From assembly GCA_024137785.1 (NCBI GenBank), contig JAHRHZ010000222.1, positions 30,546,785-30,610,784 of the forward strand: a stretch of 64,000 bases of DNA, given 5' to 3'. The stretch is from Ginglymostoma cirratum. Its lineage: Eukaryota. The notes under the pieces are model-generated. The model saw only the letters and a program-made list of their open reading frames with translations. It did no database searches and had not been told where the DNA came from. Numbering within the stretch: position 1 is the first letter of the stretch; every line of letters begins with the position of its first letter. A program made the position numbers and the translations under genes. Positions 1-64,000 of this stretch are shown piece after piece.

Positions 1-129
1 ATTTAACCAGAAAAAACAGACGCTTAATTGGCATTCTCAGCCAGAGAAGTGTAAGGGTTGTTGTTGCCAAGATTGGAAAAATGGTGCCCTATTCTACCAG
101 TAGATGCCCTCCTGATGATGTAAGCTTGA

Positions 130-1170
130 AGAGGGTACTGAGGGTCCTCAGCATCTTTGAGCAGTATACTGAGTGAAAATATATTGAAGACGCTGCAGTT
201 ATCTGAGTGAAAGACAGCATTGGCGGTTTCTCCATATGACCGAGGAAGCCATCACCTACATCTGCTGCCTCCTGCAGGCAGATCTGCAGCCACACAGCTT
301 AGTAGGAAATGCAATGCGTGTGGTGCTGAATATCACCATGGCACTGAACTTTCTAATGACGGGCTCCTTTCAAACTTCAGTTCAGAACATGTGTGGCATC
401 ACCCAATCAACAGTCCACACGTGTAACCTGGAGCTCAGCGAAACCCTTCACAGGGAAGCAATATCATGGACCCAGATAGCCAAGGGGCCCATACTGTGGA
501 TTTGCAGTCATCACTGGACTCCTTTGGGTACAAAGGACTGGATTCATTGTGCTCACAGCTCCCTGACATCCTCCAGCCAGATTCCTGAACAGAGAGGGAT
601 TTCAGTATCTCAACATCCAGCTTCTCTGAGACTACAACAACTCTTGAAGCTGGGCTTGCAGCATTTACATTCCACATAGCTCCCAGGCTCCACGCAGTGA
701 CAACTCACCCCCACCCCCCACACACAGTGTCATCTCTAGGGTTGGCTGATGGGTGTCTGTGGGTATCCCCAGGAGGCACAGCTAATGACTGCAGTATGAA
801 GCCCTCAGGCTGATGCTAAACAGCACAACAATCCAGAATATGCATCCACTAGGATTGTCACTGAACACACAATTGCCCTTCTGAAGATGCACTTCTATTG
901 TGTGGACCACGCAAGAGGAGCACTCCAGTACTTGCTGGGCAGGGATGCTGGAACATCAACTGTTTGCAGCACCCTGCCTAACATTGCTTGGCGATGAGGT
1001 GAAAGAGGGAGTGATGGACAGTCATCTTTCTCCTCAGATAAGGAAAGGAAGGGCATCTAATGGAGATAGTAAGGGAGCTAACACTGATGATTAGGATGCT
1101 AAGAAAGTCAGGGCATTAGTAACTAGAGACAGAAAGGCATGAGAAAATCTGATAGTGGCAAGACTCTAGA
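130..1170 (+). pseudogene. Decayed PIF/Harbinger (HARBI1-like DDE) transposase
   Basis: Frames read ICCLLQADLQP..NITMALNFLMTGSFQ..CGITQSTVHTC (236-430), GWLMGVCGYP..LMT (~740-790) and ASTRIVTEHTIALLKMHFYCVDHARGALQY (~842-932). These match the Harbinger motifs ALNF.A.GSFQ, GWLLGD.GYP and TR..IE.TIG.LK.RFRCLD.SGG.LQY. Stops and frameshifts are present. A possible terminal end AAAAATCTGGC+TAA lies at 1485-1498. Confidence 0.85.
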
Positions 1171-1649
1171 ACAAATGACATTGCATCAATACATATGGAC
1201 ACTCAGAATTATGAGTCATTTATGGGGAAGACGCATTTCTGCTCTCAAGAGAATATTTTATTTATAATTTTAAAGCATTAAGCTACTTTGTTTCACATAA
1301 ATTGTGAACTAATTTGTTTCCTTTGCACTAATAACTTCTTGTTCAGTTCTCTGGCCAGAGCATCAGCATGGAGAGATGCAGGATTATGATAGGGCCTGCA
1401 CTTATGATTCAACTCATCATTTGCATCTCTCCTATCACGGAGGTTTAAGAGGGGCTAAACAAGGCTGGTTGACTCATGAAACATAAAAATCTGGCTAAGA
1501 TCCCACTTTTCAAAGGTTATAGTCCAGAGGCCAGCAGAGGATGAGAGCCTCTGTGTTTTCTGCGAAGGTAATCAAAGCCCCTCAAGGTAGTCAGAAGCTT
1601 TAACAGATTGAAAGAGACGACAGGACTATGGTACAAAGTGCGAGATCCT

Positions 1650-1797
1650 TGTGTCAGGTTAGGTGGATAAGCCATGGGAGCTGCAGAGTTGCAGGGGTAG
1701 GATACGGGGGAGTGTCTGGGTGGGATGGTCTTCAGAGAGTTGGTGTGGACTTGTTGGGCCGAATGTCCTGTTTCTACACTGTCGGGATTCTAATCTA
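1650..1797 (+). mobile_element. 3' part of shark HE1/V-SINE-like element with CR1-derived tail
   Basis: GTCAGGTTAGGTGGATAAGCCATG...GGACTTGTTGGGCCGAATGTCCTGTTTCTACACTGT..GATTCT; a similar tail ends the CR1 copies at ~9845-9885 and 11625-11670. Confidence 0.6.
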
Positions 1798-1799
1798 AA

Positions 1800-1938
1800 A
1801 CCTAGAAAATGCTGGAAAAATTCAGTAGTTCTGGCAGCGTACTTGGAGAAAGGGACACAGATAACGTTTCGAATCTTGTATGACCGTTCTTCTAGGAACA
1901 TGCCATTGAACTTTGATGCTGCCTTTTCCGGCATCTCT
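1800..1938 (-). mobile_element. PLE 3'-tail mini-element with degenerate hammerhead motif and partial fold-back
   Basis: AAATGCTGGAAAAATTCAG..TCTGGCAGC..GATAACGTTTCGAATC..TGACCGTTCTTCTAG; homologous to the 34725-34954 element; short inverted remnant GATGCTGCC..TTTTCCGGCAT. Confidence 0.6.
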
Positions 1939-2626
1939 CAAAGCCCCAAGGATGGATGGGGTGATGAACAAACTTGAGTGATACTCCTGAATTTGAATTT
2001 GTGAAAATACTGGCTGTGCCTTTTAAATATGGCATCTGCAAATTGAAACCCAGAAGACCCTGGTGATGGGTAAAACTTCCTGCCTGCCTGTCCATAAACT
2101 TTGCCATTTCACCTGTTCGTGAACATGCAATGATTTGACAAGTACATAGTTGCACAAGAAAACTCAATCCATCCCCAAGGGGAAGTTCCTCGCTTTCACA
2201 CTTAATCTCAAAGAAACAAGATACCGCCCCTCATGGGTGACAGCATGGATACCGGTGAAGAAAGAACATTACTGTATATTTATATCAAGGCAGAAGTCAG
2301 TTCTGTAGTTGCTCAACCTGGTGCCTTTCATGATGCCGTGGCAACTGATCATCTAGAGAATGTTAGAATGGAATGAAGATCCTCAAGACAATGGATTAAA
2401 AACAAATGTAATCCTCTTTAGAGAAAACAATATTTCTTCTTCCAGGAAATAATGTATTTTAAAACCTAATGTTACAACAGAAAAATAAAATGAATCCTTC
2501 CATATTATCCTATCTAGGAGAACTGCAATGTCACAAAGCCTTATAGCCTGAAGTACAGAATTTTGGTTAAAACATTGAGATTATGCCATCTTCTTTAGAG
2601 TGTTTTTGGCTATTGTTTACCCTAGC

Positions 2627-3551
2627 TGTAACTAACCTCCAGCCCCAAATAGTACACCAATATGAAGCAGTGCACACCATTATGAAATAATTGCAGCATT
2701 TAAGAAAGCAAATATAATAATTGAGACCAATTTTAATCTTCATATCGACTTTCGATTGAAATTGGTGATGGTAGCTGTGCTACAGTCATGCTTTACATCA
2801 AAAATTCACTGCCTAAAACCCACTGATTTTGAAAAGACTAAGGCAATGTTCCAGTGACATGAAACCACAGTTTCTAAGATTGCTGAACTTTTGCATCAGC
2901 GCACATGACAAATTCCAAAACCATTAAGTGGAGTTAAGCTGCCTACAGACAGAATCAGAAAAGGCAGCAAGACCCTTGGGTGTGCCTCCCCCTCTTAGCT
3001 ATCATCCCATCCAATGTGGATATTTGAATCCTGTCAGCAGTTTGTCCATCCACATACTGTAGAAAGGAGCCATTTTTAAACATCAACCTTACAGCTGTTT
3101 TCTCCAAAAGCAAAGATAAATTGACTGCAACATCTTTATTTCACCTTGATACAGATTCCTGAGAGACCATAGAGCTCAGACCAGATCCATTAAATTTATC
3201 AACATATGAGATCTGTATTAGTCTAACCTTTATTGGAGTTTAAATTATTACTAAATCCATTCTCCTACTCTCCATCCTATTGTATGTGTGAATCTGAGTG
3301 CCTGTGTAAGTGAAAGTTGAAGAATTTTTATCATTTTAACTTGGACCAGGTTAAGTTCAATAAATACTGCCGACTTTCTTTATATAAGTTGTAAACAGAC
3401 CTATCTTTGTCTTTCACAGTCACAGCATGTAATCAGTTAAACACTCATTGAATTGACAAACCAATGTTCTGTTTTTGAAAATCATATTGTAATCAAACAA
3501 GGAGCACACAAACAATGGAGTCCTTTTATCCCTCTTCGCCGGATTGTAAGA
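2627..3551. mobile_element. Possible solo LTR
   Basis: Begins TGTAAC, ends ..GGATTGTAAGA, internal AATAAA (~3359), non-coding; no TSD found. Confidence 0.3.
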
Positions 3552-3559
3552 GGACATTT

Positions 3560-6280
3560 GAAGATAAGGCCACAAGGTGTAGTTGGAGCAAATCCTTGGA
3601 ATAATACGTGCTGGAACTGACCAGGGAATAAATCATTTTGGATCTGGTAATGTGTTATGAGGCTGTAAGAGCTTCTAAATTTATATAAAAAGGAAGAGAG
3701 TAACTAAAGTAAACATTGGTCCTTTAGAGGATGAGACTGGAGAATTAAGAATGGGAAATAAGGAAATGCCAGAGACTTTGTACACAATTTCTATATCTGT
3801 CTTTACTGCGGAGGACAAAAAAACCCTGAAAATAATAGAAAACCAATGTTTTAAAAAAACTACTAGATATAAAGTAGAAACAATAAACAGGTTACAGCAC
3901 AAAGGAACAATTTAGCCCATAATGTCTACATCAGCTGCCTCAACTATCCACCCATTCTAATGCCAGTTATAGCATCTGGTCCACAGTCTTGCAGGTACAG
4001 TGCTTCAGATGCATGTAACGTACAATGTAAAATAATAGGACTAAAGGCTGACATGTCCCCTGAACCCAACAGCTTACATCCTAGAATGTAAAATAAGTGA
4101 CTACAGAGACAGTGGATACATTGGTTGTCAACTTCCAAAATTCCCAAGATTCAGGAATAATCCCAATGGATTTCAAAACTAAAATGCAACGCCTCCATTC
4201 AAGAAGAGGGGTACAGTGCATTTAGAAAATCATAATACAATCAAGCAAAGTCAACAAGGCATCATGAAAGGAAGATCACAACTGACTCATTTGTTAGGGA
4301 TCATTCAGGATGAAAAAAAGCAGAATGACCAAAAGGCAAGCAGTAGATACAGTGTGCTTGGATTTCCAAAAGGCATTCATATGGATACCACATAAAAATT
4401 ACGACGCAACACAAAAGTTCATGGTACTGGATACAATATTGCTTGCATGAATAGAGGAATGGCTAATTAACAGGAAACAGAGTTGGGATAAACTGGTCAT
4501 TTTGACTTGGTAAACTGTAAAAATTAGAGTTCCACAGGGATTAGTACTGTACCGCAACTATTTTCACATAAGTTATTTCAGTGAAGTAGGTTGAATTCAA
4601 ATTTGAGGATGATAAAAAGATAGCTGGGAAAGCAGGCTATCAGGGAATGCAAAGCATCTGAAAATGTATCCAGCTCAGTTCGATGAATGGGCACAAAATT
4701 GGTAGATGAAGTATAATGTAGGAAAACATTTCTACTTTCACAGGAGAACTAGAAAAGCCGAATATTGTTTAAATATTTGGAATCTGTATGATGCTGTGGT
4801 ACAGTCCTCATGTATAAATCCTGCAATGACAGAGTTGTCCTATGAAGAAAGCTTGAGGAGTTTGGGCCAACACCTCATTGGAGGTTAAAAGAATGAGGGC
4901 TAATCTTATTGAAACATCAGGTTCAGGGAGGGGGCATGAAGGCGGGTGGTGTGTGTAGACAGGGTCAATATCGAAAGGATGTTTCCCCATGGAGGGGATC
5001 TCAAATTAAAGGTCACAGCTTCAGAATAAGTGGATCCCATACATGGATGGAGATGAAAAAAAGTTTGAATACAGTGTCTTCTTTATTTCTATCCTTTGTT
5101 CATTGAAATGAAATGAAATCGAATTAAATTAGTTGACTGAAATGAGAAAAAAACTATTTTAAAACTAGGGATTGCAAGTCGTGCTACATGGTTTGAAAGT
5201 AAGTAATTTGTTACACCTTGTGAACATAACAATGCATCACTGTGCGTTCCAGCTAGTGGGTGCAGATGAACTGGAGTTGCAGGAGTGTGTATAAATGGAC
5301 CTTTGGTTGGCAACGAGTTGCTAATTGGTTTGTGGTCTACTGACCAGTTAGCAATGGCAAATACCTCCTGTTCAGCAACAATTATGTGATTGCTTCTCAG
5401 ATCGCGAACAGCTTGGAGATGTGAACAAGTTATGAAGAAGCCCTCAGACCACTTTGAGCTTAGGAACTTGCTCCCTGTTCTGTTCAGTAAGCCATTTTAA
5501 ACTTGAAGCAGTTTATCCTTCATTCAACAATCATTGTAAGCATGTGATGTTTCCATAATAAGTCAGAGATCATTTATCAGAAAACTAATTACACTGTGTT
5601 TCTTTCAAACTAGTTGCTTAGAGAAGAATGACTGAGAAGTAGCATTCTGACCAGGATAAGAATCCTAAGAATTATCTCAACAGATCCTATGAACAATGAC
5701 AAGGGAGCTGCTTCTCCTGTGTTCCCTTCATTCCTAACACCCATGTATTTTTTAGTGTCTACGTCTGTCTGTCCACATGGAAGTGTAAAAGGGGATGAAA
5801 GTTTTAATTAATATGCCAACATTTCATAACTGTTTACTTGTAGCTAGAGTCTATTTACCTGTAATAGTAGCTTTGTTAAGTATAGATTGCATGCTTTCTG
5901 TCAATGTCAGTCCAGAACACAGATAAATAGAGGAATCTTTGCACACTTAAAATGTTTACCTTTTGTGATGACTCCAGAAATAGCAGGGTTTGATTTTCAG
6001 CACATAACTCCAGTGAGTCATGGCAAAAGGAACTTCTCTCTCAGATGGTCATAAATCTGTTGAATTTTCTACCTGATGCAGCAATGGAGACTGTGTCATT
6101 GAATATGTTCAAGGTCAAGTTACATCATTTTTGATCTATAAAGCAGTCAAAGGTTATAGGGTTCAGGCAGGGAAAGTGGAGTTAGGGCTACAATCAAATA
6201 GCCATGATCTTATTAAATGGCAGAGCAAGCTTGAAGTTGGAGCAAGTCATGCTCCTGCTCCTACTTCTTATTCTTAAACA
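3560..6280 (+). mobile_element. Decayed CR1 LINE (EN remnant, RT, 3' tail), interrupted by an insert at ~5060-6025
   Basis: Remnants of ILDLVMC, ADMSPEPNSLHPR (DKSPGPDGLHPR), AVDTVCLDFQKAF, W.MKYNVGK and LSYEESLRSLG. The CR1 sequence resumes at ~6026 (GGAACTTCTCTCTCAGATGGTC) and ends in the CR1 3' UTR at ~6275. Confidence 0.85.
5208..6025. mobile_element. Solo-LTR-like insert inside CR1
   Basis: Starts TGTTACAC, ends GTCATGGCA, non-coding, and separates two colinear parts of the CR1. Confidence 0.45.
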
Positions 6281-6444
6281 ATGAGATTGGTTGTAAGAGA
6301 AAAGAGATATACACAAACCTAATCTTGAAAACAGTCTTTGCTTCAACCAGTTCTACCTTGACCTGCTCTTCAAGTCATGGGAGCCTTGTCTTCAGCTTTC
6401 TGGCAGAGTTCACCGATGGCAGAATTCTTATCTGATGTATTTTC

Positions 6445-6710
6445 TCACTCACATCACTAACAAGGCTACCATGTATTGCCCAATAATTGCCCTTATGGAA
6501 TGGCTTATTAGGATATTTCAAAGGCTGAGAGCAGTCAACCACATTGCTGTGGGTCTGGAGTCACAAATAGGCCATACTAGGTTAGTGGGAAGATTCCCAT
6601 CTTAAAGGAACTTAGCCAGCTACCCTAGCGGAATTTGAACCCATGTCTTCAGATCATTGGTCCACACCTTTGGATTACAAGTCCCATAATGCAACCATTC
6701 TGCTACCATT
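6445..6710 (-). mobile_element. tRNA-head SINE with LINE-derived tail (decayed)
   Basis: The reverse strand shows A-box-like TGGTAGCAGAATGG and B-box-like GGGTTCAAATTCC. The tail GGGCAATTATTGGGCAATACATGG resembles the LINE tail at ~19735-19790. Confidence 0.55.
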
Positions 6711-7469
6711 AGTGAAGACTTCCCTATAATTGGATCAGACTTTGAAACTTAACTGAGTGATTCTCAAATGTTCTAGCTGAAAATGAATGTACAATTATTA
6801 ACAGAAAACTTTCTCCCGTACCCATGGGAAGGCATAAATTTGACCGGATTAATGGCAGAAGAAGAATGTGAGGGTGCTTTTTGAAGAGCGTAAGATGTGG
6901 GAATTACATCCCTTGTGATTTCACCCATTAACTTGCTGAACTTATTCATAATACCTTGATGATGATGAATGAAGCAGAATTTATTTTTAACAAAGTGGAA
7001 GATTCACTTAATTTATCATTTTAGTAATTAACACGTTTTATTCTGGCAATGAGCAACTAAACATTTCAAGATATACCACAAAATATTGAAATTGCATTTA
7101 AAATGTCATTAAGAATCCCATCCCTCTTGAATGAAATTATATTAAATGCATGCCTTAATGTTATAAATGTATCAGAGCTCATTGCTAAAGGTTAATGTTT
7201 GGAAAGGGTATTTTAGCAAAACTTTTTACTGTAAATAGGATTATGGATCTCTTCAAACAGGCCTCTCAAAAATACAATAAATGGATAAAAGATCGATCAT
7301 TCAAGCATTCATCCTTAAACAGTTCTAGTCACATCGTTTTAATGCCATGCAGTTGCACCAGTGATGTAAACAGTAAAATGTAAAGTTGATGAAATTTCTG
7401 TTTGCCATATGTAATAAAAGACTTGATTTCACTTTCAGCAACACAGTTTCTTTTTCACTTTTTACATCA

Positions 7470-7870
7470 AAGAATCACAGAATGATATAGCACAGACAGA
7501 GACCATTTGGTCCATTATGCCTGTGCTGACTCTTTCAAAGAGTTATCCAATTCGTCCTATTCCCCTGCCCTTGCATCATAGCCCTTGCATGTTTTTCTGC
7601 TTCAAGTATTTATCCAATTTCCTTTTCAAAGTTAATAATGAATCTGCTTCTATCAACCATACAGCCAGTGGTCCCAGATCATAATAACACAGTGTGTAAA
7701 AAGTTTCCTCCCTTTCTAGTGTCTTATTTTTCTTTAACCAATTATTTTAAACCTATTTCCCTTAACTATTGGCTTTCCTATCACATGGCACTAACTTTAG
7801 AAAGTGTTTCTTCATTTACTCTATTATGCACTCATGTCAATCTTCTATAAATATGTCTTTGAAAACTCAA
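7470..7870 (-). mobile_element. CR1 3' end fragment
   Basis: GAATCACAGAATG..GACCATTTGGTCCATT..TTCAAGTATTTATCCAATT..GTGTAAAAAGTTTCC, homologous to 11625-12035. Confidence 0.75.
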
Positions 7871-8584
7871 ATGCATTTTTTTTACTAAAAGCATTAATTT
7901 TGTTTTATTTCCTTGTTCCACCTGATTTTTGTTTAAAGTTTTTACCTTTCTTTTGGTTGCCCAATCAAGAGAGCAAGCAAGCAAATTGCACCCAAGCCTC
8001 TGCAAACACCAGTCTTGTGCCAGCTGTTCAGAGGGTTCTGGCATGTGGCATGGACGCAGGTGACACAAACACCAATCTTCTCCCTTTGTCCCAATGGAGA
8101 AGTGCTTAGTCTCCCTTCAGCTATTCCTCTCCTGGCACAGCTGAGACCAGAAACTCACCATGGGCAGAAACTCAAATCAAATCACATCAGTGAACCGTGC
8201 CACCATTCTGTTTCATATACACTATACAAATCTATCAGACAATGCCAGTTAGAAAAGGCATTAGTTGCAAGTATGGGATCAGTTTCCACACATATTTTGA
8301 AAACAACCCACTCAACTCCAGGTCTATCACTGCATCCTCTAACATCAGGATATGAATTAGCCAGAATTTTCTCCAAGTGAATTCTCTTAATCAATTCCAG
8401 TAAAAAGGCCGCACAGCCATGTCCCTGATGTTGTCTTAAACAATGTGTACCTGAAAAATCAAACTAACAGGATGAGATAAGCTCCGCCCATCAGGATACA
8501 AAAAACTGTTCTTTGGAGGATGTTCAGCAAGTGTTGTCCCAGTCTTTTCCTGTGTGCCAGAATGTATTTGTAACAGTAACACAT

Positions 8585-9885
8585 ACTTATTCTTAAACAT
8601 GATCAGGGATAGTCAACACGGCTTTGTCAGAGGGTGACTATGCCGGACAAATTTGATTGAATTTTGCAAGAAGGTGATAAGGTATGTAGATGAAGGTAGT
8701 GCAGTTGATGTAGTTTACATGAATATCATCAAAGTCTTTGAGAAGATCCCACATGGGAGATTGATAAAGAAGGTAAAAGTACATGAGATTCAGGGTAACT
8801 TGATAAATTGGATCCAAAATTGGCTGAGTGGTAAGAGTCCGAGGGTAATAGTAGAAGACTGTTTGTGTGCCTAGAGGAGAGTGTCCAGTGGTGTGCCACA
8901 GTGAAACAGTGTGAGTCTCTTATTGTTGACAATATATATACACAATATAGATGACAATGTAGAGAGTTAGGGTTGGGGTGGGTGGGATGGAAGTAAGTTT
9001 GTCGATAACGTAAAGATTCACACTGTGGTTACTAGCGACGAAGAAAGTCTTAGGTTACAGGAAGATATAGAACAGGTTGGTCAGATACACAGATCAGTGG
9101 CATATCGAATTTGACCCTGAAAAGTGTAAAGTGATGCACTTTGGAAGAAGTAAGAAGACAAGAGACTACTCAATGAATGGTAAGAATCTAGGAATCTCAG
9201 AGGAACAGAGGGATCTTGTGGTGATTGTGCACATATCCCTGAACTGGTCAGATAGATTAATAGTATAGTTAAGGCAGCATATAGGACACTTGACTTTATC
9301 AGTCAAAGCAAAGATTATAAATGTCAGGAGGTCATGTTGGAGTTTTACAGAAGTTTGATTAGGCCACAACTGGAGTACAATGTGCTTTTCTGGTCACCAC
9401 ACAATAGGAAGGATGTGATTGCACTGGAGGGAGTGCAAAGGAGGTTCACCAGGATGTTGTTTGGGATAGAGCAGTTTAGCTATGAAGAGACACTGGATAG
9501 GCTGAGGTTGTTTTCTTACAGCAGAAAAGGCTGAGAAAGCACCTCTTTGACGGGTATAAGATTATGAGGGGCATGGACAGGGTGGATAGGAAATGGCTAT
9601 TCCCCTCAGTGAAAGGGTCAATAACAAGATGGCATAATTTTAATGTGAAAGTCAGGCAGTTTAGACAGGATTTGAGGGAATCTGTTTTTTCACCCAGAGG
9701 GCAGTAGGAATCTGGAATGCACTGCGTGGGAGGCAAAAAAACTTCAACCTTTAAAAGGTATGTGGATGAGCACTTATAATGTCATAACATGCAAGGGTAT
9801 GGGCCATATGCTGAAAAGTGGGATTAGTGTAGGTAGGTCAGTGCAGACTCAATGGGCCACAGGGCCTCTTCAGTGCTGTATGCCA
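8585..9885 (+). mobile_element. 5'-truncated CR1 LINE, RT C-terminal half and 3' UTR
   Basis: ORFs give VDEGSAVDVVYMNIIKVFEKIPHGRL..WIQNWL, FDPEKCKVMHFG and YRSLIRPQLEYNVLFWSP..DVIALEGVQRRFTRM; frameshifted. Confidence 0.95.
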
Positions 9886-10369
9886 TATCACCTGTAATCT
9901 TACCACAGACTCGCATGTATCTCAGAAACAATGTAACTAGCTATCAAGTAATATGTAATCAACAGATTCTGTTTATCAACACTGAGTCCATCTTTTCCTG
10001 AAGTCATTGTGTGGTCATTCTTTCCCACCTAATACCGGTAACTTAGATTAATACCAAGAAGATGGTTTTGAGGTGGTGAATCTACACACGGATTCTCAGA
10101 TGGTTCAAGTGGACATAACCATAATAAACATCACGTGAACTCTATTCTGTAATTCCAGTTAAACAGGTTGAACTAGATGGTACTCAACCATGGTGATAGA
10201 TGACCATAGACAGTTTCCCCATATCCTATTCCTTACTATTTATTTCTACTTCAGCAACATATCTCAACACTTGTGGTGATAATGACTCCATGCCGATTGC
10301 CATCTTTCCTAGATCCATGCTGCATAAACTTCAACTTGATCAAACCCACCCGTCCCCAACCTTCCTCGA

Positions 10370-10542
10370 CCTGAAACAGAAGAATTGAAATTGATGGAGA
10401 AACCTAACAGCACCTGTGGAGAGAAATGCAGTTAACATTTCATGTCCAGCGACCCTTCCTCGGATATCAGATCACACACTGGAAACATTAACTCTGCTAT
10501 CTCTCCACCAACATTGCCTGACTGACTGAGTTTCTCCAGAAG

Positions 10543-10546
<4 letters not shown>
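10370..10546. mobile_element. Palindromic PLE-tail mini-element (decayed)
   Basis: GGAGAGAAATGCAGTTAACATTTC is inverted against GAAACATTAACTCTGCTATCTCTCC; centre GACCCTTCCTCGG is the reverse of a hammerhead 5' core. Confidence 0.65.
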
Positions 10547-10575
<29 letters not shown>

Positions 10576-10591
10576 CTGTGAGAGAGAGAGA
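10547..10591. repeat. (TG)14 + (GA)n compound microsatellite
   Basis: Directly visible. Confidence 0.95.
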
Positions 10592-10679
10592 TATCCAGTT
10601 CTTTGATTCATTTCATTTATACCTATCCATGATCAGTCTGGCTTGCTTACTACTGCCATACTTATCAACATATGCTAAC

Positions 10680-10918
10680 ACATTGAACTCGACTCCATAT
10701 ATATTCCACTACGAAGGAAAACAGGAAGTCAGGCAATCCAGCTCAACGTACTCCAGAGTTTAAAAACCAGGCTAGAAAACACACCGATGCTTCATCGGAG
10801 GCTGTACTGATGTTACCCAGCATGGTAACGAAACGCCTGTGATACAAGAAACCAGCTCGGTGAGGCAACCAACCTCAACACCCACAACCCAAGCTACAAA
10901 TCTACTCCAAAACCTTAG
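10680..10918 (+). mobile_element. 5'-truncated PLE 3' end (second family) with perfect 12 bp TSD
   Basis: ACATATGCTAAC at 10668-10679 and 10919-10930. The insert starts with HIELDSIY (resembling the PLE C-terminal HI.LDPIY) and contains hammerhead-like CTGAT-GTTACC-CAGCAT-GGTAAC-GAAACGCC at 10807-10837. Confidence 0.8.
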
Positions 10919-11624
10919 ACATATGCTAACTGCCTAATCCTAAATCCAATGTGAAAATACTTGCCTTTGTTCCAGATCCATGTATGATCTTTTCCTTCCC
11001 ACCCTGCACAGCCTTCTCCAGTCCTACATCCCAGTCCATTTTTTATGATCGTGTAGTTTCAGACTCATGTGCATTTTACTCTTTCTCCCTTTACTCCATG
11101 TTAACTGTAACAGTAGCTAACACCATATTCTGCATAACTCTTGGAACAGAGACCCAGGCCACTCGCTAACAAGAGACGACAGGCAGAAGCATGTGGAAGG
11201 TAACTGCTGTAACCTCTACCTCCAGCAGACTAAGCAAGGGCCAGTTCAAAGCATGATTTTCATCCAAGCACAGAATTGCAATGTGTCAGTATAATTCGCT
11301 CTCATTGTATAAAAGTTCTAGTTCAAGCATGACATTTTAGTACAATTATTATGTATTTATCAGGATTCAATTATAACTGAAATGCTCTGCCAGAATCCAT
11401 TTTACAATTATAGTAGATTAGAGCCATATTTCCCTCTGTGTATTACTGGGAAAAGAGCAGTAAGTTAGCAGGTGAACAAGACAGACAGGTCAGAAAACCT
11501 GACATTTCCTCTTTTTACTGCTTCTTGGCATCTAGCTTCCATGTTAAAATATGTAAATAAATAAAGAAGAAAAATGTGCAGATTTATTCACAGCGGAGTA
11601 TGGGAAATGGTACAATACAAGTAG

Positions 11625-12035
11625 AGTCATAGAGTCATACAGCATGGAAACGGACCCTTCGGTCTACCCAGCCCATACCGAACATAATCCCAAATTAAGC
11701 TAGTCCCTGGCCCACACCTCTCCAAACCTTTCATATTCATGTACTTATCCAACTGTCTTTTAATTGTGCCCATATTCACCACTTCCTCAGGAAGTTCATT
11801 CCACACCTGAACCACCCTCTGTGTAAAAAAATTTGCCCCTCATTTTTTTAAAATCTCTTTCCTCTCACCTTAAAAATGTACCCCCTAGTCTTGAAATCCC
11901 CCATCCTAGGAAAAAGACAACCACCATTAACTCTATCTCTACCTCTCATGATTTTATAAACTTCTATAAGGTCAGATGTCACCCTCCTTTGTTCCAGTGG
12001 AAAAAGGTCCCAGCCTATCCTGCCTTTCTTCATAA
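11625..12035 (-). mobile_element. CR1 3' end
   Basis: ORFs LFPLEQRRVTSDLIEVYKIMRGRDRV and WNELPEEVV; tail CTGTATGACTCTATGACTCT. Confidence 0.95.
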
Positions 12036-12233
12036 ATCAGACCAGAGTGAATTCCAAGTTATGTCCAAATGGATGCCACTAAAAGAAATTCCTACAATAT
12101 CAATGGAACCCACTTAAGTTTTCAAACATAACTTGGCTCTTTGAACATGACCCATCATTCAGTAAGATCATGACAGATCTGATTACCCAGGATAACCTTT
12201 TAGCACCTTGCTTTAAGACCAACAGCACAGTTA

Positions 12234-12778
12234 CTGTGAAATATATGACAGTGCAGCCAGACCTAAAGGATAGCCCAAGTGCTGGGAACTTAGAAAGTAC
12301 AAAATCAAAGAATAACATACCATAGAGACCTACAGCAATTCAGTAACCCAGGCTTCCTCAAGGAGCTAAGCAGGAAATGCCCATGATCAGAAAGTCTCTC
12401 TATATGAGGTCAGACTGAGCTGAAAGCATATCAGCACGAATAGCACCCCGAGCTACCATTGTTCTCAAATATTCTGTTGCATGATCCCTCTGTAGGGAAA
12501 ACCACAGTGTCGATCATAGTATCATTACTGTGATTAAGGAAGTAAGACAAGCCCTATATCAATGTGCATCTATGCATGTGCATATCCTCAGGCTATAGTG
12601 ATTGTTAATCTGGTCTAATCAAGGAGGCCTGGCTGACAGACAGAAACAGGAGTGTCAGAGGTTCTGTTCACTTTGAGAGCTGGCTCTGAGGAAGTTGGGC
12701 CATTGTCAAGAACCGAGCACATGTTAATAAAGGATAACTTTGTGATGGGACATCAGTCTCTATGGAGTTATTTCACAG
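12234..12778 (+). mobile_element. Solo-LTR-like element with 10 bp terminal inverted repeat
   Basis: CTGTGAAATA (12234-12243) and TATTTCACAG (12769-12778) form a perfect inverted pair; AATAAA lies ~50 bp before the end; no TSD seen. Confidence 0.55.
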
Positions 12779-13124
12779 GAATTCTCATGGAGAACTTTGT
12801 GAAGAATCTACATCAAATAAATTCTAACAGAAAAGATTAGCCACATGGAAAAAAAATGTTGAAAACAGCACAATGATCACACCCAAGCAAAGTAAATTGC
12901 CTCTGATGGTACAGTTGAACAATTTAGCAAAAGCCAACAGGTATATTGGCTTACTTGGAAGTCAATTCTGTATGCACTGATATAGACAGCTCTGACTTTA
13001 CACTGAAGACCATACCTTCCAGCCATTTTGCACTGATGAAGTTGAGTGAGTATTGATTTCATGAACACAGGGAGAGCTTGTGGCCTTGGTAAGAGTTCTC
13101 TAAAATATTATTATATAAAAACCT

Positions 13125-13500
13125 GCTAAATGGATGTGTAACTGGCAAATAAACTTCAATTTGGTAAATGTGAGGTGGTACCATTTGGTAGAAAAAAAAA
13201 TAAAGCCACATAGTCTTTATAAAAGTGTTTAAATGCAGTTAAGAAGGGGAGAGATCTGAGGGGAGTAGGTAAATTAATCACTAAAAGTAGCAATGCAGAT
13301 TAATAAAGCAATAAATAAATCATGAAAAACACTGGAGTTCATTTCTAGAGGGATGGAAAGCAGATAGAAACTTTGCTAGACCAAACTTGGAATACCGTAC
13401 ACAATTCTGATTCCTGTATAGAAAATAGTATAAAGCAACCGATACAGTTCACAGAACATTTACTACAATTATACCAAAACTGAAAGCTTATACTAGCCAA
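13125..13500 (+). mobile_element. Decayed CR1 RT fragment
   Basis: WQINFNLVNVRW..FG and RPNLEYRTQF remnants (W...FN..KC.V.HFG; RPHLEY.VQFW). Confidence 0.65.
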
Positions 13501-13585
13501 ACACTGAATTGCTAAGAGCACTTTTAGACCACAGTGACAGGAGCAGAAATAGGCCACTCAGCCCACTGACTCTGCTTGGCCATTC

Positions 13586-15027
13586 GAGATAACAAGGTAT
13601 GGAGCTGGATGAACACAGCAGGCCAAGCAGCATCATAGGAGCAGGAAAGCTTGACATTTCGGGCCTAGACCCTTCATCAGAAATGGGGGACGGGAAGAGG
13701 GTTCTGAAATAAATAGGGAGAGAGGGGGAGGCGGATAGAGGATGGATAGAGGAGAGGATAGGTGGAGAGGAGACAGACAAGTCGAAGAGGCGGGGATGGA
13801 GCCAGTAAAGGTGAGAGTAGGCGGGGGGGTAGGGAGGCGATAGGTCAGTCCAGGGAGGACGGACAGGTCAAGGGGGCGGGATGAGGTTAGGAGATAGGAG
13901 ATGGGGGTGCGGCTTGAGGTGGGAGGAGGGGATAGGTGAGAGCAAGGACAGGTTAGGGAGGCAGGGACGAGCTGGGCTGGTTTTGGGATGCAGTCGGAGG
14001 AGGGGAGATTTTGAAGCTTGTGAAATCCACATTGATACCATTGGGCTGCAGGGTTCCCAGGTTGAATATGATTTGCTGTTCCTGCAGCCTTTGGGTGGCA
14101 TCATTGTGGCATTGCAGGAGGCCCAGGATGGACATGTCGTCTGAGGAATGGGAGGGGGAGTTGAAATGGTTCACGACTGGGAGGTGCAGTTGTTTGTTGC
14201 AAACTGAGCGCAAGTGTTCTGCAAAACGGTCCCCAAGCCTCCATTTGGTTTCCCCGATGTAGAGGGGGCCACGATGGGTACAGCAGATGCAGTATACCAC
14301 ATTGGCAGATGTGCAGGTGAACATCTGCTTGATGTGGAAAGTCTTCTTGGGGCCTGGGATTGGGGTGAGGGAGGAGGTGTGGGGCAGGTGTAGCACTTCC
14401 TGTGGTTGCAGGGAAAAGTGCTGGGTGTGGTGGGGCTGGAGGGGAGTGTGGAGCGGACAAGGGAGTCACGGAGAGAGTGGTCCCTCCGGAAAGCAGACAA
14501 GGGTGGGGAGGGAAAAATGTCTTTGTTGAGGGGTCGAATTGCAGATGGCGGAAGTGTCGGAGGATGATGCGTTGGATCCGGAGATTGGTGGGGTGGTACG
14601 TGAGGACGAGGGGGATTCTTTTTTGGTTGTTGTTGCGGGGACGGGTTGTGAGGGATGAGTTGCGGGAAATGCGGAGACACGGTCGAGGGCGTTCTCGACC
14701 ACTGCTGGGGGGGATCTTGCGATCGTTGAAGAATGTGGACATCTGGGATGTACGGGAGTGGAATGCCTCATCCTGGGAGCAGATGTGGCGGAGGCGAAGG
14801 AATTGGGAATAGGGGATGGCATTTTTGCAGGAAGGTGGGTGGGAGGAGGTCTATTCTAGGTAACTGTGGGAGTCGGTGCGCTTGAAATGGATATTGTTTT
14901 CTAGGTGGTTACCCGAGATGGAGACAGAGAGGTCCAGGAAGGGGAGAGAGGTGTAAGAGATGGTCCAGGTGAACTTCAGGTTGGGGTGGAAGGTGAAGTG
15001 GATGAACTGTTCGAGCTCCTCATGGGT
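13586..15027 (-). mobile_element. Penelope-like element, 5'-truncated: RT C-terminus, GIY-YIG endonuclease, 3' UTR (left arm)
   Basis: FHPNLKFTWTISYTSLPFLDLSVSI..KRTDSHSYL (RT), RIPLVLTYHPTNLRIQRIILRHFRHLQ and FTCTSANVVYCICC..LYIGETKWRLGDRFAEH..VVNHFNS..LGTLQPNGIN (GIY-YIG); frameshifted. Confidence 0.95.
13650..13683 (-). ncRNA. Mirror copy of the hammerhead motif (GAAACGTC changed to GAAATGTC)
   Basis: Reverse strand reads TTTCTGATGAAGGGTCTAGGCCCGAAATGTCAAG. Confidence 0.65.
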
Positions 15028-15909
15028 GCCCGACCACACCCGGCACTTTTCCCTGCAACCGCAGGAAGTGCTACACCTGCCCCACACCTCCTCCCTCACC
15101 CCCCATCCCAGGCCCCAAGAAGACTTTCCACATCAAGCAGATGTTCACCTGCACATCTGCCAATGTGGTATACTGCATCCACTGTACCCGTTGTGGCCCC
15201 CTCTACATCAGGGAAACCAAGCGGAGGCTTGGGTACCGCTTTGCAGAACACTTGCGCTCAGTTCGCAACAAACAACTGCACCTCCCAGTCGCGAACCATT
15301 TCAACTCCCCCTCCCATTCCTCAGACGACATGTCCATCCTGGGCCTCCTGCAATGCCACAATGATGCCACCCAAAGGCTGCAAGAACAGCAAATCATATT
15401 CAGCCTGGGAACCCTGCAGCCCAATGGTATCAATGTGGATTTCACAAGCTTCAAAATCTCCCCTCCCCCAACCGCATCCCAAAACCAGCCCAGCTCGTCC
15501 CTGCCTCCCTAACCTGTTCTTCCTCTCACCTATCCCCTCCTCCCACCTCAAGCAGCACCCCCATCTCCTATCTCCTAACCTCATCCCGCCCCCTTGACCT
15601 GTCCGTCCTCCCTGGACTGACCTATCTCCTCCCTACCTCCCCACCTACACTCACCTTTACTGGCTCCATCTCCGTCTCTTTGACTTGTCTGTCTCCTCTC
15701 CACCTATCCTCTCCTCTATCCATCTCCTATCCGCCTCCGCCTCTCTTCCTATTTATTTCAGAACCCTCTTCCCCTCCCCTCTTTCTGATGAAGGGTCTAG
15801 GCCCGAAACGTCAAGCTTTCCTGCTCCTATGATGCTGCTTGGCCTGCTGTGTACATCCAGCTCCATACCTTGTTATCTCGGATTCTCCAGCATCTGCAGT
15901 TCCTACTAT
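15028..15909 (+). mobile_element. Inverted second copy of the PLE 3' region (GIY-YIG + complete 3' end; right arm)
   Basis: ORF 15141-15512 FTCTSANVVYCIHC..LYIRETKRRLG..; reverse complement of ~13586-14437 plus an extra ~30 nt terminus GATTCTCCAGCATCTGCAGTTCCTACTAT. Confidence 0.95.
15782..15815 (+). ncRNA. Minimal type I hammerhead ribozyme motif in PLE 3' UTR
   Basis: TTT-CTGATGA-A-GGGT(CTAG)GCCC-GAAA-C-GTC^AAG: conserved cores, stem II, palindromic ACGT helix III, GUC cleavage triplet, 3 bp helix I. Confidence 0.75.
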
Positions 15910-16684
15910 CTCCGCTTGGCCATTCAATGAGATTACGACAGATTTGATAATCCTCAACTCCACTTTCCTGCCTTTTCCCATGTAACCCTTGATTAAAGAT
16001 GTGTCTATCTCAGCCTTGATGATAGTTGAGAACCCAGCCAGCCTCCACAACCCTCTATGATAAAGAATTCCCCAGATTTACAACCCTCTGAGAGAAAAAA
16101 ATAGCTAAGATGGTAGGCATATATTCATATAAGAGGAAACTAGATAAGCATGGGGAAAGAAAGGAACAGCAGTGTGCACTGACACAGGTGCTTGGTAAAG
16201 GACAGGACTGTCATCCAAGAAGGCAAGCTGTGCAAAATATGGTGAGAAAATAGGATGTTGGCCAGAATAAAAATTAAGAAAGAACTACTCCCTCTCAAGG
16301 AGCTAATGGCCTTTAAAACTTTTAAGTCGTCCTTACAAATTCCTGAAGTGATTAATTCAGTGAATAAATGTGAAAACATGCTGCACAATATTATCACGAA
16401 CAGAGGCCTCTCACCATGGAAAATCAGGAGGAAAATATATGCAAGGACCACGAAAGAAAATCCACTACAAACATAAAGCTGGCCCAGGAGGGTAACATCA
16501 ATGCATTAAACCTCTCATGAGCACTAGGAATATTTTCCATTGCCTACATCAAAAATCACGGAACTACAAGTTATCTAATTTTATTTTGTTTTTGCTAAGA
16601 ATTGCATATGTTCATTTAGCTTTACTTTAGAAAAAAAATACTTGTTTTGCAATGAAAGGATGGTAAGGCTTACTAAGGACACAC

Positions 16685-16800
16685 CAACATAAGGAATAAG
16701 CAGTGGAACAGGCTGTTTGACCCTTTGGGGCTGCTCTGCCATTCAACAAGATCATAACTGTTCTTCTACCTCAACTCCACCCTCCTACACATTAAACTAA
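16685..16800 (-). mobile_element. CR1 3' tail fragment
   Basis: CTGCTCTGCCATTCAACAAGATCAT..CCTCAACTCCAC, homologous to 24960-25040. Confidence 0.7.
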
Positions 16801-17039
16801 CGATAGGTATCATTTAGTGATCAAATGCACGTTTCAGAGCGGATGGTGAATGTCTTTCAATTGTCTTTCTATAGTCTGTTGTTGTTTTTTGGACTTTGAC
16901 ATAAATATGGCAGAAACATCGGACAGAAACTCAGTCTCTGTAGTGGTGAAAAACAGGTGGCATCTGTTCGGCCACCCATTATATAAGCTACCTGATTTTC
17001 CGCTTGTGACTTCAATGTGAAGGAAGGCTGGTTTTAGCT

Positions 17040-17724
17040 TGGATGGATGGTCAAGATGGCAGCAGACTGGAAGGCTCCTACCAAAGCTCCTCCGCTCCTT
17101 CTGTTTATTTCCCATTTCCTTCTCTTTTTTTCCTCTTTTTAGTTTTTATCTCCCTCTTAGAATTTACCTCCCCCAAAGCAGGTCTCAGCTCTGTCTCTCA
17201 GCGATTCGTGGCAGGGCCCGGCCTGGTCTCTCAGCAGCTCGTGGTGGGTCCCGGCCTGGGCTCTCTGCAGCTCATGGTGGGTCCTGGCCTAGTCTCTCAG
17301 CAGTTCATGGTGGGTCCCGGCCTGGTCTCTCGGCAGCTCATGGTGCNNNNNNNNNNCTCGGCAGCTCATGGTGGGTCCCGGCCTGGTCTCTCAGCAGCTC
17401 ATGTCGGGTCCCAGCCTCATCTCTCAGTAGGTCTCAGCCTGATCTCTCGGGGTATGTCGGCCAGTCACTCAGCGGCACGTGGCAGTGTCCCGGCTTGGCA
17501 TGCAAGTGGATCCTGCCCAGGCATGTTCCCAAGGTACCGGTGGAGAGGAGGCAGTTTCAGTAGTAGTGATGGTATCCGCGGCGGCAGCATCGAGAACTGA
17601 CAGCTGAGGTCTCTCAGAGAGCGAGATAAGTGGAGGACTCATCAAAGACTGTTAAACTTTTAACATTCCTTTATTTTCCTAATTTAAACTATGAAAGACT
17701 TCAATGTTAACTATCACTTTATTT
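17040..17724 (+). mobile_element. CpG-rich non-autonomous element of uncertain family with internal minisatellite
   Basis: Starts GGTCAAGATGGCAGC, pyrimidine tract, 33 bp array, retained CpGs, AT-rich tail abutting the next PLE. Confidence 0.4.
17194..17425. repeat. 33 bp GC-rich minisatellite (about 7 copies visible; spans a 10-N gap)
   Basis: Unit TCTCTCAGCAGCTCATGGTGGGTCCCGGCCTGG; it accounts for the repetitive ORFs 17039 and 17043. Confidence 0.9.
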
Positions 17725-17725
17725 G

Positions 17726-18389
17726 GAGATAACCAGGACTGCAAATGCTGGAAGTCAGAGTCAATAAAATGTGGAGCTGAATGAGCAAAGAAGGTCAGGC
17801 AGCATCTGAGCAGCAGGAAAATTGACTTTTCAGGTCAAGACCCTTCATCAGGACTGGGGAGGGGGAAGGGAACTGGGAAATAAATAGAGGGACGGATGTG
17901 GGGCTGGGGGAAGGTAGGTGGGATGGTGCTGGGTGGATGCAGGTAGGAGACTATGGAGATCGCTAATGAGAATGATGGGGCAGATAGGTGAGAAGGGAGA
18001 TGGACAGGTTATGTCAGGTCAAGGAGGCGGGGATGAAAGCAAGGGCTGGACAAGAGATGAGGCTGGGGGTGAGGAGATTTTGAACCTGATGAGCTCTATG
18101 TTGAGGCCATTGAGCTGTAAGCTCCCAGAGTGGAATATAGGGAGTTGTTCCTTTGGTTTACGTGTGGCCTCATTGTGACAGTGGAGGAGGATCAGTATGG
18201 ACATATTGCCAAGGGAGTGGAAGGGGGTGTTGAAAAGGCTGGCCAGTGGAAGGTGTTGTTAATTATAGTGCACAGAGCGCATGTGATCTGTGAATCAGTC
18301 ACCAAGTCTGCGTTTGGTCCCACTGATATAGTGGAACTCCTCTACATCGGTGAGACCAAGCACAGACTCAGTGACCGATTCACAGATCA
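17726..18389 (-). mobile_element. Older PLE 3' fragment (GIY-YIG + tail + hammerhead) with 52 bp 5' snap-back
   Basis: MSILILLHCHNEATRKPKEQLPIFHSGSLQLNGLNIE (18019-18204, minus); hammerhead CTGATGAAGGGTCTTGACCTGAAAAGTC at 17824-17851 (minus); LLYIGETKHRLSDRF on plus at 18337-18381. Confidence 0.9.
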
Positions 18390-18439
18390 AACGAAATAGA
18401 GCAACAAGTCCCATTCACAGCCCTTTACCGGTTGTCAAT

Positions 18440-18800
18440 TCATCAAAATATCAATTTTGCAATTTGCAACTTTGATTTAAAATCTATTCAAGGTCTCACC
18501 TCTCCATACCTCTGAAACATCCTCCAGCTGCATAATCCTTAACTTACACGTATTCATCCATTTCTGGCCATTAGAGTAGCACCAATTTTAATTACTCCAT
18601 CATTAATCGCCTAGGCTCCAAGTTCGGGAATCCCTTTCCCAAGTCTGATTTTCTAACTCTTTTTTTCCTTTAATATGCTCCTTAAAACGATCCTCCTTGC
18701 CAAGCATCTTCTTATTTTGCTCTATAACAAATTTTGTTTTCCAGCACTTTGGAATTTTATCACATTAGAAGGTGCTACATAATTAGAAGTTGGTGTTGTT
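18440..18800 (+). mobile_element. L2 LINE 3' end (decayed)
   Basis: CCTAGGCTCCAAGTTCGGGAATCCC..CTCCTTAAAAC..AGCACTTTGG..AAGGTGCTACATAA, an L2-type tail shared with the copies at 28880 and 50200. Confidence 0.6.
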
Positions 18801-19239
18801 GATGCAATATTCCAACATCTGGTCAGATTTTACCCAATTATTGTATGTAAAGCATGAGGTAGGTTTGGAATTAAGGGGAGCAAACTCAGGCAGTTTCTGT
18901 AAACGCAAGCTGATCTACAATGCAGGTTCACACTTAGTAGTCAGTTGTGAATCACCCCATGGTGATTTGAGCCATGGAATTTCCTTCCTATGGTTCATTA
19001 TCTTTGCCACTAATATTTTCCCATGTTTTGGCTTATTTATTATGTTAAATTGCATGAGAACCCTTGTTAAAACATTAAAATTCCATATCGGTCAATACCA
19101 TGTTTTTAAATTCATTAACTGTACTTGTGTCCTCCATCTCCAAAATAAAGCTACTGACTTTACTCCTGACTGTTAATTTCTTAATGTAAATGCTATTTTC
19201 TTGACCTGAGAATAAATTTCAACTGGTAAATCAGAGGCT

Positions 19240-19800
19240 GGGAATTCTGTAACAAGCGATTCGCTTTCTGACTCCTCAAAGCCTCCACCATCTACAAGGC
19301 ACAAGTCAAGAGTGGAATGGATTACTCCCCACTTATCAGAATAAGTGCGTTTCCAACCATACTAAAACACCATCCAAGACAAAGTAGCTGCTTAACTGGC
19401 AACCCATCCATCACCTTCAACATTCACTCCCTCTACCACCTATGCAAGCAGTAGCAGTGTGTACCATCTACAAGATGCACTGGAAGTCACCAAGGTTCCT
19501 GTAGCAGCGATTTCCAAAACCATGACCCCTGTGTTCAAGAAGGAGAGGGTCAGTAGATAGATGGGAAAGCCACCAACTGCAAGTTACTCTCAAAGCCATG
19601 CACCGCCCTAACTTTAATGGTGTTTTTTCACTGTTACTGGGTTAAATCTTGGAACTCAGTCTGCAACAGCGCTACAAGTATCCTGACACCACATGGGCTG
19701 CAACAGTTCAATAAGGCAGTTCACCATCACCTTCTCAAGGACAATTAGGGATAGGCAATAATCCTGGCCTAGCCAGTGAATTCCATATCCCATAAAAGAA
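19240..19800 (+). mobile_element. LINE 3' end (CR1/L2-group)
   Basis: STIYKAQVKSGMDYSPL (T.YKA.VR..MEY.P); tail GGCAGTTCACCATCACCTTCTCAAGGACAATTAGGGATAGGCAATAA also occurs at 41170-41245 and 63775-63865 (minus). Confidence 0.8.
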
Positions 19801-19846
19801 AAAACTATGAAAAAGAAAGTGACTCAAGTGAGAATGGGAAGGGAGA

Positions 19847-20740
19847 GGATTTTTCAGCCCAAATTCGAGAAATAAGGGTGCCTTCAGAAATAAGCCAGTG
19901 GAGATCTTTTCAATTTTTTCAACAGGTTTGTCACTGAAAAGCCACTTAATTTTACAGACTGGCTGTCTGACAGGGGGAAAATGACTCAGAAACAGTGGTC
20001 AGTTAGATCTTTATATAACCAGTTGGTCAAGGATAGTCAGACATTATTGCAGCCAGACATTACGAGGGTTTTTTTGATTCAGGAGAAGCCGTCACAGCGC
20101 CTGTAAACTATAGGGCTGGTCAGACCTTTTCTGGGGAGTTTGACATTATGGGGAGGGTAAGATTATCATAAAGAGAGGGTCAGACATTGTAAAGAATTTG
20201 GAGAATGAATGAGTTGGACATTTTAGGGGTTGGAGGGCCAGACATGGTTGCTGTAGGGGTGAATCAGCTATTTCAGGGATGAGGGAGACCTCGTGGGGGT
20301 AGGGGTGAGACAGATATCACAGGGGTAAGAGTGAGTTATACATTTTGGAGGTTGAAGATGAGTCAGACATCACAGAGATGAGGGGATTGGCTGAACACTG
20401 GAATCATTGCATTGGGATGGGCACGTTGGATGTGGCGAATCTCTCCTAATATTCACCAGAAGTATAATACCAAGCAGTGCTAATCTTAGGGAACTGGCCC
20501 AGTGTCACCTCTTTCCCCTGGTAACATTCCTGAGACCTGGAAACCTAAACGATCATTACACAAAAATACAATCAAAATGGAGTTATCAACTCACCTCCTA
20601 AGAGCAGATTGGTTGACTTGCCCCTAAAATTCTCTCCATTAAAGGCAGAAGTGAATGAGTTGGCCTTGATTTGAGAAAATTAAAAACAAAAACTGCTTCC
20701 CATTCTCCCCAACTCACCCATCCTTCATGGCTAGAAATCC
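19847..20740. mobile_element. Putative non-autonomous DNA transposon (MITE-like) with internal degenerate tandem array
   Basis: Imperfect terminal inverted repeats GGATTTTTCAGCC and GGCTAGAAATCC; about 12 copies of a GTCAGACATT..GGGG-like motif at ~20030-20400. Confidence 0.5.
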
Positions 20741-23700
20741 AATTTCTTTTAATGGACGATAGGTATCACTTTTCACTTCTTTCACAAATGCATCCATCAT
20801 CTGCATAACAAGACAGGCTGATTTGTTACCAGGTAATTGATTACTTTCTCTTTTAAATTTTGAAATGCAGAATTACCAACCCAACCATATAATGGGATAG
20901 CGTATTATATTTGTTTCAGGTTAATGTTCTCGCTCCAGTCATGGTAGACTTTCTAGATTTTTGCACAAGTCTTCAGAGTTGCAAAGTTTGAGTTGAGCTA
21001 GAATATGATAGATTTACCAAGCTCTTTTACGCCACAGTAAATTTAAGCCTGCCCAAATGGCACAATCTATTTCTTTTTCAAAAATGTAAGCAAGATTTCC
21101 AACAGTTGGTCAGAAAAACAGACTTGCCCAACAATCTGAGACAGTACTTTGATGGAATATTGTAAACACCATGTATGGATTGACAACATATCTATCTTTT
21201 ATGTCACTGGTTCTGAATTTGCTTTTTGGCAATGTCAAAGCAACATTATTGCAAGTATATCTTAATTGGCCAGTTTTCAGTCATTTCTGCTAATGATTTT
21301 TTTTCTTGTAAAATCATCCACAGCCAGGTTATTCTCAACCTCTTGTTGAGCGGTTAGCAAAAAGCTATGCAAAAAGGGTACTTAACACTTTTATCAAACA
21401 AAGAGGAAGAAATTGGCATCTTTTAAGATTTCTAGTCTGAAATTATGCATTGTTACTTTCTGCTAAAATATGTAGAGAAATTACATGTTTTAAGATCACA
21501 TTTCTCAAAGTATTGGTTATATTGAAAAAAAAATTCACTTTTCCATAAATGGTCTAAAATGGAAATGAATCTGCTGACATCCTATGGTGTAGAAGCTTTC
21601 ATGAAGATGGGTTGAGGACATCAGAATAATAAGATCTGTCAGGTAAATAAACGTGATGGATAACTGCAACAATACATACAAGGTATACACTCAATACACC
21701 AGCACAACATTTTGTTCCCCTCCAAGCAGTGGTAAATGGCACTGAAAGACATTTTACCATTAGAACATGTATTTTACAACTCAGGTCCCCAAAGATTGTA
21801 TTTTTTCTGACATATATGGTTACTGTCATTTACCATTCTGCAACAGAAATTTTTCCACAAAAGTTAATGGTGAACATTATGAACTAAGATGCTAATAAAT
21901 TTGAGGATTATTCCTTCAGAAATTCTTCTAACCTAACAATATGACTTAGCTTTGTAGGCAAGAAACCTCACCCCATGCAAATAGAAGTTCCTGCGGTAAC
22001 TTTCAATCCCCAGCAATTGACACATGAAATTCTTTTGATTTCTTAAAAGAAGCATAGCTCAGTGGCTCTGTGGTTAATGTTCACCTCATGCTATGTGGTT
22101 ACAGATTTAAGTCCCCGTAGGAGCTTAGTGCTGCCTAGAATCTTATGTGTGATTAGTGCACATTATTATTAAAGCTGCTAGTTTGATCATTACGAATTAA
22201 ATAATAATGTTTTTGTAGGCCACAGAAACATCATAATACCATGTTGTTAACATGAATTGAAATCCAAAATATTTCAATAATTAAAAAAAATTTCAAACTT
22301 TCATCAATCAACAGTTTGACATTATTTTAAAAATAATACGACTGAATCTGCCTCCCGAGACATCTTTATTTTCCAATCGTCCCATTTAATACCATCCTAT
22401 GGGATATTCCCTTTATAATGAATCTCATTAAAACATCCAAAACTCATGACTCCTGAGGAATGTGTTATAGTGACAGCATGGTGGTTCCTCTTGACATTAG
22501 GCTTTCCAATCAGTTTTGAAACTAACAGTTTTCCTTTCTTTGCAATCTAGTCCCGATGTTAGAATGGGCTGTTTAAGACAATTTGTCGAGAATAAAAAGA
22601 ACCAGTTCACAGCCAACCCATTTTGCCTGTAAACTGTGACAATTTTGCGCAATTATCCTAAGTTAAACATGACACCATTTTCAGAAAGAATTTGACATCT
22701 GTCTGCAAAAGAATGAACCATAATTCTCCCTGAAGTCTGCATTAAATAAAAAGGGAGTTGATTTCTATAAACCGAATTACTGTGGCTAAAGGCTGATGAT
22801 ATGTCTGTTTTCTTCTATGCCATTATCTGAGTACTTGAACTCTGGATAACAATGACTTCATACAGAATAAGAAGTGCGAGGCTTTAATTGTATGTATTTA
22901 GTCACGCAAACACAAGCAATGGCCTGAGAATGGCTAGTTAGCCAATGACATCATTGAGCTTCCTGGGCTTTAGAAATGGCTCAGTGGAGCTTTTGCAAAT
23001 TTGCACTGATATTAGTTTGAGTTAGCTTGTAAATCCCAGATTTAGGTCAAATGGTAGAGGCTAGGACTTGTCTCTAAACATTCCTTCCATCCCCTATGCT
23101 GCTACTGGCAGCCGAATACATACAGAGAAAAGCAGAAAAAAAAAGGAAAACATCAGGAGACAGGGTGGTTTATGCAGAAATCCTCTCTGTCAATCAATTC
23201 ACTATGTCTGCATGAAACTGATGATCGCATCATCATGTTAGTTTGCCTGACTTGCTTAACACAAAGAAGGTGGGAAAATTTTCTCAAGCAGGGATGTTAG
23301 CACTTGAAAAATCAATCACCATCTGTGCTCATTTTCTGAAGAGAAGAAAAACAACCTCTGTTTAAAAATACACCAGAATAAATATCTCTTAATGTTTGGA
23401 AATAAACTACAAGGTCATGGAGTACATGGCAATTACAAAAGAACAAACAGCGGCTGCATTTAGTGACTTCATTATTTAATATCACATCTAAACGTATGTC
23501 TCTGCATTACAGTCATACTCCCAAAAATAGATTTTGAAGCCACCTACAGAGTACCAGTATGTGCAAGGGTTACAAAAAAAAGTTGTGGGAAGAGAGACAC
23601 CACATAACTCTGTAAAACATGTGGTGGTAAGGCCCTCCATACTGTACAGCTCTATACCACTTCTGCTGCAATGCTCGTTCTTTTCAGTAGCACAACTGTG

Positions 23701-24944
23701 TGAAAACAGCCAACAAAAAGTGTGCTGAGGCAGCAGAACCATTAAATACTCAACAAACAGTTATCTGAGCCCCTTCCCCATAACTGGCCACTTGCACAGC
23801 AGGGCTACTTAACCAAACAAGTTTTGAGGTGTCAGAAGCAAAAAAAAATCTTGAAAGTTCACACAGTTACAAATATATTTCCTTTCTCTTCACTTTTACT
23901 TCATACATGTCAACAGTGTATTTAGATGTTTTAAAAAATATTTAATAAAGCATATTATGACTAAAAGAGAAGTGTTAAAATAGCCTTAAAAACAACCATT
24001 TTGTTTGTTGCTTATTAAAATCTACTAAATTTTTAGGAGCTTATCATAATACAGTCATTACTTATTGTGTTTAGGGAGTGAAAATAAAGTTTAAGCCATG
24101 GTACAAAATCTTTATCTTCGAATATGTTTCAGAGGCTGAGAACTATATGGTTTCCTGACATAAAACCCTTAATTTAACAATAGAAACCTTTCATCAAACT
24201 TGAAGGACAGCTTTTATTTGGAAACGAGAACTTTGTACATCAATCATTAAAAATCACCAACCATGCTGCACTTAAAAGGGATAGCAAACAGAATCAATCA
24301 ACCTGTAACTTTTTAAATTAAAGATAAGCCACTAGCTGAACTGGACAGTTGTGTAGAAAGTTGACTACAATATTTCATACGGTCAGCAGGTGCAATCACA
24401 TCACTTCTCTATAAGCATAGCGAAAATATATACTTCCTGTAAAATTGTGTTTAACACTTTCAGACCTAAAATAGCATTTCGCATAATATATATGGATGTA
24501 TTAACTAAAGCGCTCTGAACTATGGGCCCCAAATTGAACAGAAGTGAGAAATATTTAATAGCTAAACTCAAAAGGTGAACGATACTTCACAGGTAAGAAG
24601 GGACCTTCAGATTTGGACATCCACTTGCCTTCTATCTGCTCTACATTTCACCCATTTTCTAGGTGTCCAATTGATTTCTGGAAGTTCCACCAAGACAGCA
24701 TTCACTTATGCATAGAGGACAATCTTGACAGGGCCATGCAGCAAAATTGAAAGACCTTAAAAGTGCATGACCACACCAAAAGGTCAGAGTGCATGCAACA
24801 TATGTAAAGATTTTCCCATCTTTTGACATCAGGTAGGAAAATTGTCTGTTCTGTTGGATATCAACGTTGTTTAATTTGGAATGCGTGAAAGTAACTTTCT
24901 TTGTCCCTTTTTCTTTCCTTATCCATCCTTATTTCAATGTAAGA

Positions 24945-25305
24945 CTATAGACATAGAAGCAGAACTAGGCCATTCAGCCCATCAAGTCTGCTTCACCATA
25001 CAATGAGATCATGGTTGATCTAATAATCCTCAACTCCATTTTCCTGTGTGATTCCTATACCCCTCAATTCCCTTACTGATTAAAAATCTGTCTACCTCTG
25101 CCTTGAATAAACTTAATGACCTAGCCTCAACAACCCTATGTGGTAAAGACTTCCACAGATTCACGATTCTCTGAAAGAAGAAATTCCTCTTATCACAGTA
25201 TTAAATGTGTGACTCCATATTTTGGGAATATGTCCTCCGGTGCTTTAATCTCCCACAAATGAAAACAACTTTTCCACATATACCCTGTGAATTCCTCTAA
25301 GAATC
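24945..25305 (-). mobile_element. CR1 3' end
   Basis: TAGAAGCAGAACTAGGCCATTCAGCCC..AAGACTTCCACAGATTCACGATTCTCTGAAAGAAGAAATTCC. Confidence 0.85.
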
Positions 25306-27923
25306 AACAGCTCAGGCTACAATATTAGCAACACTGGGTTTAGGTCACAGCAATTTAGTGCCTCCTAGCCACCTACCCCTTCCTCCCAGGGCTTCAACTC
25401 AGGCATGATCAGTTGATGAGATGAGCAGCTCAAAAAATAACTTCAACAGATATTTTTCAAATAAATGTCCTCAAGGCAAGTGTCAGTGTTTACCAAAGGT
25501 GTTGGAAATCAATCCCAATGTGGTCTGAACACAGTGAGCTATAAATCCTTGTAACTTGTGTAGTTGCATTCTCACATTCCAAGCTCTTCTTAATCTTCCT
25601 GTTTTATTGCCAAATGATTTATTTTACATGTACCTTTATTATGCCATAGTTGAGCAGTATGCATGGCTGTATAAGGCATTTCATATCTGAAAGAAAAGTT
25701 GTGCCCATCAGAACATAAAGATCTGTTCCTGGGAGGAGCTAACCTATGTTCTAGTTTGGTTTCAATTAAGTGCTAAATCCATGTAGCTCATAGGCATACC
25801 ACTTACTCCCAAAGTATGGCTTGAAGTCTTACGAAGCAGTGTCATGTAAGTCAGTTGTAATGTATTTTGCTATTATGAAATTATGAAATAATTTGTATTA
25901 TTGAAATTTTACTTGAAAAATAAAATGTATTATGAAATAAACATTTTCTGCTTGTCAAGACTCCCTTCTACTGAAGACAGATGTCATGCTAGCAGAGCTA
26001 CTATGTGAAAAGATATGGTGTATGTTGATCACCTTTTCTTAGAAGCATCCACATCATTTTTGAGATAGTCAAAACTCAGTTGTGCTGATCATGTAGTCAG
26101 AATGCCTTAGTCAGAATGCATGACACTTACTTACCAAAGTGAATTTTCTTTGAATACCATGACTCTTGAGATATACACTCACGGTGATCAATAGAAGCAC
26201 AATAAGGATACTCTGATGGCTTCACTGAGGAGTGTTGATATCAACTGGGAGCCTCTAAGAAGGGTATTTAGCATTGCTGCACATGGTCCAACAACATATA
26301 ACTGGTGCAAGGCTCCCTTGGAATCAAACACATATCAGAGGGAAAGTGAAAATGCAAGGGAAGGAAATCCCAAGCACACAATTCAACAAAAACTCAAATC
26401 ATATGTGCTGGCTGGTCCATCTAGGTATAGTAATATCTGGATGCAAATCAGCCTTAGCAGTTAATTATGCACCCACCAGAACTGCACCAAGGATCCCAGA
26501 AAATGAACACAGTCATATTTGCCTTGAAGGGTGAACAAGACAAAGAACAGAGAGTTACAAGTTTCAGAGATGGAGGGGCATATATTCTACTTAAAGCTGT
26601 CCATGTCGCATCAGAAAAACAGTCAGGAATTGAAAATTGGAAGGGCTCTCAGTCACCTTGTTGATGCTCAAGGACTGCTTGACACAATGTATATGGAAAC
26701 TGAAATGCATTTATAAAACAAATTAATTTCTCCTTGTTTCAGTGTATTACTCACAAATTATTTGTCATTTTAATATTTTTAAGACAATTATATTTTAATG
26801 TTACATTGTCATGTTGACTGGCACCCTGCTGCAAACAGTCATCAATTTTTAAAGTGCTGTGGTTGTCTAATCACAGATAAGCACGTGATCAAACAAACAA
26901 ACACAATACAATGTCTCAAGCAGAGCTCTTAGGCATCTAATGACCTGCAGTAAATAGGATGTGCAGTTAAGGGCAGATCTATTTAGCAAACAAAGTAATA
27001 ACCCATGAGATTGCGCACTACGTAGTTTCCCCACAAATAACAATGACTGCACTTCGAATGTACAATACCTCTCATGCATTTTGGTGACACCCTGAAGTTG
27101 AAATATAAATTGCATTTTCACTTTATCTTTCTGTTTATGACAGGATTTTGAAACAATTATTTGAAATGAAATTATTCCAGAAAAGTTCAGAAACAATTCT
27201 GAAGAGAATAATACAGAAATATTCATTATATAGAGCCATAGGGCCATGCAGCACAGAAACATGGCTCCAGTCTTTGAGTTAGTAACGCAAAGTGGAGCAG
27301 ATTTTAAAAATCTACTGGTAACACCAGCGTGATGGGGTAAACTCTCCATTCACCGCTCTGCCCATTTCCCCCACACCAAAAGGACATGTTATTGGCACAA
27401 ATAGCTGTCAACAAAAACAAATTCCAAACACAACTCTAGCAGACAATTTGTATCTTTGCAGCTAATCCCAGAGTAGTTCTGTTGTGATGGATAATATCCA
27501 GCAAACAATACCAAATTTTCCTTATCTTAAAGCACAATCAACAATTTTTCCATAGCTGGATTTGTAAAGTGTTTCCCATGTTTACTTACATAAAAATGAC
27601 GGCAGATCAAACCAAGTCTTTGTACATCTCCCAAATCTGAGGACCATCCTCCCACAACTCAGCATCTAAATCTCTTCAATCAGATTTCCACAGCAGCAAA
27701 ATGATCAAAATTAAAGTCACAACTGATCTGTTTAATTGACCACAAAATGCATTATCCTCTTCAATCACCTTTAACCTCATCAACCATAACGCTTCTGTTG
27801 TCCAGAATGAAACTTGGATCCTCTTCCAGCCCCCATTGTCAAATGCCAGAATCCCATATGGAACCATTTCCAGCCCCTTCATTTCCTTCTTTACGTGCTG
27901 CTTCTTGGAAACATAAAGGAATT

Positions 27924-28586
27924 TTACAGACCCCACTGGGGACAATTACAGAAGTGGAAAGCACTAGGAAAAAAAAAGTTCCCTGGATCCATCCCTGATT
28001 CCTCTGGCCATTTTCCTGGAGGCAGGATGGAGCTAGCAGGGCTACTGTGACAGGTGAATAGTTAAACAATGTGAAGTTTATTGAGGCCTATTAATGGAGG
28101 TCTGATGGGACTTTCTAGTCAGCTGCCAGATTGCAGAGGCACTGGGGACAGTTTAGCTGCCTGGTATTGGTTCCCAGACGAAGAGGTCAGGGTGGCCCTG
28201 TCTGCTACCTGGGTTCTGCATTAGTCCAAGGCCACCCTATGGTTCCACCCCAACCCTCCATCCTAACAGCACCACACTCACTACTGAACCAACAGTTGCA
28301 GCCTAGCTGTGAAGACTGTTTTAGTTTAAAGTTTGATAAGTTGGAGAGAGGGTGTCTCTATTTTGAATGTTTTCATATCCGCCAGTTATTGTCCTGCTGC
28401 TATAATTAAAGCTGCCTTCTACTTTAAGGAGTCCATCATCCATAACTGAACAGCTTGCCCCCATCAACATTAATTGACCACTCTGGGGAGAATGACATTA
28501 AAATGTCCATTTCTCACACAATGCGGGTTTCAGCCCCAATTGAATCTGATGGTGGGGTTTAGAAGCCTGCAGGGAGAAATTTGCCC
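27924..28586. mobile_element. Decayed Harbinger-type MITE candidate
   Basis: Ends GGAATTTTACAG.. and ..GAAATTTGCCC resemble the GGG..AATTTT termini at 44723 and 56651; GC-richer interior. Confidence 0.35.
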
Positions 28587-28879
28587 TGCAGTCAGATTCT
28601 ATACAAACTGTCCACTGACGACATCCAGCTCTACCTCTCTCTCACCTCACAAATACTGTTCTGTTTGAGGCTAAACCAGCTGGCTTGAAGCTGGCAACTG
28701 TGCCATTTTTCAATCCTAAACTGTATTTATCAGTTCATAATACAAAGACCACTTAATTGCATCTGTAACACCTTCGTTCATACTTCAATTTGTACGTTGC
28801 ATAAATGTTCATCCTGCCTTTTTCACCCTAAAATTTGGCATCCCACTTCAGGCATCCATCTTTCACCCTTGATAAACTT

Positions 28880-29370
28880 CAGCTCATCACTTTGTCACTC
28901 TGCTGTGACCTATCCTGTAGTAAGATCCATTTACTGTTCCCATTGATTCACTCAGTTCTCGTTGATCTACATTAGCTCCTGTCTCCCAATGCCTCAATTT
29001 TAAAATATTCATCCTTATGTTTAAGTCCTTCCATGCCCTCTTCTTTCCATGTCTCTGACAGCCTTCCCCCAACTTCTTTAAACTTCTGATCCTGGCCTCT
29101 TTTATATCCTGCGCTTTTCTGTTATACCCATGTAAGATGATCCATAACAGCCAAGGCCTCACTTTCTGGAATGCCCTACTTCCATCCCTCTAAATATCCA
29201 CTCCCTCTCTTTCTTTAAAAGATGCTGCATTAAAACACCTCTTAGCCCAAACATTCCTTTTCCTCTCCAACCATTTCCTTATTTGTCTCAGTATCCATTC
29301 TTCAAATGCAACACAGTGAAATGCTGTAAAATTTTCTTTTGCATTGAATACACTTTATAAGTGGAGTTAT
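28880..29370 (+). mobile_element. L2 LINE 3' end (decayed)
   Basis: CATCAC..TGCTGTGACCTA..TTTAAAATATTCATCCTTATGTTTAAGTCCTTCCATGCCCTC, homologous to 50820-51230. Confidence 0.7.
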
Positions 29371-30090
29371 TATATTTGGAGATTCTAAGAGATACAGGAG
29401 AATACTGCATAAAAAAAGTTTAACTTCTTAATTGCAAAAGATATCCAAACAATTATGACAGAATCTAAATTTATACTGAAGCAAATCTAACTTAATCTGC
29501 AGAACAAATTGTTCATAATAAAAAACAGTCTGAGTTTGGTAGCTAGATATACTTACAAACAATTGATAACTTGCTGAATATCAAACATCTTGCAACATTC
29601 TTTATGTCATTAAGTCTGTTTGTCTACATACGTTTACCATGGTTACTAACCACCACAGGGTTAATTTTATTGGTAACAGTTCAGAACAATCAACATTGTG
29701 TTTTTCTCAATGACCTTGAAAATATTTTCTCACAATTTTAATTAGGAATCTATTCCAATGTTTTCGGTTCCACATTGAAAGTTGTGGAGCTGCTTTTATG
29801 CTAGTCAACTGAAACATGTATTGCATTATTACAATTATTGCTTTACAAAAATATTTTGAATTCTTAGCCAAATTTTGTTGCAAGTCATCAGTAGTAGATG
29901 CCATTGTCCTGACAATCCAGCCTTAATCCTAAATTCAGCAAAGAGCTTTCACTATTCAGCTGTCATTTCTGTTTTGTATTTAACTCAAGCCTTTAACTGG
30001 AAACAAGTAATCAATTCCTCCCACAAAGAAATTGCTCACCACAGTACTAAATCTCCCAAAAAATAACACATCACCACAGCAAAACCTATA

Positions 30091-30445
30091 TTATGGTCTA
30101 CGGGTCAGGAAGTCGAGAATCCAGTTAGAGACGGGGGAGCTGAGACCTAGGTCTTGGAGTTTAGAGATGAGTTTGTTTGAAATTATGATGTTGAAGGCAG
30201 AGCTGTACTTAATAAGTAGGAGCCTGACTTGGGTATACTTGTTATCCAGATATTCCAGGGATGAGTGTAGGGCCAGAGAGATGGCATCGACTATGGACCC
30301 ATTGCACTGGTAGGCGAATTGCAAAGGATAAAAGCAATTTGGTAGGCTGGAATCGATATGAGCCATAACTAACTTCTCGAAGCACTTCATAATTACGGAG
30401 GTCAGAACTACCAGGCAGTAGTCATTGAGGCACGTTGCATCCCTT
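30091..30445 (-). mobile_element. Rex1/Babar LINE reverse-transcriptase fragment
   Basis: LNDYCLVVLTSVIMKCFEKLV..PLQFAYQCNGSIVDAISLALHSSLEYLDNK..VRLLLIKYSSAFNII..WILDFLTRRP matches the Rex1 RT N-terminal motifs. Confidence 0.9.
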
Positions 30446-30989
30446 CTTAAGCACATTTTCACCATTAAGTCAGCAGTATTTTAACCCTTCCATCATTTAG
30501 AAAGGCTGATTAGAATGCCACACTTACTCTCTCCCACTCACCCACCCTTTCAATGTGCACCTTCAAAGGTTTCACAGTTCCAAACACGCAATAGCAAGCC
30601 TTGCGCAGTATTGACATCAGATACCAGCACTTTGCACTGTCGCTAATGTGGTGTAATGCTATTCATGTAAATCATATGACACTGTCACTGATCACATGAC
30701 TATTATTAATAAAAAAGATACCAGTCCAGAACAAGCATGTGAACAGTGAAGTCTTAGACACTATTCTAGAAAATTGTATTTACTAACCTACAATTTATAG
30801 GTATAAATGAGTGTTTATAAATAAATGTGTGTTACAACACAAAAGGAGTTGAAGAGCCTTAACTGTTCATAAGGCAAAAGGAGCCTCCAGGCAATGTATA
30901 TGCAGACCACCCACAGCATTAGATAATCCAGACTGGTATCTCAGTGTTCAGGTAGCAGCACTGGCTAAAAGCACAGTGAAGAGAAAGCA

Positions 30990-31007
30990 TGGTGGCAGCC
31001 AGGGATA
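30990..31007 (+). promoter_or_regulatory. Primer-binding site, tRNA-Leu-like
   Basis: TGGTGGCAGCCAGGGAT compared with TGGTGGCAGCGGTGGGAT, the complement of a tRNA-Leu 3' end (recalled); it immediately follows an LTR-terminal CA. Confidence 0.55.
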
Positions 31008-31559
31008 AACCTCCAGAGCTAGGGCCTGGTTAAAACAGAGTCCACCAGGGGACTCAGGTGAAAAGGGAAGACTCTCAAGGCAGCACCAATTTTTAAGACT
31101 TTAAATCCGCAACTGAGTAAAAAGCTGAAAGACTATGAAGGCAGGCCATGATTCCAGAGTATTTTATGAAATAAACTAGAATGGAAGACAACTCTGAATG
31201 CTGGAAAAATATCTCAGAGGAGTTTGATACTCTGGAGCAGAAAAGTATAGAATCAGGACACTTCAATAATCGGAAGGAAAAATTCAAGTACCCACCCAGA
31301 TCAGTAAAGCATGATAGTCCGTAGAGATGGCAACTCCAGTAAAGACTTTGACATCACCTCAACCAAATGATAATACAGCAAGTCATCAATGAGACCAGAT
31401 GTTGTAGCTCTCAAAAGAGGTAATTTTGGTGCTGTAGAAAACCTTCAGACTTCCTTACAAAGGAACAGAAGGGTGGAAAGGAGCAATATGGAATATGGTG
31501 GATTGATTAGTCCATTAAATACAGACTTCAGCCCCAAAAGAAACTTAATGATACAACAG

Positions 31560-32005
31560 AAATGATGAGAGAATGCAAAAAGGTGGGTTTGGGGGTCCAC
31601 ATGCCTGAATCACAATAAGCTAGCATTCAAGTTCAGCAGGTAATAGGGAAGGCAAATAGACTGTTGGCCTTTATTTCAGGCGGAGATGAGTATAAAAATT
31701 GGGAAGTCTTGCTCAAACTATACAAGGCAGTAGTTTGAACACACCTAGCATACCGTGAATAGTTTTGGTCCCCTTAACAATGATATCGTGTAACTGGAAG
31801 CAATCCAGAAAATGGTCACCAGGTTGATTCCAGGTATGGAGGGATTTTCTTATGAGGAGATTTTGATTAGTTTGGACGTGTACTCTTTGAAATGTAGAAT
31901 AAATGAGAAGGGGTGTTGTTGTTTTTACGAAGCTTGATTCGGTAGATGTGGGGAGATTGTCTCCCTTTGTGAAACATGCTAGAACCAGAGGGCGTAATCT
32001 CAGGC
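31560..32005 (+). mobile_element. CR1 RT C-terminal fragment nested in the Gypsy element
   Basis: QVQQVIGKANRLLAFI..LLKLYKAVV..HLAY..FWSP..FSYEE. Confidence 0.85.
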
Positions 32006-34379
32006 ACTGGCACTATTTCTGGCACAGAAAATGGTTTACATTACTTCTGATGCATGGAGAATCAAGTTAACACATTTATCCCAATTAACTCAACCCATAA
32101 AAACCATTTGAAACAGACCAGCAATGCTATTAGAGTCAGAGCAGTCTGCAACTTTTTGGTAAGATTAGGAGAAGTTACTTTCTACACATGTTTAAGCACA
32201 TTACAGTCCAGGGTTATGCACTCTCATAGTTGCAGATTCATCGTCCACCTGGTGCGCAGCAGTCTTTATTTAAGTACAAACTGACAGAACATGAAAACTG
32301 ATCTATTTTACATGGAGAACTTTGACAAGAGACTGAACAGAAATATGAAACGATACAGAAGGAAACATTAGCAGTTACTTGTGGATATGAAAGATTTGCA
32401 GCCCTTATAGGACTGAAATTCCAGGTTGAGATGGAAGACAAACCTTTGTTAATATTTTTGAAATTGAAGAAAGCTAAAAAATGTCAAAACATTTAAAGAT
32501 TCAGGCTCAGGATTAGGATGAGTTATGACGACGGAATAGTCTATGGTCAAGGCAAGGCACAAGTGATGGCAAATGCACTCCTCTGGCCAGCAGCGAATCA
32601 AGCAAAGAAAGAGAATCTTACCATTATACAAGATATAAAGACTAAATCTACAGAAATAACTGACATTTCACCAGCAACTGCAAGACAAATTGTACAGCAC
32701 AAGACTCTGAAGAACTGTAGAAATGCTACTTTCTTGTAAGGGCAGTCAAAATAAAGTCTGGCAGACCAAATGTGTTATATCTACAATTGGAAATTCTACA
32801 GGAATTACAAGAGGTCATCTAGGTATTATGAAGTGAACAGCAAGAGCACAACAGTGTGGGTGTCAAGCACTTTCAAAGACATAAAGGATTATATTTTGTC
32901 ATGCTAACATCGACAACTGCCTTCACAGTCAATGACTTCATCATGGTTTCCAGAAAGGCCATGATAAAATCAGCAGTGGATTTGTTTGATTTTAGAAGGA
33001 AGATACGTTTAGTCCTGGTCAACTGTTATTCAAGATGAAATGAAGTGGCCGGACTTTATTCAACCACAGCAAACGCTATGAGCAGAACTCTGAAAATGTT
33101 CTTTGTGATACGCGGCTTCCTAGAAGAAAAAACATCAGAGCATAGACCTCAATTCAAAAACGAGGATTTCAGAAATTTCACTTTGGAGGCAGGCCAGGTG
33201 ACAAGTTCTGCACTCCGTCCTCAGTTCAGCAGAGAAGCAGAGAGAACAGTCAAACTGTGAAATTACAAATGCATAAAAATCCCGACTGGAAATTAGCTCT
33301 ACTCAGTTACAGAGCAACACCATTGATTAATGGGTACTAGCTAGCAGAATTGTTAAAGGAGAGGTTAAAAACAGACATTCCAGATTTAGAACACAACCTC
33401 AAGCTAAACATAACCTCTCAAGATTACGAGAAGGCAAAACAATTGGAGAAAAGTCACAGTAAATCACAGCAGAGGGGGCACAATGCTAGATGCAGGGTGA
33501 AAACTATGACAATCTTAACACCTGTGTAGAAGGTCTATTTAAGGGACAGGAAGCCAGAAACTATGATTATCAGAAAAGCAAATCAACCAAGGTCTGATCT
33601 TGTCAGGACCTCTGAAGAGACATTCGGGTGAATAGGAAGACATTGATCTTACTTGAGCCAAGAGTGAATGCAGTTGTAAATAAGGGACTGTTGGAGTGCA
33701 TAAGAAGTTGAAGTGTCTTGCTTAATGATAAAGAGCAAACAGTCTCATGAACAGTATATGTGCAGAAAGCCAGAACCCAAGATACTCCAGGCTGGTATTT
33801 CAATATGCGAGTAGCAAGGTTGGCTTAAAGTGCAAGATAAAGCAGCTAGAATTAATGCTACCAACCAAAGATTTAGCAGAAAGTACTGATGCTGTTATTG
33901 TGAAGTTTGGAAATCACTGAGTTCAATCTCTGAGCAGCATCAGAAGCCTCATTTGGAAAGAAAAGTTCTGCAGCAAGCCTGGCTTTAGACCTGCCCAACT
34001 GAGGTGATATCTGGTCATTGAAACAAAAAGAAATCTACATGATCTACAACATAAATGCAACTGTTCAAACACTACATGAACTGAAAGGAGCCAACACAGC
34101 TGTGAAAAAGATAGGAATATGCTGCACAAATAAACACTGTATGTGACAACAGAAACCCAGGAGGTATGCATTCCAACATAACAATTGTAATACATGTATT
34201 TTTTACTTAAACATTAGCCATTGCCTATCCATCAATCCATCAACAAATGTTTCAATGAATGTTACTCAATCTTTCATAGAGAATTCATCCATGACGCCTT
34301 TGTCTTTTTCTTTGTTTAGATTTAGGACTCTAGTTTCAGAGTGAGCTACATCATCCTTCATCTGAATAAAGAAATATAT

Positions 34380-35760
34380 CATGTTATGGTCACTCTTTCC
34401 TTAAGGACCCAATACATCAAAATTATTAGTTAACCACTTCTCACTGTACAACACTAAACCTTGGATAACCTGCTCCCTAATTGGTTCCAAAATGTACTGG
34501 TCTGTAAACAGCATCTTGAAAACACGCCAGAATTCATCTACCCAACAGTATTACTGCAAATATGGGTTGCCTATTCTACATATAAAGTTAGCCATGATTA
34601 CCTTGGTATGTCCGTTACACATACCTCAAACTTTTTGATTCATGACATCCCCTGTTTGGATGCCAAAAAGAACTCCCAAAAGAACACATTTTGTTATTTC
34701 TCAGTTCCACCTAGACTAATTTCACAAAATAAAAACCGAAAGAACTGCAGATACTATAAATCAGGAACAAAAAAAGAGGTTGCTGGAAAAGCTCAGCTGG
34801 TCTGGCAGCATCTGTGCAGAAAAAATCAGAATTAACATTTTGGGTCTGGTTCTGAGGAAGGGTCACCGGACCCAAAACGTTAACTCTGATTTTTTTCTCC
34901 ACAGATGCTGCCAGACTGGCTGAGATTTTCCAGCAACTTTTGTTTTTGTTGTGAACTAATTTCATAGTTGGATTTTCAGAGCCAATACTCTTTCTCATTG
35001 TTGCACTAATATAATCCTCTCCTAAAATTCCATCCCACTTTCTTTACTTTTTTTCATGTTCTTCCTAAATATTGAATATACTTGGATATTCAGATCACAG
35101 CCTTGGTTACCTTGCAGCCATGTTTCCATAATCACAAACATATCATACCTGTTTACAACTATTTGCACTATTAATTCATCTATCTTATGGTGAGTCTATT
35201 ATTCATTCATATAATACCTTTAGACATGTCTTTTTAACATTTGTTCTGACATACTTTGTATTAATGCCCCATTTGCTGCGCCCCTTATTTTCTCTGCCTT
35301 CCAGTTATACTTTCTACATTTCTGTTTTTCAATTCTTTCTTGATTTCCTTCTCTCGGGTATCCCAGTTTAGATTCCCACTCCCTGCTACTCTAGTTGAAA
35401 TCCTCCCCCAAGGTTATTACAAAATGTGACGATATTGGTTTTGGTCCTGCAGTGGTTCACGATTCTCAGCCTAACTATTTATTTTGCATTGCTGTGGATC
35501 ATATATTTATTGGTTGTAGGTGATTCCACACCCATTTTAGTTATTTTAAAAAAAAACATTTTGCTGTGCTTTTGGTTGCACTTCAGCTCCACAATCCTGA
35601 TCTTTGGGCATCCGGTATGAAGTAGTATAGGCAAATCAGAGGACCTCTTCATGGGTTTGCTCTGGCCTGGACAAGTTAGCCATTAATAGATCCAGATAGC
35701 TGTGGAGAGGGTCATAGCTGTCAACTGTCTGCCCCTCTTTTGTGGCTATGTTCATGTCTG
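34380..35760 (-). mobile_element. CR1 5' region (APE endonuclease and ORF1 remnant)
   Basis: Reverse of 35085-35215 gives KIDELIVQIVVNRYDMFVIMETWLQGNQGCDLNIQ (CR1 EN N-terminus); split by the 34725-34954 insert. Confidence 0.8.
34725..34954. mobile_element. 230 bp palindromic PLE-tail mini-element with 10 bp TSD and central hammerhead motif
   Basis: TSD ACTAATTTCA at 34715-34724 and 34955-34964; inverted arms ~34767-34850 and ~34865-34950; CTGAGGA-A-GGGTC(ACCG)GACCC-AAAACGTT at 34852-34881. Confidence 0.85.
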
Positions 35761-36078
35761 GGTGTCCTTGGAGAGAGAGCATGTAGTATCACCAATACGC
35801 TCAAAGCCTTTAAAGAGAGGTGGCACTGCAGAGATTTGAGTTATTATTTCCCCTGCCAACTCCATTTTGATTTTCCCCCTCTCCCTCTCCTTAACTCTCC
35901 CTCACCTTTGACGGCCTGGATTGCTCTTACAGGCTTTGCATGTAAACTAATCAATTGGAAAACACAGCGATTTACTGGTGTGATTAATAGTTGAAAAACA
36001 TACCACAGGTGATTTGGTGATGGGAAATAAAACTGTAAGAGTACTCCTAGATATAAAAGAAATATATTGACAAACTTG

Positions 36079-36190
36079 GGGGTCTTGTGGTGCAGTGATA
36101 GTGTCCCTACCTCTGGACTAGTGGGCCTTGGTCCAAGCACCACCAGCTCCAGGGGGGTGTAATAAAATCTCTGAACCGGTTGATTAAAAA
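36079..36190 (+). mobile_element. Short tRNA-derived SINE
   Basis: A-box-like TGGTGCAGTGA and degenerate B-box GGTCCAAGCAC; ends GGTTGATTAAAAA. Confidence 0.6.
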
Positions 36191-39139
36191 ATGTGAACAT
36201 TAACAAATTCAATGTGTGTAACCAGATGTTAACAGCACACTTTTCACTGTTAGTAGTGAGCTGCCACTTCTGACAATTTCCTTATGATACAAGATCCAAA
36301 TTATTGACCGCCTTCATACTTCCTGAACAACGTTATTGCTTTAATCACCTTCCATTTGCATCATATCTGTACCTAAGATTTTTCAGTTGGCAATAGCCAA
36401 CACATTGGAAGGCAAGGAAGACAATGTATGTCCCATGGATGACATTCTTATCCATAGGTCCTCTAAAGTACAGCATGATAATAGAGTACAGACTGATCCA
36501 CATAATTCAATGACACTGAGTTGACAGTCAAATTCTTCAACCACATAGTTTAGATGAAAGGAATAATGGTAGACCACAGAATACAGAAGCCATCACCCAA
36601 GAATACCATGGAACTCCAAATGTTCATGGAAATGATAAGCCAGGTAAGAAAATGTTAATAGTTAAATGCTAAGAAAAAATGTCAATGGGTAAATGACAGT
36701 GATTTAAAAGGATTGAACAAAAAACTTCAGAAGAGATGTGGGATAATGGTTAGGTCTTGTTATGCTCATGTATAGTATACACAATCAGTGATACCTGCCA
36801 GTGTCAGTGCACATGGAGCTGGGAACTCAGCATCAGGGCTCTCAGAATGCTTTCTCCAACATAGTTTATTAATTCTACATACAGTTCCTGTCCAACTCTG
36901 GGAAACATCGTCAAATATTTGCTCTGCAATATTGACGTGTCCTTTTGCTTTGAAAGGCATTTCCTCCTCTGATTTTATAATATGTTAAAGGTTCTTGGTG
37001 GTAAGACTCTGCTCTGGACTCATCTCTGAACATCTTTACAAGATTTACAGACACCAACAGAGAGGTCATCCTTCATCTGTAACATCCAATAATCAGTAAA
37101 GAAATGTGTAGTAACGAAATAGAATAGAATAGTCTTTACTGCCACTTGCCCAATTCATTCAGTTATTTTTATTTAAATGATAGAAAAAATGTAACAAGGA
37201 GTTATCCATTTGTAATTCCCAAATATATTGCATAGTAATGCATTTGCCTTCCTTAATTCTGTTGATAAACAGATCCTCTTCTTCTCTCCATTTATTGAAC
37301 ATTACCTTCTGCTGGTGGGCCAGTAGTCAGTGACAGTTGCACAGCCACATGTTTTGACAACACCAAGATGTTAACTACTTCACTGGACAGCACTGTTTAT
37401 CTGTTTACTACATTCCTGTCTGTCTGCAGTGAAGACTTCAGCCTTCTTTTAAAACCTGAAAGTTAAAATCACAGCCTGTGAGACTTGCTCTGAGAGGTGA
37501 ATGTCCTCTTTCTAATTTAGTCTTCATCTTGCAAGCCCCACCCTCACCTACTCCTAAAGCATATATAAAATTGCTAATAGGGCTGCCAAGTGCCATAGTT
37601 TCTTCAGGCACCAAGCAATTAACATTCTCCCATTGTGATAGCGGCACCCATCATTAATATTTAAGTTAAGGAACATAACTCCACTAGCCCTGAATACATT
37701 GGCAGAGTTAGCATCACTCCTGCACACAAGTCAGATCTCAGTGCTTATGTCTGTATCCTGAGGAATTGCTAACACATATTGTGAGATTAGTCTCCTTGTT
37801 ACCTTTTAAATCCCCATGTGATAGAATACCTTTCTTCCAATAAGCTCCATCTGAACTGAGATGAGGACAAGAGTTGAACACATGGTTGTTACAACCAGGG
37901 AACATTCAGGTATAATTTAGCAAGGGCCTGTTCATGCTAAAGAAGGCACTGCCACAATTTGGGAACTGAAATACCTGAGCATTTGATCTTAAAAATTTTA
38001 ATTTCTGTAGTTAACCTGTAAAATAGCAGTACAGAGCATCAGGAACCTGGTAAATTACTCATCCATAATTCACTAGAGGAAATGTTCTTGGCCTTGGCAA
38101 TAGGAACAGAAAGAGAAACTCAATGGACAACAGTTAATTTAATGCAGTAAGCTTTGGAAGTGGACAGCAGGTTACTCTGAGACTTCGTAATGTATATTTC
38201 AGCAGCTGCCTCAATGACAACACTAAATAAAAGCTGGAAGCATATGGGGCTGTGCACCCTCCACAAAGAGAACAAAATGAGTATTTAAAACAGGGAAGCA
38301 TATTGATCTTAAATGAATTCCTCCGAGATAGTAAAATGTTTATGGCCTGAACGCTACCTAACTTCAGAAACATCATTTGGATAAAGCTTTTTAATGTACA
38401 AATGAATAAATCACGCCAGCATGCTTAATTTCATCAACTCCAAAATGTTGGAGAACAAATCTGAAAGAAAAAATATACTCCACGCTAAGAGTATTTTTCT
38501 GGAAACTATCCTCCCATCACAGATCCTTTAGCATGATGTCATGTTGTATCTGTAACATAACCACAGACTGAAATTTTTCCCACTGGATCTGAGTATTTCA
38601 CACACTTGTGTTTATTTAACACCATGCATATAGTTTTAAGATATTTGCCAACCTAGATTCCAATTTTAATTAGTCAGGTCTAATATAACTGATATCAATC
38701 AAGATTTAGTTTGTTTTAAAACTTTAATTAACAACTGGTGGGCACACCATTTGTTCACACATCTTAAAGATAGATTATTCAGGGCAGTGTTTGAATGTTT
38801 TTACACATTCTAGCAGGTCAGTATGGAATTTTTGTCAGCTTACCTTATTCTTGAGGGTGCAGACCACATAATAATTCAAAGTGTCAATTTTTAACAAAGT
38901 GCCGCATACAGTAAAAACTATTGGATGATGTAAAACAAATCTTATGACAAACAGGTTTTAGATACTAGTTAAATAACTTCCTGCTCAATACCACTTGTAA
39001 TGACCACAAGAGACAGAACACTAAACATGTCACAAGGTGATTGTTTGGCCATCTTTGCTTTATGATATTACCGCAAAGAATAACAGAAGAGTTTTTGTTG
39101 TAAATGGATCATGGTTTTTTTTGATGATAAACATTAGAT

Positions 39140-39415
39140 TATCAAGTTTAATATACCATCTATAACCTCCCTGTCCCCACTCCTGGCTCTTAAAATTCCA
39201 CTCTTTTCTATTAAAGACCTTCTCTTTCTTATTAAAGACCACTCTCCCCACTTTATTCTAGCCAATTCTTTCTCTCTTATTAAACTTACGTTCCCTCTAC
39301 TCTTATATAAGACCCATTCCCCCAGCTCTTATTAAACACTGCTCCACCTGTTCTTTTTGAAGTTCAATTTCTCAGCCCATCTGGCTCTGACCATCCCTGT
39401 TACTTCTTATAAAGA
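39140..39415. repeat. Degenerate ~22-35 bp pyrimidine-rich tandem array
   Basis: Recurrent TCTTATTAAAGACC-like motif, about 8 copies. Confidence 0.6.
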
Positions 39416-41049
39416 AGCTGCTGTTGCTGTGGAGTCGGAAAAAAAAGGGAAAAATAAACACTTGTCGAGGCAAAATGCTTAAAGAAATATGAGCAATAGC
39501 ATTTAGGAAAGATTTGCTAGCAAAATCTAAAATAAAAAGGAAGCAGGAAGAGAAAGAAACAGATGAGAAAGACAAAGAGGGAGAAAAATCTGAAGCCAAG
39601 GAAAGAAGGTAGAAATTAAGAAAGGAAATATAACTAGAAAGATAAATTATTGTAGACTTGTTCCCAGCAGGATGATATCTAAGGTCCAAAAACAATTGTG
39701 GATCATTGAATCAGATAGTTTTCAAATGTATTTTCTAGAATAACAGGTGATTTGATATAGATTTGAACAAAGGCAGGTAGGTGGGGTATGTATGAGTCTT
39801 AAAAATCCCCATTGTAATTCTGTCAGTAATTATGCCAATGCAAAAGCAGGTATTTCCTCCAGCTTACAGCTGAAACAGGAAGGTAAGGGAGAAGGAACCT
39901 TCTTGCTGGGACTGGGCGTGGAGTTGTAATCATGGCCACCTTGACAATGATGGAAATCAGGAGAGTGGTGGCAGTACAGAGTGCTAGTCAAAGGACAGTT
40001 TGAGGTGGTACGGAGTCTTAATGACAGCATTAGGATCCATCACACTACCATATTGCGCTTAACTATCACTCACGTGGAATGAACAATAAATTACATGCCA
40101 TTACCTGCACAATGTAAACTTGAAACCCTATTTCAGAAACCTTCATCACTAACTGATATCTTACATCCACCACTGGTGCATCATAGGTCCTACAGTTCAA
40201 AGTGACAGAGGAGCCTGAGGAGTTTCCACAGAAGAACCAGTTATCTGAGAATCCATTGTCATATGCCTCATGTGCACCCTTCCACTGTTAGAGGTACACA
40301 CACTATAATGGATGCAGTATTTCAGATGGATAGAGTGGCATGCATTGGAAAGCACTGTAAGCAGTCACACGTGATGCAAACCAGGAAAATAGCAGAGAGT
40401 CCCCCTTGGGGCTCGAGATGGGGGGTGAGGGGGTTGGACTATGGGGAGAGACAGAGATGTAGAACACTCCAGTCTCTGTTCAGTCTCAGGGATCTCTAAT
40501 GTAAGGCTGTGAAGTAATATTGGGAAAAGTGTGTGTTTGCAAAGGCTTTTGGAGATTAGAGGAGTTCAATGCTAACAGATTGCTATGACATCTCACATTG
40601 TATCACCTACAGTAATGCCCACCTCCATCAGAAGAATGTGCAACTTGATGAAGGATCAGATATTAGAGAACATCAATGATTGTTGGCCCACACCAATGGC
40701 CTGCTCAAACTGGCTGCCACCTTACACAACACCTCACTTTCACATCTATCTGAGTCCCCTCCTGTTCTTGGTTGGCAGAGAAACACAAATCAATCCAACA
40801 GGGTAGGTTGAGAAAGGGCACCTGGCCCTGAACGCTCTTCTTAAGGTTCCCCTATTTCTCAGCCATTGCTGCTGGGATATCACCAGGCAGTAGCATTAGA
40901 AAATCTAGTTGGAAAAGTTTTCAGTTGCATGATAACACCCACTTGGGTGCTTTTCACAGTGTAACTGTTTCATTAATGCTCTGAATTTTTTAAAAAAATA
41001 GGTGGAATTGTCACATTTACAGTTGCCCTTTTACCCTCCATCATAAAGT

Positions 41050-41250
41050 CTGATGTGGGGATGTTTACTGATGACTGCACAATATTCAGCAATATATTGT
41101 CAAATTCTTGGAATTCCCTCCCTAACAGCATCATGGGTCTACCAAAAGCACATAGACTGCAGCAGTTTAAGAAGGCAGCTCACCACTACCTGCTCAAGGG
41201 CAACTGCAGATGATGACCCAGGCAGCAACACCCTGATACCATGGATGAAT
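41050..41250 (+). mobile_element. LINE remnant (RT FTDDCT motif joined to 3' tail)
   Basis: GGGATGTTTACTGATGACTGCACA encodes GMFTDDCT; tail as at 19720-19795. Confidence 0.6.
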
Positions 41251-41547
41251 GAAAAGAAAGTTTATGTCTTGTCAAGATGCGATCCCGAATGCCAGGTCCA
41301 CCATGGCTCAGAGCGACCTCTCTTATACAATCGTCCGTTGTTCACTTTGTTGGTTATGAAACCCACCTTTTGGGGTCCTTCCTCAAGCTTCATGTGTCTG
41401 GAGAAGCAACAGAGTTTGTCACTGCTGGGACCTTCAGCTTTTCCACCTCTGGTGCTATATTTAAAGCTGGAATGTACACTACTTTATAACACTATAAGCT
41501 AGAAACTGGCTCTCACATTGTGGCGCTCGAGCCTCAACATTCAATCC

Positions 41548-41780
41548 ATGGCTGAGAGGAAAGAAAGGCTGACCCTGCACTTCACAGACAGGGTCCTGGA
41601 GGTGTTGGTGGACAAAAAAGTAAAGTGGTAAGCTGTCTTCTGTCAACCAAAGACTGCAGGAGGCAGACAACAGCAGCCAGCAGAGAGTTCAATTGCTACC
41701 CAGGTCAGTGCAGTGTCCTGAACAAAGCAGTACAGGAAGAAAGTTCTGTCAATGATCTTTTGCTCTTGCAAGGATAGGTG
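41548..41780 (+). pseudogene. Harbinger ORF2 Myb/SANT-like DNA-binding protein remnant
   Basis: MAERKERLTLHFTDRVLEVLVDKK*..IATQVSAVS..QYRKK..NDL matches the R.PRF.D..LE.LV…W..IA..VSA.S…QCRKK.NDL pattern. Confidence 0.7.
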
Positions 41781-43379
41781 GCACCTCACTCTGATAGCTC
41801 ACACTCACAGGACCTCCACTCACTCTAATTCTGTCACCACACAAGCATCTCTCCAGGTTTCATGGACTACAACTCTCACTGGTGCATGCATCATCTTCGC
41901 TCATTGGCTCTCACCCACACCCTCCCAAATTACTAACCCTTCCTGCCCTTTGTGCTTCCCATTCACTTACCAGGGACACCTCCCCACCTCTCCTGCTCAC
42001 TGCCTGCCCTTCCATCCACTGCTGTCATACACAATCCTGCCTTTGTCGCACTGGAGGAACAATCGGCCCAACTCCCAGACAAATAGCTCAACAGGACTTT
42101 CCTGAATCTATCCGTAATTCCCAGACTGGTTATATTTTACCTGACTGTGATCTAATCCCTGAACTGCAGAAGCATGGATCCCCAGATGTTGGTGGAACTA
42201 TGTGCCTGACTTGACTGCATTCAAGGCCCTGGTCTAAGATAGAATGAGTCCATTGACTGATTTGAGTGGTACCCCCTGGCAATCTGTAGTCTCTCTCTAC
42301 CCCTTTTAGGACTGTTACGCCTTAACTTTCACATATGGCATTCATTTGAAGCATGCGTCACTTAAAATGCTGGTATCTCCTACAAGTGTGATGCACAGCA
42401 CAGTGCCACATAATGATATCCCCACCCACTTGATTGTTCAGTGCTCTTTACCATCACAAGCTGCCTGCCTCCCCTCTGTGCTAAAAAGCAATGCAAGCTA
42501 CAGAGACGGGCAGCCTGTAACTGAGCACCAAAGACCTTGTGCAGTAAGAAAACAATGTGACTCGCACAAAAGCTGGTAGCATTCAAGTAAGCAAAATTAG
42601 AACAGGAGGATGCTACCCACGTGAGTGCAAACACATCCAGCATAGATACATGACACCCTGTCCCTATGTGCAAAGTGACATGGCAGAAGCATGGCATGTA
42701 TGTCCCTCAGCTCCAAAGTGTTGATGGAGTGAAGTGGCTCTTAGCTAGGCCACGAGCTGGCATCAGAAGGTGGTGATACTGGTTGTTTACTGAGGCTGAT
42801 TTGAATAAATGAAGGGTCGAGAAGGATTGTGGTCATGGAGCGGGGACATTGTTCAAAAGAAGCAGTTGCATGGTGGCTGGGGCAAGCAATTGGCTAGCTG
42901 CAAGTGTGTGGTAATAAGGTAGTCGTCGCTCCATTGCATTATTCTGAAGTTGCCATTTTAAGCTTCAGGAAAAATCAAGAAAACTTTTCTTGATGTCAAA
43001 AACCTATTTTTTTCATTCTTACTGTACCTACCTACCGTTCATCACTCCACACCCCAGGGGAGAAAATTATGATGTATACATTGTCACATGACCTCTGCTT
43101 TATTGGATCCTCCAGTGACCTCAATCAGTTCAATTCCAATGAATGAAATGAACCGTCTTGATTAATCGCTGTGGTGGTGATCTGTGCGAAAGTCATCATT
43201 GACTGAATAATCGTCGGAATTTGGGGTTGCACGAAAATCTTGATGGCTCTAATTCCATGCCGCAGACACGTCTCTTAAGTGAAGAATGTTAGATGAGGAT
43301 GTCACAGTTTCTTCAGTAACCAGGTCTGCAGCTCCAAGCATAACAACTTGATGCTCCCCTTCTCAGTCTTCTCTCCAAA

Positions 43380-44220
43380 GATGTCACACGCTGTCCACCT
43401 TACACAACAGCTCCATTTCTCTTGTTATAGCCATGTTGTACCATGATCAATGACTATTCTGGAGAGTTTGCTGGGAGTATGTTGATAGATGCCTCCAAAT
43501 CTATCAAGGCATCACAGCCTCATCTTGAACATGCCAATGGCTTCCTCCACTGTTTCTCTGATGGTACACATCTGTTATACATCTCCAGTGCCTAACTAGA
43601 AACTTTTACTGATCAGCCAGGTCTTGAACAGATACTCCTTTGGTCCCCTAGAGTCCCGCTGAGGTTGTCTCATGCAGAAAACATCAGCAGAACCTAAGAC
43701 TGTCAAAATATGAAACAGTCACTGGAGTTCCCTGAACGCCCTCAGCATCTTCTTATGATGGTCAAACACCAACTGAACATTAAGGCAGAGGAAACTATTC
43801 TGCTGAACAAAGAACATCTGCCTAGTCTGATGGATGCCTTGACTACTACAAGAGTGCATCAGCAGATCTCTGGAAGGACTTGGACACAAAGATGTTGAGG
43901 ACTGTGGTCACTTTGTCAGTTATCAGAAATGTACAGACACTTAATCCTTTCAGATGGAACTCTACTTCCAGGAGACTTCCCACATCTGTCACTACTTGCT
44001 CCAGGATCCTGAGCTAACTTGTTACAGCACAGCAAGGATTCTAACCCCTGGCCTAATGGCCCTGTGCTGAAGGTATCCGCCTCCTCCAAGTTTCTGCTTT
44101 GTGCCCATCCTCTGTTCTGAGTAACTGCATGTGGCTATGGAGAATGTTGCCGCAGATGCTGGCCCTGCTGCCTGTGTTACTCCAGCTGCAGAGCTTGCTG
44201 CTAATCTTTTACCAGTCCAT
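43380..44220 (-). pseudogene. Second decayed Harbinger transposase
   Basis: Reverse strand: YLQHRAIRP, KVTTVLNIFVSKSFQRSA and TIRETVEEAIGMFKMRL*CLDRFGGIYQHTPSKLSRIV; terminal-like ..GGCAAAATTCTACCC+TAA at 44709-44726. Confidence 0.8.
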
Positions 44221-44944
44221 GGTAATCCACAGTATGTAGACCCATGTTTCAGGGAAGTCTCACACTGAAGAAATTGAGATTGCACTCAATTTGAATGTAA
44301 ATGGACAAAGTTGTTGTTCCTAATACAAATGGCAAATTCAGGCTGGAAGAACTACTCCTGTCAGTATTAGCCCTTCACAAGCTTGTTGCTTTCAGCCTTT
44401 ATGCTATAACTAACAGGTCAATTTCAGTTAACAATGACTTCCCGCTGTGCACTTGCCTCCTCTAACCTGGTCAGATGTTGAAACACTGTGAAGCCCCTGC
44501 ACTGGCAGGGAAAGTCAGAACACAGGATTAAAGAGGCTCTTACTCCATTTTTTAATTGTCGTAATTGGTTTCCCAGTTGATCCAAAGAGTTTCCCACTGA
44601 CCTCAGAATTCACCTCACATAAGGAGGGAAGAGGATGGAATGGGTTCAGGGTCCCAGCCAATGTCACTTTTAGGGGATTTAATGCCCCACCCACACCAAA
44701 CTGCACCTGGCAAAATTCTACCCTAAAGACCAACAATTTGATGCTCAGCACCTGTTTTGATGATGTTTGTTGGATGTTAGGTTCAATTCACATTGAGCAA
44801 GGATTAGCCTATGGTAACCTCTGTACTACAGAACCTAACAAACATTATGCACTTGTAGCCTGAGCATTGCCCATGTGTCGAGTCTATTAGTGCATATATT
44901 TCAATAATCGGATTTTCTTATAATGCAATTTAATCAGTTCATTC

Positions 44945-45660
44945 AAGAACACAAAAAAATGCAAGAAAAGACTACACAGCACCTTGAATTTGCTTCATCA
45001 ATGAGTAAGATCATGACTAGCTCGGTCCCACTTACTTGACATGCCCAATATCCCTTGGTTCCGTCAGAGAACAAAAATTTGCCCATCTCAGCCTGAAATA
45101 TATTCAATGACAGATCATCCACAGTTCTCTGGGGTATATAATTCCAAAGTTTCACAAGTCTCTGGGGGAAGAAGTTTCTCCTCACCTCAGTTCTAAATGA
45201 TCTGCCCTTTTCCCTAAAAGTGTGCCTTTGTGTTCTAGATTTTCCATTCAAAGGAAAGAAACCCTCAGTGTCCTCCCTGTCATGCCCCTTCTGAATCCTG
45301 TAGGTTTCAATAAGATCACCTCTCATTCATCGAAACTTCAGAGATTATTAGTCCAATTTACTCATCCTTTCATTATCAGACAACCAATCACGTCAACCTA
45401 TCTTCTTGTGAACCTTTGCTGCACTGCTTCAGACACAATTCTATCCTTCTTTAAATATGGAGCACAAAATTACGCACAGTACTCCAGGTATGGTCTGACC
45501 AAAGCCTTATATAATTGTAGCAAGGCTTCCTTATCTTTTACTCCAATCCCCTTATAATAAATGCTAACAGGCTATATGCCTTCCTATGATTGCTTGTTAA
45601 CACGCCTGTGGTTTCTCTGTGAAAGTATACTCAAGTCTCTCTGAACATTTAGACATTTCA
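44945..45660 (-). mobile_element. CR1 3' region
   Basis: ORF MRGDLIETYRIQKG..FRTEVRRNFFPQRLVKLWN; upstream LYKALVRPYLEYCA*FCAPY. Confidence 0.95.
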
Positions 45661-46394
45661 TGATTTTTAAAATGTATTGTGCTTTTTCAGTCTTACTGCC
45701 AAACAGGGTCCAGGACAGGCACTTTTATGTGGGCCAATGACTGTGATCTGCAGCACTACAAAGGAGACCAATTCTTTTCAATTGTGTTATTGTTCAGAAA
45801 GGATGTATTGCTTTTGCAGAATTTCTCCAAGCAACGGATTGTTTCTGCACAGCTTTGGCCCTCTGACACCTGAAAATCATTGAAACTTTGCTCATTGATA
45901 TATAATGCCGTACTGTATCTTTTGTCATTGACTGTATAGCTGTTGTTATTGGAATTCTTTGCTGACCATGTGTGGTATTCCTGTGGGGATAATTTTGTTC
46001 AAGAGGGGAAAAAACAAGATTCAAGGAGGGATGAAATACAACTGGAATTTTTTCCAGACACATCCTGACTTTGATTTTCAAAGATGCAGAGTCATGGAGC
46101 TAATCTCAGCCTATTAGTAACCTACCCATGCAGAATTTAGATCCTGGTGCAACCATTAATGAACTTTGCACATTACTGTAGCCAGACTTGTAAACTGTGG
46201 CAAAGGAATAGCTTTTGCTGATGATTATCAAGTTTATGATGAAGATCAAACCTGAAAAAGACCGTATTTTAACATACGGTCACATAAATATCATTACATT
46301 AGTGCACATTTACCTTGAAAATTTTGATCAGGTCAAAACACTTCTCACTCACCTATCCACAGTTTCAAATCATGGCTAAGGTAACATTATTTTA

Positions 46395-46530
46395 CCGTGT
46401 CTCCTACAATCTTGCTTCTTTTGGAATGTAGCACTCTCCTGCAAATAGGGCCACTTCCTGCAGTTGGAGCTTCTCCAGCAAAATCTCTAACTCCCGATTG
46501 ATGAATGGTGTCAATCTTTGCCCAGTTTTT
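46395..46530 (-). pseudogene. Another Harbinger Myb/SANT-like N-terminal remnant
   Basis: GQRLTPFINRELEILLEKLQLQEVALF resembles R..PF.D.ELE.L.E.V….LF. Confidence 0.4.
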
Positions 46531-47294
46531 TTTTCACAGATATGTAATAACAATTCTGGCTTCAAGGGGAAGGAGCAACCCTTTAGGAACTGTTGGTGCT
46601 AGGAATCCCAGCATGCAATGCCTGCCTGCCCCCAGGATATCATAATTAATGCATCAGGGATCCATAAAAACTTTGCAGATTAACCAAGGATGTAGAACAT
46701 TGTGAAGATGTGAACTTGATGGTTGGTTAATTTGCAAAGTTTCATGTGGGACGTACAATCAGTCCGAGTTATCATTGTTAGCTAAATGACAATTACCAAA
46801 GATACTGAATTGTACTCCTTTTCTGCTGAGACTTATCCCATTGGGAGAATGCATTAGAAATTCATCACCATTTTTTGACCACTCTGTGGCTCCAAAGTGA
46901 ATCTTGACAGAAGTGGAAATGAAAATGAAATGCTACCAGAAACAGAACATCTCAAGGATGGACTTCCCAGTGCTAAAGTGCAATGAAAAAGTGTGTGGGC
47001 AGCACTCATCTTAGATTCCCAAAAACGGAAGTAGCAATCTACTATGTTGACAGAGACACCAAACAGTTCCTCATGAGATGAACGAGCAGCATTGGTGAAA
47101 ATTGGAATCAGGTCCCCCACAATAATATATACAACATGAATAAAAATAGTAAAGCAAAATTGAAAAAGACAATGAGGGATGATGTTTAATGTTAGCCAGC
47201 CTGAGGGTCTAGATATTAGCAACAACAGCTAACTTTGCAGTGTGAATTCTGTCAATGAATGACGAGAAATTTAAAAAAAGACTTCCATCAGTTT

Positions 47295-47445
47295 AGCTCC
47301 CTTGAATGCTTAGTTAGTAAAGGCAGTGTGTGACTGTGTCATAAAGGCCAAAAGCTTCCAGATTTGCTTGTTAGTCTGCGCTGAATTAGTTGATCTCAGC
47401 AAGACTGGCAGAAAGGGCACTACAATTGGCATTATTACTCCCTCT
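47295..47445 (+). mobile_element. AmnSINE2-like ancient SINE, 5' part
   Basis: GTCTGCGCTGAATTAGTTGATCTCAGC..GGGCACTACAATTGGC resembles the AmnSINE2 consensus as recalled from memory. Confidence 0.5.
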
Positions 47446-47494
47446 TATTGGATTCTGTTCCCTTTATGAGGCATTTAAGCTCACGCTTTCTTTT

Positions 47495-47790
47495 TGCCAA
47501 CTTAGTTCTTTTTCATTTTCTGAAGGCATTCATTCTTGATCAGGTCATGTTCTATGAGTTCCAGTGACAATGCAGGACCAAACCTACCTGTTCAAACTCC
47601 AGCTGTGAGCTTAGTGTGTTTTGGGCAAGTTACTTGACTATAGAGGGCATCAGTGTCAATCCCAATGTTGACCACATGCTCTCCAGTAGAAATCAGTTAA
47701 CAGCTGACAGAAGTAGGAATTATGAACGGCTTTTTGTTTTATCTCCAACACAGTTGTGTGTGACCTATTGCAAAGCTCCTAATGTCACCA
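47495..47790 (-). mobile_element. AmnSINE2-like SINE, 3' part, opposite orientation
   Basis: Reverse reads ..TGATGCCCTCTATAGTCAAGTAACTTGCC..CTAAGCTCACA..GCCTTCAGAAAA, resembling the recalled AmnSINE2 3' half. Confidence 0.4.
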
Positions 47791-50199
47791 TTCTTGAAAC
47801 TAGGTAATGATGGGGGAGATTCAAATTTGGAACTATAGTTTCTGCAAGAATCCTGTCACATGCTAACTTTATAAATCAAGCAATCCTGGGAATGAAGGAA
47901 ATGCTGTTCATAAAAATCTATGTCAGAATACACACTGAAAGTTAAGCTGTGCAACAGCCCCAGAACAACTGGGATGACTACTGATAATATGAACAAGTCT
48001 TACAGTTAAAATTTTTTTCCATGGAAAACCAAGAATAGGAAAAGGCAATTTAACTTATCCAGCTTCACGTTATACCATCCCCACCCGCTCCTGCAACAGG
48101 TGTAAATAATCTTATTAAAGTATTTTTGTCCCTAGGGCAACTCATATCCTGTGCTTGAAACATAGCTAATGCTTGTCAGAGTATGGACATAAAAATTGAA
48201 GGAAAAATGATGAGAGACAGACTATATCGGTGTGCCTTATAGCATGTGAGTGAAAATGTCACATAATGGGTGATATGTCACACACTTCAAGAAATAGGCA
48301 ACTTGAAAACAGTCCAGCCCACCCTACTCCCATAACCTCCACCATGATCTGTACTGGCTTTACAATATTATTTGTAATTAAAAGAATTAATGAAGAAAAA
48401 CCTTCCTTTTGTCAACCAGACATTTTGAAGAAGCTGTGAGAATGCTTCACAGCCCTTAAGTGTGAAAATCCAGATAACAGAGTTGGAATGCTAACAATAA
48501 GGAATGATGCATTTTTGGTTTTATTCCTAATCAGAGGGAGAATGGAACAAAAAGTTGGCCAAAAGTTTTTTTTTAACAATAGGCAACAAAATCAAAACAT
48601 CAAAAAATTATTTTAAATTTAGAAAACTATTACATCTAACAGTGTCTTCTGTTTAGAAATAATAAAATCATCCAGACCATGATTTCCAAATGTCATAAGA
48701 AACTATTAGAACATATTTGTGAAATTTGAATAGGTTGTTGGAGCACATTTAGCTAAAGCTGTTACAGAGATACAGTACTGGAATATTATTAGATCCCATT
48801 AATCATCACTCTGCTAAAGGCATTGACAACAACTATGAAAAGAAATTTTACAGTATATAAATGATGTGTTCTCTTTCCTATCCATTGTGTGATACAAAGG
48901 AATTTTATGCTTGATGGCAATAATAATGCCAAAGCCTTCAATTTTAATTAATATTTACAAAACCAAGGACTAAAGTCTAAAATATTACACAATACTGACT
49001 GCTATAGCAGTAAACCATTACACCATTACAGAGGTGTTATAATATTTGGAGCCAAAACCAGAAGCTTTAGTTGGCATCTAAAAAGGAAAGAAAACCCTTG
49101 AGCTGGCAATCAATAACCAGAAGTAAGTCCAAGACTTTTTTATTTTTAATGTTTCTTCAATATTGTTCAACCTTTTCCTCAGTTTGTTATGTTCTTTTAT
49201 ATGGACACAATTAGAAAGTGAATCTGGCTGATTACTGGATCTCTGTGAACACCAGTGGGACAGTTCCCTGAACAAATGGCTAAGAGGTGCTTCTTAAAGG
49301 ACAGAATGGAACCTTAATCACCATAATGCCAGGGCTTGACAGGCAAGATTTGATTCCAATGAAATCTTAGTACAAAAGTCAATATTTGTTGATGCAGCAA
49401 ATACATAAACTGATGGTATCATTGTGATAGCACTCTTTCAGCTGAAGGAGTCTAGTCATTCACCCCATTTCTATTGCTCTTCTGGTTGGGCATCCAAAGT
49501 GCTTAAGGCAACATAACATTGTCCATTTATCCTACATTCACATCAAAACAGACATACTTCAATAATAATAACTTACTTTAAAAAATGTTGTTGCAACTTT
49601 CTAAAAGATATAACCAGTTGACTGCATAACAATGACTGTTGATCGACAGAACTGTGCCAATGTAGTAAATGAGTATTGTGACGATGTCACCAATCATACA
49701 ACCTGTGATATTAAAGGGATCTCAAACAATAGACTAATTGAAAGCAGGATAGATTCACAGCACCACAGAAATAGGGAAAACATTGTGTAACTTACAGCAT
49801 GAGCTAACATCAGTATTGGTAACATAAATGGGGCCACTTAGAAGCAAGCAGCTTTGTTTTTCCTTTCTTTCTGAATATTCATAAATAAGAAGATTATACA
49901 TGATCCAATGTTTAGATGTGTTGCCACCTCTCAAATCCACAGCCACCTCTTCTGCCATTCTATATTGACATCTTCAATTAGGTTTCCATACCCTACTGCA
50001 CTGTCACATTGAATCAAATAGCATCCTCTGTTACAGCAAACTATGGTAGGCTATCTCACATCCTTTATCTTCACCCCCTTCAGTCTTTCATAGATTTGAC
50101 CAGCCTTCTCCAATGCCTCTCTTCTGTAGTCCATCTGAATGAGACTTCTTATCTCTGATTCCGCTCTGATCAATCAACCATAGCAATTGAATGTCCTAC

Positions 50200-51230
50200 A
50201 ATTTCTTCTCTTTATACCCAAAGATCCGGTGTTGACCCTTTCTTATTTTTAAATTATTTTTAAAGCTTCCCTTCATGAATATTATTTGAACTCAAAAGCC
50301 AGATTCCTCATTTGTGCTGACAACACTCAATTCCAGCTCTTCACCACTTTTCACTACTCCTCCACTGCGTCTGTGTTGTCAGCCTCCTTGTCCAATATCC
50401 ACTTTTGAATGAGCTGGCTCTCCTCCAATTAAACATTAAGACCACAAAGCCACTGCCTTCAGTCCTCTCCGCAAACTTCTTTCCATTTCAACCATTTCCC
50501 CCTTCCACAGTGACCACTGTCTCAGGTCAATCCGGACTGTTTTCAGACTTGGCGTCCCAACTGGCCCTAAACTAAACTTCTGTTCATAAATTCTCAACAA
50601 CTCAAAGACTGTACGCTTCCACTTCCATACCATTGCTACTCATCTTGCCCCTTTTTCAATCCATCTGCTGCTAAAAAAAACACATCCATGATGTTGTTAC
50701 TTTGAGACTCAACTATTCCATGTTCTCCTCATCAGTATCCCACTAACAACCTCCAACAAATTTGAATGCCATACAAACTCTGCTACCCACATCTTAACTT
50801 GGACCACAAAACAGCCCTGCGTTTTTGATCTTCCTCAGCTCCAAGTCCACCAATGACCTAATTTTATTATTCTAATTCTTATTTCAAAACTTTCCATTGT
50901 CTTAGCGCTATATATTTCTATCCATCTACCACTTCTCAACCCTCTGGAACTCTGTGTTCCCTCAAATCTGGCATCTTGTGCACCTTTCATTTTGTTTGCC
51001 CCACCATTGGACATCATGCCTACAGATATCTCTGCTCTGAAATTCTATCCCTAAGCACCTCTGCCTCATCATTCAGTTTTCCTTTGCGACACTCCTTAAA
51101 ACATTCATTTTAACCAAGCTTTTAATTAATCATTCCAATATCTTCCTCTTTGGCCTTGCCCCAAATTTTCTGATTGTGCTTCATGAGACATTTTCCTACA
51201 TCATAGGTGCGACATAAATAAAAGTTGCCA
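50200..51230 (+). mobile_element. L2 LINE, RT C-terminus to 3' end (decayed)
   Basis: FLICADNTQ (YADDTQ), LQLNIK.T, RLNYS and an L2 tail GGTGCGACATAAATAAAAGTTG. Confidence 0.8.
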
Positions 51231-52227
51231 TTAAATGAGAAGAGAAACATGAACATTCCCCATTAGAGCGATCACAATTACAGCATTCAATTGTTCCACT
51301 TTTCATTATGTGTATCTGTTTACTATTGATGTTCACTTTGCTTGATGAGTTAAATCGGGTGTGGTCTCAGAGAAAAGTAAACAAACTGGAAACTAAAGCT
51401 GTAAGCATTGAGCAGATATTTTCCAGCATTATGAATAAAACCTGCTACAGACATAAAAATTAATATCATCTCAGCATAGCTTCAAGGTTTAAAATATACA
51501 ATGATGGCAATAAGGCTCTTACACCTGCCAGCTCATATCACTTTTAAGTACAAAAGCAACAATGCACAAGTATCAGATTTGTTAATTTAGCGTATTTTCA
51601 AATTCACCATAAAAAGATGAAAGATTTGTTGTTCTTGATCGATGAGCCAATTTTTAACAAGTATAGATTTTAACATAACTTGAGATGCAAAAGCTTATGC
51701 CCTTTCTTGGAATATGAAATGTTATTGCGCAAGTTCACAAATTGAAGACTGCAATTTTCTGCCATTAAAAAAATGAAAGCAGTCGGTTCTCAAATTCATT
51801 CAATCAGAAATTTTAAGTACATCTAGCAAGCAGTGAAGACAGCATTGAAGAAACTAAAGTTTCTTTAGTCATAGATAACTGGCTCCAAAATACTATAATA
51901 TAAACATCAATGACGTATCGTGCCCCTCCCAATGCCATGTATTGTGTTTTACAGGGTGTGTCACTTCACTTATTCAGATTGTACAACATGAATTCAAATA
52001 AAGTGCTGAGAGTTAATCATGAAAAAGATCGCATTTACTATATGAGTCATATACAGTATCTCTTAAAGATATTCAAAATAAGTTCATCTCCATTCCTTAG
52101 TGCTGTGCATTACATTTAAGCACTTTTTTTCCTGCTCTTGCTTACCCAAACAATGGACTTTGCAAATAACAGAACACCAAGGAGTCGTTAGGGCTCTCTC
52201 TTCATTACCTTGAAAAAAACAATCATT

Positions 52228-52407
52228 NNNNNNNNNNNNNNNNNNNNNNNNNNNNNNNNNNNNNNNNNNNNNNNNNNNNNNNNNNNNNNNNNNNNNNNNN
52301 NNNNNNNNNNNNNNNNNNNNNNNNNNNNNNNNNNNNNNNNNNNNNNNNNNNNNNNNNNNNNNNNNNNNNNNNNNNNNNNNNNNNNNNNNNNNNNNNNNNN
52401 NNNNNNN
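52228..52407. other. Assembly gap (180 N)
   Basis: Run of N. Confidence 1.
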
Positions 52408-53474
52408 CAATTACCCTTTGTTTTCTACTACAACACTTTAAAGCATCTTATTTATAAAAATCTGAGGGCAAAAGACTGAAACTGATTCTTCTAGAGGACA
52501 TTATGTCCTTGATTATTTATGGAACACTCAATGCATTTTTGTGAAGCTATTTCTTTTTTGTACTGATTTATCATTACTTATTTGGAATTAATTATGTTGT
52601 GTTATGCCTACCAGTGATATTTTGTCATAGGACAAAAATAAGTTTGATTGCTTGCACTCAGTTGTCTGCTCATTCCAAAGCTGAAGTATTTAATTCATAG
52701 CGACCCACACATTGTAAGAGCTCATCTTGCTAATAATGGGTAATCTATTGTGTTGTTTGGGACCTTTGAGAAAAATTAATGACTTATGCTATGTAAAGAA
52801 ATACCAATAAACCAGTCTGTGTACTGAATGCAGTCAGGAGAAGATGCAGTTGGCAAGCCTTAGCTAAACATTCTGTCCCTTTATTTGAAGTCTTACCTCA
52901 TTTACATTGCAGTAATAATTAGTGTTGCAAAAGCTGACTTCACTGTGAATTGATTATAATGCGAAGTATCACTGCATAAGGTAGTATCTACAGATGAATG
53001 CACACTTATCATTCTCTTTAAAAAGTCTGGCATACTTTTTTGCCAACACTGGCAAAGCACAAATAAATAAATAAGAACTATTAGCCATTATAACCCTTTT
53101 GCCTTAACCTGAGGTATACTGCCCAAAACTAATCTAATTTTAATAAAACCTGCTATTTTTTTCGAAAGTGCATATGGCTAAAATCTTTTTAATCATGTTA
53201 AAGAAAAATATCATTGATAGCAAATAATCAACAAGAAGAATATCTCATTGTGATACTGCAATGTGACCAGTACTACAATAATATCTTGTTGATGTATGTA
53301 TTTAAACTGGAACTTTGTTGGAAACAGTGATGTGCCAGCCTTTATCAGGTAAAACAGCATAGCATAGAACGACAAGAAGTCAGAAAGTGTTCCACCATTC
53401 ATTTCAATACCCATTCAACAACTGGTTTAGAATCTTAACCATAGCACAGGAGGTAGATTCACAGTAGACAGTAA

Positions 53475-53910
53475 CAACAATCCATTTGGTACTTGTACAC
53501 CAATTTTAACATAGCAGATGTCTCAAGCCATTTCAGAATAATGAAAGCAGATAGAAATTGACACCAAGCTAAATTCTCAGATATTAGGGCAGGTTACTAA
53601 AAGAACATTCAAAGAGTTTAGTGTCTCTTAAGGAAGAGAAGTGTACATGTGGAGAGGTTTAGGGAAAGAATTTGAGAATGAGACCTTAGACAGTTGACAG
53701 CATAGCCTCCAATGGCAAATACTTAACATGCCAGGGTTGGAAAAATGCAGAGTCCTCAGAGGTTGGAGGCAATTACAGTGATAGACAGACCCATAAATTG
53801 ATAGTAATGTGAGAATGGAAATTTAAGATTTGAGACATTGGTAACATTGGAAGTCATTATAGGTCAGTAAGCCCAATGCTGCTGGAAGAGCAACACTTAC
53901 TGCAACTTAG
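53475..53910 (-). mobile_element. L2 3' end (decayed)
   Basis: CTTAAGGAAGAGA..GGAGAGGTTTAGGGAAAGAATT is the reverse of an L2 tail like 50990-51200. Confidence 0.7.
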
Positions 53911-55689
53911 GAATGCAGAAGGTTACAGATATGGGGTAGGGTGATGTAAAGAGATTTAAATAAGTTCTTTATGATTAGCTTTAATTTCTCATTGCTAGTG
54001 CATTTGTATTCTGCAACAGACAAATATAAATCTCTCAGAATTTGACCAGAAAAAAGGCCTGATTAAAAACAGCTCAAAGCAACACAGGTTGGATGTAGTG
54101 GAGCTAACTACAGCGATCTTGTAGGCAGGGCCATAAAATCTCAAACCCACTGGAGGGAAAACTGGCCCCATTAAGTCAATGGCAGAAATGGCCTGATATG
54201 GTAAACCTACTCTCTGGTTAATTAGATTCACAATTGAGCCATTTAAAGGTTATTATCCCTGGTCCCACCAGAACTTAATTGTTGTTCGTAGATTCTCCTG
54301 AACTTGAAAGTGTTTCCTGTGTCTCCTGAAGGCCAGTCAGCAAACCCCACTGGGGATAGTGGGGATCCCTCTTTCAAAGACACTTAGTGCCTGATCGAGG
54401 GCAGCAGCATTGAGAAATGCAGGATTCCTGCTGAGAGGAACGCCTATCCTTTGCATCTGAGCACTGAGCCTCCTCTCTCCACATGCTTGCCAGTGAACCA
54501 TTCCCTGTGAGCCCTCAACTTGCCTTACTCAGCTATCTCTAGGGATCCGAAGATGATTTTTAGTGAAGACAATTGAGAGTTGTTTGCTTCTGAGGGACCA
54601 AAACCTCCTGGTAATTAACTGCCACTGGCCAGTTGAGTCCCCAAACATCACTTAATTTGTTCAAAATAGAAAGAAGTCCCCCATTTTTGAGATAACCGAT
54701 GAGTTCCAAGAAACTGTATGACAAGTATTGAATCCAATACTATATATTCAGGGACAAGGAGAGGCAGATTAGGCAGTATGCCTAGAGTTTACAAGGAGCA
54801 AGAGAAGATAGTTCAAAGATTCTATATTAGCATTGATAAAAAAAGAAAAAATGTTAGAGGCTAGATGTGGCAGAGCAATCATTCACCACATAGCCAAGAT
54901 ATTTTCTTGAATATTGTCTGGATTTGCAAGAAACTGTTCGAAGAAATATTATAGTCACAAGTCATATAATTTAATTTTGTTTTTGATGTTTTGGATGTCC
55001 TGAAATGCTCCACATGCATATTTATTTAATATGATAATGTATTTGCCCCAGACACCTTTAATTATACTAAGAAGGCTTTTTGCAAGCAGTCAAGCAGCAT
55101 CCTAATTGCTACTTTTAATGTTACTGTTTAAAACCAATAAAAATATTTCACGTGATAAGCGACAAACCAGTATAAAATGAACCAGTATGGTTGCTTTATA
55201 ATTTGCCGTCCCACTGTTGTAAACAACACATAATAACTCATGGGCAAAATGGCATTAAAGGCCTGTGATACTTTTGACACAAACACACCATAATTCTTGT
55301 AGGGGTGTTACAGAAATTAGTCACCATCCTGATGTTATAATGGAGCTTCTGTAGGATTGTTGTATACCAGTTTCACAGGGCCAGAGCGAATGATTGATAA
55401 AATTAACATGGGACTCCATCTGGGGTCCAGTTAAGCATAATGGCTGAGATCCTTTAAGAAAAACAGCTTCTTAAAGAAACACTTAAATAATATCTTTTAT
55501 AAGGGGATCATTTCAAGACTTCATGTTCTTTTTTCCCCAGATAGAACCAAACCACATGCTGTTTCCCAGAAAACAGCAGGTTGGGATATAGGTTGCAGCC
55601 TATGGAAGCAGAGTGGTGCCCTTGGCATCCATAGGATCATGTAAATACTAACGTGTTCCTTCAACAGGGATACACACTGAGAATTGAGA

Positions 55690-57460
55690 TGCAGAGTTCA
55701 GCATATCTGGTATAGAGTTTACTCATAACTTAAATAATGCTCTTGTGAACAAATTCTGCAAACCTTTCCCTTCATGAGTCCACTTTTCATTCTAAATATG
55801 TGCCTCTTATTATTTAGACTGCTGCTAGTTGAAACAAATTCTCATTTTTTGCCCTGCAATTATTTTAATGTCGAATGCATCTATTACACTCTCACTTCGC
55901 CTTCTTAGCTCCAGTGAATAAAGTCTATTTTTGTCAAGTTTCTGAACACATACCTCGAAACATCATCAAACAAATTTTCTGTAGTGATACAGTTTCTGTG
56001 ATGTAATTATTGTACAGTACAGATTCTTAGCATTGATATTTCATTTCAATATTTAAGAACATTTACTCTTTTAGAGCCATTTCCATCACCAATACTACTT
56101 TGGGAAATCAACACCGTTGCATCCCGAAATCATTTCAAGCCAATGTGTTGACAGTTTTATCATTTAGGGAATTTTTTATTGTTCTATCTCTGAACCCTGC
56201 AACTCTACATGTGAACTGCATTTAGCACACTCTGTGTCCTCCCTAATTGGTTTTGTCCTGCAATAATCTTTTCTGAATTTCTTCAGGGAGATCCACAGGG
56301 TGAAAACCTCAAGACTGACACCCATATTCTTCCAATGTTGAAAGAAGGCTATTGGTGGTGGTGGCCAACCTGAAGCCTAAGCAGAGTAACTTCTGGTCTT
56401 TCCTCTGGCCCTGAACTCTTCCTGCCAGCCTGAAAATTAAGGCTGGTTGGAAAATGACCTTTAAGTTGTCTTAATTGGCCATTTAAGGGCCTTAGCGTGG
56501 GCAAGGAAGGGCAGATTGTCCCTCTCCACCCCACCATAAAATTGCACAATGGTCAGGGTGGGCAGAGACTACTGGAAAACCCCATTTGGGAATTTTACAG
56601 CTGCCCCACTGTTTCCAAATCTTACAATGGGGGAAAATAAAATTCTTCCCCTAATCTTTATCACTTTACTTTCAGGAAATCTGAAATATTCAGATTCGCT
56701 GCATTTGTTTTGTCCATACATTTTGTAGTTACATTAAAGAATTTCATGACTAGATTAGTTAAACATGATCTAGTCTTTATAAATCTGTGTGATGTCACTG
56801 ATGAGCTTGAACCTTTCTGATGCTTTCAAATGCTTTCAATTATTATGGTCTCTGGCAGTTTTATAATTACCAATTTAGATTAACTGATCCATTGTCACCT
56901 GGCTTGATGTTTTCAACCTTTTCAAAAGATGTGTAACTTGGCAATTCTTATTTCAAAAGAAGTTTGAATAATTATGGTGAATATTTGGTATTCATCACTA
57001 TTTTTCTTCAGTATTCTGGAATCTAAACCATTTGGACTTGGTGATTTATCAGCTTATGGTCCCATTGCTGTTGTTTACTGCTAAAATTACATTTATTAGA
57101 CCGGCCACTAGAATTACTCTCTTCTACTCTTAATGGTCTTCCTATAGCTATCTTTATGAGAAAGCCAAAATATTTGTTATGTATCTTCTTAGTACAAGAT
57201 TTTCACGTAATTATTTTTATGATGGCTTTTGCATCGTTCCCTTCCCTCCTTCAATCTTCACAAGGGCTAAATTTGGGAGACACTAAAAGTGAGGACAGGG
57301 ATTCCGAGTTACAATTAACCTGTTCCCCTGGATTGCCATGCAGCAGATTACTAATTTACCTGTTCGTTTCAATGATTTCAAAATCTAGCCAGTGTTACCC
57401 ATGTTTTATATTGATTTTATGCATAATATGACAAATAGCAAGTATGACTTTAAGCTTACA
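55690..57460 (-). mobile_element. Very old CR1 fragments, with a MITE-like insert at ~56280-56651
   Basis: Reverse of 57010-57053 gives ADKSPSPNGLDSRIL; the insert ends TAAAATTCTTCCCC+TAA (Harbinger-type terminus). Confidence 0.55.
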
Positions 57461-57870
57461 AGCACAGCTTAAAGCTAATTTGTCTCCTCATTGTAGCTAG
57501 GGTAGATGCTAGTGAGAAGTAAATATGACCTAGGAATCAATAAATGAAGCTCCAATATTGAAGAGATCAGCCTCCATGGTATCCAATAGTGAACTGGATG
57601 CCCTGATGGAGGACTTAGAAAGCTAAGGAAATGTTCAGTATTCACTGGTAGCCAGAAAGACCTCCTGACACAATGTAAAAAATGGATCAGATAGCCATTG
57701 AGGTCAATGTCAAGGCTCAAGAATCCAGATGGAGTGCTCCAAGAAGTTTGATGACATCACATGACTGGTTAAGGTCAGGGAAAGTCTCTTCAAATGCCAT
57801 ATCCTTCTAACTTTACAGCAGACTCAGGTAATTCTCAATGATCATTCACCTACAAATAATCTCAATCAAA

Positions 57871-57956
57871 CAAGGGTCTAGGCCCGAAACATCAAGTTTT
57901 CCTGCTCCTATGATGCTGCTTGACCTGCTGTGTTCATCCAGCCCCATGCTTGTTAC
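57871..57956 (+). mobile_element. PLE 3' tail fragment starting inside the hammerhead
   Basis: AAGGGTCTAGGCCCGAAACATCAAGTTTTCCTGCTCCTATGATGCTGC is nearly identical to 15791-15875. Confidence 0.85.
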
Positions 57957-58615
57957 CCCCCCCATTGATGTGCTCAACTACATCTTCAAATACTTGGCAT
58001 GGCTGTAAAGCTCACAACCACATCTCACTGATTTTAATACCATCAGCTATGCAACAATAATGTGAACAGCACTCAAACAGATTACAACACACTCTGTCAC
58101 ATTTTCCTTTCTTTTGCCGAAAGATGGGACATAATCAGAGGCAATAGGAGCTAACTGGAAAAGAAGGACAGGTACATCTGTACTAACCCCCAAACAGCAA
58201 ATATTGCTGGCAATTTCTGGGATGAGAATGGCCAACGGCAGGTCTCAAACCACTGAAAATAATAGAATCCTTTTTATTATTTCCATATCCATCTCATACT
58301 ACCTTCTCTCCTTATTACCAAGTTGTGGATGGTGTAATCATGGACCTTTTAAATTCCTTGCATAGTAACCTTCCCATAATGATTTATTCTTTTAGAAGTA
58401 CTGCTGATGCGGTAAGGAGGCCTATTTAATTTGCTGTTCAAATGTACGGAATAACAGGCAGATTCCTTTACCAGCAAACACTTCACTATTCCAGATTTTC
58501 TATATTTCAGTGTGCCTGAAGGATCCAGTCCACTCAGAAGTAAAAAGTTTCCACAATCTCAGGGCACGATTTTCATAACAGGTTCTCTATTGGAGGAAGG
58601 TTAGAATAGAATGTA

Positions 58616-58742
58616 GAGATAGCAAAAACTGCAGATGCTGGAGTCAGAGACAACACAATATGGAGTTGGAGGAAGACAGCAGGCCAGGCAGCATCAGAGG
58701 TGCAGGCAAGTTGACATTTCGGGGACCCAAACTCAACTTTTT
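58616..58742 (-). mobile_element. PLE 3' tail with complete terminus and tiny fold-back at the hammerhead
   Basis: GAGATAGCAAAAACTGCAGATGCTGGAG..AGTTGACATTTCGGG-GA-CCCAAACTCAACT. Confidence 0.75.
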
Positions 58743-61700
58743 GGTTAAACTTGAGCTTCTGTAAGCATTGCACCACGAAGAGTAAGGAAAAAAGATTTTG
58801 GCATTATCAGAAAAACATCCAGTACAATACTACAGTAGAGAAACTACAATTAAAGTATAGAGTAGAGGGGTGTGGAGAAGGTGAAGAGCCTGCAGATTTG
58901 CAGACAAGTGTATTATTAGGTTTCAGCTTGAGGTAAAACCTAAAGGAATGGTTTTGGGCAGAGGAAAGTGGGAGGTGGCCATTACTGGAGTGTCTGCATT
59001 CACGTGAGACAACACTGGGCCTTCCACTCTTTTTCAAAGGCAACTTTAATTATTCTCCTGGTATTTTCTAGTGTTAATAGTTCCATTGATAAATGGGTGC
59101 AGAATCAATGGCTTTCCTGCCATCATAATGGGGTACAGGAAAATCCATTGTGGTTTGGGTAAAATCCTAAGAAATATATTTAATATTTCCTACTGAAATG
59201 CTGCCATTTAACAACTAAATTATTTGCAATTAGGATATAAGCTTTTCATATATGAACTCATAAACAATGTATTAACATAATTCAGTGCTGTGGTCATATT
59301 ACTTCATTGCAAAGATCCACTACAGTAGGCATTTTCATTTTCTACGTGTGTGTAATTGAGACAGATAACACCCTTAATATCTCAGCAATAGCAATTAGAT
59401 TTGGCAAACTACTAGTTTAATTCAAGCGAAAGTCCATTGCGAGGTTTTAGGCTGTGGCTCCTTTGTGCAATTAAAAATAAATTTACTCCATCTTCCATCT
59501 TTCTTTATGTTCTAGATGAGTTTATTTTCAAATGTTCTACTTACTGTGATTGCTGGTTCTTCATCGTCTAGTTTGCTCTACAGTTTGATTTTATTTTGCT
59601 TCTTTCGTTCTAGTTCTGAGGTGTTCTGTTATTTTTAAATTTTTTTTTCTTCATTTTTGCCTTGTTTTATTTGTTGCAATTGTCCAACATATTTATTGTT
59701 TCTCTTACTAACTTTGTTTCCATCTTGCTGGGTTTTTTTGTCTCCCTAATTTGGTAATTTTACCCTCTGAAATTTAACTGTGTCTCTAAGACCTTGGAGT
59801 CAGCTCACTATAACAATTGGACATATGGCAATAGGACTTTAACAACTACGCTGCTACAATATACAATAAGCTCCATTTTCCCTTAACCCAGTGAAATAAG
59901 ACACAATGGTATGATATTCTGGCATGTGACCATTATGTCAATTTAGACAGTTATGCAACAGTAAATGCAGGCAGGAATGTGCAAATGCTGATCCATAGCA
60001 ACTTAAATCACCACTGGCAGTAAGTTAAAAGGTCCAATCAGGTTTTAGTTGGAATGATCCAAATTTACTGCTTCAGTGAGCAGGAATGGGGTGTCTGAAA
60101 TTTACTAATGAATGTGACATCAAGTACCAGTGGGAGAAGAAACAAAACAAAGACTAAAGTGCAAAACTGACCATATTTTAGAGAGGACTGACTGTTTATT
60201 TTGGTGACTTCACCACCTTAAAAGATTGAAACCAGGTAGAATCTATGTTATCACATACATAGTATGCTATTCCTCTGTAACCTGCATTGGAAATTTCCAT
60301 TGTTTGCAAATACAAATTGAAACAAAATGATGAGTTCAACTGAATTGCCAAAAGACTAACAACCTGAAATGAATGGCAAAAGGAATGGTGAAATAAAATA
60401 AATTCTGAACTATCAGCAAAGTGCCAAAGTCCAAAAAGTTATTTAGGTCCAATATCGGTCACTTACTCCACGGGCAACTGCTATTTAATCAAGCCCTGGT
60501 CAGGTCGGCAAGTGCAATATATTATGGATGGATTTACTTCTGCCTGCGGAAATCAGGCTGGTCAACAGTTAAAATTTCCTGTGGGCCTCACTTCCTAAGG
60601 TGCCAAATTGATGCTGTGAGCAACAATTATAATGTACTTTTAGGTGACGGCGACTTAAGAGGAAGATCAAGCTCTGATTATGTTATTAGGGCCCCAACTG
60701 CTATTTTAACTGAGTAGTGAAAGCAGGTATAGTATTCCTGTTGAGTCCATCTTCTGGGAAGAGGGAGTCAGGGTCAGAATCCTTGTTTTTGTGTTTACAT
60801 GTGCAGTCTGGGGGACTGAACTGCTCCTTTGGGCCTTGCAAAAAACTAGTTTAGGCCATCCCTGCCTTGGACTTCTGTGGGTTCATGTTGGTAAATGATC
60901 AACTTGTATCCTATCAGAATAATCCTTTGCTATGATTTAATGCAAACAAGATTCATTGCAAACATTGTACAAGGCATTTAAAAGGACAAACACATATGGT
61001 ATTCATGCATTATCCCTCCATAATGCACATATCCCTCCATATCCCTTCATTTTGCACAATCTCTCGCATATTGACAAAAATAATTTTAACACCTTTAATC
61101 TGCTAACTTCGTATTAAGTTCTGGGCCAAGTTAAACTTATAACACCATGAGAGAACACTGCATGATGATTTGGAAATGAATCCACTTCAATTGGTCTGCT
61201 TAGTTCAGCAAGGTAAAACAATTTACTGCCATGTTAAACCTCCATTGGAATTTGGAAACCAGTTAAATACTGCAAAAAGAAGTCTTATAGCTACATTGTA
61301 ATTTTCCAGATGGCAGTAAGCCGCTTCAAAAATGACAAACAGTTGAAATTCCATTCCCTTTATTACAGTTTAAATAACACAGTACAATTGCTTTAGTTCA
61401 AATCATGCAAATTGACAGCAAAAATCTGTAATTGAGAGCTGACTGCCATGACCTCCAACACCATCAAAAAAAAAGAGTTCAGATGATGTTAATAAACCAC
61501 ACAACCGTAGCTTCTTAGTTTACCTCTTCTCGACCTTTAAATGCATGGCTGCCTTGTGGCACATTCCAACCTACATGGTACATATTTAGCATAAATACAG
61601 AATGTTGCTCTATTTTAATTATGTAAATTGACAGCTACCAGAATTAATATAGAGCAATGCAGCTAATCAGAGATCAGGAGTCTAAACAAAGGTGATTGTT

Positions 61701-61849
61701 TATGAAAAAAAAATGCAGATTCTATTGATATTAAGTTATATCAGCTACTGTGGCCTAGTTTGAGAAAATGTAACATGTATACCAATCTATAAAATGCATT
61801 AACATCTTAGTGAGTTTCAGTCCAATCTGCCCCAATAAACACCCCATCA

Positions 61850-62500
61850 ATTTTATCAGAATTATCAGCAAAGTGATGCAAGTTGACGCCAACAACGACA
61901 ATTTCTCACCAATAACCAGCTCACTAACACTCAATTTGTCTTCAGCTAGGAACATTCAGCTCCAGACTTGATTGGAACCTTATTCAAGCATGGAAAAATC
62001 ATCTGAATTTCAGAGGACTGGTAGGTGACTGCCCTTGACATGAAGGTAGCATTTAAACAAATGTGGCATGAAGACACCTGAGTAAGACTGACATCAATTG
62101 GAATCTAGGGTAAAACTTTCCAAGAGCTGGAATTATACCTGTTTGTGATTGTTAGAATTTAATCATCTCAACTCTAAAATTTTGCTGCAGGAGTTCCTCG
62201 GTCATTATATTAGGCCAAACTGGCTTCATTATTGATCCCTTCTCCATCACAAGGTAAAAGACGATGACATAGCATTTAGTAAAATTCACAATTCCTCAGG
62301 TGGCGATATAGTCTATGCCTATATGCGGCATAAACAAGAAAACAATCATGTTTGAGCTGATTATCAGCAAGGAGCATTCATGACACACAAGTTCCAGGCA
62401 ATGACCTCCCCCCATTCCACCACTTAACATTCACCAATATTACCATTTCTATATCTCACACTATTAACATGCTGGGATCACCATTGATCCTAAAATAACC
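61850..62500 (+). mobile_element. Decayed LINE RT fragment (same group as 19240 and 41050)
   Basis: VTALDMKVAFKQMWH (ALD.KAAFD.VWH) and AGVP(QGS) remnants. Confidence 0.7.
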
Positions 62501-63769
62501 TGTTGATACAAAAGCAGTTCAAAGGCTCTAAATTCTACAATGGGTAACCCACCTCCTGACTGTCCACTGTTAGAAAATGAATCCTCACGACAGCTGATCA
62601 AGGTGTAAAAAGCATCTGATCGATTTACTGCTGCTGCCTTCTTTCCTGGTAGGGAACCACAGGGCCTACTTAGTCTACTGTGGTAGAGGAAAACCACTTG
62701 TTAGTCCACCGAGGAAAGGCTCTTGAAACAAGATGTGGTTTATTGGATGATAGCAACTACGCACAAGATACACAGATTTAATAGACACTGTTACTGAAAT
62801 TATGAGGATGGCCTTGTTGTTAGGTCTTACTCCTTTGACATTCAAAGCTGCTCACCTGCCTGAGCATATGTGACATCTTCATGTTAGATGACACTCAACA
62901 TACCCCTCAGCATTTGCAGGCAGGCCTATATACCTTATACAACTTCTCCCACCATGTAAGCTGTGTCCATATTTACATTTACTAATACCCTGTCTTCCCC
63001 AAGTCTCTGTTGATTCTTGCAGCCTGAAATCTCTACTGATCTGATAAGATTGGAAAACGTTTCTGTCAACCCTGTATAGCCTCAGATTTCCATCTTGCAG
63101 ACTGTATGAAACTAATTTCTTATGCCAGCATAGCTAATTCAATTGATTCTGTCTTCTGTTTGGGTTCCTCAAAAATAATTGGACGCTCTATGAAATTTTC
63201 TACCAATTGCTCCTTGATCAGTTGCTCAGTTACCAAAATTTTATTTGACCTGCTTTTCCCTGACAGGCTGTGTCTTATTCACCTCTTCCATAACTGGTTG
63301 ATCCTTGACTTTAACTAATTTGACTTCTGCTTTCTGAATAAAATATCATCAAAACACGTACTCATGTTCAAAAGTGAAAACTCTTGATTGTGAAGCAAAT
63401 ATAAGTCCTCCCTTTGTAGTGCATGTTGCTTGTATCATAGTTTTAACCATAAATGCTATACCTCCTGCATCATGAATTTGCACCACTATCGACTATAAAT
63501 AGTGTTCTTTTCAACCATGGTATGCCATCCGCTAATGTACTGACACTTGGCCCTGGTTTAAGCTTAAAGTTGGTGAGGTGTCCATTGTTATAAATATCCT
63601 CCTGCCAAAAGTCTATGTCTGAAACACCTATTTTCCTTAAGTATACCTTTGGCTTTTCTTCTATTGTAGTCTGCTTGAGCTCATTTATTTCTTGACGTGT
63701 GAGGCTTTTTATCATCTCGTTGCTCCATGAAGGCCTTATTTCAGAACATTTTCTTCCTTTTAATTCATT

Positions 63770-63870
63770 TTTTTGTGGGATGTGGGTGATGCTGGCTCAG
63801 CCAACATTTATCCCCATCCCTAATTGCCCTTGAGAAGGTGGTGGTGAGCTGCCTTCTTGAACCTCTCCGT
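63770..63870 (-). mobile_element. LINE/SINE 3' tail
   Basis: CATCCCTAATTGCCCTTGAGAAGGTGGTGGTGAGCTGCC is the reverse of the 19720-19795 tail. Confidence 0.85.
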
Positions 63871-64000
63871 GCAATGTAGAGAAGACCTCTACACTGGGGA
63901 AACAAAGCATAGGCTGGGTGACCACTTCACAGAATATCTACGTTCTAGCTGCAAAAATGTCCCTGAGCTTCCAGTTGCCTGCATCTTCAACATACCACCT

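What the first reader, a model, noticed from the sequence alone, without database searches (positions are those of the whole stretch)
34715..34964. Hammerhead-centred palindromic mini-retroelement that mimics a MITE
Seen: a 230 bp insert with 10 bp TSD ACTAATTTCA, ~85 bp inverted arms made of PLE 3' tail, a hammerhead motif at the hairpin apex, and an extra ~40 nt terminus on one arm only. This is the architecture of the 2.3 kb palindrome, shrunk to the ribozyme-to-end segment. Related or decayed versions occur at 1800-1938, 10370-10546 and 58616-58742, and the fragment at 57871 also starts inside the hammerhead. Inference: the ribozyme fold or its cleavage sets the truncation and fold-back point, giving a class of non-coding hairpin elements that automated tools could label as DNA-transposon MITEs or SINEs. 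Whether they amplify as a unit or arise anew each time is open. This is my best candidate for an under-described system in the window.
Basis: partly seen in the sequence, partly recalled or inferred. Interest (0 to 1): 0.7.

Follow-up and report, generated by a model that had tools for sequence, protein, structure and literature searches.

The report
Penelope hairpin stub marking RNA start
This small DNA hairpin is one of thousands of stubs of a Penelope-type jumping gene, likely made anew at each landing by copying the front of the element's RNA twice in opposite directions, and the stubs stop at one spot that likely marks where that RNA begins, not where its ribozyme cuts.

Summary
The 230-bp insert, 10-bp target duplication, inverted arms and one-sided tail are real. 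It is the shortest insertion form of a 3.2-kb Penelope-like element (Neptune-type by linker motif), whose full-length parent I found. It is not a self-amplifying MITE. Among 65 two-arm copies picked by the tail alone there are 62 junction types. This copy's junction has 544 exact genome hits (11% of comparable junctions), sits on a microhomology, and occurs with the tail on either arm (16 versus 8) and on two subfamily backgrounds. Arm ends are far from random: 95 of 179 stop within -2..+6 of a point 4 nt before the hammerhead core, at an initiator-like motif with a TATA-like box about 30 nt upstream. A second family shows the same edge. There is no excess at the cleavage site (4 of 79), and this copy's hammerhead has a core mutation. 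Best reading: two short cDNAs run off the RNA's 5' end and are joined by microhomology. Against the simple form of this: near-full-length copies mostly cross that point (8 of 9). No RNA-start data were available. This scan's notes already describe such stubs in this and other genomes.

The parts
34715..34724 (+). Left target-site duplication, 10 bp
   Evidence: exact match to 34955-34964
34725..34765 (-). PLE 'tail': the stretch between the outer and the inner reverse-transcription start site, present on this arm only
   Evidence: tail-less arms end near +100..+110, tailed arms near +139; two start sites bound the tail in vitro for an Anolis PLE
34725..34850 (-). Tail-bearing arm, about +139 back to +17 of the element's presumed RNA; breaks in the stem II loop of the hammerhead
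34849..34850 (.). Junction: 2-nt exact microhomology (4 nt with one mismatch) shared by the two arms
   Evidence: parent sequence upstream of the core; 544 exact hits of this junction genome-wide
34849..34950 (+). Tail-less arm, +2 to about +103; begins at the family's common stopping point
34849..34885 (+). Minimal type I hammerhead relic: first core box 34852-34858, stem II 34860-34873, second box mutated at 34874 (G12 lost), cleavage position after 34881; paired away inside the hairpin
   Evidence: motif type from PMC4209133
34951..34954 (+). Four filler or end bases before the duplication
34955..34964 (+). Right target-site duplication, 10 bp
13574..15925 (+). Related: 2.3-kb head-to-head insertion of a sister PLE family, with a one-sided tail and a 12-bp duplication; long form of the same layout
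10370..10560 (.). Related: decayed two-arm stub
   Evidence: 72-75% identity hits
1800..1900 (-). Related: decayed arm
57872..57947 (+). Related: one-arm stub of the sister family starting inside the hammerhead
58610..58745 (-). Related: tailed arm of another sister family, ending near stem II
   Evidence: read by eye

Best explanation
The element is a stub of a 3.2-kb Penelope-like retrotransposon, likely formed anew at this site when two short cDNAs, primed from the two nicked target strands, ran off the likely 5' end of the element's RNA and were joined head to head by microhomology. Shown: parentage; variable junctions; the same junction with the tail on either arm; both arms of a copy share subfamily marks; a sharp common stopping point at -2..+6; TATA-like and initiator-like motifs placed for a start there; no excess at the ribozyme cut site. 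Taken from in vitro work on an Anolis PLE of another clade: both target strands are nicked and extended, reverse transcription starts at two internal sites that bound the tail, and uncut RNA is the main template. Inferred: the stopping point is a Pol II transcription start, so the stubs resemble retroviral strong-stop DNA. They are so common because the binding and priming sites lie only 100-140 nt from the RNA's front. The staggered nicks give the duplication of about 14 bp. The hammerhead rides along and is not what sets the length.
For: Parent with pLTR-ORF-pLTR, unit 3,166 bp, RT and GIY-YIG-type motifs. Of 133 tail-selected insertions: 65 two-arm, 49 one-arm, 15 long, 4 dropped for N; 62 junction types among the 65. 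95 of 179 arm 5' ends lie in -2..+6, 1 in -10..-3, p about 5e-67 against uniform; sister family 21 of 78 and 0, p 3e-9. Genome-wide, 26,259 exact hits just inside the edge against 4,645 spanning it, using two different patterns of similar length. Contigs of eight public runs show loose ends piled at +4..-1; in the four runs the sequence beyond has no consensus (agreement 0.33-0.43). TATA-like word at -28..-32 in 26 of 41 and initiator match in 33 of 41 hammerheads with pyrimidine-rich upstream; the 41 include about 6 truncated copies. Junction-selected loci: tail left 16, right 8, neither 6 of 30. Subfamily indel: 11 G/G, 9 -/-, 1 discordant, 6 unscored of 27, p 3e-5. Arms are closer within a copy than between copies (0.092 vs 0.112, n=27; 0.079 vs 0.096, n=36; 0 of 10,000 permutations). 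Mechanism in vitro: PMC11167929.
Against: No direct measure of the RNA start: only contigs were held. Near-full-length copies mostly do not stop at +1: of 14 that run at least 1.2 kb into the ORF, 8 extend upstream of it (-16 to -1014), 1 stops at it and 5 stop short (contrast with the stubs p 3e-4), so long copies need a second route. The most common end is +2, not +1, and the edge is soft (-2..+6). In the sister family it is softer still, with many ends at +7..+13. D. virilis Penelope has a TATA-less internal promoter with its start well upstream of the hammerhead. Arkhipova et al. 2013 read head-to-head palindromes as self-priming on antisense RNA. Samples are exact-match hits from the first contigs only (C1-C8), so they lean to young copies. 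Duplications were found in only 60 of 114 short copies.
Confidence: 0.68

Rival explanations
1. The hairpin is a non-autonomous element that is copied as a unit from one or a few master copies (MITE- or SINE-like amplification).
For: 544 exact copies of this junction. All 40 best DNA hits are full length with the same asymmetry, but they were chosen by likeness to the query.
Against: 0 of 65 tail-selected two-arm copies have this exact junction and 62 types occur. The same junction carries the tail on either arm and sits on two subfamilies with both arms matching. Left-left and right-right distances between copies are no smaller than left-right (0.110, 0.113, 0.112). A second junction length is equally common (13 of 100).
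Confidence: 0.07
2. Hammerhead cleavage or the ribozyme fold sets the truncation or fold-back point.
For: The stopping point coincides with the 5' strand of helix I (+1..+4). A lesser cluster of ends lies around stem II (+13..+27).
Against: No excess at the cut site (4 of 79, p=0.28; 0 of 55). Most arms run through the whole motif before stopping. Ribozyme mutants do not change insertion in vitro for the Anolis PLE. The stem II cluster fits microhomology between arms.
Confidence: 0.07
3. The RNA's 5' boundary is made by splicing or other processing, not transcription start: the parent has CAG directly before the most common end, and in D. virilis the intron ends at helix I.
For: PMC4209133 places the D. 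virilis intron end at helix I. The parent has a pyrimidine-rich stretch and AG at +1/+2, and the most common end is +2.
Against: No shared upstream exon follows the ends. The sister family has no AG at that place yet shows the same edge. No GT..AG joint to this point appears among the joints shown (both lists were cut).
Confidence: 0.1
4. The arms first landed as a longer near-perfect palindrome and the asymmetric centre arose later by deletion in genomic DNA, or one arm was made by fold-back self-priming on the other.
For: Near-symmetric junctions are common (43-nt class, 13 of 100). Short-spacer palindromes are unstable (recalled). Self-priming was proposed for rotifer PLEs. Arm similarity fits this as well.
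Against: One-arm copies show the same stopping point, so the edge does not need a palindrome. Many junctions carry filler bases, as in end joining. The tail-less arm ends at its own fixed site, which fits a second priming event.
Confidence: 0.1

Closest known systems
Insertions of endonuclease-bearing Penelope-like elements with an inverted 5'-truncated pLTR and a one-sided 30-40 bp tail (Craig et al. 2021, PMC8557442, passages; Arkhipova et al. 2013, PMC3846280, passages)
   Same: Head-to-head arms, tail on one side, variable duplication, microhomology joins; TATA plus initiator-like motifs were noted in a rotifer pLTR.
   Different: Here the form is shrunk to 100-140-nt arms that make up most insertions (114 of 129 scored) and share a sharp 5' edge; the passages read do not describe such an edge.
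Poseidon of Anolis carolinensis, PAc (Frangieh et al. 2024, PMC11167929, main text parts 1-2 of 4)
   Same: Two internal reverse-transcription starts bounding the tail, both target strands extended, hammerhead just upstream, cleavage not needed.
   Different: Different clade (this parent has the CX4CX2C linker). In PAc the ORF starts within the hammerhead, whereas here the first long frame starts after the tail. The paper does not map the RNA start or describe hairpin stubs in the parts read.
Minimal type I hammerheads of metazoan PLEs (Cervera and de la Pena 2014, PMC4209133, parts 1-2 of 4)
   Same: Same minimal motif. The paper notes widespread single motifs and pairs on opposite strands 100-700 bp apart, ascribed to truncated PLEs.
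   Different: It does not analyse their ends. This copy has lost G12 and is locked in a hairpin.
Non-LTR retrozymes (Cervera and de la Pena 2020, PMC7229834, passages; Li et al. 2026 preprint 10.64898/2026.07.22.740005, parts 1-3 of 5)
   Same: Short, non-coding, pLTR-derived, hammerhead-bearing, dependent on PLE enzymes.
   Different: Retrozymes are head-to-tail tandem units defined by two working ribozymes; these are dispersed head-to-head or single stubs.
L1 twin priming and retroviral minus-strand strong-stop DNA (both recalled, no paper read)
   Same: Priming from both target strands with a microhomology join; a short cDNA that runs off the RNA's 5' end.
   Different: Both arms copy the same stretch from two fixed internal starts; there is no tRNA primer, poly(A) or integrase.

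Membership tests
EN+ Penelope-like element insertion | [quoted passage not shown] | tested here: met
   Full copies L241 and L245; RT motifs and the CxxC/YIG nuclease motif read in frames. Pfam RVT_1 E=3e-4, below its cut-off; no Pfam hit for the nuclease piece.
EN+ Penelope-like element insertion | pLTR from partial tandem arrangement | tested here: met
EN+ Penelope-like element insertion | Inverted 5'-truncated copy with a 30-40 bp tail on one side | tested here: met
   tail-less arms end mostly at +100..+110; 2 of 65 have both tails
EN+ Penelope-like element insertion | Variable-length target duplication | tested here: met
   60 of 114, 8-18 bp, median 14; control 2 of 114
EN+ Penelope-like element insertion | Minimal hammerhead in the pLTR | tested here: met
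   Motif in parent and family; G12 lost in this copy; activity not tested
Neptune clade | CX2-5CxxC motif between RT and nuclease (shared with Nematis) | tested here: met
   CX4CX2C in the L245 frame 1440-1874; definition
Neptune clade | Placement in an RT tree | not tested
   No tree was built
MITE (class II) | Terminal inverted repeats at both ends shared with a DNA transposon | tested here: not met
   Arms are PLE pLTR sequence and one end has a 41-nt overhang
MITE (class II) | Fixed-length target duplication | tested here: not met
   8-18 bp
MITE (class II) | Uniform copies amplified as a unit | tested here: not met
SINE | Head derived from tRNA, 7SL or 5S RNA with a Pol III promoter | tested here: not met
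   No such Rfam match in the window; the whole sequence aligns to the PLE parent
SINE | Own master copies transcribed and copied as a unit | tested here: inconclusive
   One-arm stubs share a 5' edge, which short transcripts from solo pLTR promoters could also give; two-arm stubs are not unit copies
Non-LTR retrozyme | Head-to-tail tandem units each with a whole hammerhead | tested here: not met
   Head-to-head single insert; rare tandem stubs exist (L094)
Non-LTR retrozyme | Self-cleaved circular RNA | not testable with these tools
   Needs RNA; only contigs were held
Named Dfam/Repbase family | Match to a curated consensus | not testable with these tools

The most novel reading that the evidence does not exclude
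The stubs are the PLE equivalent of strong-stop DNA. Copying starts 100-140 nt from the capped RNA front and runs off it, and most products integrate as stubs. In a minority the cDNA jumps to the second pLTR, or runs round a ribozyme-made circle, and goes on into the promoter and ORF. This would explain why near-full-length copies usually carry sequence upstream of +1 (8 of 9 that reach it) and how the pseudo-LTR and its promoter are regenerated, a step the Penelope literature leaves open. The hammerhead would then sit at the very first bases of the RNA, where a cut removes the cap.
Probability: 0.3. Interest if true: 0.7.

Novelty: new variant of a known kind. Interest (0 to 1): 0.4.

Why it matters
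The single insert is ordinary and dead. The population is useful in two ways. First, it is a natural read-out of PLE insertion, a cycle the field calls unresolved: it marks the two priming sites, the nick stagger and, likely, the RNA start, and it separates the ribozyme cut site from all of them. It gives a cheap testable prediction (RNA starts 4 nt before the hammerhead core) and a contrast (stubs stop there, long copies pass) that bears on how pseudo-LTRs are regenerated. Second, tens of thousands of such hairpins could be mislabelled as MITEs or SINEs in repeat libraries.

Tried and rejected
Rfam scan of the window: no hammerhead or other relevant family. Unit amplification, suggested by the 40 best DNA hits, was a selection effect and fell with tail-only sampling. 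Excess of ends at the cleavage site: tested, none. Shared upstream exon after the common end: none. An extra G from copying the cap at +1: about 7 of 15 ends read by eye against 5 expected, not informative. RNA evidence: no RNA holder listed, all 15 runs held as contigs, so start, strand and level could not be read. The first break caller over-extended some ends, so final counts use the stricter caller, which in turn can stop a few bases short in diverged copies. My first label, Penelope/Poseidon, was dropped for Neptune-type after the linker motif was checked. Single-sequence folding does not show the hammerhead core fold, as expected for a minimal motif. Lunse et al. 2017 could not be read (not held; one search was an unrelated paper). 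Nine paper searches gave no description of this hairpin family or of the 5' edge. Subscription papers, Repbase and Dfam were not searchable, and no supplements were read. A sequence look-up in the scan's notes found nothing; word and place look-ups did.

Full report
Observation. The insert lies between exact 10-bp duplications at 34715-34724 and 34955-34964. Its arms pair over 60 nt at 88% and 31 nt at 90%, and the RNA folds into one hairpin far beyond shuffles (z -15.4). The left end carries 41 extra bases. The hammerhead is complete only on the tail-less arm, has lost G12 in this copy and is paired away in the hairpin. The genome has 4.36 billion bases.

Parent. Tail-bearing copies that run on upstream led to long copies and to two full-length ones, L241 and L245, with pLTR, ORF and pLTR and a unit of 3,166 bp. 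The broken frames show RT motifs, a CX4CX2C linker and a GIY-YIG-type nuclease motif. Pfam gives RVT_1 at E=3e-4, under its cut-off, and nothing for the nuclease piece. By the linker motif as defined in PMC8557442 (passages) it is Neptune-type (Nematis shares the motif); no tree was made. I number from +1, the A four bases before the hammerhead core; the cut site is after +34, the inner end near +103 and the tail end near +139.

Abundance and sampling. A DNA search gave 40 of 40 full-length look-alikes, but these are chosen by likeness to the query. To avoid that I searched the tail alone: 3,213 and 5,738 exact hits for two disjoint patterns. I analysed the first 90 hits of the first list (89 insertions, as two hits were one locus) and the first 44 of the second, all from contigs C1-C8. 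For the sister family of the 2.3-kb palindrome there are 19,997 hits, of which I analysed the first 70.

Junctions vary. Of 133 insertions, 65 have two arms, 49 one arm, 15 run on past -40 and 4 were dropped for N. The 65 two-arm copies show 62 junction types, none exactly the query's. The sister family gives 29 types among 30. Genome-wide the query's junction has 544 exact hits among 4,885 hits of a pattern that allows any centre up to 26 nt (symmetric loci count twice), or 11%. In the first 100 listed, 13 are 24 nt long (12 of the query's type by eye) and 13 are 43 nt long, mostly a near-symmetric junction. The query's junction sits on a 2-nt exact, 4-nt imperfect microhomology between the stem II loop on one arm and the bases before the core on the other.

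It is made anew. Among 30 loci chosen by the junction alone, the tail is on the left arm in 16, the right in 8 and unscored in 6; one master cannot give both. In 27 of 45 junction-type loci with both arms alignable, a subfamily indel is concordant in 20, discordant in 1 and unscored in 6 (p 3e-5). Arms within a copy are closer than arms between copies, and there is no left-versus-right signature. Duplications were found in 60 of 114 short copies (control 2 of 114), 8-18 bp, median 14; the sister family gave 35 of 48 (control 0). This rules out a MITE and fits PLE insertion as described in PMC8557442 and PMC3846280 (passages).

The common edge. Of 179 arm 5' ends, 95 lie in -2..+6, with the peak at +2, and only 1 lies in -10..-3. 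The sister family has 21 of 78 and 0, with a broader shoulder to +13. Exact-pattern counts agree: 26,259 just inside the edge and 4,645 across it (different patterns, so the ratio is rough). Contigs from eight public runs show loose ends at the same place, and the sequence beyond has no consensus; these reflect genomic copies, not RNA starts. There is no excess at the cut site (4 of 79, p=0.28; 0 of 55). The parent has a TATA-like word at -29 and an initiator match at +1; sister families have one at -30..-32 and an initiator at the same place. In all, 26 and 33 of 41 hammerheads with pyrimidine-rich upstream show them, the 41 including about six truncated copies. By eye the two TATA words are not at homologous positions, so spacing to +1 is what is kept. 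A TATA plus initiator was also noted in a rotifer pLTR, whereas D. virilis Penelope has a TATA-less promoter and an intron ending at helix I.

Mechanism. In vitro, the Anolis PLE protein nicks and extends both target strands, starts at two internal sites that bound the tail, and uses uncut RNA (PMC11167929, parts 1-2). Applied here by inference: one strand primes at the tail end, the other at the inner site, both cDNAs reach the RNA front within 140 nt, are trimmed, and join each other or the flank by microhomology. This gives two-arm and one-arm stubs. The template could be the front of the full RNA or short RNAs from the thousands of promoter-bearing 3' fragments; the data do not separate these.

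Result against the simple model. Of 30 copies chosen by the tail-to-ORF junction (204 hits), 26 have adjacent pLTR: 12 extend upstream of -7, 3 stop at the edge and 11 stop short. Among the 14 that run at least 1.2 kb into the ORF the counts are 8, 1 and 5. Tail-started arms stop at the edge 60 times and pass it 20 times, so the contrast is strong (p 3e-4). A unit-length RNA starting at +1 cannot by itself give these. Strand transfer to the second pLTR, a ribozyme-made circle (proposed in PMC4209133), read-through RNA or nested insertion could. Schostak et al. state that no obvious mechanism regenerates the pseudo-LTR apart from tandem formation (PMC2377424, abstract and passages), so this is where the population could be informative.

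Prior description. The inverted copy, tail and minimal hammerhead are known, and opposite-strand hammerhead pairs were noted in Schistosoma. Retrozymes are tandem (PMC7229834 passages; 2026 preprint parts 1-3). Also seen as passages only: PMC8969392, PMC5753468, PMC6155905. Nine searches found no account of these stubs or their 5' edge; Dfam, Repbase, subscription papers and supplements were not seen. The scan's own notes describe the same stubs and the RNA-start idea many times, in this genome and others. They are unchecked and add no support. My reading was recorded before I opened them, and they gave me the Neptune lead, which I then tested.

Verdict. A real feature and a new variant of a known kind: the minimal by-product of PLE insertion, not a new self-copying element and not cut to length by its ribozyme. 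Interest 0.4, resting on the sharp edge and on the contrast between stubs and long copies.

Noticed in passing
L245 (reverse strand), about 35 nt after the tail of the 5' pLTR; also +55 within the arm: A pyrimidine tract and AG directly precede the first ATG of the long frame, and a second acceptor-like site lies at +55 in this family only; a 5' UTR intron spanning the priming sites is possible (by eye).
   Followed up: no
family alignment, about +57..+64 with the tail: A helix pairing the arm with the tail is predicted in both families and encloses the inner priming site; covariation was not tested.
   Followed up: partly
L049, L070, L078, L098, L110, L182, L207, L148, L149: Sister-family PLE ends are inserted in or next to stubs of this family rather often, hinting at a preference for pLTR targets (by eye).
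   Followed up: no
L038/L039, L080: Two of 65 two-arm stubs have the tail on both arms; in L038 both tails share a private variant.
   Followed up: no
L094; joint 4068 to 3932 on L241 in two runs: Head-to-tail repeats of the roughly 137-nt unit occur, a possible seed of retrozyme-like arrays.
   Followed up: no
L241 rc 1354-1577, L244 rc 682-896, L245 rc 7515-7723: Hairpin stubs of sister PLE families with the same layout turned up by chance in flanks.
   Followed up: partly
window 17164-17466: A 33-bp tandem repeat of about eight copies with a short N stretch.
   Followed up: no
window 17725-18440: A tailed arm of another PLE family, with a 52-bp hairpin at 18284-18389 in its nuclease region, probably another head-to-head junction.
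   Followed up: no
window 63747-64000: PLE nuclease-region fragment at the window's end.
   Followed up: no
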